Assembly: GCF_003334335.1 (NCBI RefSeq) | Contig: NZ_QOWQ01000012.1 | Length of the DNA: 64,000 nucleotides | Source of the DNA: Escherichia coli | GTDB taxonomy: Bacteria; Pseudomonadota; Gammaproteobacteria; Enterobacterales; Enterobacteriaceae | Strand: one strand, 5' to 3' | Part shown: in pieces, positions 1 to 64,000 of the stretch | Position numbering within the stretch: the stretch's first letter is position 1 | Layout: the number at the start of each line of letters is the position of its first letter | Position numbers and translations under genes: made by a program | Notes under the pieces: model-generated | Seen by the model: only the letters and a program-made list of their open reading frames with translations | Database searches by the model: none | What the model was told of the DNA's origin: nothing

Positions 1-65
1 TCCATAAATTAACCTTCATTTGATGCTGGATTGAACATATCAAAATCAGGCAATTACACAAATCT

Positions 66-1214
<1,149 letters not shown>

Positions 1215-1215
1215 A

Positions 1216-1904
<689 letters not shown>

Positions 1905-3062
1905 TCAGGACGCGGGGATAACCAACGGTTTATTCCCGCTTAGCTCGGTCACCAGGTCATTGATGCCATCGCTCATATTTTTAAAGCGCGTCAACGGCGA
2001 ACGAGTGACCACCACAAACGCGCCAATATTCTTCTGCGGGATCATCGCCATATAGGTAATGAAACCGCCACCACCGCCTGTCTTCTGAATAATCCCCGGA
2101 CGACCCTCTTTCGGGGCCATATATACCCAACCTAAACCAAGCGCATCCGCTTTGCCGGGGACATCCATGCCAATCACTTTCGTAAACTGCGCGCGCTGAT
2201 AAATCAACGTCTGCATGCGATCTGCCTGGTTACTGCGCTGATAAAAATCAGATGACAAATACTGCTGCATCCAGCGCATCATATCGCCAGGCGTGGAATA
2301 GACGCCGCCGCTGCCAATTGCCGCCAGCGTGTTATTGCACGGACTGGCACCGCGCTCAGCAACCATTAAACGGCGGCACTGATCCGGTGAGGGGGTGTAG
2401 GTGGTGTCTTTCATCCCCAATGGACGGGTAATCTGCTCTTCAAACAACTGGGTATAAGGCTTGCCGGACGCATTCGCCAGTGCATCTGCCAGCAGGTCGA
2501 ACGCAAGGTTAGAGTACGCCGCCTGACTGCCTGGCGCGGCTTTCAGCTTCGCCGTAGAAAGGTATTTCCAGCGTTGCTCGCGCGTTGGCCAGACAAACAC
2601 CGGACGATGTGCCGCGCCACCGGGCTGTTCACGGGGCAGGGCGCTGGTATGGGTTGCCAGATTGACCAGCGTAATGGGCGTCCCATTGTAGGTTGGCACG
2701 CGTGCGCCTGGCGGAGCATATTTACTTAGCGGATCGTTTAACTTCACGGTCCCCTGGTCGAGCAATTTCACCAGCATCTCACTGGTCATTAGCTTGGTGA
2801 GGGAAGCAATACGCACGACCGAATCCAGCTGCGGGCGAACGTTATTACCAGGTCGCGTTTCGCCATAACTGCGAAAGACGCGCTGGTTACCGTCGATAAC
2901 AACCAGAGCCATCCCCGTGGCACCGCTGCCGTAAAAAATATGATCGGCATAACGATCGACAATATCAGAGGCAAACTCCGGTTCAGTGATCGGCTGCGCC
3001 GCATGGACGGAGGTCAATGACGCCGCACACAGCACGGCAGAAAAAAGCAGACTACGTTTCAA
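1905..3062 (-). CDS. ampH: penicillin-binding protein AmpH (class C beta-lactamase-like, DD-peptidase)
   Basis: 385-aa ORF with signal peptide (MKRSLLFSAVLCAASLTSVHA) and beta-lactamase-fold motifs; length and sequence match recalled AmpH; tail-to-tail with yaiV. Confidence 0.93.
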   Translation of the reverse strand: MKRSLLFSAVLCAASLTSVHAAQPITEPEFASDIVDRYADHIFYGSGATGMALVVIDGNQRVFRSYGETRPGNNVRPQLDSVVRIASLTKLMTSEMLVKLLDQGTVKLNDPLSKYAPPGARVPTYNGTPITLVNLATHTSALPREQPGGAAHRPVFVWPTREQRWKYLSTAKLKAAPGSQAAYSNLAFDLLADALANASGKPYTQLFEEQITRPLGMKDTTYTPSPDQCRRLMVAERGASPCNNTLAAIGSGGVYSTPGDMMRWMQQYLSSDFYQRSNQADRMQTLIYQRAQFTKVIGMDVPGKADALGLGWVYMAPKEGRPGIIQKTGGGGGFITYMAMIPQKNIGAFVVVTRSPLTRFKNMSDGINDLVTELSGNKPLVIPAS

Positions 3063-3413
3063 CGGTGGTGTCCATAGATTGAATGAAGGTAACTGAGCGT
3101 ATTTATACTACTCATTGATAGATTGCAAAGGGCGAATTAGTGCAATAATAGTGTTAAAAACGTAACGGCGCGTAAACACGATCTTTTTCCTGCTCACCAA
3201 TGCCTGCATTTGTGATCCTGCGCGTGTTAATCCGCTTATGTAAACAATCTTTGGTTTGTGAAATCCGTCGAAACAATTCTTATGGTCAGGCTGGCGAACT
3301 AAGCGCCTTGCTATGGGTCACAATGGGCGGTTTCATTTGGCTGACGCTTTGTAGCGGTCATGCGGTTAATACACAGCAGTTGTTAAAACGATAAGAAGTT
3401 AGCAGGAGTGCAT

Positions 3414-4634
3414 ATGTTTAAGTCTTTTTTCCCAAAGCCGGGAACGTTTTTTCTCTCGGCCTTCGTTTGGGCATTGATTGCCGTTATCTTCTGGCAAGCC
3501 GGTGGGGGTGACTGGGTGGCGCGTATCACCGGCGCTTCCGGGCAGATCCCGATTAGCGCCGCGCGTTTCTGGTCGTTGGATTTCCTGATTTTTTACGCTT
3601 ACTACATTGTTTGCGTAGGACTTTTTGCATTGTTCTGGTTTATCTACAGCCCGCATCGTTGGCAATACTGGTCAATACTCGGTACTGCACTGATCATCTT
3701 CGTCACCTGGTTTTTGGTGGAAGTCGGGGTCGCCGTCAACGCCTGGTATGCGCCGTTCTATGATCTGATTCAAACCGCGCTAAGTTCGCCGCATAAAGTC
3801 ACCATCGAACAATTTTACCGCGAAGTGGGCGTCTTTCTGGGGATTGCGCTGATCGCTGTGGTGATCAGTGTGCTGAACAACTTCTTTGTCAGTCACTACG
3901 TGTTCCGCTGGCGTACAGCGATGAACGAATATTACATGGCGAACTGGCAACAACTGCGTCATATCGAAGGGGCCGCACAGCGTGTGCAGGAAGACACCAT
4001 GCGTTTTGCTTCAACGCTGGAGAATATGGGCGTCAGTTTTATCAACGCCATCATGACGTTGATCGCCTTCCTGCCGGTGCTGGTAACGCTCTCCGCGCAT
4101 GTGCCGGAGCTGCCGATTATCGGGCACATTCCGTATGGTCTGGTGATTGCCGCAATCGTCTGGTCGCTGATGGGGACCGGATTGCTGGCAGTGGTAGGGA
4201 TCAAACTGCCGGGGCTGGAGTTTAAAAACCAGCGTGTAGAGGCTGCCTACCGTAAAGAGCTGGTTTATGGTGAAGACGATGCCACGCGCGCGACGCCGCC
4301 TACGGTACGCGAGCTGTTTAGCGCCGTACGGAAAAACTATTTCCGCCTCTATTTTCACTATATGTATTTCAACATCGCCCGCATTCTCTATTTGCAGGTC
4401 GATAACGTTTTCGGTTTGTTCTTGCTGTTTCCGTCAATTGTTGCCGGTACGATTACGCTCGGCCTGATGACGCAGATTACCAACGTTTTTGGTCAGGTTC
4501 GCGGTGCTTTCCAGTACCTGATTAACTCATGGACCACACTGGTTGAGTTGATGTCTATCTACAAACGTCTGCGCAGCTTTGAACATGAGCTGGATGGTGA
4601 CAAAATTCAGGAAGTAACCCATACCTTGAGCTAA
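3414..4634 (+). CDS. sbmA: peptide antibiotic / antimicrobial peptide importer SbmA
   Basis: Polytopic membrane ORF starting [24 protein letters not shown]; ATG at 3414 sits 5 nt after AGGAG (3404-3408); 406 aa as recalled for SbmA. The track start at 3408 is an upstream GTG. Confidence 0.93.
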
Positions 4635-4646
4635 AAAGGAGAAGTA

Positions 4647-5741
4647 ATGTCGCGCGTCAATCCTCTATCTTCGCTGTCATTGTTGGCGGTTCTGGTTTTA
4701 GCGGGGTGTAGTAGTCAGGCTCCGCAACCGTTGAAAAAGGGCGAAAAAGCGATAGATGTAGCGAGCGTCGTGCGGCAGAAGATGCCTGCGAGCGTGAAAG
4801 ACCGCGATGCCTGGGCGAAAGATCTCGCCACCACCTTTGAAAGTCAGGGGCTGGCACCGACGCTGGAAAACGTCTGCTCGGTGCTGGCGGTGGCGCAGCA
4901 GGAGTCAAATTATCAGGCAGATCCGGCCGTTCCGGGCTTAAGCAAGATCGCCTGGCAAGAGATTGACCGTCGTGCTGAACGGATGCACATTCCTGCTTTT
5001 CTGGTTCATACCGCGCTAAAAATCAAATCGCCAAACGGCAAAAGTTATAGCGAACGGTTAGATTCGGTGCGTACAGAAAAGCAATTGAGCGCGATTTTTG
5101 ACGATCTGATCAACATGGTGCCAATGGGGCAGACGCTGTTTGGTTCGCTCAATCCGGTGCGCACCGGTGGGCCGATGCAGGTCAGCATTGCTTTTGCCGA
5201 ACAGCATACCAAAGGGTACCCGTGGAAAATGGACGGTACAGTCCGTCAGGAAGTCTTCAGTCGCCGCGGCGGGTTGTGGTTTGGTACTTACCATTTACTG
5301 AATTATCCCGCCAGTTATAGCGCACCGATATACCGTTTTGCTGATTTTAACGCTGGCTGGTACGCCAGCCGTAATGCCGCGTTTCAGAACGCGGTCAGTA
5401 AGGCCAGCGGCGTGAAGCTGGCACTGGACGGTGATTTAATTCGTTACGACAGTAAAGAACCCGGGAAAACCGAACTGGCAACGCGCAAACTGGCTGCAAA
5501 ACTGGGGATGAGCGACAGCGAAATTCGCCGTCAGTTAGAGAAAGGTGACAGCTTCTCTTTTGAGGAGACGGCGCTGTACAAGAAAGTTTATCAACTTGCC
5601 GAAACGAAAACGGGTAAATCACTCCCCCGCGAAATGTTGCCTGGCATTCAACTGGAAAGCCCGAAAATCACCCGCAACCTGACTACGGCCTGGTTTGCGA
5701 AGCGCGTAGACGAACGGCGGGCGCGTTGTATGAAACAGTGA
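4647..5741 (+). CDS. yaiW: lipoprotein YaiW (co-transcribed with sbmA)
   Basis: 364-aa ORF with lipoprotein signal (…LAGCSSQ lipobox); begins 12 nt after the sbmA stop, implying an operon. Confidence 0.9.
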   Translation: MSRVNPLSSLSLLAVLVLAGCSSQAPQPLKKGEKAIDVASVVRQKMPASVKDRDAWAKDLATTFESQGLAPTLENVCSVLAVAQQESNYQADPAVPGLSKIAWQEIDRRAERMHIPAFLVHTALKIKSPNGKSYSERLDSVRTEKQLSAIFDDLINMVPMGQTLFGSLNPVRTGGPMQVSIAFAEQHTKGYPWKMDGTVRQEVFSRRGGLWFGTYHLLNYPASYSAPIYRFADFNAGWYASRNAAFQNAVSKASGVKLALDGDLIRYDSKEPGKTELATRKLAAKLGMSDSEIRRQLEKGDSFSFEETALYKKVYQLAETKTGKSLPREMLPGIQLESPKITRNLTTAWFAKRVDERRARCMKQ

Positions 5742-5758
5742 TCAAACAGGAATGTCAG

Positions 5759-5790
5759 GCCAGATAAGGCGTTTCAGGCCGCATCTGACA
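5759..5790. repeat. degenerate REP-like palindromic element between convergent yaiW and yaiY
   Basis: ggccagataaggcgtttcaggccgcatctgac resembles the REP consensus (gccggataaggcgtttacgccgcatccggc). Confidence 0.4.
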
Positions 5791-5799
5791 ATGTAAAAC

Positions 5800-6108
5800 T
5801 TACTGGCGGCGATGTCGCCAGTGCAGCCATAGCGCCACCACTGCAAAAATGAGGCAGCCTACTAAAAACGGGATCAGCCCGAAAATGGTGCCGACACCTA
5901 AACCAATTTCCACCCGTGGGCGACCTGTTTCCTGGACCTGCATTAAACGCTCATAGACGCCGGGCGCATGCACTAACAGGTTCAGCAATTGCGCCCCAGC
6001 CCAAAAGCAAAACAGCACAAACAACGCATAGGCAATGTTGCCAGGCGTTGAAGAGGCATTGCGATATTTTCCGCTAAACAGCGATTTTGACAGGGTGAAA
6101 TCAGCCAT
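5800..6108 (-). CDS. yaiY: small inner-membrane protein YaiY
   Basis: 102-aa ORF with two hydrophobic segments; matches recalled YaiY. Confidence 0.85.
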
Positions 6109-6367
6109 AAAAACCTCCGGAAGTCATCTGCTTCTCTTCTGGTGTGATACCAGCGGCTTATGGCAAGTCTGACAGGTCATTTAGATTGTCAATATCAGAA
6201 TCATGGTAAATTGATGTTGGGAATATTCCCGAAGCGTGAATCTTCGTTGTGAGTCACAAAATGGCAACCTTAAGTTAAATTTATTAACAATTACGAAAAT
6301 GTTGTCTACACCACAGACGGTTGTTGCAGAATATGCAAGGATGTTGTTTTTCGTTAACGGAGCTGCC

Positions 6368-6580
6368 ATGAATCTGCCTGTAAAAATCCGCCGTGACTGG
6401 CACTACTATGCGTTCGCCATTGGCCTTATATTCATTCTTAATGGCGTGGTGGGGTTACTGGGATTTGAAGCAAAAGGTTGGCAGACCTATGCCGTCGGTC
6501 TGGTGACGTGGGTGATTAGTTTCTGGCTGGCGGGGTTGATTATTCGTCGTCGCGATGAAGAAACTGAAAACGCCCAATAA
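6368..6580 (+). CDS. yaiZ: small membrane protein YaiZ (70 aa)
   Basis: The 114-aa track ORF trimmed to the ATG at 6368 gives the 70-aa protein MNLPVKIRRDWHYYAFAIGL... with two transmembrane segments, as recalled for YaiZ. Confidence 0.75.
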   Translation: MNLPVKIRRDWHYYAFAIGLIFILNGVVGLLGFEAKGWQTYAVGLVTWVISFWLAGLIIRRRDEETENAQ

Positions 6581-6597
6581 GAATATTATCGGGCGTT
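6569..6597. terminator. hairpin between convergent yaiZ and ddlA (candidate bidirectional terminator)
   Basis: aacgccc-(15 nt loop)-gggcgtt inverted repeat flanked by A/T; overlaps the yaiZ stop codon. Confidence 0.45.
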
Positions 6598-6603
6598 AAA
6601 ATA

Positions 6604-7698
6604 TTACATTGTGGTTTTCAATGCGTTATCCGCAGCGTGACGCTCCAGCGCCAGTTCAATCAAACGTGTGATCAGATCGGTGTAACCCAGACCGCTGGCT
6701 TGCCACAGCTTCGGATACATACTGATATTAGTGAAGCCAGGCAGGGTGTTGATCTCGTTGATCACCACTTCGTTCTCTGGGGTTAAAAACACGTCTACAC
6801 GCGCCATGCCTGCGCATCCCAACGTTTGATAAGCCTGAACGGCAATCGCCCGGATCTTATCGTTGATTTCTGGCGCAATGGCTGCCGGAACTACCACTTT
6901 CGCGCCATCTTCGTCAATGTACTTGGTGTCGTAGGCATAGAAATCGCTGGTGAGTACGATCTCTCCACAGGTGCTGGCTTGCGGATTGTCGTTGCCCAGA
7001 ACTGCGCATTCGATCTCACGACCTTTGATCCCTTGCTCAACGATCACTTTATGATCGAACTCGAACGCCAGATCGACGGCAATTGCGTACTGTTCTTCAC
7101 TGGTTACTTTGCTGACACCAACAGAAGAGCCCTGATTAGCCGGTTTTACAAACAGTGGTAACCCCAGTTTAGACTCCACTTCGGCAAAACTAATGTTGTG
7201 ACGATTGGCGCGCGTCAGGGTAATAAATGGCGCAATGTTCAGCCCGGCATCGCGTAGCAGACGTTTGGTGACATCTTTGTCCATACAGGCTGCTGAAGCC
7301 AGAACATCAGAACCTACAAACGGTAAATTGGCGACCCGCAGCATTCCCTGCAAGGAACCATCTTCGCCCAGCGTACCGTGGACAATCGGGAAAATGACAT
7401 CCACCGTCGGCAACGGCTGACCGTTTTGCGCGTCGATAAGCTGATGCTCATGTTTACCTGGCACCTGCGCAAGGCTGGTCGCCGAAGGGCGCAACGCAAT
7501 ATGGGCAGGATCGTCTGCATTTAGCAGATAATTGCTGGCATCGCTGACGTGCCATTGCCCTTGTTTATCAATGCCCAGCAGCACAACGTCGAAGCGACTT
7601 TTATCAATGGCATCGACAATGTTTTTTGCCGATTGCAGAGACACTTCATGTTCCGCTGATTTACCACCAAAAACGATTCCTACCCGCAGTTTTTCCAT
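6604..7698 (-). CDS. ddlA: D-alanine--D-alanine ligase A
   Basis: 364-aa [34 protein letters not shown]..., ATP-grasp family; matches recalled DdlA. Confidence 0.96.
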
Positions 7699-8160
7699 CT
7701 TAAAAACCTATCCCGTCTAACACAAAGTGCATACATTACCACGACAAAACGGGGGATTCGCGGCCTTCTGAAAGATTGTTGCAATCTTCTGCTGACAAAG
7801 CGTGCAACGTACTGGTGAAGAAAGTGCGTTATCTCAAAGATGTGCGCAAGATCACAAAAATGATGAACGGGAAGCTAATTTATTCCTGGCTTAAATGGCC
7901 ATGCGGTGAGTTTTTTTCTCTTAATTATAAGTTAACGAAGAGAATATATTTCATAACTTTTATTTATAATAAAGGTTGATAATTAAAAGCCTATATTTTG
8001 TGTGGGTAATTATTTAAATAAGAGAAACGTTTCGCTGGTAATCAAACAAAAAATATTTGCGCAAAGTATTTCCTTTGTCATAAAAATAATACTTCCAGAC
8101 ACTATGAAGTTGTGAAACATAATGTTAACTTCTCCATACTTTGGATAAGGAAATACAGAC

Positions 8161-8421
8161 ATGAAAAATCTCATTGCTGAGTTGTTATTTAAGCTTGCCC
8201 AAAAAGAAGAAGAGTCGAAAGAACTGTGTGCGCAGGTAGAAGCTTTGGAGATTATCGTCACTGCAATGCTTCGCAATATGGCGCAAAATGACCAACAGCG
8301 GTTGATTGATCAGGTAGAGGGGGCGCTGTACGAGGTAAAGCCCGATGCCAGCATTCCTGACGACGATACGGAGCTGCTGCGCGATTACGTAAAGAAGTTA
8401 TTGAAGCATCCTCGTCAGTAA
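8161..8421 (+). CDS. iraP: anti-adaptor protein IraP (RpoS stabiliser)
   Basis: 86-aa [36 protein letters not shown]...; matches recalled IraP (YaiB). Confidence 0.9.
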
Positions 8422-8441
8422 AAAGTTAATCTTTTCAACAG

Positions 8442-8475
8442 CTGTCATAAAGTTGTCACGGCCGAGACTTATAGT
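8442..8475 (+). promoter_or_regulatory. phoA promoter: Pho box plus -10 hexamer
   Basis: ctgtcataaagttgtcac (8442-8459) matches the PhoB-binding Pho box consensus CTGTCATA(A/T)A(T/A)CTGTCA(C/T); tatagt at 8470-8475 is a plausible -10. Confidence 0.8.
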
Positions 8476-8521
8476 CGCTTTGTTTTTATTTTTTAATGTA
8501 TTTGTACATGGAGAAAATAAA

Positions 8522-9937
8522 GTGAAACAAAGCACTATTGCACTGGCACTCTTACCGTTACTGTTTACCCCTGTGACAAAAGCCCGGACACCAGAAATGC
8601 CTGTTCTGGAAAACCGGGCTGCTCAGGGCGATATTACTGCACCCGGCGGTGCTCGCCGTTTAACGGGTGATCAGACTGCCGCTCTGCGTGATTCTCTTAG
8701 CGATAAACCTGCAAAAAATATTATTTTGCTGATTGGCGATGGGATGGGGGACTCGGAAATTACTGCCGCACGTAATTATGCCGAAGGTGCGGGCGGCTTT
8801 TTTAAAGGTATAGATGCCTTACCGCTTACCGGGCAATACACTCACTATGCGCTGAATAAAAAAACCGGCAAACCGGACTACGTCACCGACTCGGCTGCAT
8901 CAGCAACCGCCTGGTCAACCGGTGTCAAAACCTATAACGGCGCGCTGGGCGTCGATATTCACGAAAAAGATCACCCAACGATTCTGGAAATGGCAAAAGC
9001 CGCAGGTCTGGCGACCGGTAACGTTTCTACCGCAGAGTTGCAGGATGCCACGCCCGCTGCGCTGGTGGCACATGTGACCTCGCGCAAATGCTACGGTCCG
9101 AGCGCGACCAGTGAAAAATGTCCGGGTAACGCTCTGGAAAAAGGCGGAAAAGGATCGATTACCGAACAGCTGCTTAACGCTCGTGCCGACGTTACGCTTG
9201 GCGGCGGCGCAAAAACCTTTGCTGAAACGGCAACCGCTGGTGAATGGCAGGGAAAAACGCTGCGTGAACAGGCACAGGCGCGTGGTTATCAGTTGGTGAG
9301 CGATGCTGCCTCACTGAATTCGGTGACGGAAGCGAATCAGCAAAAACCCCTGCTTGGCCTGTTTGCTGACGGCAATATGCCAGTGCGCTGGCTAGGACCG
9401 AAAGCAACGTACCATGGCAATATCGATAAGCCCGCAGTCACCTGTACGCCAAATCCGCAACGTAATGACAGTGTACCAACCCTGGCGCAGATGACCGACA
9501 AAGCCATTGAATTGTTGAGTAAAAATGAGAAAGGCTTTTTCCTGCAAGTTGAAGGTGCGTCAATCGATAAACAGGATCATGCTGCGAATCCTTGTGGGCA
9601 AATTGGCGAGACGGTCGATCTCGATGAAGCCGTACAACGGGCGCTGGAATTCGCTAAAAAGGAGGGTAACACGCTGGTCATAGTCACCGCTGATCACGCC
9701 CACGCCAGCCAGATTGTTGCGCCGGATACCAAAGCTCCGGGCCTCACCCAGGCGCTAAATACCAAAGATGGCGCAGTGATGGTGATGAGTTACGGGAACT
9801 CCGAAGAGGATTCACAAGAACATACCGGCAGTCAGTTGCGTATTGCGGCGTATGGCCCGCATGCCGCCAATGTTGTTGGACTGACCGACCAGACCGATCT
9901 CTTCTACACCATGAAAGCCGCTCTGGGGCTGAAATAA
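8522..9937 (+). CDS. phoA: alkaline phosphatase
   Basis: GTG start at 8522 giving [21 protein letters not shown] signal peptide and 471 aa; contains the ...[15 protein letters not shown]... active-site region. Confidence 0.96.
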
Positions 9938-9944
9938 AACCGCG

Positions 9945-9981
9945 CCCGGCAGTGAATTTTCGCTGCCGGGTGGTTTTTTTG
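9945..9981 (+). terminator. intrinsic terminator after phoA
   Basis: cccggcag-N-ctgccggg hairpin followed by a T-run (tggtttttttg). Confidence 0.7.
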
Positions 9982-10055
9982 CTGTTAGCAACCAGACTTA
10001 ATGGCAGATCACGGGCGCATACGCTCATGGTTAAAACATGAAGAGGGATGGTGCT

Positions 10056-10376
10056 ATGAAAATAACATTACTGGTTACCTTGCTTTTCGGTCTGGTTTTT
10101 TTAACCACCGTCGGCGCTGCCGAGAGAACTTTAACCCCACAACAACAGCGTATGACCTCCTGTAATCAGCAGGCGACGGCGCAGGCGTTGAAAGGGGATG
10201 CTCGTAAGACCTACATGAGTGATTGCCTGAAGAACAGCAAGTCTGCGCCTGGCGAAAAAAGTTTGACGCCACAGCAGCAAAAGATGCGCGAATGCAATAA
10301 TCAAGCAACACAACAATCTCTGAAAGGTGATGATCGTAATAAGTTTATGAGTGCCTGCCTCAAGAAAGCCGCCTGA
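10056..10376 (+). CDS. psiF: phosphate starvation-inducible protein PsiF
   Basis: 106-aa ORF with signal peptide starting MKITLLVTLLFGLVFLTTVGAA and two tandem 34-aa modules; the track ORF begins at an upstream ATG (10038). Confidence 0.88.
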   Translation: MKITLLVTLLFGLVFLTTVGAAERTLTPQQQRMTSCNQQATAQALKGDARKTYMSDCLKNSKSAPGEKSLTPQQQKMRECNNQATQQSLKGDDRNKFMSACLKKAA

Positions 10377-10392
10377 TACCTGATAGTGCTAA

Positions 10393-10420
10393 CGGGTGAG
10401 CTACGAAAATGGCTCACCCG
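10393..10420 (+). terminator. hairpin after psiF
   Basis: cgggtgagc-(loop)-gctcacccg inverted repeat; weak downstream T-run, so low confidence. Confidence 0.4.
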
Positions 10421-10477
10421 AAATATCATACTTCTGCCTTTAGCTCCGTCTCTATAATTTGGGAAAATTGTTTCTGA

Positions 10478-11593
10478 ATGTTCCCAAAAATAATGAATGA
10501 TGAAAACTTTTTCAAAAAAGCGGCGGCGCACGGGGAGGAACCTCCTTTAACTCCTCAAAACGAACATCAGCGGTCCGGGCTGCGCTTCGCCCGTCGCGTC
10601 AGACTACCCCGTGCGGTTGGCCTGGCTGGCATGTTCTTACCGATTGCTTCAACGCTGGTTTCACACCCGCCGCCGGGCTGGTGGTGGCTGGTGTTGGTCG
10701 GCTGGGCGTTCGTCTGGCCGCATTTAGCCTGGCAGATAGCGAGCAGGGCCGTCGATCCGCTTAGCCGGGAAATTTACAACTTAAAAACCGATGCAGTATT
10801 AGCGGGAATGTGGGTAGGCGTAATGGGCGTAAACGTGCTGCCTTCCACCGCGATGTTGATGATTATGTGTCTGAATTTGATGGGGGCAGGCGGCCCCCGT
10901 CTGTTTGTCGCGGGTCTGGTGTTGATGGTGGTTTCCTGCCTTGTCACCCTCGAGCTGACGGGCATTACCGTGTCGTTCAATAGTGCGCCGCTGGAATGGT
11001 GGCTCTCCCTTCCCATTATTGTCATTTATCCTCTGCTGTTTGGCTGGGTCAGCTACCAGACGGCAACCAAACTGGCGGAACATAAACGCAGGTTGCAGGT
11101 CATGAGTACCCGCGACGGCATGACGGGCGTGTATAACCGACGTCATTGGGAAACTATGTTACGCAATGAATTTGATAACTGTCGGCGGCATAATCGCGAT
11201 GCAACGTTACTGATTATCGATATCGACCATTTCAAGAGCATCAACGATACCTGGGGCCATGATGTGGGCGATGAAGCGATTGTGGCGCTTACCCGACAGT
11301 TACAAATTACCCTGCGCGGTAGCGATGTGATTGGTCGGTTTGGCGGCGATGAGTTTGCAGTAATCATGTCCGGTACGCCAGCTGAGAGCGCCATTACCGC
11401 CATGTTACGGGTGCATGAAGGGCTAAATACATTACGTTTGCCGAATACGCCACAGGTAACTTTACGGATTAGTGTGGGGGTTGCGCCGCTGAACCCACAA
11501 ATGAGTCACTATCGTGAGTGGTTGAAATCGGCAGATTTGGCGCTTTACAAAGCAAAGAAAGCCGGACGTAACCGCACCGAAGTGGCGGCCTGA
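10478..11593 (+). CDS. dgcC: diguanylate cyclase (membrane N-terminal domain plus GGDEF)
   Basis: 371-aa ORF; hydrophobic N-terminal half, C-terminal GGDEF domain with RFGGDEF motif; matches recalled DgcC/AdrA/YaiC. Confidence 0.9.
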   Translation: MFPKIMNDENFFKKAAAHGEEPPLTPQNEHQRSGLRFARRVRLPRAVGLAGMFLPIASTLVSHPPPGWWWLVLVGWAFVWPHLAWQIASRAVDPLSREIYNLKTDAVLAGMWVGVMGVNVLPSTAMLMIMCLNLMGAGGPRLFVAGLVLMVVSCLVTLELTGITVSFNSAPLEWWLSLPIIVIYPLLFGWVSYQTATKLAEHKRRLQVMSTRDGMTGVYNRRHWETMLRNEFDNCRRHNRDATLLIIDIDHFKSINDTWGHDVGDEAIVALTRQLQITLRGSDVIGRFGGDEFAVIMSGTPAESAITAMLRVHEGLNTLRLPNTPQVTLRISVGVAPLNPQMSHYREWLKSADLALYKAKKAGRNRTEVAA

Positions 11594-11609
11594 CGTCCGG
11601 CGAAAGTCA

Positions 11610-12419
11610 TCAGGATTTGCTGAGTTTTTCTGATTTTTCCATACACTTCGTCATCGCTTCGATCACTGCAGCACGGAAGCCTTTCTCTTCCAGTACGCGT
11701 ACCGCTTCAATGGTGGTGCCTCCCGGTGAGCAGACCATATCTTTCAGTGCCCCCGGATGTTCTCCCGTTTCCAGCACCATTTTTGCGGAACCCATTACCG
11801 CCTGAGCGGCAAATTTATACGCCTGGGCGCGTGGCATCCCGCCCAGCACGGCGGCGTCGGCCATCGCTTCGATAAACATAAATACGTAGGCTGGCGAAGA
11901 ACCGCTCACACCGACCACCGGGTGGATCATCGGCTCAGCAATTACTTCCGCTTCGCCAAAGCAGCGGAAAATATTCAGCACATCAGCGGTATCTTCTGGG
12001 GTTACCAGCGCGTTTGGCGTTACGGAGGTCATCCCGGCATTAACCAGTGCGGGAGTGTTCGGCATGGCGCGGATAATTTTCCGGTCATGGCCCAGCGCGC
12101 GGGCAAGCTGGTCGAGCGTGACACCTGCAGCAATAGAAACGACCAGAGAGTCTTTATTCAGGCTGGAGGTGATTTCGCTAAGCACTTTAATCATGATGCC
12201 AGGTTTAACGGCAGCAAAAATGATGTCGGCGATTTGCGCCACTTCTTGCGCCGATTCTGCGGCGTTGATGCCGAACTGGTCATGCAGGGCGGCGACTTTA
12301 TCCGGGGAGGGGGTGTATACCCAGATTTGCCCTGGAAGCACCTGACCGCTGGCAATCAGACCGCCGAGAATGGCTTTTCCCATATTGCCGCAGCCAATAA
12401 AACCGATTTTCTTTTCCAT
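11610..12419 (-). CDS. proC: pyrroline-5-carboxylate reductase
   Basis: Start moved to the ATG at 12419 ([20 protein letters not shown]..., Rossmann GxGxxG) with RBS just upstream; 269 aa as recalled. The 305-aa track ORF is an upstream extension. Confidence 0.94.
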
Positions 12420-12538
12420 TGCCTCACTCCTGCCGTGAAATTCATTGTTTTGATAATCGCTGGCAGAAGCATAAACAGAACTATGCCGGAAGGCAAAAGC
12501 GCGACACAATAGAGGATTACCCAACAAAGGATGACTTT

Positions 12539-12997
12539 ATGACAATTTGGGTGGATGCCGACGCGTGTCCCAATGTAATTAAAGAGATTTTGTATCGCGC
12601 GGCGGAACGTATGCAGATGCCGCTGGTACTGGTAGCAAACCAGAGTTTACGCGTGCCGCCATCGCGATTTATTCGTACGCTGCGCGTCGCGGCAGGTTTC
12701 GACGTTGCCGATAACGAAATTGTCCGGCAGTGTGAAGCGGGCGATTTGGTGATCACCGCAGATATACCTTTGGCTGCTGAAGCCATCGAGAAAGGCGCTG
12801 CGGCGCTTAATCCGCGCGGCGAACGTTACACGCCAGCGACCATTCGTGAGCGCCTGACGATGCGCGATTTTATGGATACCTTACGTGCCAGTGGGATCCA
12901 GACCGGCGGACCAGATAGCCTTTCACAACGTGACCGCCAGGCCTTTGCCGCGGAGCTGGAGAAGTGGTGGCTGGAAGTGCAACGTAGTCGTGGCTAA
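12539..12997 (+). CDS. yaiI: UPF0178 family protein YaiI
   Basis: Start at ATG 12539 ([15 protein letters not shown]...), 152 aa; the track ORF extends 40 codons upstream. Confidence 0.85.
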
Positions 12998-12998
12998 A

Positions 12999-13125
12999 TG
13001 TAATTTATTATTTACACTTCATTCTTGAATATTTATTGGTATAGTAAGGGGTGTATTGAGATTTTCACTTTAAGTGGAATTTTTTCTTTACAATCGAAAT
13101 TGTACTAGTTTGATGGTATGATCGC
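12999..13125 (+). promoter_or_regulatory. aroL control region: TyrR boxes and TrpR-like operator
   Basis: tgtaat-N6-tttaca at 12999-13016 and tggaat-N6-tttaca at 13075-13092 match the TyrR box consensus TGTAAA-N6-TTTACA; gtactagtt (about 13100-13110) resembles a trp operator half-site; tatgat near 13116 is a plausible -10. Confidence 0.65.
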
Positions 13126-13179
13126 TATTCTCATGACACCGGCTTTCGCCGCATTGCGACCTATTGGGGAAAACCCACG

Positions 13180-13704
13180 ATGACACAACCTCTTTTTCTG
13201 ATCGGGCCTCGGGGCTGTGGTAAAACAACGGTCGGAATGGCCCTTGCCGATTCGCTTAACCGTCGGTTTGTCGATACCGATCAGTGGTTGCAATCACAGC
13301 TCAATATGACGGTCGCGGAGATCGTCGAAAGGGAAGAGTGGGCGGGATTTCGCGCCAGAGAAACGGCGGCGCTGGAAGCGGTAACTGCGCCATCCACCGT
13401 TATCGCTACAGGCGGCGGCATTATTCTGACGGAATTTAATCGTCACTTCATGCAAAATAACGGGATCGTGGTTTATTTGTGTGCGCCAGTATCAGTCCTG
13501 GTTAACCGACTGCAAGCTGCACCGGAAGAAGATTTACGGCCAACCTTAACGGGAAAACCGCTGAGCGAAGAAGTTCAGGAAGTGCTGGAAGAACGCGATG
13601 CGCTATATCGCGAAGTTGCGCATATTATCATCGACGCAACAAACGAACCCAGCCAGGTGATTTCTGAAATTCGCAGCGCCCTGGCACAGACGATCAATTG
13701 TTGA
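13180..13704 (+). CDS. aroL: shikimate kinase II
   Basis: 174-aa ORF with P-loop GPRGCGKTT; matches recalled AroL. Confidence 0.95.
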
Positions 13705-13744
13705 TTTTCGAGCGCCTATACTTAACGTTCATCCCGTGAAATAA

Positions 13745-13945
<201 letters not shown>

Positions 13946-14202
13946 CCGCATCAGACTGCTCGGAAGGGATTCTGAGTGCCACTACAAGGGATCTGCGTCA
14001 CATTTTTCATAATTCATGTTTTTCTAATAATTAGAATATTAAACAATAACAATCCATTACTGGAATCATTTGGAATCTTTACATTATGCCGTGCACGTCT
14101 GCTGCTACGCTTTTTGTCATTTGTAGCACAAGTAAGTGTCAGCAGTGGTGCTTCACACTTGCCCGGTAATTAACGACGAAAGAAAAGTAAGGTGGATGAA
14201 CA

Positions 14203-14880
14203 ATGAGTGCGTCGTTGGCGATCCTGACCATCGGCATTGTACCTATGCAGGAAGTTTTGCCGCTCCTGACGGAATACATTGACGAAGATAATATTTCCCA
14301 TCATAGCCTGCTGGGGAAGTTAAGTCGTGAAGAAGTGATGGCGGAGTACGCGCCAGAAGCAGGCGAAGACACCATTCTCACATTATTAAATGACAACCAG
14401 CTGGCCCATGTTTCGCGTCGCAAAGTGGAGCGTGACCTGCAAGGTGTGGTTGAAGTGCTCGATAATCAGGGTTATGACGTCATTTTATTAATGAGTACAG
14501 CAAACATTAGTAGTATGACTGCGCGTAATACGATCTTTCTTGAGCCGTCGCGAATATTGCCTCCACTGGTTTCCTCTATTGTTGAAGATCATCAGGTGGG
14601 GGTTATCGTTCCGGTTGAGGAGATGCTGCCCGTTCAGGCGCAAAAATGGCAAATTTTGCAGAAATCGCCGGTATTTTCATTGGGTAACCCCATTCATGAT
14701 TCAGAACAAAAAATCATTGATGCCGGGAAAGAATTACTGGCAAAAGGGGCTGATGTCATCATGCTGGATTGTTTAGGATTTCACCAACGTCATCGCGATT
14801 TACTGCAAAAACAGCTCGATGTTCCTGTCTTGCTGTCTAACGTATTGATTGCACGGCTGGCTGCGGAATTACTGGTGTAA
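14203..14880 (+). CDS. aroM: AroM family protein (function unknown)
   Basis: 225-aa [25 protein letters not shown]...; matches recalled AroM. Confidence 0.9.
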
Positions 14881-14951
14881 TTTTGCGTGACAGCCAGCGC
14901 CTCTGGCCCCTATAGTGAAGTAGATGTTCAACTACCAAACAGGGCCAGTTT

Positions 14952-15236
14952 ATGCTTCAAAGTAATGAGTACTTTTCCGGCAAAGTGAAATCAATCGGCT
15001 TTTCCAGCAGCAGCACTGGTCGCGCCAGCGTGGGTGTTATGGTTGAAGGCGAATACACCTTCAGCACCGCTGAGCCGGAAGAGATGACGGTAATCAGTGG
15101 CGCGCTGAATGTGTTACTGCCTGACGCGACCGACTGGCAGGTGTATGAAGCCGGTTCGGTGTTTAATGTTCCCGGTCACAGTGAGTTTCATCTGCAAGTT
15201 GCCGAACCCACCTCTTATCTGTGCCGCTATCTGTAA
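14952..15236 (+). CDS. ppnP: pyrimidine/purine nucleoside phosphorylase PpnP (YaiE)
   Basis: 94-aa [20 protein letters not shown]..., cupin-like; matches recalled YaiE/PpnP. Confidence 0.9.
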
Positions 15237-15243
15237 TTCCTCG

Positions 15244-15273
15244 CCTTCCCCTTGAACGGGAGGGCATTTTTCT
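15244..15273 (+). terminator. hairpin plus T-run after ppnP
   Basis: ccttccc-(loop cttgaac)-gggaggg stem followed by cattttt. Confidence 0.5.
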
Positions 15274-15443
15274 GAAATATCCTTTCTTTAGCCCATAATA
15301 ATATTTCCTTTGCTGCGATTTTTTCAATTTCCGATATATTCATAATTTATCAAGGTTGATATAAATATCAGTGAAGATCTCCAGATATTGTTGCGGAACT
15401 GGCTACGATAAAAGATAAATCAGATGATGAATGGTGGCGTGCA

Positions 15444-15725
15444 TTGCTGCAAAGTCGCAATGATCATTTACGCCAAACGGCATTGCGCAACGCACATACC
15501 CCGGCGTTGTTGTTAACGACATTGACTGAGCCTCAGGATCGGTCGCTGGCTATTAATAATCCACAGCTGGCTGCCGATGTGAAAACGGCGTGGTTAAAAG
15601 AGGATCCATCATTACTCTTATTTGTCGAACAACCCGATCTTTCGCTGTTACGTGATTTAGTGAAAACCGGGGCAACGCGGAAAATTCGCAGTGAAGCGCG
15701 TCACCGGCTTGAGGAAAAACAATGA
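15444..15725 (+). pseudogene. ykiA: ykiA-like ORF, probably a C-terminal gene remnant
   Basis: 93-codon ORF whose only start is TTG at 15444; the reading frame is open upstream to a stop at 15372-15374 with no ATG or GTG; Leu/Ala-rich repeat-like sequence. Confidence 0.4.
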
Positions 15726-15829
15726 CACAACGTCCATGGAGCAAGTTACAGCGTAAAACGCATAATATTGCTGCGCTAAAAATTATTGCTCGCCGTAGCG
15801 AATAATTATATGCCTGGTGTGGCTTCGTA

Positions 15830-15864
15830 CGCCGGATAAGACGCGGCAGGCGTCGCATCCGGCA
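15830..15864. repeat. REP palindromic unit
   Basis: gccggataagacgcggcaggcgtcgcatccggc matches the REP consensus. Confidence 0.75.
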
Positions 15865-15882
15865 TTAAAGGAAAATCAGCAA

Positions 15883-16794
15883 TTAACGTTGTGCTTCGCC
15901 ACCTAATCCTTCAATCAGGTTTTGAATTAACGCTGCCAGTTCACCAGTCATCAGGATGAAATCGGCATCAAAACGCTGGGCGAAATCTTCACGGTCGATA
16001 TCTTCGTTTTGATCGCGCAGCTCGTCGCAGAACTTCAGACGCTTGAGCGAACCATCGTCGCACATCACAAACTGAATGCGCTGCTGCCAGTCGAGCGCCA
16101 GTTTAGTCACCACTTTTCCGGCTTCAATGTGATTGGTGATCTCTTCGCTGGTCAGATCTTGTTTCTTCGCGCGGATCACGCCGCCATCTTCCAGCAACGA
16201 TTTCAGCTCGGCTTCATCAAGCAGCTGGAAGCCCTGTGCCGCACTACCGGAGCGAACCCATTCGGTCAGCGTCAGTTCAATCGGGTTTTCCATGCTCAAT
16301 GGTACAACCGGTAACGACCCCAGGCTTTTACGCAGTAATGCCAGCGTATCTTCCGCTTTTTTGGCACTGGCGCAGTCCACCATAATCAAACCGTTAACCG
16401 TGTCGATCCACATCATTGTCTGGCTAAAACGGCTGAAAGCACGCGGCAGCAGAGAGTGCAGCACTTCGTCTTTCAGCGAATCTTTTTCGGTTTTCTTCAG
16501 CTTACGCGCCTGTTCCGCTTCCAGTTTGGCGATTTTCGCTTCCAGCGCCTGTTTAATCACCGGAGACGGGAGGATTTTTTCTTCTTTGCGCGCGCAGATA
16601 ACAATTTGACCATTGGCAACGTGCGTTAACGCATCGCTGTGCGATCCCATCGGAGGAACCCAGCCCATCTTCGCCATGTCCTGGCTGCCGCATGGGGTAA
16701 ATGCCATCGAGGCTAGCTGTTTTTCCATCTCTTCTGCACGCAGCGAAATCTCGCGGCTAAGACGGTAAACCATTAAATTTTTGAACCACAGCAT
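15883..16794 (-). CDS. rdgC: recombination-associated protein RdgC
   Basis: Start at ATG 16794 ([16 protein letters not shown]...), 303 aa as recalled; the track ORF extends 24 codons upstream. Confidence 0.94.
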
Positions 16795-16918
16795 GATAAT
16801 TTCCACGGCCTTGTCGTTAAATTTAGCGGGCATGATAACGAATTGTCGGCGGCCTTGCATTGCCAATCCGGTTGTCCGTCTCTACGCTATTGATATTGAA
16901 AAAAATAAGGAGAGTACC

Positions 16919-17827
16919 GTGCGTATAGGTATCGATTTAGGCGGCACCAAAACTGAAGTGATTGCACTGGGCGATGCAGGGGAGCAGTTGTACCGCCATC
17001 GTCTGCCCACGCCGCGTGATGATTACCGGCAGACTATTGAAACGATCGCCACGTTGGTTGATATGGCGGAGCAGGCGACGGGGCAGCGCGGAACGGTAGG
17101 TATGGGCATTCCTGGCTCAATTTCGCCTTACACCGGTGTGGTGAAGAATGCCAATTCAACCTGGCTCAACGGTCAGCCATTCGATAAAGACTTAAGCGCG
17201 AGGTTGCAGCGGGAAGTGCGGCTGGCAAATGACGCTAACTGTCTGGCGGTTTCAGAAGCAGTAGATGGCGCGGCAGCGGGAGCGCAGACGGTATTTGCCG
17301 TGATTATCGGCACGGGATGCGGTGCGGGCGTGGCATTCAATGGGCGGGCGCATATCGGCGGCAATGGCACGGCAGGTGAGTGGGGACACAATCCGCTACC
17401 GTGGATGGACGAAGACGAACTGCGTTATCGCGAGGAAGTCCCTTGTTATTGCGGTAAACAAGGTTGTATTGAAACCTTTATTTCGGGCACGGGATTCGCG
17501 ATGGATTATCGTCGTTTGAGCGGACATGCGCTGAAAGGCAGTGAAATTATCCGCCTGGTTGAAGAAAGCGATCCGGTAGCGGAACTGGCATTGCGTCGCT
17601 ACGAGCTGCGGCTGGCAAAATCGCTGGCACATGTCGTGAATATTCTCGATCCGGATGTGATTGTCCTGGGGGGCGGGATGAGCAATGTAGACCGTTTATA
17701 TCAAACGGTTGGGCAGTTGATTAAACAATTTGTCTTCGGCGGCGAATGTGAAACGCCGGTGCGTAAGGCGAAGCACGGTGATTCCAGCGGCGTACGCGGC
17801 GCTGCGTGGTTATGGCCACAAGAGTAA
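16919..17827 (+). CDS. mak: fructokinase / manno(fructo)kinase, ROK family
   Basis: GTG start at 16919 preceded by aaggagag; [16 protein letters not shown]/sugar-kinase N-terminal motif and a CxCGxxGC zinc motif; 302 aa. Confidence 0.92.
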
Positions 17828-17850
17828 AAAACGTAGGCAATTGGCGCATC

Positions 17851-18045
17851 ATGCCTGATGCGACGCTTGCCGCGTCTTATCAGGCCTACAAAAGGTGCCA
17901 GAACCGTAGGCCGGATAAGGCGTTCACGCCGCATCCGGCAATAAGTGCTCCGATGCCTGATGCGACGCTTGCCGCGTCTTATCAGGCCTGCAAAATGTGC
18001 CAGAACCGCGTAGGGCGGATAAGGCGTTCACGCCGCATCCGGCAA
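17851..18045. repeat. BIME: two tandem ~102-bp units, each built from REP palindromes
   Basis: atgcctgatgcgacgcttgccgcgtcttatcaggcct...ggccggataaggcgttcacgccgcatccggcaataagt occurs twice (unit starts about 17851 and 17953) with a few substitutions. Confidence 0.85.
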
Positions 18046-18071
18046 TAAGTAATGAGCACCGAGACTATAAC

Positions 18072-19256
18072 CTACCCCAGTGGTTTCGCCAGCACCGGAG
18101 TATCCGCCGCTTGCTGGCGCTTATAGCGACCATACAGCAGCAACGACGACATCGCAGCAAACGAAAGCAGGGCGGCAGGCAGCGCCACGTAATTATATGC
18201 CAGTCCCAGCGTCAGCATCATACCTCCGCAATATGCGCCGACGGCGCTACCGAGGTTAAACGCTATTTGCCCACCTGCGGCACCTAATAACTCTCCGCCT
18301 TTGGCGTTTTGTAGTAACAATATTTGTAGCGGTGCTGAAAGGGCAAATAATCCCGCGCAACAAATAAAAGCAAAAATAAGCGACGTTGTTTTCATGCCGC
18401 CGCAGAAAAAGAGCATCAGCAGTGCCAGTACAATTATAAAGTCAGTCACTGCTGCAATGCGCAGTGGTGAATAACGTCCTGAAATCCTGCCACTTAGCAT
18501 ATTTCCCAGCACCATCCCTAGCCCAACTAACATCATAATAAAGGTCATCGCCGTTTCCGAAAAACCGGAAATAAACATCATGTATGGCTTTACGTAGCTG
18601 AACCAGGCAAACACACCTGCGTTGCCAAACATCGTGGCGGCGAAAATTAACCACGGGGCCGGGCTGCGCAAAAAGTGAAATTGTTCGCGCAGATTTCCTT
18701 TCGCCTCGTCGCGAATATCTGGCACCCAAAAATAGACCGATGCCATCACCGCAATATTAAAAACAGCGATCAATAAAAAGGTGTAACGCCAGCTAAATTC
18801 CTGACTTAAATACGTTCCCAGCGGAATGCCCAGCAAATTGGCGACTGTCATCCCGGAAACCATCCCCGCCACGGCGGCGGTGACTTTTCCGGGTTTGATA
18901 ATTTTTGATAACACGATCGCTCCGACGCCAAAAAATGCGCCATGCGGAAAGCCGGATACCAGCCGACCAATGGCGAGCATCAGGTAAGACGAAGAGAGCG
19001 TGAACATGGCGTTGCCAATGACGCACAACGCCACCAGAAACAACAAGATATGTTTGAGTGAGTAGCGGCTGGAAAAGAGTGCGATGATTGGCGCACCGAC
19101 CACCACCCCCAGTGCATAATACGAGATCATATGCCCGGCGGCAGGAATCGAAATTCCTACGTTATGCGCCAGCTCCGTGAGCACGCCCATAATGCCAAAT
19201 TCGGCCATCCCCAAACCAAACGTGCCCAGAGCCAAAGATAAAATGACTTTTTTCAT
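18072..19256 (-). CDS. araJ: MFS transporter AraJ
   Basis: Start at ATG 19256 (MKKVILSLALGTFGLGMAEFGIMGVL...), 394 aa, 12-TM MFS pattern; the track ORF extends 28 codons upstream. Confidence 0.92.
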   Translation of the reverse strand: MKKVILSLALGTFGLGMAEFGIMGVLTELAHNVGISIPAAGHMISYYALGVVVGAPIIALFSSRYSLKHILLFLVALCVIGNAMFTLSSSYLMLAIGRLVSGFPHGAFFGVGAIVLSKIIKPGKVTAAVAGMVSGMTVANLLGIPLGTYLSQEFSWRYTFLLIAVFNIAVMASVYFWVPDIRDEAKGNLREQFHFLRSPAPWLIFAATMFGNAGVFAWFSYVKPYMMFISGFSETAMTFIMMLVGLGMVLGNMLSGRISGRYSPLRIAAVTDFIIVLALLMLFFCGGMKTTSLIFAFICCAGLFALSAPLQILLLQNAKGGELLGAAGGQIAFNLGSAVGAYCGGMMLTLGLAYNYVALPAALLSFAAMSSLLLYGRYKRQQAADTPVLAKPLG

Positions 19257-19381
19257 ACCACCATCACAACCACCAGAACGGCTACCAATCACCGTAGCCA
19301 ATAAAGTGATAGCTTGCAGGATAACGACCAGCAAGGCCAAGAGATAATTCGCCCCTCTGTATTCATTATCCTGCTGAATAG

Positions 19382-22300
19382 TTATTTCACTGCAAACGTA
19401 CTTTCCAGTTTGCTGTAGCCCAGGCCGTTGATCTTTTTCACTTTGATCTGCACCGGAATACGCTCTTTCATCGCTTCTACGTGGCTAATCACACCGATGG
19501 TTTTGCCACTGGCGTTCAGGGCATCCAGCGCATCAAGGGCGGTATCCAGCGTTTCGCTATCCAGCGTGCCAAAACCTTCATCAAGGAACAGCGAGTCAAT
19601 ACGTGTTTTATGGCTGACCAGATCCGAAAGCGCCAGCGCCAGCGCCAGACTAACGAGGAAACTTTCGCCGCCGGAAAGGGTACGGGTATCGCGTACCGCA
19701 TCTGCCTGCCAGGTATCAACAACCTCGACTTCCAGCGCCTCGCTGGCTTTGCGCTGTAACAGATAGCGCCCGTGCAGCCGGGTAAGTTGCTGATTAGCGA
19801 GATGGACTAAATTATCCAGCGTCAGCCCCTGGGCAAACTTGCGGAATTTATCGCCCTCTTTGGAACCTATTAGCGAATTCAGATATCCCCAGTCCTCAAC
19901 CTGCTGCGTCATTTGAGCAATTTGCTGCATTAAGGTTTGTTGTTGCTGACGGTTATCTGCATCCTGCTTCAGCTGCTGGCGAATCTCGCCTTGACTCGTG
20001 GTGTTTTCACGCAACTTTTGGTGAGTTTGCGCTAACTCTTGCTGAATCTGCTCCACCGTCACAGTGAGAGCCAACCCGTCGTCAGGTCGGTGTTGTTGAT
20101 GCTGTGCCAGCGTTTCTGCTGTCTGAGTGACCAGAGTTTGCGCCTGACGGCGCTGGTTTTCCAGATTCTGCTTGAGCTGTTCCAGCTGCGTTAGTGTTTG
20201 TTCATCCATTAGCGCCGCAAGGAACGCCTGCTGATCGTCAAAGACGCTGGCCTGTAGCGCGGTGTCAAACTGCGCCTGGGCTTTTTGCAGACTTTGCGCC
20301 GCCAGAACATCCTGTTGCTGTAACGTCTGCTGCTGGCTGTGTAATGCGAGACATTGTTCATGTACCTGCCGCCAGTTTTCCAATACCACAGTTTCTTCGC
20401 AGTGCGGGAGTTCATCACTTTGCGGCAACGTTTCCAGAATCGGCGTCAGCTGCTGAATACGGTTTTGCAGCGCGGTTAATTCGTTCTGGCGTTGCTGCCA
20501 GCTCTGCGCTTCTTGCTGACGTGTCGCCAACCAGCTCTCTTCTTCATCTTCCTGTGGCAATGTCAGTGCATAACCCGTCAATGTCGTTAAAAGTAGTTGC
20601 TGGCGTTGTTCAATTTGCTGTTGATACTGGATAATTTGCTGATTATGCGCGGCAATCTGCCCTTGTAATTCATGCCGTTGGCTGAGTAACCGCAGCTGGC
20701 GTTCGTGCTCATCTTGTGCATCCAGCCACGGTTGAATATCGTCCAGTGGCTGCAAGGTGATATTGAGGCTGGCCGTGACGGCTTGCCATTGTTGAGTAAG
20801 TGCTTGCTCATCTTGTCGGAGGCTTTGCGCTTCGTTTTCATCACGCTGAAGCTGCTTTGTTATGGCGTCCAGTTGCCCACGTAGCGTCGCACCTTCTTCA
20901 CCGAGCTTTTTAACTTCGTTTTCCAGCGCCAGTAATCGAGACTGATTAACGCCAGGCTCCAGCGCCTGATACGCCTCGACCGCCGGGTGGCTGGTGGAAC
21001 CACAAAGTGGGCAAGGCTGACCCGCCTGTAACTGTGCACGTTGAGCTTCCAGCGTTTTGATGCGCGCTTCCTGCTCGCAAATGGTTTTCACATCGGCAAG
21101 TTGCTGCGTCTTTTCTTTATAACGCTGGCGCATTTCGTTAAGTGCGGCGTTACGTTGCGTCTGTTCTTGCGTGACATTCTGGATAGCGACCTGTAACTGC
21201 GCCAGACGTTTTTGTTGGGGAACAATCTGTCCATGCAGCGCGACCAGGTGCTGACGCAGTGGGCGTTGCTCAGCATGTTGCGCCAGGGCGGTAGCAACTT
21301 CATCGGCGGTTAACGTCAACGTGATCGCCGCAAGCGCATTAAGTTTTTGCTCAGCATGGGTTAACTGTTGCTGCCATTGCCGCAGATGCTCGCGATCGCT
21401 GGTTTGTTGGGAGAACTGCGCACGCCAACCCGCCGGTTCGTTGTTCCACTGACGGAAGCGGTCGTGTTCCTGTAACCAGGTATTCAGGCTTTGTTGCTGC
21501 TGCTGTAATTCTGCTGACTGCTTCGCCGCGTGGTGGCGAATGCTCGCGCGAAGCGCCATTGTGCTCTGTAAGCGAGTATTTACTTCTTCAATCTGCTGGC
21601 GAATATGCGCCAGCGCCGCGCTGTGTTCTGCGATGCGTTCCCAGTGTGGACGAAGATTTCGTGCCGGTTGTGCCAGACTAAGCGCCGCCAGTTGAGGTTG
21701 CGCTTTTTCTTCTTCGGCTAACGCCTGTTGCAAGGCCTGCTGACGGCGGCTGGCTTCTTGCTGCAATTCGTCCTGACGCGTTAACCAGTTTAGCGATTGT
21801 TGTTCTTGCTGCTGCGCGGTAATTAACTGTTTTTCTTCGTCAGTAAGTACCTGCAAACTCGCTGTCAGCGATTGCACTTGTTCCGGCGTGAGCAACGTGA
21901 CGCCGCTGGCCTGCGCTTGCAGCTTCTCCAGCTCTGTGCGGGCCGATTTGTGCTGCTCAAAAACCATCGCCGAGATTTGCCCGTAGATTTCAGTGCCGGT
22001 TAACTCCTCGAGCAATTCCGCGCGTTCTTTGGGTTTGGCATTCAGGAAGGCAGCAAATTGCCCCTGCGAAAGCAGCATCGAACGGGTGAAGCGCCCGTAA
22101 TCCAGCCCGGTTAACGTCGCTGTCAGTTCCAGCTTATCTTTCACTTTGTCGGCGAGAATTTTGCCGTCGGCGCAGCGCGCCAGCTCTACGCGTGGCACCT
22201 GCAAATTACCGTCGGGTTGGTTACGCGCCCGATTCTGGCTCCAGAATGCACGGTACGCTTCACCTTTCACTTCAAACTCCACCTCCGCCAGACATTCGGC

Positions 22301-22528
22301 GGTATCGCGGGTCATGAGATCATTTTGCGATTGTGAAACGTTAGAGAGACGCGGAGTTTCGTGATACAGCGCCAGACAAATGGCGTCCAGCAGGGTGGTT
22401 TTCCCCGCACCTGTTGGGCCGGTAATAGCAAACAGCCCGTTGCTGGCGAACGGCTCGCGGGTGAAATCAATCTTCCATTCGCCTTTTAATGAGTTCAGGT
22501 TTTTCAGGCGCAGGCTGAGAATTTTCAT
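19382..22528 (-). CDS. sbcC: SbcCD nuclease ATPase subunit (SMC-like, long coiled coil)
   Basis: 1048-aa ORF with N-terminal Walker A (GPTGAGKTT), a very long Gln/Leu/Glu-rich coiled coil, a central CPLCG zinc hook and C-terminal ABC signature/Walker B (LSGGE...[11 protein letters not shown]). Confidence 0.97.
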
Positions 22529-23727
22529 GCTTCGTGTTCTCCGGCGAGGGTATGCAACGTCGTGGTGAAAAGATGCTGCAGACGTTGCTGCTGCGATTCA
22601 TCCAGTTCTTCCAGTGCCAGACGGCGATTGAACACCTCTTCGACGCTGAGTTCGCTGAGGGTTTCACGCTGTTGGCTGGCTAACACACGCTCGCGCTGTT
22701 CACGACTCCGACGTACCAGCAATACTTCGACAGGCAATGATTCGGTTAATGCCTGGATTTTGCGCTGAATATCATGCAGATACTCATCAGTAGTGATTTC
22801 GATATCCAGCCAGACAGGTGGCTCCTGCGATACATCGCGCCACTGTTCCAGCTGTGCGGTAATCGACGCCAGATCGCCTTTCAGCACTGCCATGGGTTGC
22901 GTTACCGGTACGTTCAGGTTTTCCACGCTCTCTAATTTGCCGTTTGAAAATGTCACCAGATGGACATATTTACTCTTACCGCATTCATCAAAACTCAGTG
23001 GAATGGGGGAGCCGCAATAGCGAACATGTTCCATGCCGCCAATAATCTGTGCGCGGTGAATATGCCCGAGCGCGATGTAGTCGGCTGGTGGAAAGTTTTG
23101 TGCCGGAAACGCGTCCAGCGTGCCAATATAAATGTCACGCACGGCGTCACTTTTACTGGCCCCCACGGTCGTTAAATGTCCCGTGGCGATGATGGGCAGA
23201 GGCTGATCGCCGCGCAGTTTGCAGGCATCGGCATAGTGTTGTTGGTAATAATCGGTAATCGCTGCCAGTAAATGCTGCTGTTTTTCAATACCGTTAAGCC
23301 CCGCCTGGCTGGTAATAATGTCACGCGGACGTAAAAACGGAATGGGGCACAGCACTGCGCCTGGCGTCCCGTCGCGACGAGGCAAGATTTGCGGCGCATG
23401 TCCGGCGCTGGCGACCACGGTAGTATTGAGGAACGCCATGATATCGCGCGATTCATTCAGCGTGGCGACCGAGTCATGGTTTCCTGCCAGTACCACCAGA
23501 TGACAGCCAGTTTGCTGTAAATTGACAACAAAACGGTTGTATAACGTGCGGGCGTAACTGGGCGGCGAGCCGGTATCGAAAACATCACCGGCAACAATAA
23601 TCGCATCCACCTGATGGGTTTGTGCTGTCTCCAGCAGCCAGTCAAGAAAAGCCTGATGTTCAGCTTCGCGGCTTTTACTGTAGAAGTTCTGGCCGAGATG
23701 CCAGTCTGAGGTGTGAAGGATGCGCAT
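22525..23727 (-). CDS. sbcD: SbcCD nuclease subunit (Mre11-like phosphoesterase)
   Basis: Start at ATG 23727 ([13 protein letters not shown]..., calcineurin-like phosphoesterase motifs), 400 aa; stop overlaps the sbcC start (ATGA). Confidence 0.95.
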
Positions 23728-23836
23728 AACGGTTCCCTGGCGAAAAAGCATGGGCGCGATTATACCCAAACAGATGTGCCATTTGCTTTTTTCTGCGCCA
23801 CGGAAATCAATAACCTGAAGATATGTGCGACGAGCT

Positions 23837-23869
23837 TTTCATAAATCTGTCATAAATCTGACGCATAAT
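23837..23869 (+). promoter_or_regulatory. phoB promoter: tandem Pho boxes and -10
   Basis: ttttcataaatctgtcataaatctgacgc carries two 11-bp Pho-box repeats; cataat at 23864-23869 is a plausible -10. Confidence 0.85.
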
Positions 23870-23916
23870 GACGTCGCATTAATGATCGCAACCTATTTAT
23901 TACAACAGGGCAAATC

Positions 23917-24606
23917 ATGGCGAGACGTATTCTGGTCGTAGAAGATGAAGCTCCAATTCGCGAAATGGTCTGCTTCGTGCTCGAACAAAATGGCTTTCAG
24001 CCGGTCGAAGCGGAAGATTATGACAGTGCTGTGAATCAACTGAATGAACCCTGGCCGGATTTAATTCTCCTTGACTGGATGTTACCTGGCGGCTCCGGTA
24101 TCCAGTTCATCAAACACCTCAAGCGCGAGTCGATGACCCGGGATATTCCAGTGGTGATGTTGACCGCCAGAGGGGAAGAAGAAGATCGCGTGCGCGGCCT
24201 TGAAACCGGCGCGGATGACTATATCACCAAGCCGTTTTCGCCGAAGGAGCTGGTGGCGCGAATCAAAGCGGTAATGCGCCGTATTTCGCCAATGGCGGTG
24301 GAAGAGGTGATTGAGATGCAGGGATTAAGTCTCGACCCGACATCTCACCGAGTGATGGCGGGCGAAGAGCCGCTGGAGATGGGGCCGACAGAATTTAAAC
24401 TGCTGCACTTTTTTATGACGCATCCTGAGCGCGTGTACAGCCGCGAGCAGCTGTTAAACCACGTCTGGGGAACTAACGTGTATGTGGAAGACCGCACGGT
24501 CGATGTCCACATTCGTCGCCTGCGTAAAGCACTGGAGCCCGGCGGGCATGACCGCATGGTGCAGACCGTGCGCGGTACAGGATATCGTTTTTCAACCCGC
24601 TTTTAA
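23917..24606 (+). CDS. phoB: phosphate regulon response regulator PhoB
   Basis: 229-aa ORF, receiver domain (…[10 protein letters not shown]…) plus winged-helix OmpR-type output domain. Confidence 0.97.
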
Positions 24607-24663
24607 CGCCTTGCTCATCGGACGCAGAGCAGGGCTTATGATTTCTTAACTGGAGTATCTTAC

Positions 24664-25959
24664 GTGCTGGAACGGCTGTCGTGGAAAAGGCTGGTGCTGG
24701 AGCTGCTACTTTGCTGCCTCCCGGCTTTCATCCTGGGTGCATTTTTTGGTTACCTGCCCTGGTTTTTGCTGGCATCGGTAACAGGACTGCTTATCTGGCA
24801 TTTCTGGAATTTATTGCGCCTTTCATGGTGGCTGTGGGTGGATCGCAGTATGACCCCGCCACCGGGGCGTGGTAGCTGGGAACCGCTACTATACGGCTTA
24901 CACCAGATGCAGCTGCGAAATAAAAAACGCCGCCGTGAACTGGGCAATCTGATTAAACGCTTTCGTAGCGGCGCGGAGTCGCTGCCCGACGCGGTGGTGC
25001 TGACCACGGAAGAGGGCGGTATTTTCTGGTGTAACGGTCTGGCGCAACAAATTCTTGGTTTGCGCTGGCCGGAAGATAACGGGCAGAACATCCTTAACCT
25101 ACTGCGTTACCCGGAGTTTACGCAATATCTGAAAACGCGTGATTTTTCTCGCCCGCTCAATCTGGTGCTCAACACCGGGCGGCATCTGGAAATTCGCGTC
25201 ATGCCTTATACCCACAAACAGTTGCTGATGGTGGCGCGTGATGTCACGCAAATGCATCAACTGGAAGGGGCGCGGCGTAACTTTTTTGCCAACGTGAGCC
25301 ATGAGTTACGTACGCCATTGACCGTGTTACAGGGTTACCTGGAGATGATGAATGAGCAGCCGCTGGAAGGCGCGGTACGCGAAAAAGCGTTGCACACCAT
25401 GCGCGAGCAGACCCAGCGGATGGAAGGACTGGTGAAGCAATTGCTGACGCTGTCGAAAATAGAAGCCGCACCGACGCATTTGCTCAATGAAAAGGTTGAT
25501 GTGCCGATGATGCTGCGCGTTGTTGAGCGCGAGGCTCAGACTCTGAGTCAGAAAAAACAGACATTTACCTTTGAGATAGATAACGGCCTCAAGGTGTCTG
25601 GCAACGAAGATCAGCTACGCAGTGCGATTTCGAACCTGGTCTATAACGCCGTGAATCATACGCCGGAAGGCACGCATATCACCGTACGCTGGCAGCGAGT
25701 GCCGCACGGTGCCGAATTTAGCGTTGAAGATAACGGACCGGGCATTGCACCGGAGCATATTCCGCGCCTGACCGAGCGTTTTTATCGCGTTGATAAAGCG
25801 CGTTCCCGGCAAACCGGCGGTAGCGGATTAGGGTTAGCGATCGTGAAACATGCTGTGAATCATCACGAAAGTCGCCTGAATATTGAGAGTACAGTAGGAA
25901 AAGGAACACGTTTCAGTTTTGTTATCCCGGAACGTTTAATTGCCAAAAACAGCGATTAA
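24664..25959 (+). CDS. phoR: phosphate regulon sensor histidine kinase PhoR
   Basis: 431-aa ORF with GTG start; N-terminal TM segments, PAS-like region, H-box (…[11 protein letters not shown]…) and ATPase G-boxes. Confidence 0.96.
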
Positions 25960-25984
25960 TCCGCCTTTGTCATCTTTTATTGCC

Positions 25985-26015
25985 ATAAGCCAGTCGATGC
26001 TGGCTTATTTTCTTT
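25985..26015 (+). terminator. intrinsic terminator after phoR
   Basis: ataagccag-(loop)-ctggcttat hairpin followed by tttctttg. Confidence 0.65.
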
Positions 26016-26365
26016 GCAGTCAAAATACGGGCGTTAGATTTTACAACGGTTGGTGATTTTTTGTTCGCATGATTAGCCATGTCTTTTTCACGGAAATAGT
26101 GTTTTATACTGGTTGGTGATTTCTTATCGCTATATACCTCTGGTTTTTAGATCCCTCCTTGCTTTAAAACGTTATAAGCGTTTAAATTGCGCTTCAGGTG
26201 CTGTCATACTGACTGCATTAACGCGGTAAATCGAAAAACTATTCTTCGCCGCGCCTGGTTGGGAGTATTTCCCGCTAAAATTGTTTAAATATACCGCTGT
26301 ATCATCCCCAGGGATTGGCACAAAAATTTAACGTTACAACACCACATCCACAGGCAGTATGATTT

Positions 26366-27685
26366 ATGACCCATCAATTAAGATCGCGCGATATCATCGC
26401 TCTGGGCTTTATGACATTTGCGTTGTTCGTCGGCGCAGGTAACATTATTTTCCCTCCAATGGTCGGCTTACAGGCAGGCGAACACGTCTGGACTGCGGCA
26501 TTCGGCTTCCTCATTACTGCCGTTGGCCTGCCGGTATTAACGGTAGTGGCGCTGGCAAAAGTTGGCGGCGGTGTTGACAGCCTCAGCACGCCAATCGGTA
26601 AAGTCGCTGGCGTACTGCTGGCAACGGTTTGTTACCTGGCGGTGGGGCCGCTTTTCGCTACGCCGCGTACAGCTACCGTTTCCTTTGAAGTGGGGATTGC
26701 GCCGCTGACGGGTGATTCCGCGCTGCCGCTGTTTATCTACAGCCTGGTCTATTTCGCTATCGTTATTCTGGTTTCGCTCTATCCGGGCAAGCTGCTGGAT
26801 ACCGTGGGCAACTTCCTTGCGCCGCTGAAAATTATCGCGCTGGTCATCCTGTCTGTTGCCGCTATTGTCTGGCCGGCGGGTTCTATCAGCACGGCGACTG
26901 AGGCTTATCAAAACGCTGCGTTTTCTAACGGCTTCGTTAACGGCTATCTGACCATGGATACGCTGGGCGCAATGGTGTTTGGTATCGTTATTGTTAACGC
27001 GGCGCGTTCTCGTGGCGTTACCGAAGCGCGTCTGCTGACCCGTTATACCGTCTGGGCTGGCCTGATGGCGGGTGTTGGTCTGACTCTGCTGTACCTGGCG
27101 CTGTTCCGTCTGGGGTCAGACAGCGCGTCGCTGGTCGATCAGTCTGCAAACGGCGCTGCTATTCTGCATGCTTACGTTCAGCACACCTTTGGCGGCGGCG
27201 GTAGCTTCCTGCTGGCGGCGTTAATCTTCATCGCCTGCCTGGTAACGGCAGTTGGCCTGACCTGTGCTTGTGCAGAATTCTTTGCCCAGTACGTACCGCT
27301 CTCTTATCGTACGCTGGTGTTTATCCTCGGCGGCTTCTCGATGGTGGTTTCTAACCTCGGCTTAAGCCAGCTGATCCAGATCTCCGTACCGGTGCTGACC
27401 GCTATTTATCCGCCGTGTATCGCACTGGTTGTATTAAGTTTTACACGCTCATGGTGGCATAATTCGTCCCGCGTGATTGCTCCGCCGATGTTTATCAGCC
27501 TGCTTTTTGGTATTCTCGACGGGATCAAAGCATCTGCATTCAGCGATATCTTACCGTCCTGGGCGCAGCGTTTACCGCTGGCCGAACAAGGTCTGGCGTG
27601 GTTAATGCCAACAGTGGTGATGGTGGTTCTGGCCATTATCTGGGATCGCGCGGCAGGTCGTCAGGTGACCTCCAGCGCTCACTAA
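26366..27685 (+). CDS. brnQ: branched-chain amino acid transport system II carrier
   Basis: 439-aa polytopic membrane ORF; matches recalled BrnQ. Confidence 0.94.
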
Positions 27686-27704
27686 ATCACTGAACATTTG
27701 TTTT

Positions 27705-27739
27705 AACCACGGGGCTGCGATGCCCCGTGGTTTTTTATT
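27705..27739 (+). terminator. intrinsic terminator after brnQ
   Basis: aaccacggggc-(loop tgcgat)-gccccgtggtt followed by ttttatt. Confidence 0.75.
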
Positions 27740-27760
27740 GTGTTGATGGGTTAGGAATTG

Positions 27761-29134
27761 ATGGAAAGTAAGAACAAGCTAAAGCGTGGGCTAAGTACCC
27801 GCCACATACGCTTTATGGCACTGGGTTCAGCAATTGGCACCGGGCTGTTTTACGGTTCGGCAGACGCCATCAAAATGGCCGGTCCGAGCGTGTTGTTGGC
27901 CTATATTATCGGTGGTATCGCGGCGTATATCATTATGCGTGCGCTGGGGGAAATGTCGGTACATAACCCGGCCGCCAGCTCTTTCTCGCGTTATGCGCAG
28001 GAAAACCTCGGCCCGCTGGCAGGTTACATTACCGGCTGGACCTACTGCTTTGAAATCCTTATTGTCGCCATCGCCGATGTGACCGCTTTTGGTATCTATA
28101 TGGGTGTCTGGTTCCCGACGGTGCCGCACTGGATTTGGGTACTGAGCGTGGTGCTGATCATTTGCGCCGTAAACCTGATGAGCGTGAAGGTATTCGGTGA
28201 GCTGGAATTCTGGTTCTCGTTCTTTAAAGTCGCCACCATCATCATCATGATTGTCGCCGGTTTCGGCATCATCATCTGGGGGATTGGCAACGGCGGGCAA
28301 CCGACCGGTATTCATAACCTGTGGAGCAACGGCGGCTTCTTCAGTAACGGCTGGCTTGGCATGGTAATGTCGTTGCAAATGGTGATGTTTGCTTACGGTG
28401 GGATCGAAATTATCGGGATTACCGCCGGTGAAGCGAAAGATCCTGAGAAATCGATACCGCGTGCGATTAACTCCGTGCCGATGCGTATTCTGGTGTTCTA
28501 CGTCGGTACGCTGTTCGTCATTATGTCTATCTACCCGTGGAATCAGGTTGGCACTGCCGGTAGCCCGTTCGTGCTGACGTTCCAGCATATGGGCATTACC
28601 TTTGCCGCCAGCATTCTTAACTTTGTTGTGCTGACTGCTTCGCTGTCGGCAATTAACAGTGATGTATTTGGCGTAGGCCGTATGCTCCACGGTATGGCAG
28701 AGCAGGGCAGCGCGCCGAAAATTTTCAGCAAAACGTCGCGTCGCGGTATTCCGTGGGTTACGGTGCTGGTGATGACTACCGCGCTGCTGTTTGCGGTGTA
28801 TCTGAACTACATCATGCCGGAAAACGTCTTCCTGGTGATCGCTTCGCTGGCAACCTTCGCCACGGTGTGGGTGTGGATTATGATCCTGCTGTCGCAAATT
28901 GCCTTCCGTCGCCGTTTGCCGCCAGAAGAAGTTAAGGCGCTGAAATTTAAAGTGCCGGGTGGGGTAGCAACGACCATCGGCGGGCTGATTTTCCTGCTCT
29001 TTATTATCGGGTTGATTGGTTATCACCCGGATACGCGTATCTCGCTGTATGTCGGTTTCGCGTGGATTGTTGTGCTGTTGATTGGCTGGATGTTTAAACG
29101 CCGCCACGATCGTCAGCTGGCTGAAAACCAGTAA
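27761..29134 (+). CDS. proY: proline-specific permease (APC family)
   Basis: Start at ATG 27761 ([30 protein letters not shown]...), 457 aa; the track start at 27758 is TTG. Confidence 0.93.
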
Positions 29135-29159
29135 TTCTTGCGTTCTGTAAGCCGGTTCA

Positions 29160-29215
29160 GGAGGAAATCCTGATCCGGCTATTCCGAAAGTTATCCGCCC
29201 CCGTCCTCCTCCCCC
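29160..29215 (+). promoter_or_regulatory. candidate MalT boxes upstream of malZ
   Basis: GGAGGA (29160-29165) and TCCTCC repeats (about 29205-29213) fit the MalT box GGA(G/T)GA in either orientation; placement relative to the promoter not verified. Confidence 0.3.
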
Positions 29216-29292
29216 AAATATCCTTCAGATGATGAGTGATCCTGCATTAGGCTATGGCAAGGTGATCAGATTTTCATCACAGGGGAATTATG

Positions 29293-31107
29293 ATGTTAAA
29301 TGCATGGCACCTGCCGGTGCCCCCATTTGTTAAACAAAGCAAAGATCAACTGCTCATTACACTGTGGCTGACGGGCGAAGACCCACCGCAGCGCATTATG
29401 CTGCGTACAGAACACGATAACGAAGAAATGTCAGTACCGATGCATAAGCAGCGCAGTCAGCCGCAGCCTGGCGTCACCGCATGGCGTGCGGCGATTGATC
29501 TCTCCAGCGGACAACCCCGGCGGCGTTACAGTTTCAAACTGCTGTGGCACGATCGCCAGCGTTGGTTTACACCGCAGGGCTTCAGCCGAATGCCGCCGGC
29601 ACGACTGGAGCAGTTTGCCGTCGATGTACCGGATATCGGCCCACAATGGGCTGCGGATCAGATTTTTTATCAGATCTTCCCTGATCGTTTTGCGCGTAGT
29701 CTTCCTCGTGAAGCTGAACAGGATCATGTCTATTACCATCATGCAGCCGGACAAGAGATCATCTTGCGTGACTGGGATGAACCGGTCACGGCGCAGGCGG
29801 GCGGATCAACGTTCTATGGCGGCGATCTGGACGGGATAAGCGAAAAACTGCCGTATCTGAAAAAGCTTGGCGTGACAGCGCTGTATCTCAATCCGGTGTT
29901 TAAAGCTCCCAGCGTACATAAATACGATACCGAGGATTATCGCCATGTCGATCCGCAGTTTGGCGGTGATGGGGCGTTGCTGCGTTTGCGACACAATACG
30001 CAGCAGCTGGGAATGCGGCTGGTGCTGGACGGCGTGTTTAACCACAGTGGCGATTCCCATGCCTGGTTTGACAGGCATAATCGTGGCACGGGTGGTGCTT
30101 GTCACAACCCCGAATCGCCCTGGCGCGACTGGTACTCGTTTAGTGATGATGGCACGGCGCTCGACTGGCTTGGCTATGCCAGCTTGCCGAAGCTGGATTA
30201 TCAGTCGGAAAGTCTGGTGAATGAAATTTATCGCGGGGAAGACAGTATTGTCCGCCACTGGCTGAAAGCGCCGTGGAATATGGACGGCTGGCGGCTGGAT
30301 GTGGTGCATATGCTGGGGGAGGCGGGTGGGGCGCGCAATAATATGCAGCACGTTGCCGGGATCACCGAAGCGGCGAAAGAAACCCAGCCGGAAGCGTATA
30401 TTGTCGGCGAACATTTTGGCGATGCACGGCAATGGTTACAGGCCGATGTGGAAGATGCCGCCATGAACTATCGTGGCTTCACATTCCCGTTGTGGGGATT
30501 TCTTGCCAATACCGATATCTCTTACGATCCGCAGCAAATTGATGCCCAAACCTGTATGGCCTGGATGGATAATTACCGCGCAGGGCTTTCTCATCAACAA
30601 CAATTACGTATGTTTAATCAGCTCGACAGCCACGATACTGCGCGATTTAAAACGCTGCTCGGTCGGGATATTGCGCGCCTGCCGCTGGCGGTGGTCTGGC
30701 TGTTCACCTGGCCTGGTGTACCGTGCATTTATTACGGTGATGAAGTAGGACTGGATGGCAAAAACGATCCGTTTTGCCGTAAACCGTTCCCCTGGCAGGT
30801 GGAAAAGCAGGATACGGCGTTATTCGCGCTGTACCAGCGAATGATTGCGCTGCGTAAGAAAAGTCAGGCGCTACGTCATGGCGGCTGTCAGGTGCTGTAT
30901 GCGGAAGATAACGTGGTGGTATTTGTCCGCGTGCTGAATCAGCAACGTGTACTGGTGGCAATCAACCGTGGCGAGGCCTGTGAAGTGGTGCTACCCGCGT
31001 CACCGTTTCTCAATGCCGTGCAATGGCAATGCAAAGAAGGGCATGGGCAACTGACTGACGGGATTCTGGCTTTGCCTGCCATTTCGGCTACGGTATGGAT
31101 GAACTAA
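29293..31107 (+). CDS. malZ: maltodextrin glucosidase (GH13)
   Basis: [18 protein letters not shown]... with alpha-amylase family catalytic regions; 604 aa from the second of two adjacent ATGs (29290/29293). Confidence 0.93.
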
Positions 31108-31111
31108 CGTT

Positions 31112-31693
31112 TTATAACGCCTTGCGTGACGCCTGCGCCATCATCCGCGGATAAAACTGCCAGAAGCGGGTTTCGAGGGCGTCATAATGAGCGTCTAAAT
31201 CGTACCAGGAGTCACGCAGGGCATCCAGACGTGGGCGGCGGCTTGCCATGCCGTTTAACACGTTCTGGATGAAATCCATATCGCGATAGCGCACCAGCCA
31301 CTGCTCTGACCACAAGTAATTGTTCAGATTGATAAAACGTGGCGGTGAGTCCGGCAAAATCGTCATCACTTGCTCGCGGGCATAACAGACAAATTCCTGT
31401 AGCGGAAAGTCCGGCGACAGCTGCGACCAGTGGCGGGAAAGAAAGTGATCCCACATGACATCCAGCGTAATAGGCGCAACGCGGCGCGTTTCACTACGAA
31501 ACCACTCCCGTGCTTCGCGGACTTCCGGCAGATTGTCAGTCAATACGTCGATACGTCGATGCATATGAATGCCAGCCACGACGTCGGGCGGAAAACTTTC
31601 TTCAGGATTTCCGCGTACGAAATCAGCCAGTAAATTGCCGGAAAGCGAGCTTTCCGCGAGATGGGCTAAATGCAGGTGAGCTAAAAAATTCAT
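31112..31693 (-). CDS. acpH: acyl carrier protein phosphodiesterase
   Basis: 193-aa [33 protein letters not shown]...; matches recalled AcpH (YajB). Confidence 0.92.
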
Positions 31694-31785
31694 CGATTAT
31701 ATTCTATCCAAAAGGGGGTAAAGGTTGCAGGGAGAGCGCCCCGGCACTAGACTACCCGCCTCTTATTTTAGTCTGAGTCAGTGTC

Positions 31786-32856
31786 ATGCGCGTTACCGAT
31801 TTCTCCTTTGAATTGCCCGAATCCCTGATTGCCCACTATCCCATGCCTGAACGCAGTAGCTGTCGTTTACTGTCGCTGGACGGGCCGACGGGCGCGCTGA
31901 CGCACGGTACTTTCACCGATTTACTTGATAAGCTCAACCCCGGCGATCTTCTGGTTTTTAATAATACCCGCGTGATCCCGGCGCGCCTGTTTGGGCGTAA
32001 AGCCAGCGGCGGCAAGATTGAAGTGCTGGTTGAACGGATGCTCGACGACAAACGCATTCTTGCGCATATTCGCGCCTCGAAAGCGCCAAAACCTGGCGCA
32101 GAACTGCTGCTGGGCGATGACGAAAGTATTAACGCAACAATGACCGCGCGCCACGGCGCACTGTTTGAAGTCGAATTTAATGATGAACGCTCGGTGCTGG
32201 ATATTCTCAACAGCATCGGCCATATGCCGCTGCCGCCGTATATCGACCGTCCGGACGAAGACGCTGACCGCGAACTTTATCAAACCGTTTATAGCGAAAA
32301 ACCGGGCGCGGTTGCAGCCCCGACCGCAGGTCTGCATTTTGACGAGCCTTTGCTGGAAAAATTGCGCGCCAAAGGCGTGGAGATGGCGTTTGTGACGTTG
32401 CACGTTGGTGCGGGCACCTTCCAGCCGGTGCGCGTCGACACCATTGAAGATCACATCATGCACTCGGAATACGCTGAAGTACCGCAGGATGTGGTAGACG
32501 CGGTACTGGCGGCGAAAGCGCGCGGTAACCGGGTGATTGCGGTTGGCACCACTTCAGTACGTTCGCTGGAAAGCGCGGCTCAGGCAGCGAAAAACGATCT
32601 CATTGAACCGTTCTTCGACGATACCCAAATCTTTATCTATCCGGGCTTCCAGTACAAAGTGGTCGATGCGCTGGTGACGAACTTCCACTTGCCAGAGTCG
32701 ACGCTGATTATGCTGGTTTCGGCCTTTGCCGGTTATCAACACACCATGAACGCCTATAAAGCAGCGGTAGAAGAGAAATATCGCTTTTTTAGTTACGGTG
32801 ATGCGATGTTTATCACGTACAATCCGCAGGCAATTAATGAGCGCGTCGGGGAGTAA
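31786..32856 (+). CDS. queA: S-adenosylmethionine:tRNA ribosyltransferase-isomerase
   Basis: 356-aa [32 protein letters not shown]...; matches recalled QueA. Confidence 0.97.
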
Positions 32857-32896
32857 TTCCGCGGCGCTGGTTTAAAACGTTGGACTGTTTTTCTGA

Positions 32897-34039
<1,143 letters not shown>

Positions 34040-34061
34040 TATTAATAATGAGGGAAATTTA

Positions 34062-34394
34062 ATGAGCTTTTTTATTTCTGATGCGGTAGCGGCAACGGGT
34101 GCACCGGCGCAAGGTAGCCCGATGTCTTTGATTTTGATGCTGGTGGTATTCGGTCTGATTTTCTATTTCATGATCCTGCGTCCACAGCAGAAGCGCACCA
34201 AAGAACACAAAAAGCTGATGGACTCCATTGCCAAAGGTGATGAAGTTCTGACGAACGGTGGCCTGGTTGGTCGCGTAACCAAAGTAGCGGAAAACGGCTA
34301 CATTGCTATCGCGCTGAATGACACCACTGAAGTAGTTATTAAACGTGACTTCGTAGCTGCCGTCCTGCCGAAAGGCACCATGAAGGCGCTGTAA
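34062..34394 (+). CDS. yajC: Sec translocon accessory subunit YajC
   Basis: Start at ATG 34062 (MSFFISDAVAATGAPAQGSPMSLILMLVVFGLIFYFMILRPQQKR...), 110 aa. Confidence 0.94.
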   Translation: MSFFISDAVAATGAPAQGSPMSLILMLVVFGLIFYFMILRPQQKRTKEHKKLMDSIAKGDEVLTNGGLVGRVTKVAENGYIAIALNDTTEVVIKRDFVAAVLPKGTMKAL

Positions 34395-34421
34395 TTAAAA
34401 TTTTTCCCTAAGGGAATTGCC

Positions 34422-36269
34422 GTGTTAAACCGTTATCCTTTGTGGAAGTACGTCATGCTGATCGTGGTGATTGTCATCGGTCTGCTGTATGCGCTTCCCA
34501 ACCTGTTTGGTGAGGATCCGGCTGTTCAGATCACTGGTGCGCGCGGAGTCGCCGCCAGTGAGCAAACGCTGATCCAGGTCCAGAAAACGTTACAAGAAGA
34601 AAAAATAACTGCTAAGTCTGTGGCACTGGAAGAGGGCGCTATTCTTGCGCGCTTCGACTCCACTGACACCCAGTTGCGCGCTCGTGAAGCATTAATGGGC
34701 GTTATGGGTGACAAATACGTCGTGGCGCTTAACCTTGCCCCGGCAACGCCGCGCTGGCTGGCAGCTATTCACGCTGAGCCGATGAAGCTCGGCCTTGACC
34801 TGCGTGGCGGCGTTCACTTCCTGATGGAAGTGGATATGGACACCGCGCTTGGCAAACTCCAGGAACAAAATATCGATAGCCTACGCAGTGACCTGCGCGA
34901 AAAGGGCATCCCGTATACCACTGTTCGTAAAGAAAACAACTACGGCCTGAGCATCACTTTCCGCGATGCTAAAGCTCGTGATGAAGCCATTGCGTATCTG
35001 AGCAAGCGCCATCCGGACCTGGTGATTAGCAGCCAGGGCAGCAACCAGCTGCGTGCGGTAATGAGCGATGCTCGTCTGAGTGAAGCGCGTGAATATGCGG
35101 TGCAGCAGAACATTAATATCCTGCGTAACCGTGTAAACCAACTTGGCGTGGCGGAGCCGGTGGTTCAGCGTCAGGGTGCTGACCGTATCGTTGTTGAACT
35201 GCCAGGTATTCAGGACACTGCGCGTGCGAAAGAGATTCTGGGTGCGACGGCAACGCTGGAATTCCGTCTGGTAAACACCAACGTTGACCAGGCCGCTGCG
35301 GCATCCGGTCGCGTACCGGGCGACTCTGAAGTGAAACAGACCCGCGAAGGTCAGCCAGTTGTGCTGTACAAACGCGTAATTCTGACCGGTGACCATATCA
35401 CCGACTCCACTTCCAGCCAGGACGAATACAACCAACCGCAGGTTAACATCTCGCTCGATAGCGCTGGTGGTAACATCATGTCTAACTTCACTAAGGACAA
35501 CATCGGCAAACCGATGGCAACCCTGTTTGTGGAGTACAAAGACAGCGGTAAGAAAGATGCAAATGGTCGTGCGGTTCTGGTGAAACAGGAAGAGGTGATT
35601 AACATCGCCAACATCCAGTCTCGTCTGGGTAACAGCTTCCGTATCACCGGCATCAACAACCCGAACGAAGCCCGTCAGCTGTCACTGCTGCTGCGTGCCG
35701 GTGCGTTGATCGCGCCGATTCAGATTGTTGAAGAACGTACCATTGGCCCAACCCTGGGTATGCAGAACATTGAACAGGGGCTGGAGGCTTGCCTTGCCGG
35801 TCTGCTGGTTTCTATTCTGTTCATGATCATCTTCTATAAGAAGTTTGGTCTGATTGCGACCAGTGCTCTGATTGCCAACTTGATCTTAATCGTCGGCATT
35901 ATGTCGCTGTTGCCAGGCGCAACGCTGAGTATGCCAGGTATCGCGGGTATCGTCTTAACCCTTGCGGTGGCGGTCGATGCGAACGTACTGATCAACGAAC
36001 GTATTAAAGAAGAGTTGAGCAACGGACGTACTGTTCAACAGGCAATTGATGAAGGTTATCGTGGCGCATTCAGTTCTATCTTCGATGCGAACATCACCAC
36101 GCTGATTAAAGTCATCATCCTGTACGCAGTGGGTACCGGGGCAATTAAAGGGTTCGCGATTACTACCGGTATCGGTGTGGCGACGTCGATGTTTACCGCG
36201 ATTGTCGGTACGCGTGCCATCGTAAACCTGCTATATGGCGGCAAGCGCGTCAAGAAGCTGTCAATCTGA
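34422..36269 (+). CDS. secD: protein translocase subunit SecD
   Basis: 615-aa ORF with GTG start; large periplasmic domain plus C-terminal TM bundle. Confidence 0.97.
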
Positions 36270-36279
36270 GGAGTGCGAT

Positions 36280-37251
36280 GTGGCACAGGAATATACTGTT
36301 GAACAACTAAACCACGGCCGTAAAGTCTATGACTTTATGCGCTGGGACTACTGGGCTTTCGGCATCTCTGGTCTGCTGTTAATCGCTGCTATCGTTATTA
36401 TGGGCGTGCGCGGCTTTAACTGGGGGCTGGATTTCACCGGTGGTACGGTTATTGAAATTACGCTCGAAAAACCGGCTGAAATTGACGTAATGCGTGATGC
36501 ATTGCAAAAAGCCGGTTTTGAAGAGCCGATGCTGCAAAACTTTGGTAGCAGCCATGACATCATGGTCCGTATGCCGCCTGCTGAAGGCGAAACCGGCGGT
36601 CAGGTGTTGGGCAGCCAGGTTCTGAAGGTGATTAACGAATCCACCAATCAGAATGCAGCAGTGAAGCGTATTGAGTTCGTCGGTCCGAGCGTGGGGGCAG
36701 ACCTTGCGCAAACCGGTGCGATGGCGTTGATGGCAGCGCTGCTGTCTATCCTCGTGTACGTAGGTTTCCGCTTTGAGTGGCGACTGGCGGCAGGGGTGGT
36801 TATTGCGCTGGCGCACGACGTTATCATTACGCTGGGTATTTTGTCGTTATTCCATATCGAGATTGACCTGACCATTGTGGCATCGTTGATGTCGGTTATC
36901 GGTTACTCGCTTAACGACAGTATCGTGGTATCGGACCGTATTCGTGAAAACTTCCGCAAGATCCGTCGCGGTACGCCTTACGAAATCTTTAACGTGTCCT
37001 TGACCCAGACGCTGCACCGTACCTTGATCACATCCGGTACTACCTTGATGGTTATCCTGATGCTGTACCTCTTCGGTGGTCCGGTACTGGAAGGCTTCTC
37101 GCTGACCATGCTTATCGGTGTTTCCATCGGTACTGCATCTTCCATCTATGTGGCATCTGCGTTGGCTCTGAAACTGGGTATGAAGCGCGAACACATGTTG
37201 CAGCAGAAAGTGGAAAAAGAAGGGGCGGATCAGCCGTCAATTCTGCCGTAA
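36280..37251 (+). CDS. secF: protein translocase subunit SecF
   Basis: GTG start at 36280 ([31 protein letters not shown]...), 323 aa. Confidence 0.95.
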
Positions 37252-37271
37252 TCAAGTTCCCGTTGATGTTG

Positions 37272-37304
37272 AAAATCCCGGTCAGAAGATCGGGATTTTT
37301 TTTG
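37272..37304 (+). terminator. intrinsic terminator after secF
   Basis: aaatcccg-(loop)-cgggattt hairpin followed by a run of 8 T. Confidence 0.8.
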
Positions 37305-37379
37305 ATGTATGGAGATTGCGAAAATCCCCGCATCTTGGGAAACTGCGCGTAACCCTACATTTCATCCAGGTAACTTTTC

Positions 37380-37727
37380 ATGGCTATCATCCCAAAAAAC
37401 TATGCGCGGTTAGAAAGCGGCTATCGCGAAAAAGCATTAAAAATCTATCCGTGGGTCTGCGGTCGCTGTTCCCGCGAGTTTGTTTATTCCAACCTGCGTG
37501 AACTTACCGTTCACCACATTGATCACGACCATACCAATAACCCGGAAGATGGCAGTAACTGGGAATTGTTGTGTCTCTATTGCCACGATCATGAGCATTC
37601 GAAATATACCGAAGCGGATCAGTATGGTACGACCGTTATCGCAGGGGAAGATGCGCAGAAAGATGTCGGTGAAGCGAAGTACAACCCATTCGCTGACCTG
37701 AAAGCGATGATGAACAAGAAGAAGTGA
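37380..37727 (+). CDS. yajD: HNH nuclease family protein YajD (function unknown)
   Basis: 115-aa ORF with CGRC...HHIDHDH...N...LCLYCHDHEH, i.e. an HNH core with two Cys pairs. Confidence 0.9.
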   Translation: MAIIPKNYARLESGYREKALKIYPWVCGRCSREFVYSNLRELTVHHIDHDHTNNPEDGSNWELLCLYCHDHEHSKYTEADQYGTTVIAGEDAQKDVGEAKYNPFADLKAMMNKKK

Positions 37728-37741
37728 TTAAAACGTAAAAT

Positions 37742-51974: not shown

Positions 51975-52060
51975 GTCAGATGCGGCATGAACGCCTGATT
52001 CGGCCTACAAAGGTTTGTAATTCAGAAACTTTGTAGGCCTGATAAGCGTAGCGCAGCAGG
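51975..52060. repeat. BIME/REP cluster containing a long palindrome
   Basis: cctacaaaggtttgtaattcagaaactttgtagg inverted repeat followed by ttgtaggcctgataagcgtagcgcagcaggc (REP-like). Confidence 0.7.
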
Positions 52061-52076
52061 CAATTCGCCGCGTTTT

Positions 52077-53441
52077 TTATGCCTGACGAATTGCCTGTTC
52101 TATCTCAAAGCGATTCGTCACTTTGCTGTCGATTTTCACATAAGCTGAATGTTCTTCTTCTGCAATCAACACTTCTTTGATGCCTTCAGTTTCTAGCAAA
52201 CGCACTTTTAACGCCTCGTTTGCGGCAATGTTCGCCGGGATTTCAATGCGCAAACTGCTGACATACGGCGGTTCTTTCATGGTACTGGCGACTGTCAGCC
52301 ACACTGCGGCCAGCATTGCGCCAGCGAGAAATACCCCCTGACCGTCAAACATGCCGTTAATCCAGCCGCCCAGCGAACCGCCAATCGCCACGCCAAGAAA
52401 CTGGCTGGTGGAGTAAACACCCATCGCCGTACCTTTGTAACCTGCTGGCGACTCTTTACTGATAAGTGAGGGCAGGAGGGCTTCCATCAAATTAAACGCC
52501 ACAAAGAAAAGCTGCACGCCGACCACCAGTTGCCAGAACTGCGTTTGCGCGTTCCACAACACAATTTCCGCAACCACGATCAACCCGACGCAGAAGACAA
52601 AGACTTGCTTCATTTTGCGCTTAACTTCAGCGTAGATAATGAAAGGCACGACCGAGCCAAAGGCGATTAGCATTGTCGCCAGATAGACCTTCCAGTGTTC
52701 AGCCGCCGGGAACCCTGCATCAGCCAGTTGTCCGGGCAGGGCAACAAACGTCGACATCAGCAAAATATGCAGACACATAATGCCAAAGTTGAGTTTCAGC
52801 AGCCGCGGTTCCGCCAGCACTTTACTGAAACTGCCTTTCACCATTCCGGACTCACGATTAAGTACGTGAGTGCTACTGTTGGGCACAACCCAAATGGTCA
52901 ACGCAATGCCGGTCGTTGCCAGAATAGCGATCATCCAGAACAGCGCGTGCAGCCCAAGTTTGTGAGTGATGATCGGGCCAAGCACCATCGCAATGGCAAA
53001 GGTAATGCCAAAGCTCACGCCGATAAACGCCATCGCTTTGGTGCGGTTTTGTTCGCGCGTGAGATCGGAAAGCAGCGCCATAACGGCGGCGGCAATTGCT
53101 CCAGAGCCTTGTAGCGCCCGGCCCAGAATAATTCCCCAGATGGAGTCGGAAAGCGCAGCGATAACGCTACCGGCGGCAAACACCGCCAGCCCACCGACAA
53201 TTAATGGTTTGCGACCAATGCGGTCGGAAAGCAGGCCAAACGGAATCTGAAAAACGGCCTGAGTCAGACCATAAATACCAATGGCAATACCGATTAATGC
53301 TTCGCTGGCACCTTGCAGAGCCATGCCGTACGTGGTCAGAACCGGCAGAACCATAAACATGCCCAGCATGCGCAACGAGAATACGGTCCCTAAACCCCAG
53401 GTCGCGCGCCTCTCACCTGGCGTCATTTTATAATCGTTCAT
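52077..53441 (-). CDS. yajR: MFS transporter YajR (with C-terminal cytoplasmic domain)
   Basis: Start at ATG 53441 (MNDYKMTPGERRATWGLGTVFSLRMLGMFMVLPVL...), 454 aa; the track ORF extends 66 codons upstream into cyoE. Confidence 0.9.
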   Translation of the reverse strand: MNDYKMTPGERRATWGLGTVFSLRMLGMFMVLPVLTTYGMALQGASEALIGIAIGIYGLTQAVFQIPFGLLSDRIGRKPLIVGGLAVFAAGSVIAALSDSIWGIILGRALQGSGAIAAAVMALLSDLTREQNRTKAMAFIGVSFGITFAIAMVLGPIITHKLGLHALFWMIAILATTGIALTIWVVPNSSTHVLNRESGMVKGSFSKVLAEPRLLKLNFGIMCLHILLMSTFVALPGQLADAGFPAAEHWKVYLATMLIAFGSVVPFIIYAEVKRKMKQVFVFCVGLIVVAEIVLWNAQTQFWQLVVGVQLFFVAFNLMEALLPSLISKESPAGYKGTAMGVYSTSQFLGVAIGGSLGGWINGMFDGQGVFLAGAMLAAVWLTVASTMKEPPYVSSLRIEIPANIAANEALKVRLLETEGIKEVLIAEEEHSAYVKIDSKVTNRFEIEQAIRQA

Positions 53442-53589
53442 TACCACCTCTGTTTTAAATTCGCGACTAGTGTAAAGCGGCAAACGAATGGGGTAAACAT
53501 GCGGATTTTTTAGTAAATATTTCGAGAGGGATATGTTTCTAATGCTAAGAAAAAAGGTGCCGTAGCACCTTTTTAATAGAGAGGTTTTG

Positions 53590-54480
53590 TTACCACACAG
53601 CAGCCAGCAGCGTATGCGAGTCCGGTACCATAAAATCAACGGACATCATCACCGAGAGGGCAGTGATGGCGATGATAGAGAAGCCGAACAGCTTGCGCGC
53701 CCAGATTCTGTCATCAGCAACTTTATAACCGCGCAGAGCCATACCTAACCACCAGACGCTAACCGCCGCGGCGACCACCAGATATTTATACCCAGCGTAA
53801 CCGCCAAGAGAGAGCATCAGCGTGGCAACGGCAAAGGCGATGATATACAGCGTGATGTGATTCTTCGCCACCGAAATGCCTTTTACCACTGGCAATACCG
53901 GAATGTTTGCCGCCTGGTAATCCTTAAAGCGGAAAATGGCGATGGCATAGGAGTGAGGCATCTGCCACAGGCTGAAGATAGCCAGCAGGATCGCTGCGCC
54001 GCTATCGAACTCACCGGTTACCGCACAGTAGCCGATCACCGGCGGCGCAGCGCCGGAGAGCGAACCAATCAACGTGCCGTAGACAGAGTGGCGTTTCATG
54101 TACAGGCTATAAACGCCGACATAAACCACAAAGCCCATCACCCCCAGCCAGCAGGCCAGCGGATTCGCGCCAAACCACAGCAGCATAAAGCCAGCAATAC
54201 CCAGCAACGTGGCGTACACCAGCGAGACAGCAGGAGAGATCAGGCCTTTCACCAGCACCCGATTCTTCGTCCTTTCCATCTTTCTGTCGATATCCCTGTC
54301 GATGTAGTTGTTAAACACACAACCCGACGCCACAACCAGTGACACCCCAACCAGCGTGTAGATAAACAGGGGATAATCAATGCTGCCCTTTGAGGCCAGC
54401 AGGAATCCCCCAATCACCGAGATCAGGTTGCCAAAGATGATGCCTGGTTTCGTTACTTGCAGGTATTGCTTAAACATCAT
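53590..54480 (-). CDS. cyoE: protoheme IX farnesyltransferase (heme O synthase)
   Basis: Start at ATG 54480 ([29 protein letters not shown]...), 296 aa, UbiA family. Confidence 0.95.
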
Positions 54481-54491
54481 AACCGCCGCTC

Positions 54492-57428
<2,937 letters not shown>

Positions 57429-57437
57429 TCAACCCCT

Positions 57438-58844
<1,407 letters not shown>

Positions 58845-60320
58845 TTACGTCAGATGCGTTTTTCGTAGCGCCAGATAATCCAGCAAACCACCAAGCACGA
58901 CGCCAGAAAGGGCGACTAAAACCCCGACTTCCAGCAGAGCAGGCAGGAAAGAGAAGTGCGTCAAATCCAGCGCGTCCATCGTCAATAGCAGTAACCACAC
59001 GGCCAACAGGCTGACGCCCGCCGCCAGTGTCCACATGGCAAAGGCATAACCTGCCGGATATGCGGTACGGGAGATAAAGTTGTCATTTACTCGTGTATAT
59101 TCAAGCGTCTGGCGGCAAACCAGCAGCAAAATAAGCCCTGGTACGGCAGCGGCGACGGAGAATAGATAGAATGTCGACCAGCCGTGTGCTTCAACAAACC
59201 AACCCGCCACGGGGCCGACATAAACTCGCCCTACAGCAGAAAGCGCTGAGAGCAGGGCAAATTGAGTAGCGGAAAATGACTTATTACATAGCGTCATTAA
59301 CAGCGCGACAAAGGCTGATGTGCCCATCCCGCCACAGAGGTTTTCGAAAAAGACGGCTGCGCCCATGCTGTAGAGATGCTTATCAGTAATCGACAGCAGC
59401 CAGTAACCGGCGTTAGACGCACCTTGTAAAATGCCGAAAATCAGCAGTGCCCGGAACAGTGACAGGCGCTGCATCAAAATCCCACCGTACAATGCGCCAA
59501 CAATGGTCGCTAGTAAGCCAAGCGTTTTGTTAACCACGCCTACTTCACCCGCATCAAACCCGACGCCGCGAATCAAAAACGTGGTTGTCAGGCTCATGGC
59601 GAATGCGTCGCCCAGCTTATACAGCACGATAAGAAGCAAAATAAGCCAGGCATTATTGCGACCAAAGAAATCTCGCAGAGGTGCAACAACCGCTTGTTCC
59701 AGCGTTTTTGGCACAGGAATGGTGTCGGTCGGTTCTGGTGCAAGCAACGTCGCGATAATACAGGGGATCAACAGCGCCGCCATCAACCAGTACATGCCCT
59801 GCCAGCCCAGCCATTTATCTGCCAGCCACAGGGCTAGGCCGCCGGAAACCAGCATCCCTAAACGGTAACCCAGAACGCTGATTGCCGCGCCCGCACCACG
59901 TTCTTCTGCCGGGAGCACATCGGTTTTCCACGCATCGAAGACAATATCCTGGGAGGCAGAGCAAAAAGCGATCACCACCGCCAGCGCCGCCATCCAGCGG
60001 AGTTGGGTGCCTGGTTCGAGAAAACCCATCGCCGCAATGGCGACTAATAACAGGATTTGCGTGGCGAGCAGCCAACCGCGTCGCCGCCCAAAAAATGGAG
60101 GCGTGTAGCGGTCCATCAGCGGTGACCAGAGGAATTTAAAAACGTAAGCCTGGCCTACCAGAGAGAAGAAACCAATGGTTTTGAGATCAATATTCTCGAC
60201 CGTCATCCAGGCCTGTAAGGTACCGGATGTCAGGGCGAGCGGTAGCCCGGAAGCAAAACCCAGGATCAGCAATATGGCTGAACGCGGCTGTTGAAAAATA
60301 CGTAAATATTGACTGGACAT
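58845..60320 (-). CDS. ampG: muropeptide permease AmpG (MFS)
   Basis: 491-aa polytopic ORF MSSQYLRIFQQPRSAILLILGFASGLPLALTSGTLQAWM... Confidence 0.95.
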   Translation of the reverse strand: MSSQYLRIFQQPRSAILLILGFASGLPLALTSGTLQAWMTVENIDLKTIGFFSLVGQAYVFKFLWSPLMDRYTPPFFGRRRGWLLATQILLLVAIAAMGFLEPGTQLRWMAALAVVIAFCSASQDIVFDAWKTDVLPAEERGAGAAISVLGYRLGMLVSGGLALWLADKWLGWQGMYWLMAALLIPCIIATLLAPEPTDTIPVPKTLEQAVVAPLRDFFGRNNAWLILLLIVLYKLGDAFAMSLTTTFLIRGVGFDAGEVGVVNKTLGLLATIVGALYGGILMQRLSLFRALLIFGILQGASNAGYWLLSITDKHLYSMGAAVFFENLCGGMGTSAFVALLMTLCNKSFSATQFALLSALSAVGRVYVGPVAGWFVEAHGWSTFYLFSVAAAVPGLILLLVCRQTLEYTRVNDNFISRTAYPAGYAFAMWTLAAGVSLLAVWLLLLTMDALDLTHFSFLPALLEVGVLVALSGVVLGGLLDYLALRKTHLT

Positions 60321-60363
60321 GGGCGTCTACAGGCCCGGCTTGCACCGGGCCAGAGGGCAGAAA

Positions 60364-60942
60364 TTAACGCACGTTCTGCTTGATGAATTCGTGGATGCTG
60401 GTGTCCTGAGACATATCAGCGATGGTATCGGTCAGCACACTGTTAACCGCATCGGCGATATTTTTGTTGGAGGCCTGGAACGCACCTTCAACGTTGTAGC
60501 TGGCACGATAGTTTTTGGTCATTTTGTTGCCATTCTGCGCGGTAGCGATGATGGCGATATCCGCTTTGGTCGCGATGTTGTAGCGCACGTTGCCCTGGGA
60601 CACGTCAGCATACAGTTGGCTAACGATGATTTGCAGATTAACCGGGCCATTCGGACCAACCATGTAACCACGCGCGGTCATCTGTTTTTCCAGCACTTCT
60701 TGCAGCAGGAAACGCAGATCGCGGGAGGCGGTCAGGGTAACGATTTGATTATCGCGGGTGACTTTTGCCAGCGCCTGATCGGTACGCTGATCGGCACCAT
60801 TAATGCTTACGGTGACGCCCATCAGGCTTGGATCCTGCTGTGGCAGTGTAATCGTCGGGGAAACTTCAATAGTTGTTGGCGGTTTTGCGCATCCTGCAAG
60901 CATAAACAGAGCAACTAACGGGAAGAGGATTTTTTTGAACAT
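60364..60942 (-). CDS. yajG: lipoprotein YajG
   Basis: Start at ATG 60942 (MFKKILFPLVALFMLAGC lipobox), 192 aa. Confidence 0.9.
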   Translation of the reverse strand: MFKKILFPLVALFMLAGCAKPPTTIEVSPTITLPQQDPSLMGVTVSINGADQRTDQALAKVTRDNQIVTLTASRDLRFLLQEVLEKQMTARGYMVGPNGPVNLQIIVSQLYADVSQGNVRYNIATKADIAIIATAQNGNKMTKNYRASYNVEGAFQASNKNIADAVNSVLTDTIADMSQDTSIHEFIKQNVR

Positions 60943-61246
60943 GTTCGGGCTCTCAGAGACTCTTAAGCGTGTTTGGTAAAAATTCCCGCCATCATAACAT
61001 TGCCAACGGCGAGGGGAAGTGGGTAAGGCATGTAAATTCATCATGTTGACGAAATAATCGCCCCTGGTAAAAGAAACACTGATGCGAGGCCTGTGTTTCA
61101 ATCTTTAAATCAGTAAACTTCATACGCTTGACGGAAAAACCAGGACGAAACCTAAATATTTGTTGTTAAGCTGCAATGGAAACGGTAAAAGCGGCTAGTA
61201 TTTAAAGGGATGGATGACATCTCAGCGTTGTCGGAGGAGATATTTC

Positions 61247-61564
61247 ATGATGATACGTGAGCGGATAGAAGAAAAATTAAGGGCGGCGTTCCAACCCGTA
61301 TTCCTCGAAGTAGTGGATGAAAGCTATCGTCACAATGTCCCAGCCGGCTCTGAAAGCCATTTTAAAGTTGTGCTGGTCAGCGATCGTTTTACGGGTGAAC
61401 GTTTTCTGAATCGTCATCGAATGATTTACAGTACTTTAGCGGAGGAACTCTCTACTACCGTTCATGCGCTGGCTCTGCATACTTACACTATTAAGGAGTG
61501 GGAAGGGTTGCAGGACACCGTCTTTGCCTCTCCTCCCTGTCGTGGAGCAGGAAGCATCGCGTAA
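61247..61564 (+). CDS. bolA: stress/morphogene transcriptional regulator BolA
   Basis: Start at ATG 61247 ([45 protein letters not shown]...), 105 aa. Confidence 0.93.
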
Positions 61565-61617
61565 AAACGCATTTGCAACTGTCGGCGCTTTTCCAGTATG
61601 TTGCTAAAGATTTTATG

Positions 61618-61646
61618 AAAAACGGCCTGCGGGCCGTTTTGTTTTG
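61618..61646 (+). terminator. intrinsic terminator after bolA
   Basis: aaaacggcc-(loop tgcg)-ggccgtttt hairpin followed by gttttgt. Confidence 0.8.
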
Positions 61647-61898
61647 TCTGGATTTTGCGCTTTTTGCCCAGCATTCAGACGAAAATTGCCCGGGAATTGT
61701 GAAAAAATACGCGACAGCGCGCAATAACCGTTCTCGACTCATAAAAGTGATGCCGCTATAATGCCGCGTCCTATTTGAATGCTTTCGGGATGATTCTGGT
61801 AACAGGGAATGTGATTGATTATAAGAACATCCCGGTTCCGCGAAGCCAACAACCTGTGCTTGCGGGGTAAGAGTTGACCGAGCACTGTGATTTTTTGA

Positions 61899-63206
<1,308 letters not shown>

Positions 63207-63240
63207 TTTACGCAGCATAACGCGCTAAATTCGCACAAAG

Positions 63241-63273
63241 GCCCGTCACCGCCAGGTGGTGGGCTTTTTTTTG
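63241..63273 (+). terminator. intrinsic terminator after tig
   Basis: gcccgtcacc-(loop gcca)-ggtggtgggc hairpin (two G-U pairs) followed by a run of 8 T. Confidence 0.8.
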
Positions 63274-63451
63274 TCATGAATTTTGCATGGAACCGTGCGA
63301 AAAGCCTCTTTCGGTGTTAGCGTAACAACAAAAGATTGTTATGCTTGAAATATGGTGATGCCGTACCCATAACACAGGGACTAGCTGATAATCCGTCCAT
63401 AAGGTTACAATCGGTACAGCAGGTTTTTTCAATTTTATCCAGGAGACGGAA

Positions 63452-64000
63452 ATGTCATACAGCGGCGAACGAGATAACTTTGCACCCCATATGGCGCTGG
63501 TGCCGATGGTCATTGAACAGACCTCACGCGGTGAGCGCTCTTTTGATATCTATTCTCGTCTACTTAAGGAACGCGTCATTTTTCTGACTGGCCAGGTTGA
63601 AGACCACATGGCTAACCTGATTGTGGCGCAGATGCTGTTCCTGGAAGCGGAAAACCCAGAAAAAGATATCTATCTGTACATTAACTCCCCAGGCGGGGTG
63701 ATCACTGCCGGGATGTCTATCTATGACACCATGCAGTTTATCAAGCCTGATGTCAGCACCATCTGTATGGGCCAGGCGGCCTCGATGGGCGCTTTCTTGC
63801 TGACCGCAGGGGCAAAAGGTAAACGTTTTTGCCTGCCGAATTCGCGCGTGATGATTCACCAACCGTTGGGCGGCTACCAGGGCCAGGCGACCGATATCGA
63901 AATTCATGCCCGTGAAATTCTGAAAGTTAAAGGGCGCATGAATGAACTTATGGCGCTTCATACGGGTCAATCATTAGAACAGATTGAACGTGATACCGAG
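63452..64000 (+). CDS. clpP: ATP-dependent Clp protease proteolytic subunit (5' part; continues past window end)
   Basis: ATG at 63452 after aggagacgg; reads [56 protein letters not shown]... including the active-site region GQAASMGAF; no stop before 64000. Confidence 0.95.

Follow-up and report, generated by a model that had tools for sequence, protein, structure and literature searches.

The sbmA-yaiW operon of Escherichia coli pairs a peptide importer with a divergent lysozyme-like lipoprotein

Results

Organization of the sbmA-yaiW locus

We analyzed a 64,000-nt stretch of the Escherichia coli chromosome (the window), in which sbmA and yaiW follow each other on the plus strand and face the convergent gene yaiY. 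This stretch is carried by 5421 of 5426 complete E. coli genomes; over 3 kb, several chromosomes of the species match the window at 100% identity. The RefSeq annotation names yaiW, and the K-12 annotation of the pair is b0377/b0378. The genes and their borders are as follows.

3404-3408, plus strand: Shine-Dalgarno sequence AGGAG of sbmA, 5 nt ahead of the ATG; GCAGGAG is kept in the upstream alignment
3414-4634, plus strand: sbmA, ATG at 3414 and TAA at 4632-4634, 406 aa
4635-4646, plus strand: intercistronic spacer AAAGGAGAAGTA, 12 nt, with the Shine-Dalgarno sequence AAGGAG of yaiW at 4636-4641
4647-5741, plus strand: yaiW, ATG at 4647 and TGA at 5739-5741, 364 aa, Pfam DUF1615, outer-membrane lipoprotein
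5758-5824, plus strand: REP-like palindromic sequence between the convergent yaiW and yaiY
5800-6108, minus strand: yaiY, convergent with yaiW

As read from the sequence, AAGGAG lies 5 nt ahead of the yaiW ATG. The 12-nt spacer holds this Shine-Dalgarno sequence and leaves no room for a terminator or a promoter, and a pattern scan of the spacer and its flanks returned no promoter-like or terminator-like site. The RNA across the junction (4600-4680) has less structure than its shuffles (z +1.36), the only hairpin being a weak one (-8.5 kcal/mol) within the signal-peptide codons of yaiW. Terminator-like hairpins within sbmA and at the start of yaiW have low stability (-5.6 to -8.5 kcal/mol) and poor T-tracts, and we did not count them as functional. 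A single 627-aa SbmA-YaiW fusion protein (P0007) forms a cluster of one member and was taken as a frameshift or assembly artefact.

The transcript probably ends at the REP-like sequence beyond yaiW, which does not qualify as a canonical intrinsic terminator: the sequence after yaiW folds no more stably than its shuffles (z -0.67). The sole Rfam match over positions 2900-6700 was to the REP-derived naRNA4, at 30.3 bits and thus under the gathering score of 59.5.

That sbmA and yaiW form an operon is already known; the unit is annotated, experimentally described and repeatedly cited. Co-transcription of yaiW with sbmA in the same operon is stated, as a secondary citation, in PMC6284057, bioRxiv 2024.10.29.620885 and PMC10145973, each citing Arnold et al. 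2014 (J Bacteriol 196:436). The two genes are listed as one sigma-E-induced unit, with 2.2-fold and 1.8-fold induction (PMC2731931), sbmA is among the sigma-E promoters that have been studied (PMC3326320), and yaiW is stated to be regulated by CpxR as well as by sigma-E (PMC13284718). According to PMC6284057, loss of YaiW also lowers uptake of, and sensitivity to, the proline-rich peptide Bac7. As this phenotype is in print, the peptide-sensitivity check on a yaiW deletion suggested in a preliminary description of the locus has already been published.

The same description had placed the two genes on one strand with a gap of exactly 12 nt, which the coordinates confirm, and had read them as a two-gene operon. 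That reading holds, given the Shine-Dalgarno sequence that yaiW has of its own, the 12-nt spacer, the lack of a terminator, conservation across Enterobacteriaceae and the published co-transcription. It was also right that pairing with a lipoprotein is well known at the sbmA locus (co-transcription, sigma-E membership and the Bac7 phenotype are all in the literature), and its remark that the role of the lipoprotein is poorly defined was fair. Compared with the published E. coli/Salmonella unit, the genes, their order, their strand and the 12-nt spacer are the same. The operon itself is no different, and what we add is the assignment of a fold and motifs to YaiW and a map of where the pairing is held or broken.

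The peptide importer SbmA

SbmA is an inner-membrane, proton-driven peptide importer of the SbmA/BacA (SLiPT) family, in agreement with its RefSeq annotation. It scored 777 bits against NCBIfam NF008306 (cut-off 492), matched Pfam PF05992 with an E-value of 1.1e-167, and aligned over its full length (residues 1-406) to the cryo-EM structure PDB 7p34 (909.5 bits, E 2.6e-273). The only Pfam matches along its 406 aa are SbmA_BacA and ABC_membrane_2; the protein is an ABC-type transmembrane domain without a nucleotide-binding domain. The mechanism of proton-driven SLiPT import has been described (PMC8442886, PMC13316013). BacA of Sinorhizobium and Brucella, the orthologue of SbmA, belongs to the same SLiPT family and imports Bac7 and NCR peptides (PMC12912959). 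The papers on BacA covered here mention no YaiW-type partner, as would be expected if the transporter works independently of the lipoprotein.

Conservation of the pairing

We compared the 80 closest loci listed across species, 41 of Enterobacteriaceae type with sbmA and 39 without sbmA in the fetched flank. Among these listed matches, the junction is tight in 36 of the 41 loci with both genes: the gap ranges from -1 to 32 nt (mode 14), and an AGGA/GGGA-type ribosome-binding site is found in all 36. The synteny across Enterobacteriaceae that the preliminary description proposed to check is therefore borne out in these two-gene loci, and the conservation of the junction makes the arrangement more than chance.

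The pairing is lineage-restricted and not universal. In the other five of the 41 loci, among the matches listed, an opposite-strand emrRAB-like cluster (marR/emrA/emrB-like) sits between sbmA and yaiW; the hosts are Buttiauxella, Shimwellia, Cedecea, Dryocola and Enterobacter sp. Ag1. The 39 yaiW loci without sbmA in the fetched flank, again among the matches listed, come from Serratia, Rahnella, Hafnia, Pantoea, Erwinia, Lonsdalea and Pseudomonas, and the neighbours of these stand-alone yaiW genes vary. Consistent with this, P. aeruginosa PA14 has YaiW and no SbmA homologue (PMC12147183). As yaiW stands alone in many taxa and is split off by an efflux cluster in five genera, it can be expressed on its own.

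These broken pairings raise the possibility that the adjacency is a lineage-specific juxtaposition: yaiW would be an independent envelope gene that landed downstream of sbmA in an ancestor of the core Enterobacteriaceae, with co-transcription by read-through and shared phenotypes that are indirect. Besides the stand-alone loci, the PA14 genome and the five interrupted loci, this account can draw on the structural papers on SbmA, which describe a self-sufficient transporter and leave YaiW unmentioned. It sits poorly, however, with a tight junction in 36 species of many genera (among the matches listed), with the joint response of both genes to sigma-E, and with reports that yaiW mutations are selected by the same agents as sbmA mutations, namely Bac7, KFF-PNA and streptomycin. 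We consider a mere juxtaposition rather unlikely.

YaiW is a lipoprotein with a divergent lysozyme-like core

YaiW matches Pfam DUF1615 (PF07759) over residues 50-363 with an E-value of 6.5e-155. Its parts map to the window as follows.

4647-4709, plus strand: lipoprotein signal peptide MSRVNPLSSLSLLAVLVLAG followed by the lipidated C; lipobox LAGC, with LVLAG preceding C21-S22
4779-5432, plus strand: lysozyme-like (GH23/SLT-like) core, residues ~45-262
4902-4907, plus strand: E86-S87 of the core, SLT motif I
4938-5156, plus strand: helical insertion of ~73 residues (98-170) between SLT motifs I and II
5169-5180, plus strand: G175-P-M-Q178 of the core, SLT motif II
5346-5357, plus strand: F234-N-A-G237 of the core
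5433-5738, plus strand: C-terminal, mostly helical region, residues 263-364

The lipobox is also found in orthologues. The sorting of lipoproteins according to the residue at position +2 is well established, and Ser at +2 after the lipidated Cys21 points to Lol sorting to the outer membrane. Labelling of YaiW with palmitate has been reported (bioRxiv 2024.10.29.620885).

Searches by sequence for a function of YaiW (NCBIfam, PHROGs, phmmer and profile searches of the PDB, and Pfam for each of the 61 homologues) returned only DUF1615 or noise. Foldseek gave nothing significant against the PDB, and only unnamed DUF1615 or lipoprotein entries against AFDB50. YaiW nonetheless has the lysozyme-like alpha-helical fold. 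In the structure model, E86-S87 ends a helix spanning residues 73-87. This pair is conserved in 59-60 of 61 homologues, and HHalign pairs E86 with E64 of MltE. Of the same 61 homologues, 58-61 also keep three further stretches of the core: G175-P-M-Q178, G213..L217 and F234-N-A-G237.

With the intact YaiW core, HHalign aligned motif I alone to SLT domains, at 36-48% probability; global alignments past motif I were unreliable and we did not use them. A deletion scan peaked at residues 98-170, which correspond to the insertion and form helices 98-112, 117-123, 134-140, 144-157 and 161-165 in the structure model. Once the insertion was removed, the SLT motifs (G-L-M-Q, G-x-x-Y-L and A-Y-N-A-G) came into register at 94-95% HHalign probability, controls having been run, for an excision chosen post hoc with the motifs already seen. 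The distance between motifs I and II is 89 residues in YaiW, as against 16 in MltE, 15 in Slt70 and a canonical value of ~15.

Neither YaiW nor any of the 61 homologues matched the Pfam SLT profile at E <= 0.1. For this reason we call DUF1615 of YaiW a divergent relative of the lysozyme-like GH23/SLT superfamily with the same fold, and not a filed member of the SLT family. Eight lytic transglycosylases are recognised in E. coli, and YaiW is absent from that list (PMC10139938). A close comparison is with MltE/EmtA and MltC of E. coli, outer-membrane-anchored family-1 lytic transglycosylases with an SLT domain (GH23). Unlike them, YaiW carries the ~73-residue insertion between motifs I and II, a ~100-residue extra C-terminal region and an Asp (Asp233) directly before the F/Y-N-A-G motif, and it has been reported as surface-exposed. 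Such exposure sits uneasily with a role as an enzyme of peptidoglycan in the periplasm.

The C-terminal region lies outside the ~140-150 residues that align to lysozyme-like structures; its Cys361 is invariant and, judging from co-conservation with Cys77 of the catalytic-type helix, the two may be joined by a disulfide. YaiW can also be set beside the GH23 chitinase of Ralstonia sp. A-471 (PDB 3w6b) and goose-type lysozymes, with the differences that sequence identity is only 12% and that the substrate is chitin, not peptidoglycan.

We infer that YaiW binds or cleaves a GlcNAc/MurNAc-type glycan, most likely peptidoglycan, and that this activity, rather than a transporter-like one, underlies its effect on peptide entry. 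Cleavage might proceed by hydrolysis, as in lysozymes and chitinases, or yield anhydro products as in lytic transglycosylases. Taken to its full extent, this reading makes YaiW/DUF1615 a candidate active glycosidase or lytic transglycosylase of peptidoglycan (or of a GlcNAc polymer). It would be the ninth enzyme of the lytic-transglycosylase type in E. coli and would found a new SLT subfamily marked by a helical lid inserted into the domain. Envelope stress would induce it together with SbmA, and its glycan cleavage would explain the lower sensitivity of yaiW mutants to Bac7, lacritin N-104, KFF-PNA and streptomycin. We hold this joint reading tentatively, as a possibility short of a probable one.

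Alternatively, YaiW could have kept the lysozyme-like fold without enzyme activity and serve as a surface binder of cationic peptides or of glycan, an outer-membrane receptor or entry aid for the peptides that SbmA imports. A binder of this kind would suit a protein reported to be surface-exposed and selectively retained on an N-104 peptide column, and whose loss cuts Bac7 internalisation (PMC6284057); the 73-residue insertion and the C-terminal region would provide new surfaces beyond the catalytic core. Yet the catalytic-type Glu and the substrate-binding motifs are near-invariant among homologues of only 31-51% identity, which argues for retained chemistry rather than a scaffold, and a soluble globular lipoprotein domain offers no evident route for a peptide across the outer membrane. 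We regard a non-enzymatic role as rather unlikely.

Candidate promoter and upstream region

The region upstream of sbmA contains two further elements, which we examined in an alignment of 24 Enterobacteriaceae sbmA upstream regions.

3258-3279, plus strand: conserved upstream element GTGAAATCCGTCGAAACAATTC, ~16 nt upstream of the -35-like box
3295-3322, plus strand: candidate sigma-E-type promoter (GAACTAA-N16-TCACA), with -35-like CGAACTA at 3295-3301, a 16-nt spacer and -10-like TCACA at 3318-3322

Transcription of the operon would most likely start at this candidate promoter, ~92 nt upstream of the sbmA ATG. A relaxed scored scan ranked this site as the best match to the sigma-E consensus in the 351-nt ampH-sbmA intergenic region, whereas the strict pattern GAACTT-N14-18-TCNAA had no match in the window. 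The motif CGAACTAAG ... GGTC(T/A)(G/C)A is kept in ~19 of the 24 aligned species, most of them showing TCTGA or TCTCA, the canonical forms; E. coli itself has a -10 box (TCACA) that differs from the TCTGA of its relatives. None of 44 stand-alone yaiW loci has a sigma-E-type motif upstream, which gives no ground for regarding sigma-E control as ancestral to yaiW.

The core of the upstream element, GAAACAATTC, is kept in most of the 24 aligned regions. The element resembles a CpxR-type GTAAA-N5-GTAAA repeat and, from its sequence, is possibly a regulator site or an UP element.

That yaiW is instead transcribed mainly from a promoter of its own in the 3' part of sbmA (e.g., a Cpx-dependent one), giving two overlapping transcription units, is improbable. 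In its favor, stand-alone yaiW genes must carry their own promoter, yaiW is stated to respond to CpxR as well as to sigma-E, and weak sigma-E-like matches occur inside sbmA (e.g., at 3940 and 4610). Against it, those matches are no better than the expected background, a sigma-70 scan found no promoter-like site in sbmA, the papers cited above report co-transcription, and the sigma-E induction of the two genes is similar.

Discussion

We propose that sbmA and yaiW act as a bicistronic operon of the core Enterobacteriaceae. Transcription would most likely start at the conserved sigma-E-type promoter, which lies ~90 nt ahead of sbmA and may receive other inputs as well, and traverse both genes, yaiW being translated from its own Shine-Dalgarno sequence in the spacer. 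The transcript would end in the REP-containing gap ahead of the convergent yaiY. The cargo that homodimeric SbmA takes across the inner membrane to the cytoplasm comprises proline-rich peptides, microcins and peptide-PNA conjugates. After export, YaiW would receive its lipid at Cys21 and be sorted to the outer membrane. Taken jointly, the operon, its likely sigma-E-type promoter, SbmA as the importer and YaiW as a divergent lysozyme-like lipoprotein form an explanation that we consider highly probable.

Resistance to proline-rich antimicrobial peptides, peptide-PNA antisense drugs and aminoglycosides repeatedly involves sbmA and yaiW, so what YaiW does matters for understanding its origin. With the fold assigned here, a DUF lipoprotein that some papers call an 'outer-membrane transporter' becomes a candidate cell-wall glycosidase with a specific catalytic-type residue, Glu86. 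If YaiW is active, both the inventory of E. coli lytic transglycosylases and the reading of yaiW phenotypes would need revision.

The sbmA-yaiW operon

The region studied is chromosomal E. coli DNA. Its 3-kb segment 3100-6100 matches several complete E. coli genomes at 100% identity and was found at ≥80% coverage in 5421 out of 5426, where it is annotated as sbmA, yaiW and yaiY. The K-12 record (b0377 sbmA, b0378 yaiW) has an identical layout. Among 5450 matching places, 28 lie on records labelled plasmid, and near-full copies also occur on two records outside the 5421 genomes; either the copies are truly carried on plasmids or the replicons are mislabelled. The features read from the sequence are:

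3414 (ATG) to 4632-4634 (TAA), + strand, sbmA
4635-4646, + strand, spacer AAAGGAGAAGTA, with AAGGAG 5 bases 5' of the yaiW start codon
4647 (ATG) to 5739-5741 (TGA), + strand, yaiW

The 12-nt gap and the gene coordinates in the preliminary description are exact. SbmA scores 777 bits against its NCBIfam equivalog model (cut-off 492), matches Pfam SbmA_BacA and aligns over its full length (1-406, 909.5 bits) with the solved SbmA structure 7p34. An in-frame GTG at 3408, two codons 5' of the annotated ATG, gives a 408-aa open reading frame in the mechanical list; the ATG of the 406-aa form has the better-placed AGGAG and is the start used in RefSeq and in the solved structure. YaiW is a DUF1615 protein over its full length, and its lipoprotein signal peptide ends in LAG, followed by C21 and then Ser.

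The spacer is too short for a terminator plus a promoter. At the junction, a pattern scan placed neither a promoter-like nor a terminator-like site, and RNA structure there was below that of shuffled controls. According to papers citing Arnold et al. (2014, J Bacteriol 196:436), yaiW is co-transcribed with sbmA, YaiW is palmitate-modified and surface-exposed, and yaiW mutants show reduced Bac7(1-35) uptake and sensitivity. The spacer, the scan and the reported co-transcription support the two-gene operon proposed in the preliminary description, an operon that is already known; the deletion phenotype suggested there as a check is, by the same citing papers, already published.

A small hairpin within the yaiW signal-peptide codons (4673-4690; -8.5 kcal/mol, z -3.1 versus shuffles), followed by TCTGGTTTT, falls short of the stability of a typical terminator. 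No canonical intrinsic terminator was found 3' of yaiW. A REP-like palindrome (5758-5824) lies between the convergent yaiW and yaiY; its Rfam naRNA4 match is sub-threshold (30.3 bits, threshold 59.5). In strain ML35 (locus L001, 1-2094), an IS3-family transposase adjoins a truncated ehaB/yaiT autotransporter pseudogene upstream of iprA-ampH, a few kb 5' of the operon.

A putative sigma-E-type promoter upstream of sbmA

Between ampH and sbmA, the sequence that matches the sigma-E consensus best is CGAACTA-N16-TCACA (3295-3322). In aligned sbmA upstream regions, CGAACTAAG and GGTC(T/A)(G/C)A are kept at fixed spacing in ~19 out of 24 species, most of which have the canonical TCTGA or TCTCA. This conservation supports 3295-3322 as a putative sigma-E-type promoter. 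A published sigma-E promoter set includes sbmA (PMC3326320), a sigma-E-induced unit includes sbmA (2.2-fold) and yaiW (1.8-fold) (PMC2731931), and regulation of yaiW by CpxR and sigma-E has been noted (PMC13284718). No sigma-E-type motif was found upstream of stand-alone yaiW (0 of 44 genes). The 24-species alignment contains a second conserved block, which resembles a CpxR-type direct repeat (GTAAA-N5-GTAAA):

3258-3279, GAAACAATTC / GTGAAATCCGTCGAAACAATTC, 5' of the sigma-E-type -35 box

Conservation of the gene pair

We scanned YaiW relatives, one genome per species, and counted the 80 closest loci. For 36 out of the 41 loci containing sbmA, the distance from its stop to the yaiW start is -1 to 32 nt (mode 14), always with an AGGA/GGGA ribosome-binding site. 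In Buttiauxella, Shimwellia, Cedecea, Dryocola and Enterobacter sp. Ag1, a cluster encoding MarR-, EmrA- and EmrB-like products separates the genes:

L030 (a fetched YaiW-relative locus) 2587-5790, opposite strand, marR/emrA/emrB-like efflux cluster; likewise in L036, L039, L041 and L042

This insertion breaks the operon in those five genera, and the GAACTAA box is absent from the five sbmA upstream regions. The fetched flanks of the remaining 39 loci (Serratia, Rahnella, Hafnia, Pantoea, Erwinia, Lonsdalea and Pseudomonas) yielded no sbmA, and the yaiW neighbours varied. P. aeruginosa PA14 has YaiW and lacks SbmA (PMC12147183). The synteny raised in the preliminary description therefore stands as a tight, strongly conserved pairing across core Enterobacteriaceae, but not as an obligatory one.

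The gap is -1 in two loci (L019 at 5563, Pseudescherichia vulneris; L031 at 5971, Escherichia sp. ESNIH1), where the sbmA stop codon and the candidate start of yaiW overlap, as expected from translational coupling. One 627-aa database entry (P0007) is a single SbmA-YaiW fusion, probably due to a frameshift or assembly error.

YaiW contains a divergent SLT-type domain

Across 61 diverse DUF1615 proteins (31-51% identity to YaiW), the near-invariant positions are Q85-E86-S87, G175-x-M177-Q178-V179, G213 and L217, and F231-A-D-(Y/F)-N235-A-G237-x-Y-x-S-R-N. Family-1 lytic transglycosylases have four signature motifs, which these positions resemble. The region encoding residues ~45-262 (4779-5432) carries the conserved E-S, G-x-M-Q, G-x-x-Y-L-like and F/Y-N-A-G motifs and corresponds to a lysozyme-like GH23/SLT-type fold.

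Structure comparison list for YaiW
GH23 chitinase 3w6b, 12.6
Cj0843c, 12.4
MltF, 12.1
P. aeruginosa Slt, 11.1
Slt70, 10.7
MltC, 10.4
MltE, 9.2

We compared the YaiW core by HHalign with a small SLT-domain alignment of E. coli Slt70, MltC, MltD and MltF (K-12 record) and MltE (sequence checked against PDB 3t36). With the intact core only motif I aligned, E86 facing MltE E64, at 36-48% probability. Motifs I and II lie 89 residues apart in YaiW but 15-16 apart in MltE and Slt70; between motifs II, III and IV the spacings are similar. Removing residues 98-171, chosen after the motifs had been seen, raised the probability to 94.8% (E 5e-8) with all four motifs in register. When a deletion of 73 residues was slid along the sequence, the probability was highest for 98-170; deletions taking out motif I lowered it to ~9%, and 10 column-shuffled SLT controls gave ≤0.4%. 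We conclude that YaiW holds a divergent SLT/GH23-type domain with a ~73-residue helical insertion, followed by a ~100-residue extra region.

Cys77 (4875-4877; catalytic-type helix) is kept in 60 of the 61 homologues and Cys361 (5727-5729; last helix) in all 61; their co-conservation and helix positions suggest a putative disulfide clamp.

YaiW is not filed as an SLT-family member because the Pfam SLT model does not recognise it. It is not among the eight recognised E. coli lytic transglycosylases (PMC10139938), and AFDB names for its family are only 'DUF1615' or 'lipoprotein'. The searchable literature yielded neither a lysozyme-like GH23/SLT-type fold for DUF1615 nor a mention of yaiW together with lytic transglycosylase.

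Possible role of YaiW

SbmA is a proton-driven SLiPT homodimer whose mechanism was solved by cryo-EM (PMC8442886, PMC13316013), in papers that do not mention YaiW. Together with the literature, our results describe a sigma-E-responsive bicistronic unit that produces this inner-membrane peptide importer and an outer-membrane lipoprotein. Work on yaiW after Arnold et al. has linked it to lacritin N-104 peptide entry in PA14 (PMC12147183), KFF-PNA adaptation (bioRxiv 2024.10.29.620885) and a ciprofloxacin-induced DNA supercompaction phenotype (PMC13284718). It has also linked yaiW to mild streptomycin resistance, through the mutations F183I, Q186D and H187fs. These streptomycin-selected changes directly follow the G-P-M-Q motif, which fits a functional importance of that region.

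We infer that YaiW may bind or cleave a GlcNAc/MurNAc-type glycan. Its lipobox, short linker and lysozyme-like domain are the architecture of Mlt lipoproteins, and peptidoglycan is therefore the most likely substrate. The surface exposure reported for YaiW sits uneasily with such a substrate. YaiW may have a dual topology, act on a glycan outside the cell, or bind its ligand without catalysis. Two peptidoglycan genes flank the operon, ampH (1905-3062, - strand; DD-carboxypeptidase/endopeptidase) and ddlA (6604-7698, - strand; D-Ala-D-Ala ligase); beside the lysozyme-like fold this is suggestive, but may be coincidence. As a by-product of the operon analysis, the 'poorly defined' lipoprotein YaiW becomes a candidate glycosidase of the cell wall, with E86 as its putative catalytic residue.

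Follow-up and report, generated by a model that had tools for sequence, protein, structure and literature searches.

TyrR boxes, a putative half-perfect TrpR operator and tandem transcription starts in the aroL control region of Escherichia coli

Introduction

Which operator sites lie in front of aroL in Escherichia coli, and on how many promoters do they act? A preliminary description of a 64,000-nucleotide stretch of E. coli DNA (contig NZ_QOWQ01000012.1 of assembly GCF_003334335.1; the whole stretch is called the window here) placed a dense cluster of TyrR and TrpR sites within about 130 bp before this gene and let two aromatic amino acid repressors converge on a single promoter. That aroL is under the joint control of TyrR and TrpR is already known and belongs to textbook biology (Lawley & Pittard 1994, J Bacteriol 176:6921, as cited in PMC4997321). 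aroLM is repressed by TyrR and aroL is repressed by TrpR (PMC5343134), and in a tyrR mutant of Y. pestis expression of aroL was up 4.7-fold (PMC4325908).

TyrR boxes are classified by their agreement with TGTAAA-N6-TTTACA. Strong boxes match this sequence at 10 or more of the 12 positions and boxes below this value are termed weak, the G-N14-C pair being invariant (PMC4374768). [quoted passage not shown] Here we combined matrix scans, a comparison of syntenic loci and public maps of transcription starts for the region upstream of aroL.

Results

Identity of the locus

The 2,001 bases around aroL are exactly those of NC_000913.3 405,500-407,500, the match beginning at position 12,275 of the window; coordinates of K-12 MG1655 were obtained by adding 393,225 to the window coordinate. 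According to the open reading frames and the K-12 annotation, the genes around the site are proC (minus strand), yaiI, aroL, yaiA and aroM, and this synteny (proC / yaiI-aroL-yaiA-aroM) agrees with the aroL control region of E. coli K-12. A 501-base query spanning the region was matched in 5,426 of 5,426 complete E. coli genomes, with yaiI / aroL as the annotated genes. The intergenic region between the stop of yaiI (12997) and the ATG of aroL (13180) comprises 182 bp with 35% G+C. We conclude, with a probability of about 0.93, that the region is the characterised aroL-yaiA-aroM control region of E. coli K-12, on which TyrR would act through two strong boxes and TrpR through a half-perfect operator. 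The features are listed in Table 1.

Table 1. Regulatory features upstream of aroL. Positions are those of the window. Conservation is given as mean identity in the alignment of syntenic loci where a number is shown.
Feature	Position	Strand	Sequence and remarks	Conservation
Strong TyrR box, distal	12999..13016	.	TGTAATTTATTATTTACA; 11/12 to TGTAAA-N6-TTTACA, G-N14-C kept	Arms 0.95 (9 other taxa); N6 spacer 0.59
Extended -10, distal (main) promoter	13037..13045	+	TGgTATAGT; 7 nt before the start	TGnTATAGT conserved, n = G/T/C
Weak TyrR box candidate (middle box)	13052..13069	.	TGTATTGAGATTTTCACT; 8/12, G-N14-C kept; spans -1..+17 of the distal start	Arms 0.58
Distal (main) aroL transcription start, 127-nt leader	13053	+	Kim 2012 TSS-seq, Cappable-seq, SMRT-Cappable-seq	
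Strong TyrR box, proximal	13075..13092	.	TGGAATTTTTTCTTTACA; 10/12 to TGTAAA-N6-TTTACA, G-N14-C kept	Arms 0.88; N6 spacer 0.65
Predicted -35 of the proximal promoter	13094-13099	+	TCGAAA	Not conserved, 0.43
TrpR operator candidate	13102..13119	.	GTACTAGTTTGATGGTAT; +50..+67 of the distal start, -28..-11 of the proximal start	GTACTAG half-site 0.94
Extended -10, proximal promoter	13114..13122	+	TGgTATGAT; sole promoter-like site in the consensus scan	
Proximal aroL transcription start cluster, ~50-nt leader	13128..13130	+	Cappable-seq, SMRT-Cappable-seq	
aroL coding sequence (shikimate kinase 2; b0388; the regulated gene)	13180..13704	+	Open reading frame, K-12 annotation	

Strong TyrR boxes and a putative TrpR operator site

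In the published numbering, the TyrR sites at 12999-13016, 13052-13069 and 13075-13092 are, as we take it, box 3, box 2 and box 1, respectively. A consensus scan of the ~64,000 positions of the window yielded one site at 11/12 and three at 10/12, and two of these four sit 76 bp apart in front of aroL. Both reach at least 10/12 and carry the G-N14-C pair. With the weaker candidate between them, the boxes are laid out with spacings of 53 and 23 bp.

For scoring beyond the consensus, sites of K-12 promoters (tyrR, aroF, tyrP, aroP, aroG, mtr, trpLE, aroH and trpR) were collected into symmetric matrices, 10 boxes for TyrR and 4 operators for TrpR. Since aroL itself was omitted from the training set, the scan of the window is not circular. 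Among 63,983 positions, the distal box took rank 1 (22.1 bits) and the proximal box rank 2 (18.2 bits) for TyrR; the training sites themselves span 9.7-22.7 bits, which includes both values. When the AT-rich intergenic region (182 bp) was shuffled 5,000 times with its dinucleotide composition kept, no shuffle contained a pair of TyrR sites scoring 18.2 bits or more. The two good TyrR boxes named in the preliminary description are present at these positions, and the matrix scans that it had proposed gave significant matches for TyrR as well as for TrpR.

Elsewhere in the window, the third-best match to the TyrR matrix was TGTATTTTTCCCTATACA at 48271-48288 (14.0 bits, 9/12, with the G-N14-C pair), which lies in the xseB-thiI intergenic region 36 bp upstream of thiI and is the sole other top match in promoter-type intergenic DNA. 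No published connection of TyrR with xseB or thiI is known to us, and this match upstream of thiI probably arose by chance.

A trp-operator-like gtactagtt had also been noted upstream of aroL. This element is indeed found there: GTACTAGTT occurs at 13102-13110 and nowhere else in the window, against an expectation of 0.07. The full TrpR palindrome GTACTAGTTAACTAGTAC had no match with up to three mismatches in the 64-kb window, and a matrix was therefore needed for TrpR. By this matrix, GTACTAGTTTGATGGTAT ranked first in the window with 13.9 bits, and the 5,000 dinucleotide-shuffled versions of the intergenic region contained no TrpR site that scored as high. Compared with the palindrome, the site agrees at 13 of 18 positions, with a complete left half (7/7) and a degenerate right half (4/7). 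The training operators (trp, aroH, trpR and mtr) score 22.9-27.6 bits, well above the value for aroL. A near-tie of 13.5 bits was seen for GCACTATTGCACTGGCAC at 8532-8549, within the signal-peptide coding sequence of phoA; hence the TrpR matrix score alone proves little for the aroL operator. Judged from its bases, the aroL TrpR site is a putative weak, half-perfect operator.

Conservation among the Enterobacteriaceae

Ten syntenic loci were fetched via AroL homologues ranging from 93% down to 65% identity. They comprise an E. albertii type (L132), a divergent E. coli allele (L133), a Salmonella enterica cluster (L135; these names are those of the clusters) and loci of C. amalonaticus, C. koseri, Intestinirhabdus, Enterobacter, Kosakonia, Phytobacter and Lelliottia. 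Identity in the alignment was measured against E. coli, and the background amounted to 0.55.

With the same matrices, nine of the ten loci yielded two strong TyrR boxes spaced 74-77 bp from each other, one around -180 and the other around -105 relative to the ATG. The sequence GTACTAGTTTrrTGrTAT is present about 78 bp before the ATG in eight of these ten loci, the exceptions being Phytobacter and Enterobacter. The G-N14-C columns of both strong boxes are invariant in 10/10 taxa. As shown in Table 1, the arms of the strong boxes are conserved while their N6 spacers vary, as one would expect for a protein that reads two hexamer arms. This conservation across genera independently supports the strong boxes and the TrpR half-site as probable protein binding sites. 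Together with the top rank of the 18-mer on the TrpR matrix, the conserved GTACTAG bears out the trp-operator-like element of the preliminary description.

Some loci depart from this layout. The whole proximal module, i.e. box 1, the TrpR site and the proximal -10, is missing from the Enterobacter locus (L138 1420-1500), and Phytobacter is devoid of the TrpR half-site. In the E. albertii-type locus (L132 1501-2112), AroL was called with 203 aa compared with 174 aa, and no yaiA was called downstream, which suggests a C-terminal extension or a changed stop of AroL in that lineage.

Two transcription starts of aroL

The alignment brought to light a conserved block, TTGnTATAGTAAG at 13036-13048, which reads as an extended -10 in which n is free (G, T or C). 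A common geometry became apparent for both promoters: a strong TyrR box is followed after 20-21 nt by TGnTATnnT. From this geometry, transcription starts were predicted near 13052 and 13129, and these predictions were then compared with public maps. In the TSS-seq data a single aroL start is given at v2 405,502 (136 reads); the 51-mer printed as its upstream sequence has the G of window position 13053 as its last base (Kim 2012). Cappable-seq reports both starts, with relative read scores of 4.74 at v2 405,502 (window 13053) and 7.35 at v2 405,579 (window 13130). By SMRT-Cappable-seq, full-length aroL-yaiA-aroM transcripts begin at v3 406,277 and aroL-yaiA transcripts at v3 406,353. The shift between v2 and v3 coordinates is +776, as checked against the K-12 sequence and Kim 2012. 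The proximal start at 13128-13130 is not among the aroL starts of Kim 2012. aroL starts were not found in the TSS supplements of PMC10301672 and PMC4681348, and a search of public data for condition-resolved maps (M9 versus rich medium) of the two aroL starts found none.

Each start is located 7 nt after its own extended -10. The centre of the distal box is at -45.5 from the distal start. The proximal box occupies +23..+40 of the distal start (centre +30.5), and its centre is at -46.5 from the proximal start. Thus, only the distal box is situated upstream of the main start at 13053, and the elements are not simply stacked before one promoter. Of the notion that two repressors converge on one promoter, the joint control by TyrR and TrpR holds, but there are two tandem starts rather than a single promoter. 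Conservation of the proximal -10 extends over more genera than that of the distal one: TGnTATnAT of the proximal promoter is kept in 9/10 taxa (0.92), while the distal extended -10 is restricted to Escherichia, Citrobacter, Salmonella and Intestinirhabdus. For K. pneumoniae, an aroL start has been mapped 3 nt after the distal strong box (PMC3415461 supplement). We also considered a tandem duplication of two box-plus-promoter modules as the origin of this arrangement and rejected it, the similarity of the spacers being at the level of chance (equalled in 1,195 of 2,000 shuffles).

Further starts were seen in and around the region. A weak start on the minus strand at v2 405,540 (window 13091; 4 reads), assigned to proC, falls inside the proximal TyrR box (Kim 2012). 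A minus-strand -10 (TACAAT) shares bases with the left half-site of TrpR, and this hexamer is not conserved in Citrobacter. Most probably, the minus-strand start at 13091 is incidental. yaiA has a start of its own at window position 13729 in the aroL-yaiA spacer, which reaches a Cappable-seq score of 719 (v2 406,178) compared with 4.7-7.4 for aroL and is also listed in Kim 2012. Because this start is very strong, most transcription of yaiA(-aroM) should be independent of the TyrR/TrpR region. In addition, SMRT-Cappable-seq shows read-through from the yaiI promoter (v3 405,741; window 12516) over yaiI-aroL-yaiA and beyond 13704. No terminator-like site was predicted between yaiI and aroL, and together with the read-through this means that some aroL mRNA must traverse all operator sites.

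The position of the starts bears on another explanation of the motif matches, namely that they arose by chance in AT-rich DNA or that their conservation stems from an RNA element in the 127-nt leader. Low G+C content of the region, the AT-rich TyrR consensus and the inclusion of box 1 and the TrpR site in the transcript from the distal start speak for it. Nevertheless, we consider this explanation very improbable. The sites were not reproduced in any of 5,000 composition-matched shuffles, and conservation is confined to the arms of the boxes and spares their N6. An origin by chance or base composition is ruled out by the shuffles and the footprint. With regard to RNA, the leader had no Rfam match at E <= 1, its fold was not exceptional (z = -1.73; 13 of 200 shuffles fold as well) and its remainder (13131-13165) has diverged as fast as the background, which makes a leader RNA element unlikely.

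The middle TyrR box

A weaker third box was proposed at 13052-13069. This candidate is present and has the characteristics of a weak box, since it matches at fewer than 10 of 12 positions, retains the G-N14-C pair and adjoins a strong box. It is neither significant by itself nor conserved. On the TyrR matrix it takes rank 39 with 5.1 bits among the 63,983 positions of the window, 88 window sites reach at least 8/12 with the G-N14-C pair, and the local AT-rich background produces scores of this kind with a frequency of 0.0023 per position. Neither a statistical excess nor a selective constraint was seen for the middle box, whose arms are conserved at the level of the background (0.58 versus 0.55), and its G-N14-C pair has been lost in the Citrobacter loci and in that of the E. 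albertii type.

What makes the middle box plausible is solely its canonical spacing. It starts exactly 23 bp before the strong box at 13075, and the same offset of adjacent boxes recurs at aroF, tyrP and aroP. The chance of finding such a score at the required offset is ~0.01, which is marginal. In Enterobacter, Lelliottia, Phytobacter and Klebsiella, a weak box is found 23 bp upstream of the distal strong box and there is no middle box.

These data raise the question of whether only two TyrR boxes are functional, the middle box being a weak match of little effect that arose by chance or is specific to a lineage. We regard this as a serious possibility, although a somewhat less than even one. 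It would agree with the low rank of the middle box, the many comparable consensus matches in the window, the near-background identity of the arms and the loss of G-N14-C even in the E. albertii-type locus. Published mutagenesis reportedly found box 2 to be non-essential, and the lack of conservation fits this reported dispensability. On the other hand, the exact 23-bp offset is that of the weak/strong pairs at aroF, tyrP and aroP and is rarely met by chance with such a score, and the middle box overlaps the main start, an effective spot for contact by a hexamer. Moreover, the weak box that other lineages have next to the distal strong box, again at 23 bp, suggests turnover of weak boxes rather than their absence.

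Discussion

Our reading of the region as the known aroL control region, with two strong TyrR boxes and a half-perfect TrpR operator, permits the following model. [quoted passage not shown] Bridging of the strong boxes, whose centres are 76 bp apart, would enclose the -10 and the start of the main promoter (13037-13053). TyrR bridged in this way would sit over and downstream of the main start and shut off transcription, and the weak middle box at 13052 would be at most a helper. Tryptophan-bound TrpR on 13102-13119 would add a tryptophan-dependent component from a site that is far downstream of the main start and that covers -28..-11 of the second, presumably weaker start at 13128-13130.

We infer the looping geometry, and how labour is divided between the promoters, in part from earlier work. 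The 1994 study is said to have described three TYR R boxes and one TrpR site at aroL, of which boxes 1 and 3 were essential and box 2 was not, and reportedly observed a phased DNase I hypersensitivity that indicates a loop. Binding of TyrR at aroL, and of TrpR in the presence of tryptophan, is reported there as well. The two boxes said to be essential flank the main -10 and start at an interval of 76 bp, and the geometry thus fits this loop model. However, 76 bp correspond to ~7.2 helical turns, which are imperfectly in phase and count against a loop. A possible IHF site was reportedly noted as well; in our scan of the region for the IHF consensus WATCAANNNNTTR, every candidate had at least two core mismatches and no convincing site was found.

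How TrpR acts is of particular interest in view of the two starts. The tryptophan effect is said to occur only in tyrR+ cells with intact boxes, and an insertion of 4 bp that moves box 1 further from the TrpR site reportedly abolished this effect and made tyrosine repression stronger. Canonical TrpR operators overlap core promoters. TrpR might be mainly a classical occluding repressor of the proximal promoter that makes no contact with TyrR, and the restriction to tyrR+ cells would then reflect a small proximal contribution that is masked by the derepressed distal promoter. We think this possible, but doubtful. The idea is in line with the position of the operator over -28..-11 of a start that is seen in two Cappable-type datasets. 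Furthermore, GTACTAG is conserved within the spacer of the proximal promoter, where RNA polymerase imposes no sequence constraint, and this points to a repressor. Operator and proximal extended -10 are together present in nine taxa and together absent in Phytobacter and Enterobacter, a co-occurrence that may, however, simply reflect phylogeny. The reported insertion would hit the -35/spacer of the proximal promoter and could explain both the lost tryptophan effect and the stronger repression by tyrosine. Conversely, TrpR protection was reportedly slightly enhanced when TyrR was present, which favours cooperation. Both datasets that support the proximal start belong to the method family of one laboratory, the start is missing from Kim 2012, and our search for condition-resolved TSS data yielded none. 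In its extended form, which we likewise put forward only tentatively, aroL would have two tandem promoters of the same design, of which the proximal one is more widely conserved, and the TrpR operator would be there to occlude the latter; the tryptophan effect would then be due to masking and not to cooperation of TyrR and TrpR.

The arrangement of two strong boxes and a half-perfect TrpR operator can be compared with known systems. Foremost among these is the published aroL region itself (DeFeyter, Davidson & Pittard 1986; Lawley & Pittard 1994), which is the same DNA (100% identical to MG1655) and reportedly has three TyrR boxes and a TrpR site, as seen here, with two boxes that matter, a middle box that matters little, and control by tyrosine and tryptophan. 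To this model our analysis adds the support by matrices and shuffles, the footprint in ten taxa and the overlay of transcription starts with a second start under the TrpR site.

The aroF-tyrA region also has three TyrR boxes, with spacings of 52 and 23 bp compared with 53 and 23 bp at aroL, and shares with aroL the tyrosine-dependent repression by the hexamer (PMC10170061). The two regions differ in the order of the boxes by match (11/12, 10/12 and 8/12 at aroF; 11/12, 8/12 and 10/12 at aroL) and in that aroF is controlled by TyrR only and lacks a TrpR operator. At mtr, TyrR boxes and a TrpR operator lie side by side as they do at aroL, and the mtr operator GTACTCGTGTACTGGTAC also has a right half of the TGG type. 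It is a much better palindrome, though (22.9 versus 13.9 bits), and TyrR serves at mtr as an activator, from boxes located upstream of the -35 (PMC4374768), whereas at aroL both proteins repress. With the operators of trpEDCBA, aroH and trpR, the aroL site has the GTACTAG half-site in common. In contrast to these, it retains one intact half-site (13/18) and is located at +50..+67 of the main promoter instead of in the promoter core; an overlap with a core promoter exists at aroL only if the proximal start is counted.

The main value of this analysis is that of a positive control, as a reading from the sequence alone recognised the operators of TyrR and TrpR. The element that goes beyond the textbook is the overlay of tandem promoters and its bearing on the mode of action of TrpR. 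Deregulation of aroL is routinely engineered in strains producing aromatic amino acids (PMC5791370, PMC4997321), and for this reason the layering of TrpR and TyrR at aroL is of some practical interest. If followed up, the tandem-start overlay could simplify the account of how control by tryptophan is layered on control by tyrosine.

Follow-up and report, generated by a model that had tools for sequence, protein, structure and literature searches.

At class I CRP promoters of the lacP1 type, CRP binds at a site whose centre is near -61.5 (or -71.5, -82.5, -92.5) from the transcription start. The consensus -10 element for sigma-S is KCTAYRCTT, and some sigma-S promoters of the extended -10 kind are co-activated by cAMP-CRP (csiD type). 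Complex operons combine internal promoters with partial terminators. The genes aroL, yaiA and aroM of Escherichia coli are listed as a single operon, and DeFeyter and Pittard are said to have placed aroM under the aroL promoter in 1986. Here we describe the intergenic gap between yaiA and aroM, as found in a 64-kb stretch of E. coli DNA (the window, whose coordinates are used throughout unless another record is named), and we compare it with these systems. Given the CRP binding, the transcript ends and the expression changes observed at this locus, the gap is likely to be a composite boundary of two transcription units, in which the yaiA 3' end is joined to a CRP-bound aroM promoter region, rather than an idle spacer. 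The gene aroM thus probably has its own CRP-bound, sigma-S-responsive promoter region.

Both yaiA (13754-13945) and aroM (14203-14880) are encoded on the plus strand, and the gap between them comprises 257 bp (13946-14202). Window positions are converted to those of E. coli K-12 MG1655 (NC_000913.3) by adding 393225, and in the MG1655 record the gene order is aroL, yaiA, aroM, ppnP. The G+C content is 0.40 for the gap overall and 0.27 at 14000-14099, compared with about 0.5 in the flanking genes. The original prediction had described this gap as AT-rich and long for a junction within an operon. Both features are real, and the length is not specific to K-12, since the gap measures 186-297 bp (mostly 213-261) in the 68 Enterobacteriaceae species that have the same gene order with both genes intact. 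A 601-bp query around the gap was found with at least 95% identity in all 5,426 complete E. coli genomes, with yaiA, aroM and aroL annotated beneath the match. AT-richness alone is normal in promoter-bearing intergenic DNA. A simple scan of the gap returned one weak promoter-like match and no terminator-like site.

Transcription starts were taken from the Cappable-seq list of Ettwiller et al., which is given in U00096.2 coordinates (PMC4782308). The conversion used here (window = U00096.2 - 392449) was chosen from 18 offsets on 68 listed starts: it places 56 of the 68 on a purine, with 39 pyrimidine-purine steps, and the 17 neighbouring offsets give at most 45 purines. With this conversion, plus-strand starts were located at 13130 (aroL promoter, score 7.4), at 13729 directly before yaiA (score 719), and at two positions inside the gap. 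The distal aroM start, 14055 (U00096.2 406504), has a score of 6.3 and an enrichment of 6.6. The proximal and stronger start, 14120 (U00096.2 406569), has a score of 30.9 and an enrichment of 3.0, the latter below that of neighbouring starts. Both fall on pyrimidines and both come from this single dataset; in the SMRT-Cappable-seq supplements, neither these genes nor these coordinates are listed. The original prediction had named an internal aroM promoter among its possibilities, a reading that a gap devoid of starts would have contradicted. The two starts found there speak in its favour, as do the CRP ChIP-seq site at 13987-14002, the listing of aroM in CRP SELEX, and the reduced expression of aroM, but not of aroL, in Δcrp and ΔrpoS strains.

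The start at 13729 lies in the 49-bp gap between aroL and yaiA (13705-13753). Together with its -10 element CTATACTTAA (13716-13725), a textbook sigma-S -10, it makes up a plus-strand yaiA promoter (13716-13729) with a score about 100 times that of the aroL promoter. A sigma-S ChIP-seq peak at 406100-406199 (U00096.2) has been assigned to yaiA. The transcripts with their 3' end at 13981, inside the gap, originate from this promoter. Further upstream, a second start precedes the known aroL promoter, at 13053 (score 4.7), with the extended -10 TGgTATAGT (13037-13053).

The primary 3' end of the yaiA mRNA was mapped by Term-seq to 13981 on the plus strand (NC_000913.3 position 407206), and the flanking sequence printed in the supplement corresponds to window 13931-13991 (PMC7815308). 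Three entries for yaiA were found in that supplement, two of them with scores of 1001 and 9592. The yaiA 3' UTR accordingly covers 13946-13981, and it contains, on the same strand, the stem-loop GCUCGGAA-GGGA-UUCUGAGU (13958-13977), with a stem of 7-8 bp; the mapped end sits 4 nt past it. A G+C-rich stem-loop with an RNA 3' end mapped at the element is expected of an intrinsic terminator. Here, however, the stem is followed by GCCACUACAAGG and a U tract is absent, so the element does not qualify as an intrinsic (Rho-independent) terminator. In the RNAalifold consensus, built from 14 sequences of Escherichia, Salmonella and Citrobacter, the stem retains 7 pairs, and a single compensatory change is seen along with switches from G-U to A-U. 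The energy is about -11 kcal/mol for the 48-nt fold and about -9 kcal/mol for the consensus structure of the 14 relatives, and the fold of the hairpin by itself was not significant against shuffled controls. Term-seq shows that the majority of RNAs started at the very strong yaiA promoter end at 13981. Since there is no U tract, the end would probably be formed either by termination or cleavage further downstream and 3' trimming back to the hairpin, or by non-canonical termination. The suggestion that the gap might contain a processing site was therefore only partly right: what stands is a yaiA 3' end immediately after a conserved stem-loop.

The element in the first 48 nt after yaiA is non-homologous across genera (loci L066, L069, L039 and L045 against L021-L037). 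Canonical terminators with a U tract are found after yaiA in some genera (L066, L069), the hairpin of Escherichia, Salmonella and Citrobacter lacks such a tract, no hairpin is present there in the Enterobacter clade, and unrelated hairpins stand in its place elsewhere. How tightly yaiA and aroM are coupled is probably not the same in all genera.

The CRP site starts 6 nt beyond the yaiA 3' end. Haycocks et al. reported AGGGATCTGCGTCACA (13987-14002) as a high-confidence CRP ChIP-seq site of ETEC H10407 and assigned it to aroM in their Table 1, the motifs having been sought with MEME up to 50 bp either side of the peak centre (PMC4287617). The peak coordinates in that work and those of the RefSeq record differ by about 200 bp. 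The register of the peak was checked against the phoA and ddlA sites. The distance between the phoA and aroM peaks, 4914, equals the distance between both motifs in the window, indicating that the CRP peak sits on 13987-14002 despite the shift. In K-12, aroM was among the new CRP targets identified by genomic SELEX (Shimada et al.). Compared with TGTGA-N6-TCACA, AGGGATCTGCGTCACA matches 8 of the 10 core positions, and it matches 16 of the 22 positions of the extended consensus. Its right half is a perfect TCACA with a T-rich flank, and its left half is a poor AGGGA. The TCAC of the right half is invariant in all 64 of 64 species, while the left half stands in the proper register only in Escherichia, most other genera having CGTG shifted by 1 nt.

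The CRP site's midpoint, 13994.5, is at -60.5 relative to the start at 14055. This arrangement resembles the lacP1-type class I promoters, with their CRP site near -61.5: the site is occupied (ChIP-seq and SELEX), it stands upstream of weak -35 and -10 elements, and the gene downstream of it, aroM, is down in Δcrp at pH 7.5. It departs from that type in the poor left half, AGGGA, and in that the start it would serve, 14055, is the weaker of the two (in one dataset). We infer that CRP serves this particular start: cAMP-CRP, detected at 13987-14002 by ChIP-seq and SELEX, would recruit RNA polymerase from the class I position via the alpha C-terminal domain to a promoter at 14055 with weak -35 and -10 elements. 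Based on its position relative to 14055, the candidate -10 of this distal promoter is ACAATAAC (14043-14050, plus strand), a weak match to TATAAT that includes the conserved block ATAAC (14046-14050, identity 0.82). The run ttaaacaataacaatcc (14039-14055), to which the original prediction had drawn attention, spans -16 to +1 of this start. With respect to the stronger start, 14120, the CRP site is at -125.5, which is too far for ordinary activation. A second CRP-like 16-mer, TGTCATTTGTAGCACA (14115-14130), overlaps 14120 and matches 8 of 10 positions; the match is probably due to chance, given that Salmonella and Citrobacter do not conserve its left half.

Upstream of start 14120 stands TGcTACGCTT, an extended -10 in which position -13 is C, as is typical of promoters that sigma-S RNA polymerase uses. 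This element is contained in the conserved block CTGCTACGCTT (14102-14112, plus strand, identity 0.82), with the TG at 14103-14104 and TACGCT at 14106-14111, and GCTACGCTT at 14104-14112 fits KCTAYRCTT with the C at -13. The bases C-13, T-12, A-11 and T-7 are invariant in 42 unique orthologous spacers, for which the search pattern required part of the block. The GCTACGCTT motif and the rpoS dependence of aroM are shared with the sigma-S extended -10 promoters. In contrast to these, no sigma-S ChIP-seq peak has been reported in the yaiA-aroM gap (the dataset has its peak at the yaiA promoter, and its supplement is without an aroM entry). Counted from the final T of TACGCT, the start is reached after 9 nt, which is still within the customary 6-10 nt but towards their upper limit, and there is no usable -35 at 16-19 bp from the -10, a conserved TTTACA being 22 bp away. 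The CRP position of -125.5 is a further difference. In RNA polymerase SELEX with four minor sigma factors, the sole mention of aroM is a weak peak of the sigma-32 holoenzyme near window 14087 (intensity 3.6, with a cut-off of 3.0). In the 64-kb window, 6 matches to CTAYRCTT were found where 4.9 are expected by chance, and 20 CRP-like matches where 26.6 are expected. Since both counts are at chance level, sequence matches alone prove nothing. We infer that, of the two aroM starts, 14120 is the one used by sigma-S RNA polymerase. The aroM 5' UTR from this start is 83 nt long (14120-14202, plus strand) and has the Shine-Dalgarno sequence AGGUGG at 14190-14195. Folding of this leader against shuffles gave no significant secondary structure, and its ribosome binding site is strong and unstructured.

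One genome per species was scanned. This gave 74 loci with aroM, and the aroL-yaiA-aroM order was kept almost everywhere among them. Twenty-six species were aligned, and in the 23 of them outside Escherichia the gap bases agree with those of E. coli at a mean identity of 0.47. Besides ATAAC and CTGCTACGCTT, the conserved blocks are TCACATTTTTCA (13998-14009), made of the CRP right half and its T-rich flank, with an identity of 0.86, the joint-highest of any block in the gap; ATCTTTACA (14075-14083, identity 0.84), at -45 to -37 of start 14120; and AAGGTG (14189-14194, identity 0.86), the Shine-Dalgarno sequence. Identity of 80% or more in the 23 non-Escherichia species, which are spread over the aligned genera, is reached in three 9-nt windows that do not overlap, and none of 20,000 column permutations reached that; the clustering of conservation in the gap exceeds chance (p < 1/20,000). 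The right half of the CRP site, the -10 belonging to start 14120 and the Shine-Dalgarno sequence each fall on one of these blocks. Measured start to start, TCACA and TTTACA are 81 nt apart in 34 species and 80 nt apart in 7, and for TTTACA and CTGCTA the separation is 24 nt in 46 of the 48 species with both blocks. By contrast, between CTGCTACGC and the ATG it ranges from 87 to 111 nt, and the leader at 14125-14160 is poorly conserved, with many indels. No covariation was found in the conserved blocks. Fixed spacing of blocks without covariation points to a function at the protein-DNA rather than the RNA level.

Block ATCTTTACA is invariant in the 42 unique spacers. Its TTTACA is too far from the -10, at 22 bp, to act as a -35. 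The 16-mer at 14070-14085 is a weak CRP-like site near -42.5, and the middle bases of the -10 block CTGCTACGCTT, which are normally free, are also invariant. One reading of these facts, tentative and rather unlikely, is that ATCTTTACA and CTGCTACGCTT together form a platform to which an uncharacterised regulator binds, or a promoter of unusual geometry, and that this controls aroM across Enterobacteriaceae. Such a geometry may consist of the -35-like TTTACA at 22 bp from the -10, or of tandem CRP-type sites at about -42 and -125 on the same helical face. If this were true, the enigmatic aroM gene would be controlled by the ATCTTTACA/CTGCTACGCTT module and not by a plain sigma-S -10. Several known elements were considered by eye for ATCTTTACA and its partner and rejected. 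A TyrR box lacks the G and C invariants, and sigma-E, sigma-32 or sigma-28 elements, as well as a marbox, were dismissed for ATCTTTACA with its partner. A sigma-54 promoter, GTGCAC-N5-CTGCT, is present only in E. coli and its -24 part is not conserved; a MerR-type long-spacer promoter made of ATCTTTACA and its partner has a spacer that is not conserved; and an IHF site matches 7 of 9 positions in E. coli only.

The expression of aroM was reported in a 2026 transcriptome study, which counts it among the 21 genes with lowered expression at pH 7.5 in Δcrp as well as in ΔrpoS. At pH 5.5 it was also down in ΔrpoS, and not down in Δcrp. The rpoS effect was confirmed by qPCR. Expression of aroM depends on rpoS at both pH values, and a review also lists the gene as rpoS-dependent. 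Both aroL and yaiA were absent from the Δcrp and ΔrpoS down lists. The drop of aroM in Δcrp is a whole-gene RNA-seq value and not a promoter-specific one. The rpoS dependence could come from read-through of the sigma-S-dependent yaiA promoter, and if it is inherited in this way, it would agree with an account in which there is no functional internal promoter. In that account, aroM is reached only by transcripts that read through from the promoters of aroL and yaiA, the gap amounts to a long 3' UTR followed by a leader, and the 5' ends within it are noise from the very abundant yaiA transcript. The listing of the three genes as one operon and the reported placement of aroM under the aroL promoter are in line with this, as are the many minor "TSSs" scattered within yaiA, downstream of the start with score 719, and the lack of a canonical terminator in the gap. 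We nevertheless consider it unlikely. Transcripts of yaiA have their main 3' end at 13981, upstream of either aroM start; the 5' ends at 14055 and 14120 are triphosphate-enriched (6.6 and 3.0); CRP binds in vivo at class I distance from one of them; aroM is listed as down in Δcrp and ΔrpoS, whereas aroL and yaiA are not; and promoter-like blocks are kept at fixed spacing across genera. With an internal aroM promoter in place, upstream read-through may still add to the aroM transcripts.

It is very improbable that the gap encodes a regulatory RNA, be it a 3'-UTR sRNA of about 32-38 nt containing the yaiA hairpin, or a structured leader or riboswitch for aroM. The sRNA version has a counterpart in Salmonella Typhi, where StyR-169, a stable RNA of 32 nt, was cloned from the region of the yaiA terminator and detected by Northern blot. 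The locus is the same and so is the conserved hairpin 3' of yaiA, but in E. coli this hairpin is not followed by a U tract as intrinsic terminators are. Together with the 3' end at 13981, a weak triphosphate 5' end mapped at 13944 (score 1.8) would bound an RNA of 38 nt. It resembles StyR-169 in size, but noise from the abundant yaiA mRNA is just as plausible an origin for it. We know of no function and no E. coli Northern blot for such a hairpin fragment. Rfam gave nothing relevant at E ≤ 10 over 12900-15100, only chance matches. Fold z-scores against shuffles ranged from -0.9 to +0.8 (both strands of the gap, both leaders and the hairpin region), those of the gap and the leaders from -0.5 to +0.8, and the loss or replacement of the yaiA hairpin in other genera likewise argues against a conserved RNA. 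The small RNA envisaged in the original prediction draws weak support from StyR-169, and finds neither an Rfam match nor evidence of an independent sRNA gene. As for a structured leader, a repeat search of the gap gave short chance repeats and one imperfect inverted repeat (14093-14104 / 14140-14151). Start 14120 lies inside this repeat, so the main transcript cannot form it. The poor conservation of 14125-14160, with its many indels, and the conserved blocks at fixed DNA spacing without covariation also speak against an RNA structure.

Finally, that the gap encodes a small protein is scarcely credible: a 27-codon ATG frame (14086-14169) and a 65-codon GTG frame (13976-14173) are both in the program-made list of open reading frames, and ATG 14086 lies downstream of start 14055, but no Shine-Dalgarno sequence precedes 14086, its ATG is replaced by ATA or ACG in Salmonella, Citrobacter and Enterobacter, the indels are not multiples of three, and start 14120 begins within both frames.

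If the gap is indeed the boundary between a yaiA unit and an aroM promoter region, aroL-yaiA-aroM is best described as three nested units and not as one simple TyrR-controlled operon, which would correct a textbook simplification. In this description aroL is under TyrR/TrpR, yaiA has a very strong sigma-S-type promoter, and aroM is CRP-bound and rpoS-dependent. With one CRP-linked and one sigma-S-type start, aroM expression would follow carbon source and stationary phase without depending on the aroL promoter and its TyrR/TrpR control. This provides a hint on the function of AroM, which would be expressed under carbon limitation and in stationary phase and not with aromatic amino acid supply. 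The locus has the starts before each gene (13130, 13729 and 14055/14120) and the mapped 3' end between the second and third genes that are known from complex operons, and is an ordinary example of these, with no difference from them. Every element is already present in public genome-wide datasets, and what they add up to is an ordinary internal promoter within an annotated operon. The exact coordinates should be useful for designing aroL and aroM constructs in shikimate-pathway engineering.

Downstream of aroM, ppnP (yaiE) has signals of its own: GTGACA-18-TATAGT at 14887-14916, a weak start at 14923, and a 3' end that Term-seq placed at NC_000913.3 408495 (window 15270). It appears to be a separate unit. 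Two rearrangements were also observed at the locus. In E. coli strain B1172 (L077 2971-4179), an IS4-like ISVsa5 is inserted in the aroM 5' UTR at about window 14159, downstream of both mapped starts, and separates aroM from its promoter region. In E. albertii NBRC 107761 (L070 2100-2508), a deletion of about 133 bp has removed yaiA's 5' part together with its promoter, and also takes the end of aroL or the intergenic region. In the same strain the -10 block is changed to CTGCCAGGCTT, and the CRP site and ATCTTTACA are intact.

Follow-up and report, generated by a model that had tools for sequence, protein, structure and literature searches.

The ykiA reading frame of Escherichia coli K-12 is very probably the non-functional 3′ end (codons 647–759) of a gene of 759 codons that formerly occupied the gap between ppnP and rdgC. 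It lies in a stretch of 64,000 nucleotides, which we refer to as the window. A sequence-only reading of this DNA, made without database searches, had taken the frame for a probable gene remnant, as though a larger repeat protein had been lost from this lineage and its C-terminal end were left, and each part of that proposal was borne out: the translation aligns end to end with the last residues of a 759-aa protein, prediction gives this parent the fold of a HEAT-like solenoid of helical repeats, and the start codon and first 646 codons have been deleted from a remnant that now follows a neutral pattern of substitution. The locus thus combines what is expected of a truncated pseudogene, namely partial homology to an intact gene of the same locus, loss of the start and N terminus with recognizable junctions, and relaxed selection. 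That ykiA is a pseudogene is already known, as both the NC_000913.3 record and PGAP annotate it as such, and since it is flagged in the reference record of the bacterium studied most thoroughly the value as a discovery is small. What is added here is the anatomy of the junctions, the frequencies of the alleles, a test of neutrality and an account of the predicted structure of the parent protein.

Window positions 14575–16975 match E. coli K-12 MG1655 exactly (NC_000913.3, 407800–410200; window positions equal those of NC_000913.3 minus 393,225), and ykiA does not differ in sequence or coordinates from b0392 of that strain. The local gene order is aroM, ppnP (14952–15236), the ykiA ORF, ykiD, a REP hairpin and rdgC, the last on the minus strand (Table 1). 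The sequence-only reading had placed the ORF between ppnP and the REP element, correctly, but had overlooked ykiD in between. As it described, the frame is open from an upstream stop codon; it runs to the TGA at 15723–15725, making 116 sense codons, and its product is indeed rich in Leu and Ala (20 L and 12 A among 116 residues, 28%). Its statement that the frame contains neither ATG nor GTG was right for ATG, which is absent, but not for GTG, which occurs in frame at 15579 and 15660. Similarly, the TTG at 15444 that it took for the only start is the first bacterial start codon but is followed by four further TTGs (15483, 15507, 15510 and 15522), although these and the two GTGs would all give peptides of at most 80 aa. 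It had seen no convincing Shine–Dalgarno sequence for the first TTG, and we find only a weak GGTGG 6 nt upstream. In B2-type alleles the TGA at 15372 is replaced by CGA, and another TGA lies five codons further upstream.

Table 1. Features of the ppnP–rdgC interval in window coordinates.
Feature	Position	Strand	Basis and remarks
Intrinsic terminator of ppnP, hairpin and T run	15243–15265	+	Terminator scan; 8-bp stem with 6 GC pairs, ATTTTTCT; marks the end of ppnP
Sigma-70-like promoter match in the ppnP–ykiA spacer, CTGAAA–16 nt–CATAAT	15272–15299	+	Consensus scan, 9/12 matches
In-frame TGA bounding the ykiA frame 5′	15372–15374	+	
Deletion scar, 18 nt	15378–15395	+	Equals internal L002 1631–1648 (codons ~357–362, SPDIVA); blastn and alignment
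ykiA (b0392), pseudogene, DUF2773 family	15384–15725	+	Equals NC_000913.3 408609–408950; NC_000913.3 and PGAP annotation, BLASTP, Pfam
TTG, first bacterial start codon in the ykiA frame	15444–15446	+	Putative 93-aa product
ykiD (b4732), 27-aa protein	15722–15805	+	Annotation; SPA tag (PMC6001520); comparison with O157 and GF50 SF0329 genes
10-nt overlap at the junction of the 372-bp in-frame SF0329 deletion	15744–15753	+	Repeats CAGTTACAGCG and CAGTTACGGCG; blastn overlap and alignment
REP element hairpin between ykiD and rdgC	15831–15863	.	Inverted repeat, 14-nt arms, GCCGGATAAGACGC / GCGTCGCATCCGGC

Two minor features of the interval may be mentioned here. The REP hairpin region (15830–15877) matches the Rfam naRNA4 model weakly, at 27.8 bits, which is below the gathering score of 59.5. 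An ATG-started ORF of 101 aa on the minus strand (15553–15858) runs antisense to ykiA and ykiD and crosses the REP element; it is annotated in none of the records inspected and is probably spurious.

The parent gene survives in other E. coli. In FORC_044, which carries the O157:H7-type allele, the ppnP–rdgC gap holds a 2,280-bp gene (759 aa) and a 450-bp gene of the SF0329 family (149 aa), joined by an ATGA overlap. The DNA of ykiA is 95.7% identical to the 3′ end of the intact 2,280-bp gene, of which it represents the final 113 codons and the stop, and BLASTP aligns its translation with residues 647–759 of the protein at 105 of 113 positions identical (93%, E = 4e-70). On this alignment, ykiA is not a chance ORF. 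Compared with the FORC_044 protein (WP_120795310.1, ‘DUF2773 domain-containing protein’), encoded at the same locus, ykiA lacks the first 646 codons, which specify a signal-peptide-like N terminus, a β-helix and most of an α-solenoid. PGAP labels the frame accordingly in K-12 derivatives and in all eight of the other remnant strains inspected, as ‘DUF2773 domain-containing protein, incomplete, missing N-terminus’. The full-length ortholog that the sequence-only reading proposed to look for is present at the ppnP–rdgC locus not only in O157-type E. coli but also in Escherichia sp. E4930, where it is again 759 aa long and 73% identical.

The domain name itself deserves comment. The Pfam model PF10971 (DUF2773, 81 positions) matches residues 33–113 of ykiA (E = 4.5e-46), and in the full-length protein (encoded by FORC_044 locus L002, 563–2839) it matches only residues 679–759 (E = 1.5e-39). 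Since it covers no more than these residues, ‘DUF2773’ describes just the end of a far larger protein. Its span falls wholly inside the part kept in the K-12 remnant. The remainder of the 759-aa protein matches no Pfam model, and NCBIfam holds none for the large protein.

By blastn and alignment, window 14902–15378 corresponds to L002 85–561 of FORC_044, one base short of the ancestral ATG (563), and window 15384–15753 corresponds to L002 2501–2870. Between them sits the 18-nt scar, which matches an internal segment of the long gene and joins the base before the lost ATG, on its left, to codon 647, on its right. All full-length alleles read (D/E)SDIFAEL at residues 645–651 and SPDIV(A/V)SL at 357–364, so the SPDIVAEL of K-12 is a chimera. 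In total K-12 is missing 1,934 bp, the ATG plus 646 codons, and the simplest reading of the junctions is a history of two deletions. The first would have removed 1,070 bp, from one base before the ATG to codon ~356, with a junction overlap of 1 nt. The second would have removed 864 bp, in frame, between the GATATTkTTGCG repeats GATATTGTTGCG and GATATTTTTGCG. Both would be products of illegitimate recombination, and together they would have taken the start codon and every N-terminal part listed above while sparing the upstream promoter region.

The downstream SF0329-family gene was cut to the 27 codons of ykiD by a third, in-frame deletion, which took out 372 bp between direct repeats of 10–11 nt. 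YkiD reads MTQRPWSKLQR joined directly to KTHNIAALKIIARRSE, 11 residues from the beginning of a 151-aa SF0329 protein and 16 from its end, and its gene retains the original Shine–Dalgarno sequence (GAGGA, 6 nt upstream) and the ATGA overlap, here with the ykiA stop. Downstream of the full-length DUF2773 gene lies a member of the SF0329 family: the intact O157 protein scores 93.7 bits against NF049912 (cut-off 60) and E = 4.8e-22 against PF25753. YkiD, by contrast, keeps both ends of such a protein but lacks the 124 central residues and lies outside the family model, with no hit to NF049912. Judged by these comparisons, YkiD is derived from an SF0329-family gene and is not a member of the family in a functional sense. 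Its KIIARRSE tail is common to the GF50-type allele and the E4930 remnant, and the NYCPP ending of the O157 protein comes from a 1-nt insertion. Among alleles YkiD differs by R11H, K20R, T2K and T13K, and in B2-type alleles the C terminus is shortened. For catalogues of small proteins it is a warning that one that has been verified experimentally is the scar left by a deletion in an SF0329-family gene.

In E4930 the 759-aa gene is intact and the SF0329 gene has been lost by a different deletion that leaves a 21-codon ORF (L006 7270–7345; MRLRRKTHNIAALKIIIRRSE). Counting this deletion, at least three independent events have inactivated SF0329 in Escherichia.

Across E. coli, the K-12-type arrangement (coverage of at least 80% of window 15240–15880) is found in 4,544 of 5,426 complete genomes (84%), and the full-length two-gene locus in 444 (8%), 373 of which share 99% identity or more with the O157 allele. 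A third class of allele (GF50, L003 2600–3200; E7476, L017 1467–1923) shares the K-12 upstream junction, has lost window 15402–15721 and carries an SF0329 gene that is full-length but frameshifted. Estimated from evenly spaced rows of the search tables, this class accounts for ~7% of complete genomes and for most of those that are neither K-12-type nor full-length. A few genomes (H30 and H70) retain only the REP-proximal 90 bp. The upstream deletions, we infer, were the earliest events, and decay later took different courses in the K-12 and GF50 lineages. The locus has followed at least three independent routes of decay in Escherichia, and illustrates the stepwise, short-repeat deletion of a low-G+C accessory gene. 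Insertion sequences have also reached it: an IS1 transposase is annotated inside the ykiA remnant region of strain 5444 (H1, NZ_CP103515.1) and an IS3-family transposase inside the otherwise full-length gene of strain VE-T9 (H34, NZ_AP027963.1).

The remnant retains an active promoter. The ykiA promoter has been mapped by 5′-RACE and is activated by BglJ–RcsB, whose binding site, verified by mutation, has its centre 79 bp upstream of the start, and the same study lists ykiA as ‘unknown function, 113 aa’ (PMC3950696). Our guess, placed from the consensus, is that the sigma-70-like match in the ppnP–ykiA spacer is a candidate for this promoter. Tagged YkiD (YkiD-SPA) has been detected by immunoblot (PMC6001520). 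Together, the 5′-RACE promoter and the detection of YkiD-SPA indicate that the remnant is transcribed and its neighbour translated. The ykiA frame itself is presumably not translated; a low level of translation may occur, given the GGTGG before the TTG at 15444 and a weak GAAGA 9 nt before an in-frame ATT at 15387. The GAAGA is a leftover of the ancestral ribosome-binding region. We picture a remnant that is still transcribed from the BglJ–RcsB-activated promoter, with ykiD translated and the ykiA frame, which has no efficient start, gathering neutral substitutions.

An alternative is that the remnant is kept in a non-coding role, as a transcribed 5′ leader that brings ribosomes or a promoter to ykiD. 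The ATGA overlap of the translated ykiD with the ykiA stop would suit such an arrangement, but the strong Shine–Dalgarno sequence of ykiD means that no coupling is needed. The only mapped promoter of the unit does lie upstream of ykiA; the ykiD that it would serve, however, varies among alleles, and the presence of the ykiA–ykiD arrangement in 84% of genomes would follow equally from the descent of one old deletion allele. We consider such a role unlikely. We also give little credence to a related proposal, in which gene decay made a new, retained expression unit: the promoter of the lost gene would drive YkiD as its only efficiently translated product, and YkiD, or a weakly translated YkiA fragment of 93–113 aa, would have gained a function that helps explain the ~84% frequency of the double-deletion allele.

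Nine remnant alleles, with up to ~6% nucleotide divergence from K-12, all keep the frame of 112–113 codons open; their sole length change is an in-frame 3-bp deletion, and none has an ATG. Pairwise dN/dS is 0.59 for the remnants, in a set that also took in the O157 C-terminal segment, against 0.087 for aroM, 0.019 for ppnP and 0.030 for rdgC in the same strains. Segregating changes among the nine alleles comprise 28 nonsynonymous and 14 synonymous, where 72% nonsynonymous is expected under neutrality (binomial P = 0.49), whereas the neighbours are under strong constraint, the same count giving 8:30 for aroM (P = 7e-11), 1:7 for ppnP (P = 5e-4) and 4:33 for rdgC (P = 2e-15). Changes are also about three times as dense as in rdgC (42 in 339 nt versus 37 in 909 nt). 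In this small sample of nine alleles, the pattern is the signature of a neutrally evolving pseudogene. Between O157 and E4930, the intact gene is under purifying selection, with a dN/dS of 0.12 overall and 0.24 over its last 113 codons, the part for which the remnants give 0.59.

These data bear directly on whether ykiA could be a functional short gene, translated from the TTG at 15444 (93 aa) or from the non-canonical ATT at 15387 into a stand-alone helical-repeat ‘DUF2773’ protein. A frame intact in all nine remnant alleles and a dN/dS somewhat below 1 would fit such a gene, but the ratio of nonsynonymous to synonymous changes cannot be distinguished from neutral and the density of mutations is high. 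There is a regulated promoter at the locus and the neighbouring ORF of the same transcript unit is translated, yet the frame itself offers no ATG and only weak Shine–Dalgarno-like sequences. Gene callers in public data often predict products of 66–102 aa from the remnant; against this, the fragment is wholly deleted in the ~7% of genomes with the GF50/E7476-type allele, and in the structural model the 113 residues form the end of a continuous solenoid and no separate domain. Nor was a stand-alone short homolog found outside Escherichia. The two short hits that were followed up came from an error-ridden, low-quality assembly in which aroM and rdgC are fragmented as well (P0139) and from a contig of 241 bp (P0088), and a third, of 342 aa (P0007), lies 95 nt from the end of its contig; in none of the three is there a short form that is conserved. 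The sequence-only reading had named translation from the TTG, with conserved full-length orthologs of the same size, as evidence that would count against a remnant. Such evidence is absent; the same-sized copies found are all the same deletion allele within E. coli, and each of the eight other remnant records inspected carries a pseudogene flag. We regard a functional short gene as very improbable.

A word-indexed search for homologs of the parent recovered only six proteins, and the family emerged from an exhaustive, profile-free search that yielded 169 representative clusters, ~40 of them of 750–800 aa with 20–35% identity. These align from about residue 10 to about residue 755 of the 759-aa protein. 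The family occurs in Gammaproteobacteria, with Tahibacter amnicola and a Pseudomonas MAG among the named distant homologs. In the genomes inspected, the neighbourhoods of these distant homologs are mutually unrelated, with no conserved context and no SF0329 gene. Given the E4930 ortholog at the locus, the homologs that align over nearly their full length and the purifying selection on the intact gene, the long form is ancestral and the K-12 form derived.

The two-gene locus is AT-rich (L002 563–3288), with a G+C content of 42% in the full-length gene and 45% in the SF0329 gene, compared with 51–52% in ppnP and rdgC, as would fit an accessory locus acquired horizontally long ago. This low G+C, as in imported DNA, and the much higher frequency of the short allele might suggest that the short K-12 form is ancestral and that the O157-type 759-aa gene arose by insertion or fusion, but that idea is effectively refuted already by the full 759-aa gene in the outgroup E4930, the 750–800-aa homologs of other Gammaproteobacteria, the selection on the intact gene, and a K-12 5′ end composed of two internal segments of the long gene, which only deletion explains.

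The N terminus of the lost protein, MNRINILVICMVLFFMTGNACA followed by TEW, reads by eye like a Sec signal peptide with an A-x-A cleavage site. A confident AlphaFold2 model built from a 40-sequence alignment (pLDDT 91.5, pTM 0.80) predicts a β-helix at residues ~68–176 and a continuous α-solenoid at ~240–759. The stacked helical-hairpin repeats of the predicted solenoid are those of a HEAT/ARM-type fold, and Foldseek accordingly returns HEAT/ARM scaffolds (designed armadillo proteins, the PP2A A subunit and importins) at E values of 7e-7 to 1e-4 with low TM-scores. Relative to these scaffolds and alphaRep, TM-scores are only 0.15–0.30, identities 10–17% and the Pfam HEAT match E = 8.5; in the model the likeness would be one of fold class and does not indicate homology or common function. 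The β-helix domain, which is wholly absent from the K-12 remnant, can be compared with bactofilins and other right-handed β-helices (BacA, 2n3d and 6ria; tapirin; autotransporter passenger domains), but the parent gives no Pfam bactofilin hit.

Other assignments were tried and set aside. Leucine-rich variant repeats (LRV, PF01816), suspected from an ‘A.NP.TP..L..L’ pattern, gave no Pfam hit at E ≤ 10 for either the full-length protein or the fragment. A toxin/immunity or defence pair of DUF2773 and SF0329 proteins was also considered: PADLOC matched no families at E ≤ 0.01 for either protein, no SF0329 gene lies next to the large-protein homologs of the other genomes inspected, and the large gene of E4930 lacks an intact one. 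No catalytic family, defence-system model or solved relative of the parent was found in Pfam, NCBIfam, PADLOC or the PDB, where a sequence search found nothing for the large protein and returned no more than noise for SF0329, and a literature search on DUF2773, SF0329 and b0392 returned nothing relevant. Our best guess, from the modelled fold and the apparent signal peptide, is that the parent was an exported protein-binding or surface-associated scaffold, its envelope location and its binding role both being suggested by these features. The name DUF2773 stands for the last 81 residues of a roughly 760-aa protein of Gammaproteobacteria that is predicted to combine a β-helix with an α-solenoid.

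Follow-up and report, generated by a model that had tools for sequence, protein, structure and literature searches.

A BIME-2 array of variable copy number between mak and araJ of Escherichia coli

The spacer between mak and araJ of Escherichia coli K-12 is filled by a canonical BIME-2 array with the order Z2-S-Y-l-Z2-S-Y, and the number of its units varies between strains. The observations made on it are very probably explained together by a BIME-2 array that expands and contracts by one period, whose hairpins serve at RNA 3' ends and whose sequence offers a weak gyrase site, with neither IHF binding nor ribosome stalling as part of its function. The array was analysed in a 64,000-nt stretch of the E. 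coli contig NZ_QOWQ01000012.1, the whole of which is referred to here as the window, and it was then compared with the corresponding locus of other genomes.

Two families of direct repeats were detected in the spacer, one of 56 nt (17851-17906 and 17953-18008, 96% identical, spacing 102) and the other of 42 nt (17905-17946 and 18009-18050, 98% identical, spacing 104). The two units that they make up follow each other head-to-tail with a period of 102/104 nt and with 6 nt (gctccg) between them. In a global alignment, units 1 and 2 differed by three substitutions and one 2-nt indel, an insertion in unit 2, and their similarity ended abruptly on both sides, the last matching positions being 17946 and 18050. 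The longest exact direct repeat measured 37 nt, as against 11 nt or less in 100 shuffles, and when the dot plot was collapsed to offsets the identity was 0.53 at 102 and 0.47 at 104, with neighbouring offsets at about 0.2. The tandem repeat is real and non-random. Tandem Repeats Finder did not report the array under any of four parameter sets, presumably because the array holds fewer than two full periods, which is a limit of the tool and not counter-evidence. The original prediction, made from the sequence, had described two head-to-tail units of ~102 bp with a few substitutions, located between mak and araJ. The repeat search, the global alignment and the offset identities all bear out the two units, three substitutions and one indel are few indeed, the position matches the MG1655 annotation, and the dot plot that had been proposed as a check displays tandem diagonals at offsets 102 and 104. 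The predicted coordinates, 17851-18045, are good to within 5 nt, since the second copy really reaches 18050.

Table 1. Features of the mak-araJ spacer and its surroundings, in window positions.
Feature	Position	Strand or orientation	Description	Basis
mak (fructokinase) CDS	16919-17827	+	RefSeq MG1655 410144-411052; the window matches MG1655 here	RefSeq; ORF list
Repeat unit 1	17851-17946		96 nt; Z2a, S linker, Ya and first 6 nt of the l linker	
Z2a palindromic unit (REP)	17852-17889		TGCCTGATGCGACGCTTGCCGCGTCTTATCAGGCCTAC, ends CTAC	REP-tail pattern match
Unit 1/unit 2 substitutions	17888, 17894, 17911		A/G, G/T and C/G, respectively	Global alignment
S linker	17890-17905	head-to-head	16 nt, AAAAGGTGCCAGAACC; without IHF consensus	Sequence
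Ya palindromic unit	17906-17940	inverted	GTAGGCCGGATAAGGCGTTCACGCCGCATCCGGCA; hairpin -20.9/-21.3 kcal/mol	Minus-strand pattern match
Y-l-Z2 dyad (Ya-l-Z2b)	17909-17988	+	Full-length match	Rfam RF02564 (naRNA4)
Published gyrase cleavage site	17926		A of the TTCA loop in Ya	W3110 410375
l-type linker	17941-17953	tail-to-tail	13 nt, ATAAGTGCTCCGA; inter-unit junction	Aligns to Rfam naRNA4 linker
Repeat unit 2	17953-18050		98 nt; Z2b, S' linker, Yb and AATAAGT	Repeat search, alignment
Z2b palindromic unit	17954-17991		As Z2a except CTGC for the terminal CTAC; hairpin -21.3/-21.8 kcal/mol	
S' linker	17992-18009		18 nt, AAAATGTGCCAGAACCGC	Sequence, alignment
Yb palindromic unit	18010-18044	inverted	GTAGGGCGG for GTAGGCCGG, one stem pair broken	Pattern match, 1 mismatch
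araJ (MFS transporter) CDS	18072-19256	-	Convergent with mak; RefSeq MG1655 411297-412481	RefSeq; ORF list
Rho-termination region, centre	~18459	+	On the mak strand, antisense to araJ	MG1655 411684, PMC7815308

The REP tail motif CTTATCMGGCCTAC is present four times in the array, in the orientations +, -, + and -, the CTAC...GTAG linkers measuring 16 and 18 nt and the tail-to-tail linker 13 nt. A fold of the whole spacer (256 nt) gave long-range pairings between both Y copies, which are possible and uninformative, and therefore the hairpins were assessed by folding each unit separately. Hairpins of about -21 kcal/mol on either strand were obtained for each unit (for Z2a, -21.3 kcal/mol on the + strand and -21.8 on the - strand, z -6.4/-5.7) but Yb, in which GGCCGG has changed to GGGCGG and the hairpin is weakened to -16.5/-14.5 kcal/mol. 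An inverted-repeat search of the array region reported none, its seed of 9 nt being longer than the REP stems. The REP-tail pattern had 8 matches in the window, with 0.36 expected by chance; other REP tails were located at ~15827 (just 3' of rdgC), at 37758 (isolated) and at 51995-52046 (an inverted pair).

Two kinds of BIME have been distinguished: BIME-1 elements consist of z1 and y with a long L linker, often with an IHF site, in single copy, and BIME-2 elements consist of z2 and y with a short S linker and s, l or r flanks, in tandem copies that are well conserved at one locus, that have linkers differing between loci and that vary in number between strains (Ton-Hoang et al., PMC3333891). 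The mak-araJ array is identified as BIME-2 because its unit types, linkers, orientation and tandem layout fit this definition. Its units are Y and Z2, not Z1, and the Rfam Y-l-Z2 model aligns with them end to end; they alternate in orientation, with S linkers head-to-head and a linker of the s/l/r group tail-to-tail; the tandem copies are conserved (95% identity between the K-12 units) and occur as one, two or three; and the array is placed extragenically at the 3' ends of transcription units, between convergent stop codons. The BIME-1 arrangement, Z1 with Y as a single copy, was not found, the units matching the Z2 of REP325 and two pairs standing in tandem. The BIME of the original prediction is thus confirmed as two tandem z2 + y units with short S linkers.

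In K-12 the mak/araJ spacer is 244 bp long and both genes converge on the repeat array, which is entirely extragenic, lying between their stop codons. From the end of the mak stop codon (17827) it is 25 nt to the first REP stem, while the araJ stop codon (18072-18074, minus strand) is separated from Yb by 27 nt. Over the spacer, the window aligns without a difference to positions 411053-411296 of MG1655, and a megablast search with 17400-18500, which lies over mak and araJ, matched all of the 5426 complete E. coli genomes. Strain LR-29-1 was the sole match at 100% to the 1101-nt query, among the matches listed; the T of the window at 18204, for which MG1655 and most K-12/B strains read C, is a synonymous change in a Gly codon of araJ (GGA vs GGG). 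An ORF of 80 aa (17806-18048, +) spans the array and was judged an artefact of the GC-rich repeats, almost certainly spurious. The locus tags of MG1655 pass from b0394 (mak) to b0396 (araJ), and this jump suggests that a former ORF annotation in the spacer may have been withdrawn.

The number of units was compared across the 5426 genomes, in which one unit, two units (in two forms) and three units were encountered, as expected from the predicted variability between strains. The K-12 type, with two units and a spacer of 244 bp, was recognised by its 47-nt inter-unit junction in 1381 of the genomes. A second two-unit form, the ESC53083 type, is diverged and taken to be older; it has 29 extra nt in the inter-unit linker and a spacer of 268 bp, and was counted by its own junction in 1032/5426. 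Most of the ~3000 genomes with neither junction carry one unit in a spacer of 142 bp (for example O26 11368 and EDL933), a state taken from a sample of them. Among 39 chromosomes sampled evenly, the K-12-type, long-type and single-unit forms stood at 10 : 7 : 22, in agreement with the split given by the junction counts (25%, 19% and 56%). The only three-unit genome of the 5426 was that of strain PigCaeca_1 (NZ_CP039298.1; L024, 273-618), with two K-12 junctions and a spacer of 346 bp, that is, 244 + 102 bp, the extra 102 bp reproducing unit 1 and the l linker exactly. This third unit is a recent one-period expansion, and an array of this form is what slippage or unequal exchange in the 37 nt common to Z2a and Z2b would be expected to yield. 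The comparison thus provides an allele census for one BIME-2 locus over 5426 genomes, including an expansion caught in the act, and the mak-araJ locus could be used as a simple marker, or to measure how fast REP arrays expand and contract.

The hairpins of the array were considered in relation to the ends of the mak and araJ transcripts. No intrinsic-terminator-like or promoter-like site was detected in 17500-18400. A Rho-termination region, sensitive to bicyclomycin, has been reported at MG1655 411684 on the + strand, with a Rho score of 4.5 and p = 1.4e-8 at a low resolution of 800-nt windows (Adams et al., PMC7815308, supplementary file 2). It lies ~400 nt past the array on the mak strand, and therefore mak-side transcription passes through the array before Rho stops it. 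Transcription of the mak strand for ~400 nt into araJ is antisense and could interfere with araJ. Rho-terminated transcripts are known to be trimmed back to stable stem-loops, including REPs (Dar and Sorek, PMC6061677), and the literature on REPs as RNA stabilisers is summarised in PMC12306157. With no intrinsic terminator at hand and with Rho acting farther downstream, protection of 3' ends is the most likely role of the hairpins at this locus, as the properties of the class suggest: the mak and araJ transcripts would end beyond the array by Rho action, 3'-to-5' exonucleases would then trim them back to the array hairpins, and these hairpins would set and stabilise the 3' ends of both mRNAs. 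No RNA 3' end inside the array (MG1655 4110xx-4113xx) is included in the curated 3'-end (Term-seq) lists of PMC7815308.

The central Y-l-Z2 dyad was the sole above-threshold Rfam match in the 64-kb window, scoring 79.8 bits with RF02564 (gathering score 59.5) over model positions 1-77 of 77, and 56.5 bits on the minus strand. Among the controls, the six REP325 copies scored 95-111 bits, and the wcaK-wzxC (67-73 bits), phnE-phnD (69 bits) and E. whittamii mak (76 bits) loci were also above threshold, while the single-unit and long-linker (ESC-type) mak-araJ alleles gave no match. The model passes any BIME-2 Y-l-Z2 dyad, and therefore a match marks the repeat class, not a specific gene; it is to be expected, as a warning, that automated annotation will label many ordinary BIME-2 dyads "naRNA4". 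The arrays in the phnE1-phnD spacer of MG1655 (L022, 3250-3330) and in the wcaK-wzxC spacer of SaT040 (L019, 444-707), both above the RF02564 threshold, are unrelated to the one between mak and araJ.

The same match could be taken to make the central Y-l-Z2 pair a functional naRNA4 paralogue, cut from mak read-through, that binds HU, bridges cruciforms and condenses the nucleoid, in which case the copy-number polymorphism would create or remove a small-RNA gene. The match is full length, well above the gathering score and oriented as mak transcription, the + strand transcription crosses the array, and the alleles with a single unit or a long linker are without it; moreover, ~80% of REPs are transcribed, and two-hairpin RNAs, even antisense ones, condense DNA with HU in vitro (Qian et al., PMC4550694). 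Such a paralogue is nevertheless unlikely, given that generic BIME-2 dyads exceed the threshold and the true REP325 copies score higher, that the 3'-end lists mentioned above are empty for the array, that mak is apparently weakly expressed, and that ~75% of the E. coli genomes are without the K-12 short-linker dyad, the only mak-araJ form in E. coli that reaches the threshold. That the polymorphism switches a naRNA4-like RNA of two hairpins on and off within mak read-through transcripts is likewise improbable. Only the K-12-type two-unit alleles (and the three-unit allele), about one quarter of E. coli, have Y and Z2 placed 13 nt apart; under this reading their RNA could bind HU and aid nucleoid bridging, and single-unit and long-linker alleles would be without the RNA.

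The history of the units was approached through the identities between them, in which gaps were counted. The O26 single unit was 96% identical to K-12 unit 1 and 99% to unit 2, and in O26 11368 it consists of the left part of K-12 unit 1 (CCTAC) and the right part of unit 2 (AAAATG, +CG, GGGCGG). Removal of the 29 nt from the ESC-type junction, ACAA-(29 nt)-GTGCTCCGA, gives the K-12 junction ATAAGTGCTCCGA. Simply fusing the left and right flanks of today does not produce the inter-unit junction. Blastn of the 44-nt junction of Z2 tail, S and Y head found a median of 27 places per genome and is non-discriminating for the locus specificity of the S linker, which was judged instead by identities computed between the units of this locus and those of other BIME-2 loci.

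For the ancestral state, 14 loci of other species were examined. The array of E. whittamii is a degenerate two-unit one, joined by TTGTGCTCAGA and sharing its Z2b variant with the ESC type; a single unit is present in three other Escherichia lineages, and Escherichia albertii NBRC 107761 (L005) has one degenerate Y-like REP after mak, with araJ not adjoining. One-unit and two-unit states are thus both present in other Escherichia species, which fits either order, duplication or deletion. The "tandem duplication" of the original prediction is correct as a description of the structure, but the history goes beyond a single recent event, the same junction being present in the much more diverged two-unit allele and a related one in E. 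whittamii. Comparison of the alleles makes an origin by expansion and contraction likely: the array would gain or lose exactly one ~102-bp period, giving the 1-, 2- and 3-unit alleles, and the likely mechanism would be either unequal homologous exchange or slippage during replication, between the stretches of 35-37 nt in which the units do not differ. In our reading of the sequences, the two-unit layout would be old in the genus, with units lost and occasionally regained by recombination between the repeats, and the K-12 pair would have been re-homogenised or re-amplified relatively recently in comparison with the diverged two-unit allele. TnpA-REP (REP-associated transposase) may have had a role in the amplification.

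Other REP structures were observed at this site in the course of the comparison. The sequence after mak in E. albertii resembles that following mak in some Citrobacter loci (L008, L012), and in Citrobacter koseri NCTC10786 (L018) at least 3.5 tandem units of ~82 bp, made of a different, Citrobacter-type REP pair, lie directly after mak; the site after mak seems prone to acquiring REP arrays, independently from genus to genus. In Escherichia sp. MOD1-EC7003 (L017, about 8290-8340) the motif TGCCTGA is repeated six times in the 5' arm of Z2, a microsatellite nested in a REP.

Local duplication has to be weighed against the alternative that the two units are independent BIME-2 insertions lying side by side. 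Units from unrelated BIME-2 loci are already 86-91% identical to each other, so that the 95% of K-12 unit 1 against unit 2 is a modest excess, and the two units of the ESC53083 type, at 89%, are no more alike than this background; the REP325 units among themselves reach 99-100%. Independent insertions are very unlikely all the same: an S core (GTGCCAGAACC) and a Z2 loop (CTTGCCG) specific to this locus are common to the K-12 units, what the three-unit allele has in addition is a perfect 102-bp copy, the single-unit allele is cleanly chimeric between the K-12 units, and tandem copies at the same locus are generally well conserved whereas linkers vary between loci (PMC3333891).

A role in translation was also considered, in which the hairpins would stall ribosomes at the mak or araJ stop codon, as reported for REPs near stop codons (summarised in PMC12306157). 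Stalling requires that no more than 15 nt separate the REP from the stop codon (PMC12306157), and at 25 nt from mak and 27 nt from araJ the array is too distant to stall terminating ribosomes, which makes this role highly improbable.

Protection of 3' ends apart, the array was compared with published gyrase data. In BIME-2 elements, sites of gyrase cleavage are over-represented, chiefly in the loops of y REPs and independently of transcription (Sutormin et al., PMC6379681), and gyrase binding, as originally predicted, fits the array as a property of this class, with one weak trusted cleavage site at the locus. This site, W3110 410375, is a trusted ciprofloxacin site with an N3E of 6.2, with raw calls in two of the three ciprofloxacin replicates and an adjacent raw call at 410376, in a strain with a Mu SGS cassette between dcuC and crcA (PMC6379681 and its supplementary tables). 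W3110 positions were obtained as window + 392449, an offset set by the mak end at W3110 410276. The dcuC-crcA cassette presumably lies downstream of mak-araJ on the K-12 map, and therefore should not shift the W3110 coordinates of this locus. The signal was absent with oxolinic acid, microcin or rifampicin + ciprofloxacin (PMC6379681 tables), and the sequence of the site at 17926 recurs at a distance of 104 nt and at other places in the genome, so that the placement of reads may be ambiguous. The 13 annotated BIME-2 regions of that study were chosen by at least 3 sites (PMC6379681), a number above the one trusted site found between mak and araJ. The weak signal is consistent with BIME-2 behaviour and is not proof for this locus, where the Y units would offer gyrase a weak site, set by the sequence, in the space on which two transcription units converge.

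The IHF binding of the original prediction did not hold, and that the array is an IHF-binding RIB/RIP (BIME-1) site bending DNA at the ends of transcription units is extremely improbable: IHF binding is documented for L-linker BIMEs (PMC3333891, citing Boccard and Prentki 1993), whereas the linkers here are of 13-18 nt (S of 16-18 nt, l of 13 nt, with no L linker), the units are Z2 and not Z1, and the IHF consensus WATCAANNNNTTR had 0 matches on either strand of 17828-18071 even with up to 2 mismatches, where ~2.2 such matches would be expected at the average rate of the window. The nearest exact match to WATCAANNNNTTR is located inside mak, at 17699. The attribution is thereby corrected, IHF binding belonging to BIME-1 and not to BIME-2.

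Descriptions of REP/BIME arrays, of their gyrase binding, their protection of 3' ends and their variability in copy number go back to the 1980s and 1990s, and the mak-araJ locus is of little significance beyond bookkeeping. With BIME-1 and RIB/RIP elements the array shares an intergenic Y unit paired with an inverted Z-type unit; Z1, the long L linker with an IHF site and the single copy of those elements are without counterpart in it. Palindromic units are also targets of IS1397 and of RAYT (TnpA-REP). No transposase gene adjoins the array in the window, and in E. coli B19429 (NZ_CP142919.1; L002, 940-1960), which has a single-unit mak-araJ BIME, a truncated IS1397, composed of a transposase pseudogene and a helix-turn-helix ORF, is inserted within the Z2 loop (…GCGACGCTTGC, IS, TGACGCGTC…). 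The position of this insertion fits the specificity of IS1397 for palindromic units reported in work cited by PMC3333891. In the case of naRNA4, the HU-binding RNA from REP325, the mak-araJ dyad fits the covariance model end to end, but naRNA4 comes from another locus with a higher score (95-111 bits, against 79.8).

The closest comparison is with REP325, the best-studied BIME-2, located between yjdM and yjdN, whose repeats are Y and Z2 joined by the linker l (PMC4550694). The mak-araJ array uses the same Y and Z2 blocks, its Z2 and Y motifs each being one loop base off those of REP325, and both arrays have alternating orientation, head-to-head S and tail-to-tail l-type linkers, an extragenic position at gene 3' ends, tandem units of ~100 nt and a copy number that varies between strains. 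They differ in the number of units (two between mak and araJ, six in REP325) and in unit-to-unit identity (95% as against 99-100%). Unlike REP325, the mak-araJ array has a locus-specific S linker sequence and two degenerating changes in unit 2 (CTAC to CTGC, and the broken Y stem pair). In all of this the mak-araJ array follows the known rules of its family, and nothing in it departs from BIME-2.

Follow-up and report, generated by a model that had tools for sequence, protein, structure and literature searches.

The question raised by this locus is whether a PhoB-binding site lying in the short spacer between two divergently transcribed genes, sbcD and phoB, acts on both genes or on phoB only. 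In the 64,000-nucleotide stretch of Escherichia coli DNA that was analysed (the window), the spacer occupies positions 23728–23916, a length of 189 bp as read from the open-reading-frame list and the sequence. The reading that we favour, to which we give a probability of roughly 85%, is that the spacer contains two separate promoters arranged back to back, that the Pho box drives the phoB promoter (phoBp) and that a direct effect of PhoB on sbcDC is most likely absent.

Locus and gene layout

The genes that flank the spacer are as follows.

22525–23727, minus strand: sbcD coding sequence, the first gene of sbcDC, with its ATG at 23727–23725 (open-reading-frame list and RefSeq annotation of identical DNA)
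23917–24606, plus strand: phoB coding sequence, with its ATG at 23917 (open-reading-frame list and RefSeq annotation)
24664–25959: phoR, which follows phoB (open-reading-frame list and RefSeq annotation)

A first-pass annotation, made from the sequence, had described a divergent sbcD/phoB pair separated by 189 bp. The gene identities and the layout were right, as verified by the open-reading-frame list, by the RefSeq annotation and by the spacer itself, which is 100% identical to positions 416953–417141 of E. coli K-12 MG1655 (NC_000913.3; window positions are converted to this numbering by adding 393,225). A query of 901 bp with the region at its centre found matches in 5,425 of the 5,426 complete E. 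coli genomes, and the features beneath the matches are sbcD and phoB.

The Pho box and the phoB promoter

The following features were assigned to the phoB side of the spacer.

23836–23857, plus strand: Pho box, the PhoB~P activation site, with half-sites TTTTCATAAAT and CTGTCATAAAT; −40 to −19 of phoB (repeat, consensus, matrix and ChIP evidence)
23858–23868, plus strand: degenerate third half-site, CTGACGCATAA, which overlaps the −10 (matrix match at 23848–23865)
23864–23869, plus strand: phoB −10 hexamer, CATAAT, 6 nt before the mapped start
23876–23916, plus strand: phoB leader of 41 nt, with the transcription start at 23876 (start-site table of Kim et al., 2012)
23855–23875, minus strand: weak antisense PhoB site over the −10, CGTCAttatgCGTCA, with tracts at 23873–23869 and 23863–23859 (matches Gao & Stock, 2018)

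The 11-nt repeat TCATAAATCTG occurs twice in exact tandem at 23839–23860. The box is made up of two tandem 11-bp repeats, each consisting of a 7-bp CTGTCAT-like tract and a 4-bp A/T-rich tract, which is the architecture of Pho-regulon sites. When the window was searched with the Pho-box consensus CTGTCATAWAWCTGTCAY, allowing up to three mismatches, matches were found at 23836–23853, at 23847–23864 and at the phoA box (8442); three matches compare with 0.17 expected, and none of 100 shuffles gave three. We also scored the window with a PhoB matrix of 57 ChIP-seq sites from Fitzgerald et al. (2023), leaving out the two phoB sites. The top score in the whole 64 kb, 21.3 bits, falls at 23837–23854, and a second match of 13.3 bits lies in register with it at 23848–23865. 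PhoB occupies the spacer in vivo, as indicated by ChIP-chip (Yang et al., 2012) and by ChIP-seq, in which the site has a score of 11 (Fitzgerald et al., 2023). The first-pass annotation had placed two tandem Pho-box repeats at 23837–23865 directly before a phoB −10, under a title that speaks of tandem Pho boxes. The repeats are confirmed by the consensus and matrix results and the −10 is right as well, but the standard naming is one Pho box, made up of a pair of 11-bp half-sites and accompanied by a third, degenerate one.

The phoB transcription start was mapped to 416325(+) in NC_000913.2, with 18 reads and a 41-nt leader (Kim et al., 2012). Numbered from this start, the 18-bp box at 23836–23853 extends from −40 to −23, with 10 bp between its end and CATAAT. 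As in other promoters of the Pho regulon, the box thus takes the place of the −35 and stands 10 bp before the −10, and no TTGACA-like −35 was found at phoBp. As an autoregulatory element, the phoB Pho box has been textbook knowledge since 1986 (Makino et al., 1986), and in low-phosphate RNA-seq the phoB RNA value is 32,731 in the wild type versus 34 in ΔphoB (Fitzgerald et al., 2023).

Under phosphate limitation, a PhoB~P dimer binds the two tandem half-sites head to tail, and phoBR is positively autoregulated. At Pho promoters PhoB~P recruits RNA polymerase via region 4 of sigma-70. Judging from the literature on these other promoters, PhoB~P bound at the present box would be expected to recruit polymerase through the same region. 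At high PhoB~P the weak site across the −10 also becomes occupied and phoBp is damped, giving a coupled negative feedback.

The weak site has been described by Gao & Stock (2018; PMC6194859), who reported an extra half-site beside the downstream half of the box together with a weak antisense site around the −10, the latter consisting of two tracts 5 bp apart for which the KD of PhoB~P is 4.9 µM. Their evidence came from gel shifts and mutagenesis, and repression at high PhoB was relieved when the antisense site was mutated. In the window, CGTCAttatgCGTCA (minus strand, 23873–23859) spans the −10, and its arrangement, CGTCA(5 bp)CGTCA, fits the published two-tract description. From this agreement in sequence we infer that these are the exact bases of the published repression site.

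Several other matches to the PhoB matrix are present in the window. The phoA Pho box, CTGTCATAAAGTTGTCAC, at 8442–8459 (plus strand) scores 20.1 bits, phoA having belonged to the training set of the matrix. The third-best match in the window lies inside phoB in inverted orientation (ATTCACAGCACTGTCATA, 24019–24036, minus strand, 15.8–16.1 bits) and corresponds to the intragenic ChIP-seq peak at 417245, which has a score of 5 (Fitzgerald et al., 2023). This site overlies the codons for DYDSAVN. It has been eroded by synonymous changes in distant Enterobacterales, reaching at least 12 bits in 33 of 63 loci, and Vibrionaceae lack it (3 of 54); the match appears to be a by-product of the coding sequence. 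Two weaker matches, at 38908–38925 (plus strand, 14.1 bits) and 33494–33511 (minus strand, 13.0 bits), are probably non-functional, because neither is in the published ChIP-seq list.

The sbcD promoter

The remainder of the spacer contains the following features.

23728–23751, minus strand: sbcD leader of 24 nt, with the transcription start at 23751 (start-site table of Kim et al., 2012)
23759–23764, minus strand: sbcD −10, a perfect TATAAT, 7 nt upstream of the mapped start (read from the sequence)
about 23766–23836, no strand: poorly conserved linker between the promoter modules, with no PhoB-like site (alignment)

The sbcD start was mapped to 416200(−) in NC_000913.2, with 29 reads and a 24-nt leader, in a single high-throughput data set (Kim et al., 2012). 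No −35 could be recognized on reading the sequence, and the sbcD promoter (sbcDp), which has a consensus −10 but lacks a −35, is weak. A sigma-70 two-hexamer scan of positions 23600–24050 returned no promoter, a result which agrees with the lack of a −35 in both of the real promoters and is uninformative for the same reason.

The two start sites, 23876 for phoB and 23751 for sbcD, are 125 bp apart, and the promoters stand back to back. Relative to the sbcD start, the Pho-box repeats are located at −85 to −113, with no overlap with the sbcD core promoter; the centre of the box lies about 94 bp upstream of this start and the box faces away from sbcD. A matrix scan of 23728–23834 for PhoB sites nearer to sbcD gave nothing above 7 bits. 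The first-pass annotation had argued that the sbcDC promoter must share the space of the Pho boxes. The two do lie in the same 189 bp, but with the box at this distance about 70 poorly conserved base pairs separate it from the sbcD −10.

Three further candidate elements in the spacer were considered and rejected. A terminator-like hairpin on the minus strand (23768–23751, TGGGTATAATCGCGCCCA followed by a T-run) has a 5-bp stem, with the sbcD TATAAT in its loop and the 3′ arm of the stem ending at the start site; its stem bases are not conserved in relatives and it was attributed to chance. A 27-nt direct repeat, 70% identical between 23764–23790 and 23813–23839, was likewise attributed to chance, and falls in the poorly conserved part of the spacer. 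Inverted repeats between the Pho box and 23895–23905 cannot form an RNA structure, because phoB transcription starts downstream of the box, which is thus missing from the leader RNA. An Rfam scan of 23400–24200 found no match at E-values up to 1.

Conservation across relatives

With a degenerate DNA pattern representing the N-terminus of PhoB, 120 loci were retrieved from a collection of species-representative genomes. SbcD was detected at 64 of these loci, and in all 64 sbcD is divergent from phoB. These loci belong to Enterobacterales, or to a metagenome-assembled genome with Enterobacterales-like sequence, and range from Escherichia to Photorhabdus, Providencia, Dickeya and Yersinia; the counts out of 65 given below refer to the 64 loci plus the window. 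No Vibrionaceae locus of the retrieved set has sbcD upstream of phoB.

The best matrix match in every Enterobacterales spacer is the same box, TTTCATAAAnnTGTCAyAAAnnTGACGCAT. A Pho box is present in 65 of 65 Enterobacterales loci (17.6–21 bits) and in 51 of 51 Vibrionaceae loci (14.8–21.5 bits), so that the element is conserved across both groups. A −10 of CATAAT or CATACT follows the box at exactly 10 bp in all 65 Enterobacterales. In the 51 Vibrionaceae loci, which have no sbcD neighbour, the box lies 65–105 nt from the phoB ATG and is followed 10 bp later by nATAA.

The distance between the box and the phoB ATG in Enterobacterales has a median of 79 nt and an interquartile range of 76–81 nt, and falls within 66–83 nt in 60 of the 65 loci, whereas the sbcD ATG lies anywhere between 98 and 311 nt from the box. 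Given one distance that is fixed and one that varies, a one-sided operator in a divergent spacer is therefore the better reading of the site. At the five loci L003, L033, L031, L121 and L097, the Pho box is 126–343 nt from the phoB ATG instead of the usual ~79 nt, a shift that may reflect insertions into the leader of phoB or the use of another start codon.

A footprint was obtained from a MAFFT alignment of 49 spacers. Two conserved islands are evident: one at 23837–23873, with at least 90% identity, which comprises the box and the phoB −10, and one at 23757–23765, which is the sbcD −10. The linker between them has column identities of 20–45%, values in which the variable spacer lengths may understate its conservation. 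The sbcD hexamer, TATAAT or TATACT, is found in about 60 of the 65 Enterobacterales, mostly 30–35 nt (up to ~54 nt) from the sbcD ATG. The spacer is therefore composed of two promoter modules that are independent of one another, with a variable linker between them, and the PhoB site belongs to the phoB module.

The two tracts of the repression site differ in their conservation. TGACG at 23859–23863 is kept in 63 of 65 Enterobacterales, while the tract at 23869–23873 is most often TGGCG, with TGACG in only 15 of the 65. In the Vibrionaceae loci no TGACG tract was seen within 14 nt after the box. It may be that the coupled negative feedback is confined to one lineage.

Does PhoB control sbcDC?

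The first-pass annotation had suggested that PhoB occupancy of the spacer could affect sbcDC, and had named sbcD transcript levels in a phoB mutant as the check. Such measurements have been published, and they do not all agree. In the RNA-seq study of Fitzgerald et al. (2023), which covers only exponential growth in low phosphate, the sbcD RNA value is 274 in the wild type versus 271 in ΔphoB, a difference that is not significant. Yang et al. (2012) assigned a ChIP-chip peak to both phoB and sbcD, reported a microarray log2 value of −0.64 (1.6-fold) for sbcD between the wild type and phoB::Km, and found that a plasmid-borne fusion of the sbcD promoter to luciferase differs significantly between the wild type and a phoB knockout. 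Most of the peaks unique to this earlier ChIP-chip study were judged to be unreliable by Fitzgerald et al. (2023). A study combining ChIP-exo with RNA-seq placed sbcC and sbcD among its 'hypothetically functional binding genes', a category without RNA-seq substantiation. The check is thus answered in the negative by RNA-seq, with the array and reporter data set leaving room for a small effect; on the data of Yang et al. (2012), a modest PhoB-dependent reduction of sbcD is possible. Our literature search for sbcDC together with RpoS or phoB returned no dedicated match, but the genome-scale PhoB studies do cover sbcD.

One explanation of the locus is a shared bidirectional operator, at which PhoB~P bound to the Pho box, or to the weak site over the −10, would directly lower sbcDC in phosphate starvation. 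The ChIP peak given to both genes, the array value, the reporter difference and the listing of sbcC and sbcD as possible ChIP-exo targets would all be accounted for in this way. Against it stand the flat RNA-seq values, the lack of RNA-seq substantiation for the ChIP-exo category, the position of the box outside the sbcD core promoter and the failure of the scan to find a second PhoB site nearer to sbcD. The box, moreover, does not overlap sbcDp, and the range of 98–311 nt in relatives means that neither its phase nor its position relative to sbcDp is conserved, as would be expected of an operator serving both genes. The Km cassette of the knockout used for the array adjoins the sbcD promoter and could itself alter sbcD expression. 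We regard direct repression from a shared operator as unlikely. Any effect on sbcDp could instead be indirect, with induction of phoBR changing its activity through negative supercoiling or through more local polymerase, and with no contact there between PhoB and polymerase. Supercoiling coupling between close divergent promoters is established for other E. coli pairs, the two promoters here stand back to back within 125 bp, phoB is induced about 1000-fold, and coupling of this kind could account for a small reporter effect that depends on the construct. Chromosomal sbcD RNA is nevertheless unchanged in ΔphoB, a strain in which phoBp activity is probably lost too, both of the phoB-associated PhoB sites being deleted according to the σ70 ChIP analysis (Fitzgerald et al., 2023), and we consider indirect coupling to be very improbable.

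The remaining explanation, that the repeats arose as an AT-rich duplication by chance and do nothing, has in its favour the general AT-richness of intergenic DNA and nothing else. It is already refuted by the published ChIP and PhoB-dependent expression in vivo, and it is at odds with the top matrix score in 64 kb, with the excess of consensus matches (3 versus 0.17 expected) and with a box that is near-invariant in Enterobacterales and present in Vibrionaceae; we give it practically no weight. The anatomy of the spacer, the non-conserved spacing on the sbcD side and the published expression data are best read, therefore, as two back-to-back promoters in which PhoB does not directly control sbcDC. 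What stands of the earlier suggestion is that PhoB is bound in the spacer in vivo; an influence of this occupancy on sbcDC finds no nearer site, no conserved distance and no change in RNA-seq to support it.

The transcription of sbcDC reportedly depends on starvation and RpoS. PhoB occupancy, or strong divergent transcription of phoBR, might modulate sbcDC only in special conditions, the candidate being RpoS-dependent stationary phase in the course of prolonged phosphate starvation, which we think improbable, and we infer that any conditional effect of PhoB on sbcDC is absent. If it were true, conditional modulation would link phosphate stress to the processing of hairpins and DNA ends by SbcCD.

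The phoB Pho-box region is already known, its autoregulation having been textbook material since 1986 and its negative feedback having been dissected in 2018. Three genome-scale studies have looked at whether phosphate controls the SbcCD nuclease, and the cleanest of them shows no effect; the discovery value of the locus is accordingly small. What is new here is a modest anatomical argument, namely that the PhoB site holds a fixed position relative to phoB but not relative to sbcD, together with the observations that only 15 of 65 Enterobacterales retain the downstream repression tract and that no TGACG tract was seen in the 14 nt after the Vibrionaceae box.

Comparison with known systems

The spacer described here is the same locus as the E. 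coli phoB promoter characterized previously (Makino et al., 1986; Gao & Stock, 2018; PMC6194859), from which it differs in nothing. The pstS and phoA promoters resemble phoBp in having, in place of a −35, tandem 11-bp half-sites that stop 10 bp short of the −10. In phoBp, by comparison, one full box is joined by a degenerate third half-site and by a weak repressing site over the −10.

The phoBR operon of Vibrio cholerae is also autoregulated, from a promoter with multiple Pho boxes (Diniz et al., 2011, as cited by Gao & Stock, 2018). A Pho box precedes phoB at a similar distance there, the range in the Vibrionaceae loci being 65–105 nt from the ATG. The phoBR loci of Vibrionaceae are unlike that of E. 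coli in that the upstream neighbour is not sbcD and no TGACG tract was seen in the 14 nt after the box. The cusR/cusC pair likewise has one PhoB ChIP site in a divergent intergenic region. The two pairs differ in their response to the loss of PhoB, since cusC RNA falls significantly in ΔphoB (from 208 to 50), whereas that of sbcD stays flat (274 versus 271).

Follow-up and report, generated by a model that had tools for sequence, protein, structure and literature searches.

The spacer that separates phoR from brnQ in Escherichia coli (406 bp) carries an imperfect direct repeat, and the question raised by this locus is whether the repeat represents a pair of binding sites for a brnQ regulator, a relic of a duplication, or something else. 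The former two readings were offered in the original prediction, which was made from the sequence of a 64,000-nucleotide stretch of E. coli DNA (the window). Both strings quoted there are indeed found where they were placed, and the start-to-start distance of 63 bp is confirmed, with the repeat reaching further leftwards than was first described: it comprises an ungapped pair of 24-nt segments, TTTTACAACGGTTGGTGATTTTTT and TTTTATACTGGTTGGTGATTTCTT, identical at 20 of the 24 positions. The proposed six helical turns between the copies, with a promoter within reach, also agree with the data (63 bp; −157..−134 and −94..−71 from the brnQ start site). The exact 12-mer core of the repeat, GGTTGGTGATTT, occurs twice in the 64-kb window, both times in the repeat, and has no further exact match there.

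Positions are given below in window coordinates (window position = NC_000913.3 position minus 393,225), and the features of the region are collected in Table 1. A 521-nt query around the repeat matched 5,425 of the 5,426 complete E. coli genomes with 95–100% identity, between phoR and brnQ; the region is absent from one of the 5,426 genomes, and one copy is plasmid-borne. In the E. coli sequence NZ_CP136025.1, the query matches only from about 26010 on and at two places in the genome, which suggests a rearrangement or insertion just 3' of the phoR terminator. No gene is annotated between phoR and brnQ in the MG1655 RefSeq record or in 5,424 E. coli genomes, and the open reading frames of the spacer comprise 30–49 aa only. 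The terminator that had been noted after phoR is present as a 10-pair stem (25985–26008) followed by TTTCTTT; the stem is kept in orthologs while its loop and flanks differ. For the comparative analysis, the brnQ loci of 80 species of Enterobacteriaceae were fetched (Salmonella is not among them), and the 71 spacers of comparable length were aligned.

Table 1. Features of the phoR–brnQ region (window coordinates; offsets are relative to the brnQ transcription start site).
Feature	Position	Strand	Remarks
phoR stop codon	25957–25959		
phoR intrinsic terminator	25985–26016	+	stem-loop ATAAGCCAG-TCGATG-CTGGCTTAT, then T tract
Repeat copy 1	26039–26062		−157..−134
Conserved distal element	26046–26089		−150..−107; consensus ACGnCTGnTGnTTTTTTGTTCGCATGATTAGCCATGnGTTTTTC; overlaps copy 1; core near-invariant
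Putative Lrp-consensus-like site 1	26065–26079	−	TGGCTAATCATGCGA; 4 mismatches in E. coli, mean 4.6 over 71 species
Neutral spacer	26090–26131		−106..−65; 42 nt
Putative Lrp-consensus-like site 2	26097–26111	+	TAGTGTTTTATACTG; 2 mismatches, mean 3.9 over 71 species
Repeat copy 2	26102–26125		−94..−71; in fast-evolving spacer of fixed length
Putative Lrp-consensus-like site 3	26128–26142	+	CGCTATATACCTCTG in E. coli; 5 mismatches
brnQ promoter block	26140–26195	+	nearly invariant; 88% identity
GATC in promoter block	26150–26153		
−35 TTGCTT	26159–26164	+	fits the published start site
Promoter-spacer inverted repeat AAACG-N7-CGTTT	26167–26183		within the 18-nt −35/−10 spacer
−10 TAAATT	26183–26188	+	
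G+C-rich discriminator GCGCTTC	26189–26195	+	
brnQ transcription start site (A)	26196	+	Kim et al. 2012, coordinates converted
Leader hairpin H1 (5'-proximal)	26197–26219	+	pair 7–23 AU:25, GC:18, GU:7
Leader hairpin H2	26222–26253	+	stem CGCGG/CCGCG; nearly invariant 22-nt loop TAAATCGAAAAACTATTCTTCG
Leader hairpin H3	26256–26277	+	GGGA/TCCC core; lost in the Kosakonia group
CA-rich element ACAACACCACATCCACAGGCAG	26336–26357	+	just 5' of the start codon; 95% identity, invariant in 71 species
brnQ coding sequence	26366–27685	+	ATG at 26366

The rarity of the repeat depends on the yardstick. When the 406-bp spacer was shuffled with its dinucleotides preserved, an exact 12-mer pair arose in 0.4% of 5000 shuffles, and in 500 shuffles no 24-nt window exceeded 19 matches, as compared to the 20 observed. 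In the real sequence of the 64-kb window, five other exact 12-mer direct pairs lie within 150 bp (a REP-like cluster being excluded), while shuffled windows contain 0.64 exact 12-mer direct pairs each. The repeat is thus unlikely when set against shuffles and less special when set against real sequence, where it is an event of about one in 10 kb rather than a rarity. One of the five background pairs, TTGCGCCGCTGA, is located inside brnQ (26697 and 26817, 120 bp apart). At 17851–18039, two long direct copies (about 85 nt, 102–104 bp apart), G+C-rich and palindromic, look like a REP/BIME cluster and yield 51 of the 57 exact 12-mer pairs of the window. Weak direct similarities were also seen between the promoter spacer and the leader, namely between CGTTATAAGCGTTTAAAT (26170–26187) and CGCTAAAATTGTTTAAAT (26273–26290) and between AACGTTATAA (26168–26177) and AACGTTACAA (26330–26339).

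Comparison of the species demonstrated that the two copies do not form a conserved pair: their in-register identity is 20/24 in E. coli only, 17/24 in three other Escherichia species (where the longest exact run between the copies does not exceed 6), 10–14/24 in the closest Citrobacter, and 3–13/24 elsewhere (3–14/24 over the 67 non-Escherichia species), so that repeat similarity drops with phylogenetic distance from E. coli. The 12-mer is polymorphic even within E. coli; in strain A32, copy 1 reads GGTTGCTGATTT, which breaks it. The 3' half of copy 1 is located inside the conserved distal element, and its GGTTGG part is specific to E. coli; the first 10 nt of copy 2 overlap the putative Lrp-like site 2. 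Since the stretch harbouring copy 2 (−106..−65) is no better conserved in distant genera than the four-fold synonymous sites of brnQ, used as the neutral yardstick (48% vs 54% identity to E. coli), copy 2 is unconstrained sequence, and constraint in copy 1 is limited to its T-rich 3' part, within the larger element.

These data bear on both readings of the original prediction. A true operator pair for an E. coli regulator, six helical turns apart, would be in line with the exact 12-mer at 63-bp spacing, with its improbability against spacer shuffles, and with the placement of the copies 5' of a weak promoter in a region bound by Lrp in vitro. However, the GGTTGG core of neither copy is conserved, not even in sister Escherichia species, the region of copy 2 evolves at the neutral rate, the A32 strain lacks the intact 12-mer, the motif has no further exact match in the window, and five other such 12-mer pairs are present in the window; we therefore consider this reading improbable. 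A tandem duplication of about 63 bp, of which the repeat would be the relic, fares even worse. The direct orientation and the similarity over about 24–30 nt are as expected for a duplication, but the 63-nt register and every inter-anchor distance are identical in 70–71 of the 71 species whether the copies are alike or not, the DNA between the copies has no second-copy similarity, and the copies are most alike in the youngest lineage (E. coli), not in the oldest one. The register and the spacer length being the same in 70 of the 71 species, no lineage gained 63 bp, and duplication is thereby refuted, with only a negligible probability left to it. A dispersed intergenic repeat (REP/BIME, ERIC, or an IS remnant) is not involved either, both conserved blocks being found at one place per genome in 5,424–5,425 genomes.

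How the likeness arose can be tentatively traced in outgroups, where copy 1 reads ACGTCTG(G/C)TGATTTTTT, as compared to ACGGTTGGTGATTTTTT in E. coli, copy 2 being CTGGTTGGTGATTTC. An adjacent double substitution of TC to GT in the E. coli copy 1 would have raised its likeness to copy 2, either by chance or through a templated (misalignment) mutation, the two T-rich segments having been similar beforehand, and it is from this one double substitution that we would infer a templated origin. The two T-rich segments would lie two Lrp periods apart, and the weak underlying likeness of the copies (T-run, CTG, T-run) may reflect a 31-bp periodic pattern. The best explanation of the direct repeat is that of a lineage-specific by-product within the brnQ cis-regulatory region, not a functional pair. 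Of the suggested regulator sites, the part that stood is the placement in a brnQ regulatory region with Lrp binding in vitro; the two copies as a conserved pair did not.

What is highly conserved is the DNA around the repeat, a rigidly spaced control region of brnQ. Identity to E. coli over the 63 non-Escherichia species, for which the four-fold sites give 0.54, is 0.82 for the distal element, 0.48 for the spacer at −106..−65, 0.88 for the promoter block, 0.74 for the first 88 nt of the leader, and 0.95 for the CA-rich element before the start codon. From −148 to +87 there are practically no indels in the 71 species, and every inter-anchor distance is identical in 69–71 of them; the neutral spacer comprises 42 nt in 71/71 species, while the 3' part of the leader varies in length from 48 to 67 nt over the same species. 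The distance from the core of the distal element to TATAAGCGTTT is exactly 116 bp in all 71 loci where both are recognisable, including those with much longer spacers, whose extra DNA is located in the phoR terminator, 5' of the distal element, or in the 3' part of the leader. In Escherichia sp. MOD1-EC7003, about 750 bp are inserted in the phoR terminator loop (between the window equivalents 25993 and 26000), and 3' of this insertion the brnQ module is intact with the 116-bp distance retained. The distal element itself is a single-copy sequence, present at one place per genome in the E. coli genomes examined. As judged from the alignment, the 42-nt stretch between the distal element and the promoter is shown to mutate at about the neutral rate with its length never changed, and such a combination of conserved spacing and free sequence is the pattern predicted by a wrapped or looped nucleoprotein complex.

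The start site of brnQ, whose mapping had been recommended, is available from published work. The supplement of Kim et al. (2012) lists one brnQ start site (NC_000913.2 position 418645, 54 reads, 170-nt 5' UTR) and quotes ...TTGCTTTAAAACGTTATAAGCGTTTAAATTGCGCTTCA as the sequence 5' of it, and mapping in K. pneumoniae gave the homologous start position and a 5' UTR of 179 nt. The block −56..−4 is almost invariant across more than 25 enterobacterial genera, reaching 99% column identity at −26..−7. As a promoter scan found none of consensus grade in the phoR–brnQ spacer, TTGCTT-18-TAAATT, from which transcription starts at 26196, is a weak promoter, and this weakness suggests that brnQ transcription may depend on an activator. 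TATATA at 26131 was rejected as an alternative −10, its last position being not conserved and the published start being about 60 nt downstream; it fits a Lrp-like site better. The block also contains a single Dam site (GATC, −46..−43), which is invariant in 71/71 species, and its discriminator, GCGCTTC in E. coli and GCGCCCC in most genera, resembles those of stringently controlled promoters; these traits hint that binding may be sensitive to methylation or that ppGpp/DksA may exert control.

Lrp is the only protein for which binding to this spacer is documented. The supplement of Shimada et al. (2015) reports an in vitro genomic-SELEX peak of Lrp at 418534, in the phoR>brnQ spacer, which corresponds to about 26085 in the window (about −111), between the repeat copies. 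In the same table, the classical ilvIH sites, a positive control, appear at 85536, about 94 bp before ilvI, and hence the SELEX coordinates are usable to roughly 100 bp. The Lrp scan that the original prediction advised, performed with the degenerate SELEX consensus YAGHAWATTWTDCTR, returned sites in the spacer: a match with 2 mismatches (TAGTGTTTTATACTG at 26097) and conserved matches at 26128 and 26065. Over the whole window, matches with at most 3 mismatches are not enriched (87 vs 77 expected). Matches were also scored over the alignment, about 480 position–strand combinations giving a background mean of 8.7 mismatches (sd 1.5). The best conserved match is site 3 (26128), with a mean of 3.5 mismatches and at most 3 in 61% of species; in most genera it reads TGGCATATTGTTCTG or TAGCATAATCATCTG, with 2–3 mismatches. 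Two further Lrp-like matches fall into the leader, at 26232 (+36, mean 4.1 mismatches) and 26263 (+67, mean 4.5).

The spacing of these matches is regular. The upstream sites (−131, −99, and −68) are 32 and 31 bp apart, the leader matches are 31 bp apart, and all five positions lie within about 1.5 bp of one helical phase. The same layout of phased sites is found in promoters of the ilvIH type. We suggest that several Lrp dimers would bind phased sites centred at about −124, −92, and −61, roughly three helical turns apart, and possibly also sites in the early leader, and would wrap the DNA into a single assembly through which the output of the weak promoter is adjusted to the leucine (feast–famine) status. 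One wrapped complex would explain why distances are conserved rather than the sequence of the spacer. To this reading as a whole, a phased Lrp-type nucleoprotein complex on the weak brnQ promoter with the E. coli repeat as its by-product, we assign a probability of about 0.6. Several observations temper it. In E. coli itself, sites 3 and 1 deviate from the degenerate consensus at 5 and 4 positions, respectively. The best-conserved blocks resemble Lrp sites poorly, and the invariance of −56..−4 exceeds what a degenerate binder needs, so that another factor or constraints intrinsic to the promoter probably contribute; besides, the two leader matches (+36 and +67) fall on RNA hairpin elements, and selection on the RNA may be the reason for their conservation. 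The literature searched contained no in vivo Lrp ChIP result for brnQ and no report of lrp-dependent brnQ expression, and the supplements of Ziegler (2023) and Adams (2021) have no brnQ entry.

The same conservation pattern can be read in favour of a rigid module that serves another regulator instead of Lrp, or Lrp together with a further factor. In that case, an activator or repressor bound at −150..−107 would reach the promoter through a DNA loop, and AAACG-N7-CGTTT / CGTT-N6-CGTT in the promoter spacer would be its operator. Conservation of the distal core (TTTTTTGTTCGCATGATTAGCC) and of the promoter-spacer element goes far beyond the needs of Lrp sites, both match the Lrp consensus poorly, and the fixed 116 bp suits looping as well as wrapping. 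Nevertheless, none of the E. coli operator consensus sequences compared by eye fits, the elements have no paralogous copies elsewhere in the genome, and Lrp binding is the one documented at the brnQ spacer; we regard a module with another or an additional factor as a minority possibility, though a serious rival. The candidates rejected by eye against their consensus sequences included the Pho box, PurR/MalI/LacI-type operators, CRP, IHF, Fur, CpxR, PhoP, and PmrA; sigma-54 (TGGCAC at 26317; GG-N-GC spacing in the promoter block) was rejected in the same way. Much less probable is that the conserved upstream blocks are transcribed, as a gene for a small protein or RNA on either strand or as a longer brnQ leader starting from an upstream promoter such as TATATA at 26131. 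This reading may be derived from the three-base periodicity of variable positions (26050/26053/26056) in a minus-strand frame, MRTKNHQPL, and from the anti-SD-like CCCTCC at 26154. Yet this frame has ATT or GTT as its start codon in 11 of the 71 sequences, neither its length nor its sequence past residue 7 is conserved, the start or stop of the frames MANHANKK... and MISHVFF... (MISHVFFTEIVFYTGW) is lost in other genera, and small proteins on both strands were rejected on these grounds. The blocks also have no Rfam match and no terminator, only one start site is reported, in two species, and the −10 candidate at 26131 has an unconserved final T and is the better fit to a Lrp-like site.

Apart from the putative Lrp complex, the brnQ leader has conserved features of its own. 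Folded singly, the leaders of most species form the same three hairpins (mean z −1.7 to −2.0). In the indel-free MAFFT alignment, 73.9% of cells are paired in the named three-hairpin structure vs 39–48% with slid partners (37–48% over both alignments), the covariation score is 0.207 vs 0.085–0.132, and the cells changed on both sides of a pair number 82 vs 14–58; realignment with a covariance model gave the same figures and did not raise the support. The best-supported hairpin is H2, with 84% of cells paired and UA:47 vs CG:21 at one pair, its stem being CGTGG/CCACG or GTGTGG/CCACGC in other species. G.U pairs are only somewhat more frequent than A.C pairs (10.3% vs 6.9%), a weak preference for the plus strand. 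Because RNAalifold found no consensus structure when applied to the entire leader (185 nt, 70 species) and the Kosakonia group has lost H3, support for the three predicted hairpins is moderate and confined to the first 85 nt. An Rfam 15 scan of 25500–26900 at E ≤ 1 gave nothing beyond a chance match to a tmRNA fragment (E 0.8, 8.4 bits). The leader has no terminator, and the only leader-peptide candidates in the 5' UTR are three TTG-initiated ORFs of 9–16 aa, not rich in branched-chain amino acids (BCAA). The 5' arm of H1 is formed by a perfect Pho half-box, CTGTCAT (26201–26207, +6..+12 of the brnQ transcript), with no partner 11 bp away; brnQ adjoins the phoBR operon, and the main text of the PhoB ChIP-seq paper does not mention brnQ.

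At the other end of the leader, the invariant CA-rich element is placed near the ribosome-binding site, as expected for R1 targets of the small RNA GcvB. In published work, brnQ figures among the R1 targets of GcvB, with verification in Salmonella and the status “conserved” for E. coli, and ACAACACCACATCCACAGGCAG is the expected R1 pairing site, through which GcvB would repress brnQ translation after the promoter has acted. An out-of-frame ATG at 26359–26361, 7 nt 5' of the brnQ ATG, is present in Escherichia only, other genera having GTAAGAC and similar sequences at this site; it overlaps the ribosome-binding region, and a short overlapping frame begins there.

These features allow brnQ to be compared with known systems. 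With Lrp promoters that have phased upstream sites (ilvIH as the textbook case; gltBDF, livJ/livK, and yhjE), it shares the combination of a gene for amino-acid metabolism or transport and a weak promoter, as well as the putative consensus-like sites about 31–32 bp apart 5' of the promoter, and ilvIH was recovered by the same in vitro Lrp SELEX screen as the brnQ spacer. The recently described yhjE sets a precedent for a BCAA permease under Lrp control. On the other hand, the best-conserved blocks of brnQ are unlike Lrp sites, and its possible sites reach into the transcribed leader. The literature binding data and the site spacing thus give moderate support to placing brnQ in the class of multi-site Lrp promoters. 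With the transporter mRNAs repressed by GcvB (dppA, oppA, gltI, livJ, cycA, and sstT), brnQ shares the CA-rich element beside the ribosome-binding site, its membership in this class resting on published work, while its 170-nt leader, three conserved hairpins, and invariant 22-nt loop are all unexplained by GcvB targeting. Tandem operators of response regulators, such as the Pho boxes of PhoB, are likewise direct repeats in helical phase 5' of a promoter, but they consist of conserved 7-nt units 11 bp apart, whereas the brnQ repeat has a 63-bp spacing and is not conserved; an operator of this type was therefore rejected. The leader-peptide attenuators of BCAA operons (ilvGMEDA, ilvBN, and leu) resemble brnQ in having a long conserved leader with several hairpins before a BCAA-related gene. 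Attenuation of this kind is nevertheless ruled out for brnQ, as its leader has no ATG-initiated or BCAA-rich ORF and no hairpin that resembles a terminator and precedes a T run.

A bolder version of the Lrp model may be formulated as well. The indel-free module of roughly 235 bp (−148..+87) might be a single wrapped Lrp complex, from an octamer to a hexadecamer, that engulfs the promoter and the early transcribed region; and/or H2 with its invariant 22-nt loop, UAAAUCGAAAAACUAUUCUUCG, might be an undescribed cis-regulatory RNA element sensing a protein, small RNA, or metabolite linked to BCAA supply. We consider this version speculative and rather unlikely. In the literature searched, neither a wrapped Lrp module nor an H2 RNA element was described for brnQ, and Rfam gave no match.

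Taken together, the original observation of the repeat is right, its interpretations as a site pair and as a duplication are unsupported, and its suspicion of a regulator with the advice to scan for Lrp was sound. The repeat is a lineage-specific coincidence, which is not to be annotated as a regulatory element. The literature searched, papers on BCAA transport included, contained no account of the transcriptional control of brnQ, and our best reading is that the brnQ region may work as a multi-site Lrp promoter together with a transporter leader that GcvB targets. Beside GcvB, the conserved hairpins of the leader may provide an additional level of control. For Lrp research, the promoter of brnQ, which encodes the second main BCAA importer, offers a simple testable case, and the neutral drift of 42 nt in more than 25 genera with the distance kept at 116 bp shows cleanly how, in nature, spacing can be conserved while the sequence is free.

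Follow-up and report, generated by a model that had tools for sequence, protein, structure and literature searches.

Within the stretch of Escherichia coli DNA analysed here, which is 64 kb long and is hereafter called the window, the genes malZ and acpH lie on opposite strands and converge upon a junction of four nucleotides:

29290-31107, plus strand: malZ, encoding maltodextrin glucosidase; an open reading frame of 605 codons plus a TAA stop codon at 31105-31107
31108-31111, no strand: the 4 nt spacer CGTT between the malZ and acpH stop codons, read directly from the sequence
31112-31693, minus strand: acpH, encoding ACP phosphodiesterase; an open reading frame of 193 codons, the TAA stop of which appears as TTA on the plus strand at 31112-31114

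MalZ scored 1132 bits against the NCBIfam model NF008051 (cut-off 568) and AcpH 432 bits against NF007466 (cut-off 331), and the same two names are given by RefSeq to the matching DNA of other E. coli genomes. That the two stop codons are separated by 4 nt, as proposed in the initial annotation, was borne out to the base: malZ ends at 31107 on the plus strand and acpH at 31112 on the minus strand, with CGTT at 31108-31111 between them, and the two coding sequences (CDSs) share no nucleotides, the gap being +4 nt. The chromosome is K-12-like, with 62 differences over 46775 positions aligned to MG1655, in which malZ spans 422518-424332 and acpH 424337-424918; window coordinates were obtained by subtracting 393225 from those of K-12.

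This geometry is not rare. We tabulated by hand, from the annotation of three 50-kb stretches of MG1655 (150 kb), the gaps between 25 convergent CDS pairs, negative values being overlaps. The gaps were 0, 4, 16, 23, 53, 58, 77, 176 and 244 nt in the first stretch, -86, -4, 0, 35, 39, 91, 95, 96 and 112 nt in the second, and -14, -4, 7, 47, 117, 155 and 185 nt in the third. Seven of the 25 pairs therefore overlap or are separated by 4 nt or fewer (-86, -14, -4, -4, 0, 0 and 4), and ten have a gap below 25 nt, into which a terminator hairpin would not fit; the median is 47 nt. Another such pair lies in the window itself, at 1902-1907, where the TAA of iprA on the plus strand abuts the stop codon of ampH (TCA on the plus strand, TGA on the minus), giving a gap of 0 nt that is tighter than that of malZ and acpH. 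The K-12 pairs iprA/ampH (0 nt), ydcY/ydcZ (0), pptA/yddH (-4), yrbL/mtgA (-4) and argG/yhbX (7) all resemble malZ/acpH in geometry, and malZ/acpH is distinct from them solely in having an origin that can be reconstructed, as described below.

No intrinsic terminator was found around the junction. A terminator consensus scan returned no terminator-like site near it on either strand, and a scan of approximately 650 nt downstream of each stop codon revealed no hairpin with a U-tract after it, again on either strand; nor was there, within the same distance of either stop, a bidirectional intrinsic terminator, with A- and T-tracts on the two sides of a GC-rich hairpin. Folding of the 141 nt centred on the junction was no more stable than that of dinucleotide shuffles (z = +0.72 and +1.22 for the two strands), and a search of 29000-32000 against Rfam gave no matches with an E value of 1 or less. 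Two features of the sequences into which transcription would continue are nevertheless relevant to how it might end:

31222-31271, plus strand: the strongest hairpin of the malZ read-through RNA, inside acpH and antisense to it, 115 nt past the malZ stop codon
30690-31090, minus strand: a stretch rich in C and poor in G, defined by composition, in the RNA reading through from acpH, antisense to the malZ 3' end

The hairpin has a predicted folding energy of -27.1 kcal/mol over its 50 nt, and -29.7 kcal/mol (z = -3.8) when extended to 66 nt, although this z score is only modest because the position was chosen as the best of around 1300 scanned. It lacks a U-tract, the sequence that follows being AAAUCCAUA. 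All Escherichia retain 17 or 18 of its 18 pairs, the outer stem being completed there by bases at third codon positions, and other genera retain between 7 and 16; the same sequence also encodes conserved AcpH residues. The hairpin was considered as a conserved RNA element of the whole family and rejected as such, since, over the genera compared, pairing holds in only 72% of cells, with several pairs disrupted in the majority of sequences. It could act as a protector of the malZ mRNA 3' end, or could be a chance structure.

Across 80-nt windows of the acpH extension, taken between 31090 and 30691 (about 400 nt), C exceeds G by a ratio of 1.2-1.9, a composition that resembles that of a putative Rho-loading (rut) region. 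The malZ extension has a ratio of 0.7-1.0 up to approximately 31250, its first 140 nt or so, and then of 1.2-1.6 in patches; not being C-rich at the start, it would be expected to load Rho late, and some transcripts may cross the whole of acpH. The earlier assertion that the junction leaves no room for terminators is thus accurate inasmuch as 4 nt are too few to hold one and both scans were empty, but it is overstated, because it neglects the possibility of terminators embedded within the partner CDS and of Rho-dependent ending of the untranslated antisense RNA.

Expression of malZ is under the control of MalT, and the window carries one exact match to the motif GGGGAKGAGG:

29205-29214, minus strand: MalT box GGGGAGGAGG in the malZ promoter, the sole such match in the 64-kb window

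The malZ transcription start site has been mapped to K-12 position 422484, equivalent to approximately 29259 in the window (SMRT-Cappable-seq supplement, PMC6131387), and the box sits 45-54 nt upstream of it, so that the sequence agrees with the description of malZ as a MalT-activated gene. Within 29140-29214, the proY stop codon is followed by a hairpin, aagccggttcagg...cctgatccggct. The same study lists malZ as monocistronic (PMC6131387), implying that its read-through seldom extends through queA.

Overlap of the malZ and acpH transcripts is already catalogued in the literature. MG1655 has 165 convergent excludons according to ExcludonFinder (Sanmartin et al., NAR 2025, PMC12288877), this pair included, the requirement being that the RNA-seq transcripts overlap in no fewer than 50% of 58 MG1655 samples; hence the expectation that each transcript reads into the other gene is documented by this published list. 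For 146 of the 165, overlapping terminators were predicted by TransTermHP, and the authors state that p19 data were unable to validate convergent excludons (PMC12288877). Neither malZ nor acpH is present in the supplements of Adams 2021, and the literature searched contained no functional experiment on the mutual expression of the two genes.

Strand-specific counts from wild-type cells (Huang et al. 2020, Tables S1b and S1c, PMC7373196) give 19.15 reads per million (RPM) sense and 6.38 RPM antisense for malZ, and 16.55 and 5.38 RPM for yajB, which is acpH. Averaged over the gene, the lower strand density over acpH is 5.4 RPM per 582 nt, or 0.0092 RPM/nt (Table S1c), which exceeds the antisense background of the genes nearby (0.002-0.004 RPM/nt) two- to fivefold and is near the density of malZ sense reads (19.15/1818, or 0.0105 RPM/nt). 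By the same gene-wide measure, the antisense density over the whole of malZ, 0.0035 RPM/nt, is at background level. These densities fit a situation in which malZ transcripts cross much of acpH and acpH transcripts stop early in malZ, with the qualification that Tables S1b and S1c conflict in the strand that they give for yajB and queA, making the assignment of sense and antisense over acpH uncertain. Double-stranded RNA captured by p19 in the same study amounted to 20-63 RPM for acpH and 16-72 RPM for malZ; per nucleotide, the value for acpH (0.03-0.11 RPM/nt) is not above that of neighbours such as brnQ (0.05-0.10 RPM/nt). The adjacent queA (31786-32856) yielded 254-1163 RPM of p19 dsRNA, against 16-130 RPM for malZ, acpH, proY and brnQ (Table S1b), and represents a hot spot of sense-antisense pairing at the promoter side of acpH.

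In order to place the junction in its evolutionary context, we identified 80 loci encoding AcpH relatives in species-representative genomes, and located acpH, malZ and the intervening DNA in each. Of the 80, 78 show queA and acpH in divergent order, the remaining two having acpH too near the end of the locus, and AcpH is of constant length in the 79 loci with a full-length match. All four representatives of Escherichia species other than E. coli, including E. albertii, have a gap between stop codons of exactly 4 nt, the letters of which vary (CGTT, AGCC and TACC). Within E. coli, where CGTT and CGTC were seen, the gap was checked directly in two divergent genomes, an 84-nt megablast query spanning the junction being too short to classify all genomes.

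Outside Escherichia the region is organised differently. In 63 of the 76 loci, acpH is directly followed on the same strand by a gene for a 200 aa peroxiredoxin (prx), scoring 473 bits against the NCBIfam 'peroxiredoxin C' model NF011576 (cut-off 301), the protein copies of which are 89-96% identical to that of Salmonella arizonae. Where malZ is nearby, as in S. arizonae, Leclercia, Pluralibacter and others, the genes run malZ> <prx <acpH, and malZ and acpH are 785-1615 nt apart. The spacer between prx and malZ, 50-120 nt in length, holds a canonical bidirectional terminator composed of an A-tract, a GC stem and a T-tract; in S. arizonae this is gaaaggctcgcgatagcgagcctttttt. Both prx and this terminator are absent from the Escherichia species. 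We take prx to be the Salmonella gene tsaA (STM0402), which E. coli is known to lack. The C terminus of MalZ is one residue shorter in Escherichia (VWMN*) than in Salmonella (VWMNC*). By parsimony across the 80 loci, the enterobacterial ancestor appears to have had the order malZ> <prx <acpH with its terminator.

The peroxiredoxin gene has also been lost elsewhere, in events that are independent and differ in their outcomes. In Leclercia sp. UBA7405 the gap is 38 nt and contains a perfect GC palindrome, ggcccgcccgggcgggcc (L051:2866-2903), Pseudenterobacter timonensis has a gap of 10 nt between malZ and acpH, and in Siccibacter turicensis the two genes overlap by 4 nt (-4).

The junction is also polymorphic within E. 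coli. Among 5426 complete genomes, the junction region was matched in 5425 and was unbroken in 4295; an insert is present in 1128 (20.8%), including O157:H7, with approximately 79% keeping the 4-nt junction. In the insert-bearing genomes, the split in homology falls exactly at the junction of the two stop codons:

L001:4351-5999 in E. coli CEC96047: the 1649 bp insert, which enters at window positions 31108-31117, between the malZ stop codon and the last two acpH codons
L091:12503-13948 in E. coli O157:H7 Sakai: the ORFan ECs_0454

The insert has a GC content of 31-40%, compared with 52-58% in its flanks, and its alleles differ by up to about 10% of nucleotides across E. coli. Its ends show neither a target-site duplication nor terminal inverted repeats. 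At 34 nt past the malZ stop codon it carries a terminator-like hairpin (-31.4 kcal/mol, z = -6.9), after which comes AAUUUGUU. The encoded protein is 469-493 aa long, the differences in length arising from a 12-nt tandem repeat, and has no significant match in Pfam, NCBIfam, PADLOC, PHROGs or PDB sequences, nor any homologue beyond Escherichia among 5.8 billion clustered and 1.84 billion representative proteins; the literature searched held nothing relevant on ECs_0454 or Z0502, and the AlphaFold model (mean pLDDT of 36) is unusable. Between six alleles, the pairwise dN/dS of the ORFan is 0.24-1.79, as opposed to 0.00-0.17, with a median of around 0.03, in the flanking malZ and acpH, whilst its synonymous divergence is 0.004-0.04, as opposed to 0.04-0.26 in the same flanking genes of the same strains. 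This lower synonymous divergence, together with the state of the outgroups, indicates that the insert is likely to be foreign DNA gained later at the junction, rather than an ancestral gene lost in K-12.

Since E. coli tolerates malZ and acpH either abutting or separated, the polymorphism counts against selection for tight antisense coupling, which is dispensable. The coupling of malZ to acpH, between which the initial annotation had envisaged potential transcriptional interference, is not a conserved feature, as 21% of E. coli and most other enterobacterial genera carry intervening genes and terminators.

Two further rearrangements were observed in the vicinity. In E. coli O55:H7 USDA5905, malZ is truncated at its 3' end and joined to the 3' end of the ORFan through a deletion specific to that strain (L090:1194-2934), each of the fused genes being annotated as a pseudogene. 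The spacer between acpH and queA, 92 nt in the window (31694-31785), is longer in certain E. coli strains, at 218-295 nt (L087:4848-5065, and also L002, L088 and L089); the extra DNA holds a sequence resembling the core of an ERIC/IRU repeat, cactcaccccagtcacttacttaatgtaagctcctgggga.

Taken together, we consider it likely that the 4-nt junction of malZ and acpH is the scar of an evolutionary deletion, rather than a purpose-built device, and that neither gene retained an intrinsic terminator after this event. As all Escherichia share the 4-nt gap and lack prx and the terminator, the simplest reading is a single ancestral deletion. In the ancestor of Escherichia, this would have run from stop codon to stop codon, removing prx, the prx promoter and the shared terminator, such that the original stop codons of malZ and acpH came to stand 4 nt apart. 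Polymerases leaving malZ would consequently run antisense into acpH, and those leaving acpH would run antisense into malZ. These antisense extensions may be ended within a few hundred nucleotides, most likely by Rho, because they are untranslated, and possibly also by head-on collisions between polymerases, with their 3' ends then being trimmed back to stable hairpins. The net effect of the junction on expression is probably small.

The alternative in which the overlap is itself the function, such that induction of malZ by MalT and maltose lowers acpH expression and transcription of acpH dampens that of malZ, through head-on polymerase collisions, RNase III cutting of the sense-antisense duplex, or both, appears unlikely. 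If true, it would tie the catabolism of maltodextrin to the turnover of the ACP prosthetic group. The inclusion of the pair in the published MG1655 excludome (PMC12288877), the lack of a terminator separating the genes and a plus-strand read density over acpH comparable to that of the malZ mRNA are all what such a mechanism would predict. However, p19-captured dsRNA over acpH is no more abundant than over brnQ, the literature searched holds no functional test of the pair, and convergent genes that abut are common. Comparison of genomes also argues against it: 1128 of the 5426 E. coli genomes have 1.65 kb between the genes and a hairpin of -31 kcal/mol just past malZ, prx and a terminator intervene in most other genera, and the letters of the spacer drift freely.

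It is improbable, too, that cryptic intrinsic terminators inside the partner genes, for instance the 31222-31271 hairpin stopping malZ transcription, keep the overlap short and fixed. No other local structure is as stable as this hairpin (-27 to -30 kcal/mol, z = -3.8), which is intact in all Escherichia, and overlapping terminators are the prediction for most convergent excludons (146 of 165, PMC12288877). Against this, it is followed by AAAUCCAUA in place of a U-tract, its z score is modest for the best of approximately 1300 positions, several of its pairs are broken in most sequences, with 72% of cells pairing across genera, and its sequence also codes for conserved AcpH residues; moreover, no site passes the consensus scan.

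A combination of these ideas with the deletion is conceivable, though we would give it only a slender chance. The loss of prx and the terminator would have made malZ and acpH of Escherichia an obligate sense-antisense pair, in which induction by MalT lowers AcpH and the turnover of the prosthetic group, and the 31222-31271 hairpin, which is strengthened in Escherichia, would have been co-opted to protect the 3' end of a malZ mRNA terminated by Rho; strains with ECs_0454 would then serve as natural 'uncoupled' controls. Finally, a 4-nt state derived through precise loss of an ancestral 1.65-kb segment carrying ECs_0454 could explain the break in homology exactly at both stop codons and the divergence of up to about 10% between insert alleles, but is very improbable given that E. 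albertii and three further Escherichia representatives have the 4-nt gap and no insert, that the GC content of the insert (31-40%, against 52-58% in its flanks) indicates foreign DNA, that the synonymous divergence of the ORFan (0.004-0.04) is below that of the flanks (0.04-0.26), as expected of a later arrival or spread, and that the ORFan has no homologue outside Escherichia.

Viewed as a deletion scar, the junction can be compared with three known types of arrangement. The first is the convergent excludon, a concept reviewed, along with overlapping 3' untranslated regions, in PMC7154746. The likeness lies in convergent neighbouring genes with overlapping transcripts, and malZ-acpH is itself listed as an example (PMC12288877); however, the likeness is one of structure and overlap, the mutually exclusive expression that characterises an excludon being hypothetical here, and comparison across genomes points to a scar that is tolerated, not to a device that is conserved. 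Indeed, overlap follows trivially from a 4-nt gap that lacks a terminator.

The second is the bidirectional intrinsic terminator, reportedly pervasive between convergent genes in E. coli according to work using SEnd-seq. The context is the same, and relatives that retain prx have such a terminator between prx and malZ, but the junction in the window has no hairpin, A-tract or T-tract, the ancestral structure appearing to have been deleted along with prx.

The third is Rho-dependent termination, in which the 3' ends of transcripts are trimmed to stable hairpins lacking U-tracts (Dar and Sorek 2018, PMC6061677). The untranslated antisense read-through, the C-rich acpH extension and the hairpin without a U-tract 115 nt past malZ are all reminiscent of this process, a likeness based on composition; the malZ extension differs in that it is not C-rich over its first 140 nt or so.

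The malZ/acpH arrangement is thus real, ordinary and already known; the gene order is present in every E. coli annotation, and little turns on the finding. The reconstructed origin and the ORFan polymorphism add to it modestly, the added value being that the junction can be read as the scar left by the loss, specific to this lineage, of a peroxiredoxin gene and the bidirectional terminator it shared with malZ. As such, malZ and acpH would offer a clean natural example of how a convergent gene pair without a terminator, an 'excludon', may arise through deletion and not through selection for antisense control. In addition, the polymorphism within the species, in which 79% of genomes have the 4-nt junction and 21% a 1.65-kb insert with a hairpin, provides a ready-made, isogenic-like contrast through which the consequences of such overlap could be studied.

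Follow-up and report, generated by a model that had tools for sequence, protein, structure and literature searches.

The described protein closest in structure to YajD of Escherichia coli is Gmet_0936 from Geobacter metallireducens (Gme HNH, PDB 4H9D), its best Foldseek match in the PDB. This is a stand-alone protein of ~100 aa built on a Cys4 zinc ribbon, whose zinc ligands are C38, C41, C73 and C76, whose active-site residues D53, H54, N68 and N77 have been mutated, and whose activity is a weak, Mn-dependent nicking that prefers DNA with AP sites (PMC3765158). A second comparison is offered by HlpB (YisB) of B. subtilis, likewise a stand-alone HNH-like protein of ~100 aa; it is reported as a core-genome protein proposed to act in DNA repair, whose gene adjoins addAB and sbcCD and is dispensable only when addAB is deleted (PMC3765158, PMC5714182), and it is reported to bind DNA with no detectable cleavage (PMC3765158). 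Human ZRANB3 (PDB 5MKW) carries, C-terminal to its HNH domain, a motif that binds the clamp, and the architecture of YajD recalls this arrangement. Finally, DNases of the colicin E9/E7 type carry a five-residue pattern, HH...N...H-x3-H, that is found in the same form in YajD.

Here we have analyzed yajD within a 64,000-nucleotide stretch of E. coli DNA (assembly GCF_003334335.1, contig NZ_QOWQ01000012.1; hereafter the window). The protein matches Gmet_0936 exactly in the spacing from the catalytic histidine to the asparagine, to the second CxxC and to the metal ligand that follows, whereas overall identity is only 18-20%, the D-H of Gmet_0936 corresponds to H-H in YajD, its N77 corresponds to H69, and its C-terminus is disordered, unrelated and devoid of the PFAxL tail of YajD. 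As for HlpB, YajD reaches 13.4 bits against the NCBIfam model (NF058586, cut-off 130) and shares the HNH core only, so that, at these levels of similarity, YajD belongs to neither family. Furthermore, HlpB is essential unless addAB is deleted, according to those reports, whereas yajD has no repair genes as neighbors, none of the addAB/sbcCD type being found in its neighborhood in the window, and its deletion is viable in Salmonella (PMC3878590). The HNH of ZRANB3, in turn, forms a single domain within a large SNF2 translocase of eukaryotes and is 19% identical to YajD, whose own C-terminal motif is neither an APIM nor a bacterial clamp-binding motif. The colicin correspondence, with the mapping inferred from an alignment, pairs the YajD residues with what we take to be the active-site residues of colicin E9 (H102, H103, N118, H127 and H131); however, the colicins lack a Cys4 zinc ribbon, and YajD, for its part, comes without an immunity gene and without domains for translocation or receptor recognition.

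The yajD ORF is real, and neither the gene nor its family is new, both having been annotated before. The 751 bases around it are 100% identical to E. coli K-12, where the RefSeq gene order is secF, yajD, tsx and the product is named 'HNH nuclease YajD', and the translation matches the NCBIfam model 'YajD family HNH nuclease' (NF008448) with 210.3 bits against a cut-off of 87, over residues 2-113 of 113, in agreement with an earlier note on this DNA that had named the protein YajD from its letters. The E. coli protein is a full-length member of this family (NF008448 / PRK11295; UniProt 'Putative HNH nuclease YajD') and does not differ from it; the family is defined by sequence only, comprises 640 representative clusters at 50% identity, and in the AlphaFold database has neighbors of the same name across Gammaproteobacteria and in Magnetococcus. 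Literature searches by name and locus tags (b0410/JW0400/STM0409) returned no functional study and no defined substrate. Indeed, the relevant papers that mention YajD, among them PMC3878590, define neither its substrate nor its function, as the earlier note had supposed for the substrate. The features of the locus are the following.

37271 to 37300, plus strand: intrinsic terminator of yajC-secD-secF, a 13-pair hairpin followed by a T-run (inverted repeat 37272-37283 / 37288-37299).
37301 to 37379, plus strand: yajD upstream region, putatively with its own promoter and leader, from an upstream alignment of 14 genera.
37380 to 37727, plus strand: yajD coding sequence, ATG start, 115 aa, a predicted stand-alone Zn-ribbon HNH (beta-beta-alpha-Me) nuclease.
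37401 to 37445, plus strand: N-terminal helix, residues 8-22 (AF2, block pLDDT 83-94), with conserved Y8, E12, Y15, R16, A19, L20 and K21.
37458 to 37604, plus strand: HNH catalytic core, residues 27-75, from the Pfam match, invariant columns and AF2 elements.
37626 to 37673, plus strand: acidic, variable linker, residues 83-98, predicted to be disordered (pLDDT below 50).
37674 to 37724, plus strand: C-terminal motif A-K-Y-N-P-F-A-D-L-K-A-M-M and KKK tail (residues 99-115), putatively an amphipathic helix that docks onto a partner.
37743 to 37846, no strand assigned: two REP units that form a BIME-like pair in the yajD-tsx interval, one at about 37743-37771 and one at about 37810-37846.
37871 to 37897, minus strand: tsx terminator hairpin, from a hairpin and inverted-repeat scan.

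The HNH core read from the letters is borne out by the Pfam HNH model (PF01844), which aligns over its full length (positions 1-47 of 47) with residues 27-75 at E=1.5e-12. The AlphaFold model of YajD (mean pLDDT 75.9, core blocks 89-94) places in order the N-terminal helix (8-22), a zinc knuckle, a strand (42-46) that ends in H45-H46, a second strand (61-65) and a helix (66-82), and its top fold matches are nearly all HNH domains; the assignment to the HNH / His-Me finger superfamily combines this fold with the profile match and the invariant motif residues. Our family alignment of 23 sequences, which reaches down to 37% identity, is invariant at C27, C30, R32, L42, V44, H45, H46, N54, D57, G58, N60, W61, E62, L64, C65, Y67, C68, H69 and H73, and therefore at each catalytic His and Asn position (H45, H46, N60, H69 and H73). 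Two details of the earlier reading change. The zinc-binding residues form two CxxC pairs, C27/C30 and C65/C68, in place of one CxxC and one CxxH; and of the proposed 'HHIDHDH' core, H45, H46 and H51 hold family-wide, whereas D48, H49 and D50 of E. coli vary outside gammaproteobacteria, the family consensus being HHKDHNH.

C27, C30, C65 and C68 thus make up a Cys4 zinc site, and on our analysis this predicted zinc ribbon holds the YajD fold together. The analysis also shows, at the level of aligned residues, a predicted catalytic set that is complete in the colicin/McrA style, namely H45-H46 at the end of the first strand, N60, and H69-x3-H73 on the helix. Since the residue spacing equals that of Gmet_0936, H46 would act as the general base and N60 as the structural asparagine, and H69 together with H45 and H73 would bind one divalent metal ion that serves to cut the phosphodiester bond. 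We regard YajD as a well-supported candidate for a Zn-stabilized HNH nuclease with an intact active site. It is highly improbable, in our judgment, that YajD is no nuclease in vivo and serves instead as a zinc-binding adaptor or regulator, its HNH fold being a protein- or nucleic-acid-binding module like that of Legionella DotN/IcmJ. Such a role would fit with the DNA binding without detectable cleavage reported for HlpB (PMC3765158) and with the lack of phenotype of a yajD deletion (PMC3878590), yet all five catalytic and metal-binding residues are invariant family-wide, which would be unexpected had catalysis been lost.

Beyond the core lies a second conserved element. The distance from core to C-terminal motif is 26-37 residues (median 31), so that the length of the linker is constrained while its sequence varies, and the motif itself takes the family form [AS]-T-x-x-P-F-A-x-L-x-x-[LM]-[LM] with basic residues behind it. 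N102, P103, F104, A105 and L107 are invariant in the 16 gammaproteobacterial YajD sequences, F104 and L107 are conserved at >=90% family-wide, and 153 of the 220 members whose tail beyond the core measures >=25 residues carry the motif; many of the remaining members are visible frameshifts or chimeras. AF2 models residues 105-113 as a helix with moderate confidence (pLDDT ~68). Because P-F-A-x-L is invariant, a specific protein interface appears a better account of the tail than generic amphipathicity. Docking motifs are usually marked in just this way, by an invariant peptide on a flexible tether behind a core devoid of any recognition domain, and we find moderate support for the inference that YajD is targeted by such a peptide in place of a fused recognition domain. 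Alternatively, the tail may fold back onto the core, mediate dimerization or bind a membrane. The motif is presumably unlike both the bacterial beta-clamp consensus, QL[SD]LF, and the tail of SSB.

Around the gene, terminators and REP elements lie where the earlier note had placed them, with the secF hairpin upstream and two REP units and the tsx hairpin downstream. The secF terminator sets yajD apart from secF in transcription. Upstream of the start codon, CAGGT at 37367-37371 (9-13 nt 5' of the ATG) is invariant in 14 genera in which the gene has different genomic contexts, and a TATATT or TATAGT box is common to several genera, again in different contexts. A consensus scan found no sigma-70 promoter upstream of E. 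coli yajD; the leader RNA has no excess of structure over shuffled controls (z=0.78); Rfam gave only sub-threshold, REP-related matches for a regulatory RNA in the leader or flanks; and no LexA box (CTG-N10-CAG) was visible by eye upstream of the gene. In the downstream interval, the REP core GCCGGATGCGGCG lies at 37828-37840 and occurs in 8 copies in the window versus 0.49 expected, the weak Rfam matches of the REP region are to the REP-derived naRNA4/ES036, and a 751-bp query that includes the REPs finds 6-44 matches per E. coli genome (median 17). The yajD-tsx spacing among E. coli strains is either 38 or 177 nt, some strains having no REP pair, and in some the insertion of a parDE pair separates secF from yajD. 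Possibly the tsx hairpin acts both ways and also ends the convergent yajD transcript. An in vitro-validated terminator has been reported downstream of yajD (PMC12207403), as has a NusG-suppressed transcriptional pause within the gene (PMC10268239). No other credible ORF was found in the secF-tsx interval, where the one non-overlapping ORF of >=40 aa lies within the REPs. We picture yajD as probably expressed from its own upstream region and ending at its own terminator, with no need for the neighboring genes.

The label 'cryptic' that the earlier note had attached to proteins of this type does not suit the gene. Because its catalytic and zinc residues are invariant, its dN/dS is about 0.01 (0.001-0.018 over the first 85 codons, E. 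coli against eleven other Enterobacterales; dN 0.01-0.06, dS saturated), and its coding sequence occurs just once in 5425 of the 5426 complete E. coli genomes, yajD reads, on comparative grounds, as a functional and tightly constrained core gene, not a decaying or cryptic relic.

The position of this gene is fixed within E. coli and shifts almost everywhere else. Our survey of 42 Enterobacterales loci, with proteins 83-98% identical to YajD, revealed 20 or more unrelated contexts, each conserved only inside a genus. Among these loci, only Pseudocitrobacter and Kluyvera have the full secD-secF-yajD-tsx order, and E. albertii alone has tsx and yajI beside yajD, on a contig that ends just upstream. 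The observation that yajD adjoins secF stands, and the secDF neighborhood itself, confined to Escherichia and a few close genera, carries no functional meaning. Elsewhere, the gene lies by ydjL/yeaC-msrB-gapA in Citrobacter, in the context of the paa operon in Enterobacter asburiae, beside phoU in Shewanella, and in other loci next to nemA/speD, pilT/codA, an RND pump, ychF, cyaB or fadE/mtnK; on a complete chromosome of Proteus mirabilis, there is one yajD, distant from secDF and tsx. (At the Rahnella ychF-yajD locus, a Pth query of uncertain sequence gave no match, which says little about the presence of pth.) The ~55 flanking proteins compared with NCBIfam are mostly unrelated metabolic, transport or regulatory proteins, and no gene travels with yajD across the Enterobacterales contexts. 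It is solitary in E. coli, in 80 gammaproteobacterial loci and in most distant loci. The ORF map and these neighborhoods also uphold the claim that the gene has no toxin, immunity, restriction or homing partner in E. coli.

Between genera, synonymous sites are mostly close to saturation, from which it follows that most relocations are old; a few pairs (Morganella-Dickeya, 0.18) are closer than their taxonomy would allow, and this indicates some horizontal transfer of yajD. The gene occurs on Pantoea megaplasmids, and a Vibrio-type yajD stands with qnr beside ISCR1 on IncC resistance plasmids, where it is a passenger on the qnr/ISCR1 fragment. A wider qnr-yajD linkage was set aside, as it is limited to one Vibrio locus and the plasmid fragment derived from such a locus; likewise, no attC-like repeat arrays were found that would make the Vibrio copies integron cassettes.

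Among viral families, those nearest to YajD consist of free-standing HNH endonucleases (phrog_25862, E=6e-12), and one example, in phage Av-05, belongs to a set of HNH genes by which the DNA polymerase gene is split. Taken together, its shifting location and its phage-like core suggest that yajD originated from a free-standing endonuclease gene. Whether yajD still is such an element, a domesticated or semi-selfish descendant of a free-standing phage HNH homing endonuclease that is mobile as a one-gene cassette under its own promoter and owes its conservation to transfer or to a role in defense, is a separate matter, and we consider this decidedly unlikely. The number of contexts, the upstream motifs shared between genera, the low Morganella-Dickeya distance, the plasmid copies, the phage families and weak matches to the HNH domain of Zorya ZorE are all in its favor. 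However, none of 50,697 phage records contains a full-length YajD, the best covering 63% of the protein at <60% identity. The phage homing endonucleases (phrog_25862, phrog_144) are ~50% identical to YajD over residues 27-85, but they carry the HNH at the C-terminus behind a different, extra N-terminal region and lack both the N-terminal helix and the tail of YajD, and their genes sit inside phage genes whereas yajD is chromosomal, single-copy and fixed in place within E. coli. Nor is an integrase or transposase found among the 20 annotated immediate neighbors at 10 relocated Enterobacterales loci. The mostly saturated dS, the absence of ZorAB or other defense partners and the passenger status of the IncC copy weigh against it as well. 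Single copy, a fixed position within the species, saturated dS and extreme purifying selection argue that yajD now serves its host.

A number of other HNH-containing classes were considered for YajD and rejected. Free-standing homing endonuclease, as a present-day class, does not describe an intergenic chromosomal gene whose protein consists of core plus tail and has no full-length match in phage records. The match to the T4 endonuclease VII family (Pfam PF02945) runs through the HNH core and is far under threshold, and a sequence search of the PDB returned weak endonuclease VII matches along with a likeness to C2H2 zinc fingers that needs a 2-residue gap and was taken as chance. Against RNA-guided IscB/Cas9, YajD scores 20.3 bits with a cut-off of 175, the HNH domain alone being covered. 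The type II Zorya protein ZorE aligns at its HNH end (model positions 213-269 of 282, E=4.4e-7), and the neighbors of yajD are secF and tsx. A McrA-like or restriction-modification role was dismissed for a 115-aa protein with no extra domain, no methyltransferase nearby and a likeness to McrA confined to the HNH domain, and so was a toxin-immunity, toxin-antitoxin or nuclease-bacteriocin system, with no adjacent immunity or antitoxin gene and no co-travelling gene in other genera.

We propose, with middling confidence, that yajD encodes a housekeeping-type, single-copy, stand-alone HNH nuclease that is tethered to a partner by its tail and may act by default on DNA. The core of ~75 residues contains no nucleic-acid recognition domain, and specificity and activation would probably come from elsewhere; the flexible acidic linker of ~30 residues and the conserved C-terminal helix (PFAxLxx[LM][LM], then basic residues) would supply the targeting, and the tail would most likely dock the nuclease onto a conserved cellular partner and so bring it to its substrate. 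Family precedent weakly supports DNA as that default substrate and, by analogy, the reaction may be a nicking of damaged or branched DNA.

Genetic data from Salmonella can be read on both sides of this tethered-nuclease proposal. A single yajD deletion matches the wild type in growth and survival when stressed by temperature, pH, salt or H2O2, and it is fully virulent in mice (PMC3878590), and this lack of a growth, stress or virulence phenotype counts against it; on the other hand, the greater H2O2 sensitivity of the cbpA/yajD and ychN/yajD double mutants (PMC3878590) counts for it. The same double-mutant phenotype would suit another view, in which YajD is a self-sufficient nickase of DNA repair or recombination that needs no partner to act on damaged or branched DNA, much like Gmet_0936 or the AddAB-linked HlpB/YisB, and in which the tail modulates only stability or DNA binding. 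HlpB, as reported, offers a precedent for a repair protein of this size and build (PMC3765158, PMC5714182). We nevertheless hold a partnerless nickase to be possible but rather unlikely, given the low similarity of YajD to both precedents and the absence of DNA-repair genes from its annotated or clustered neighbor positions, whereas yisB adjoins addAB/sbcCD (PMC5714182). Furthermore, such a nickase would leave unexplained a conserved P-F-A-x-L peptide held beyond a disordered linker.

Outside the enterics, one neighbor of yajD stands out. Distant family members are usually solitary, and the one recurring neighbor is arfB, which encodes an alternative ribosome-rescue peptidyl-tRNA hydrolase and whose identity was verified with NF006718 (161-185 bits, cut-off 100). 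At least four divergent lineages outside the enterics have arfB directly beside yajD, in the same orientation and in both gene orders, as listed here by metagenome locus.

L083-85: yajD, then arfB, then a NYN-domain gene, with a 4-nt overlap.
L105: yajD, then arfB, with a 236-nt gap.
L115, L130, L185 and L186: trxC, arfB, then yajD, with an 84-nt gap.
L126: arfB, then yajD, with a 60-nt gap.

The lineages so linked are 63-71% identical in YajD and 48-60% in ArfB. About 0.04 arfB adjacencies would be expected by chance in the 123 usable neighbor slots of the 80 metagenome loci, assuming ~3000 genes per genome. In addition, genes for NYN-domain proteins, which are predicted RNases, recur (L083, L160 and one syntenic clade, L133/135/168/178).

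The existing neighborhood signal points to arfB, and with it to RNA and the ribosome, in place of DNA-repair genes, a fact that speaks against the tethered-nuclease proposal with DNA as its default substrate. Perhaps YajD acts in translation quality control, cutting or trimming RNA at or near stalled ribosomes and thereby making the truncated-mRNA ribosomes on which ArfB works, with the tail docked on the ribosome or on a rescue factor. This seems unlikely to us, although the same-strand adjacency in divergent lineages and both orders, the low chance expectation and the recurrence of NYN-domain genes favor it. Among the papers searched, none ties ArfB to HNH proteins. Several points tell against it: the adjacency is seen in ~5% of non-enteric loci and in 0 of 80 gammaproteobacterial genome loci, most other neighbors are unrelated metabolic genes, and HNH enzymes are overwhelmingly DNases. 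Moreover, because similarity to an arfB-linked member set the ranking of the metagenome loci, the independent origins of the adjacency may number just one or two, and one or two ancestral arrangements may explain the cases; looking up four further distant YajD members added no arfB case. Co-location could also reflect shared stress regulation, as trxC, arfB and yajD stand together in L185.

A role in RNA metabolism or at the ribosome is thus retained as a minority lead beside the DNA-directed, partner-tethered nuclease that we prefer. Its most specific version, in which YajD is tethered to the ribosome or a rescue factor through docking of its PFAxL helix and cuts mRNA on stalled ribosomes to provide substrates for ArfB, we judge very unlikely. 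If this version were true, tethered YajD would be a candidate for an activity that cleaves mRNA at stalled bacterial ribosomes and that, to our knowledge, still lacks an assigned protein.

Taken as a whole, our analysis supports the interpretation first made from the letters, with the qualifications given above on 'cryptic' and secDF, and adds to it three leads, namely a conserved tail that resembles a docking motif, a position that shifts between genomes, and a ribosome-rescue gene that is now and then its neighbor. Although the gene itself is ordinary and already annotated, yajD is a conserved E. coli gene with no assigned function, and these leads make this orphan experimentally tractable. 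The intact, constrained active site lends itself to point mutants, the terminal peptide can serve as bait for a partner, and the recurrent arfB neighborhood in other lineages suggests double mutants and ribosome assays. If the tail recruits the nuclease to a central machine such as the replisome, recombination complexes or the ribosome, YajD would define a new housekeeping nuclease pathway across Gammaproteobacteria.

The yajD coding sequences of Morganella and Dickeya (loci L021 and L013, respectively) differ at 18% of synonymous third positions, as against 40-50% for most inter-genus yajD pairs, a comparison of coding sequences that suggests a fairly recent transfer of the gene across families. 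Copies of yajD are also carried on plasmids. On IncC multidrug-resistance plasmids of Proteus, a Vibrio-type yajD lies directly 3' of a qnr pentapeptide-repeat gene, beside ISCR1 and armA. Plasmids of Providencia and Vibrio furnissii carry copies of the Vibrio-type gene with equal score, and the same qnr-yajD pairing is found on the chromosome of one Vibrio species (L058, 6222-7309). The plasmid-borne yajD appears to ride as a passenger on a fragment captured from Vibrio.

Features of yajD surroundings and of repeats in the window
L103, 4042-5312: qnr and Vibrio-type yajD on the IncC plasmid pNDM_FZP3105
L097 (E. coli GCA_011807205.1), 2897-3413: parD/parE insertion, equivalent to window ~37300-37380
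Window 17853-18043: four-unit REP array

The surroundings of yajD also vary within E. coli. In some strains a parD/parE toxin-antitoxin pair has been inserted between secF and yajD, which makes this spacer an insertion site. On the other side of the gene, the REP pair at window 37743-37846 is present in some strains and absent from others (L092 and L095 versus L093 and others), and the spacing between yajD and tsx takes two values among E. coli strains, 38 or 177 nt. Further REP clusters lie in the window at 15851-18043 and 43895-43927. Downstream of tsx, one E. coli assembly harbors an IS605-family OrfB/TnpB gene with a Cas12f-like TNB domain (L096, 6113-7321), occupying the usual place of yajI.

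Immediately upstream of yajD, the motif CAGGT (window 37367-37371) is invariant across 14 genera in the upstream regions compared (L002-L040), situated 9-13 nt ahead of the start codon, rather far away for a Shine-Dalgarno element. Several genera have in common a TATATT or TATAGT box ~50 nt upstream of yajD, despite differing gene positions.

Within the protein, residues 24-49 (window 37449-37526), comprising the first zinc knuckle and the HH dyad, mimic the C2H2 zinc-finger consensus (PWVCxxCxRxF...LxxHHxxH), and the YajD family profile matches fingers of Sal-like 4 and ZBTB17 at E ~3e-4. The likeness is nonetheless regarded as chance, because the alignment requires a 2-residue gap and the actual zinc site of YajD is Cys4. 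Among phages, the YajD core has its closest relative in Escherichia phage Av-05 (L102, 63-4919), whose DNA polymerase gene is annotated as three pieces; free-standing HNH endonuclease genes separate these pieces, a third HNH gene lies directly downstream, and the relative is one of these genes.

Lastly, in an uncultured proteobacterium (L185 and L186, 946-5396), trxC, arfB and yajD follow one another on one strand, adjoining a divergent rapA. TrxC is induced by oxidative stress in E. coli. This induction echoes the H2O2 phenotype of yajD double mutants in Salmonella (PMC3878590).
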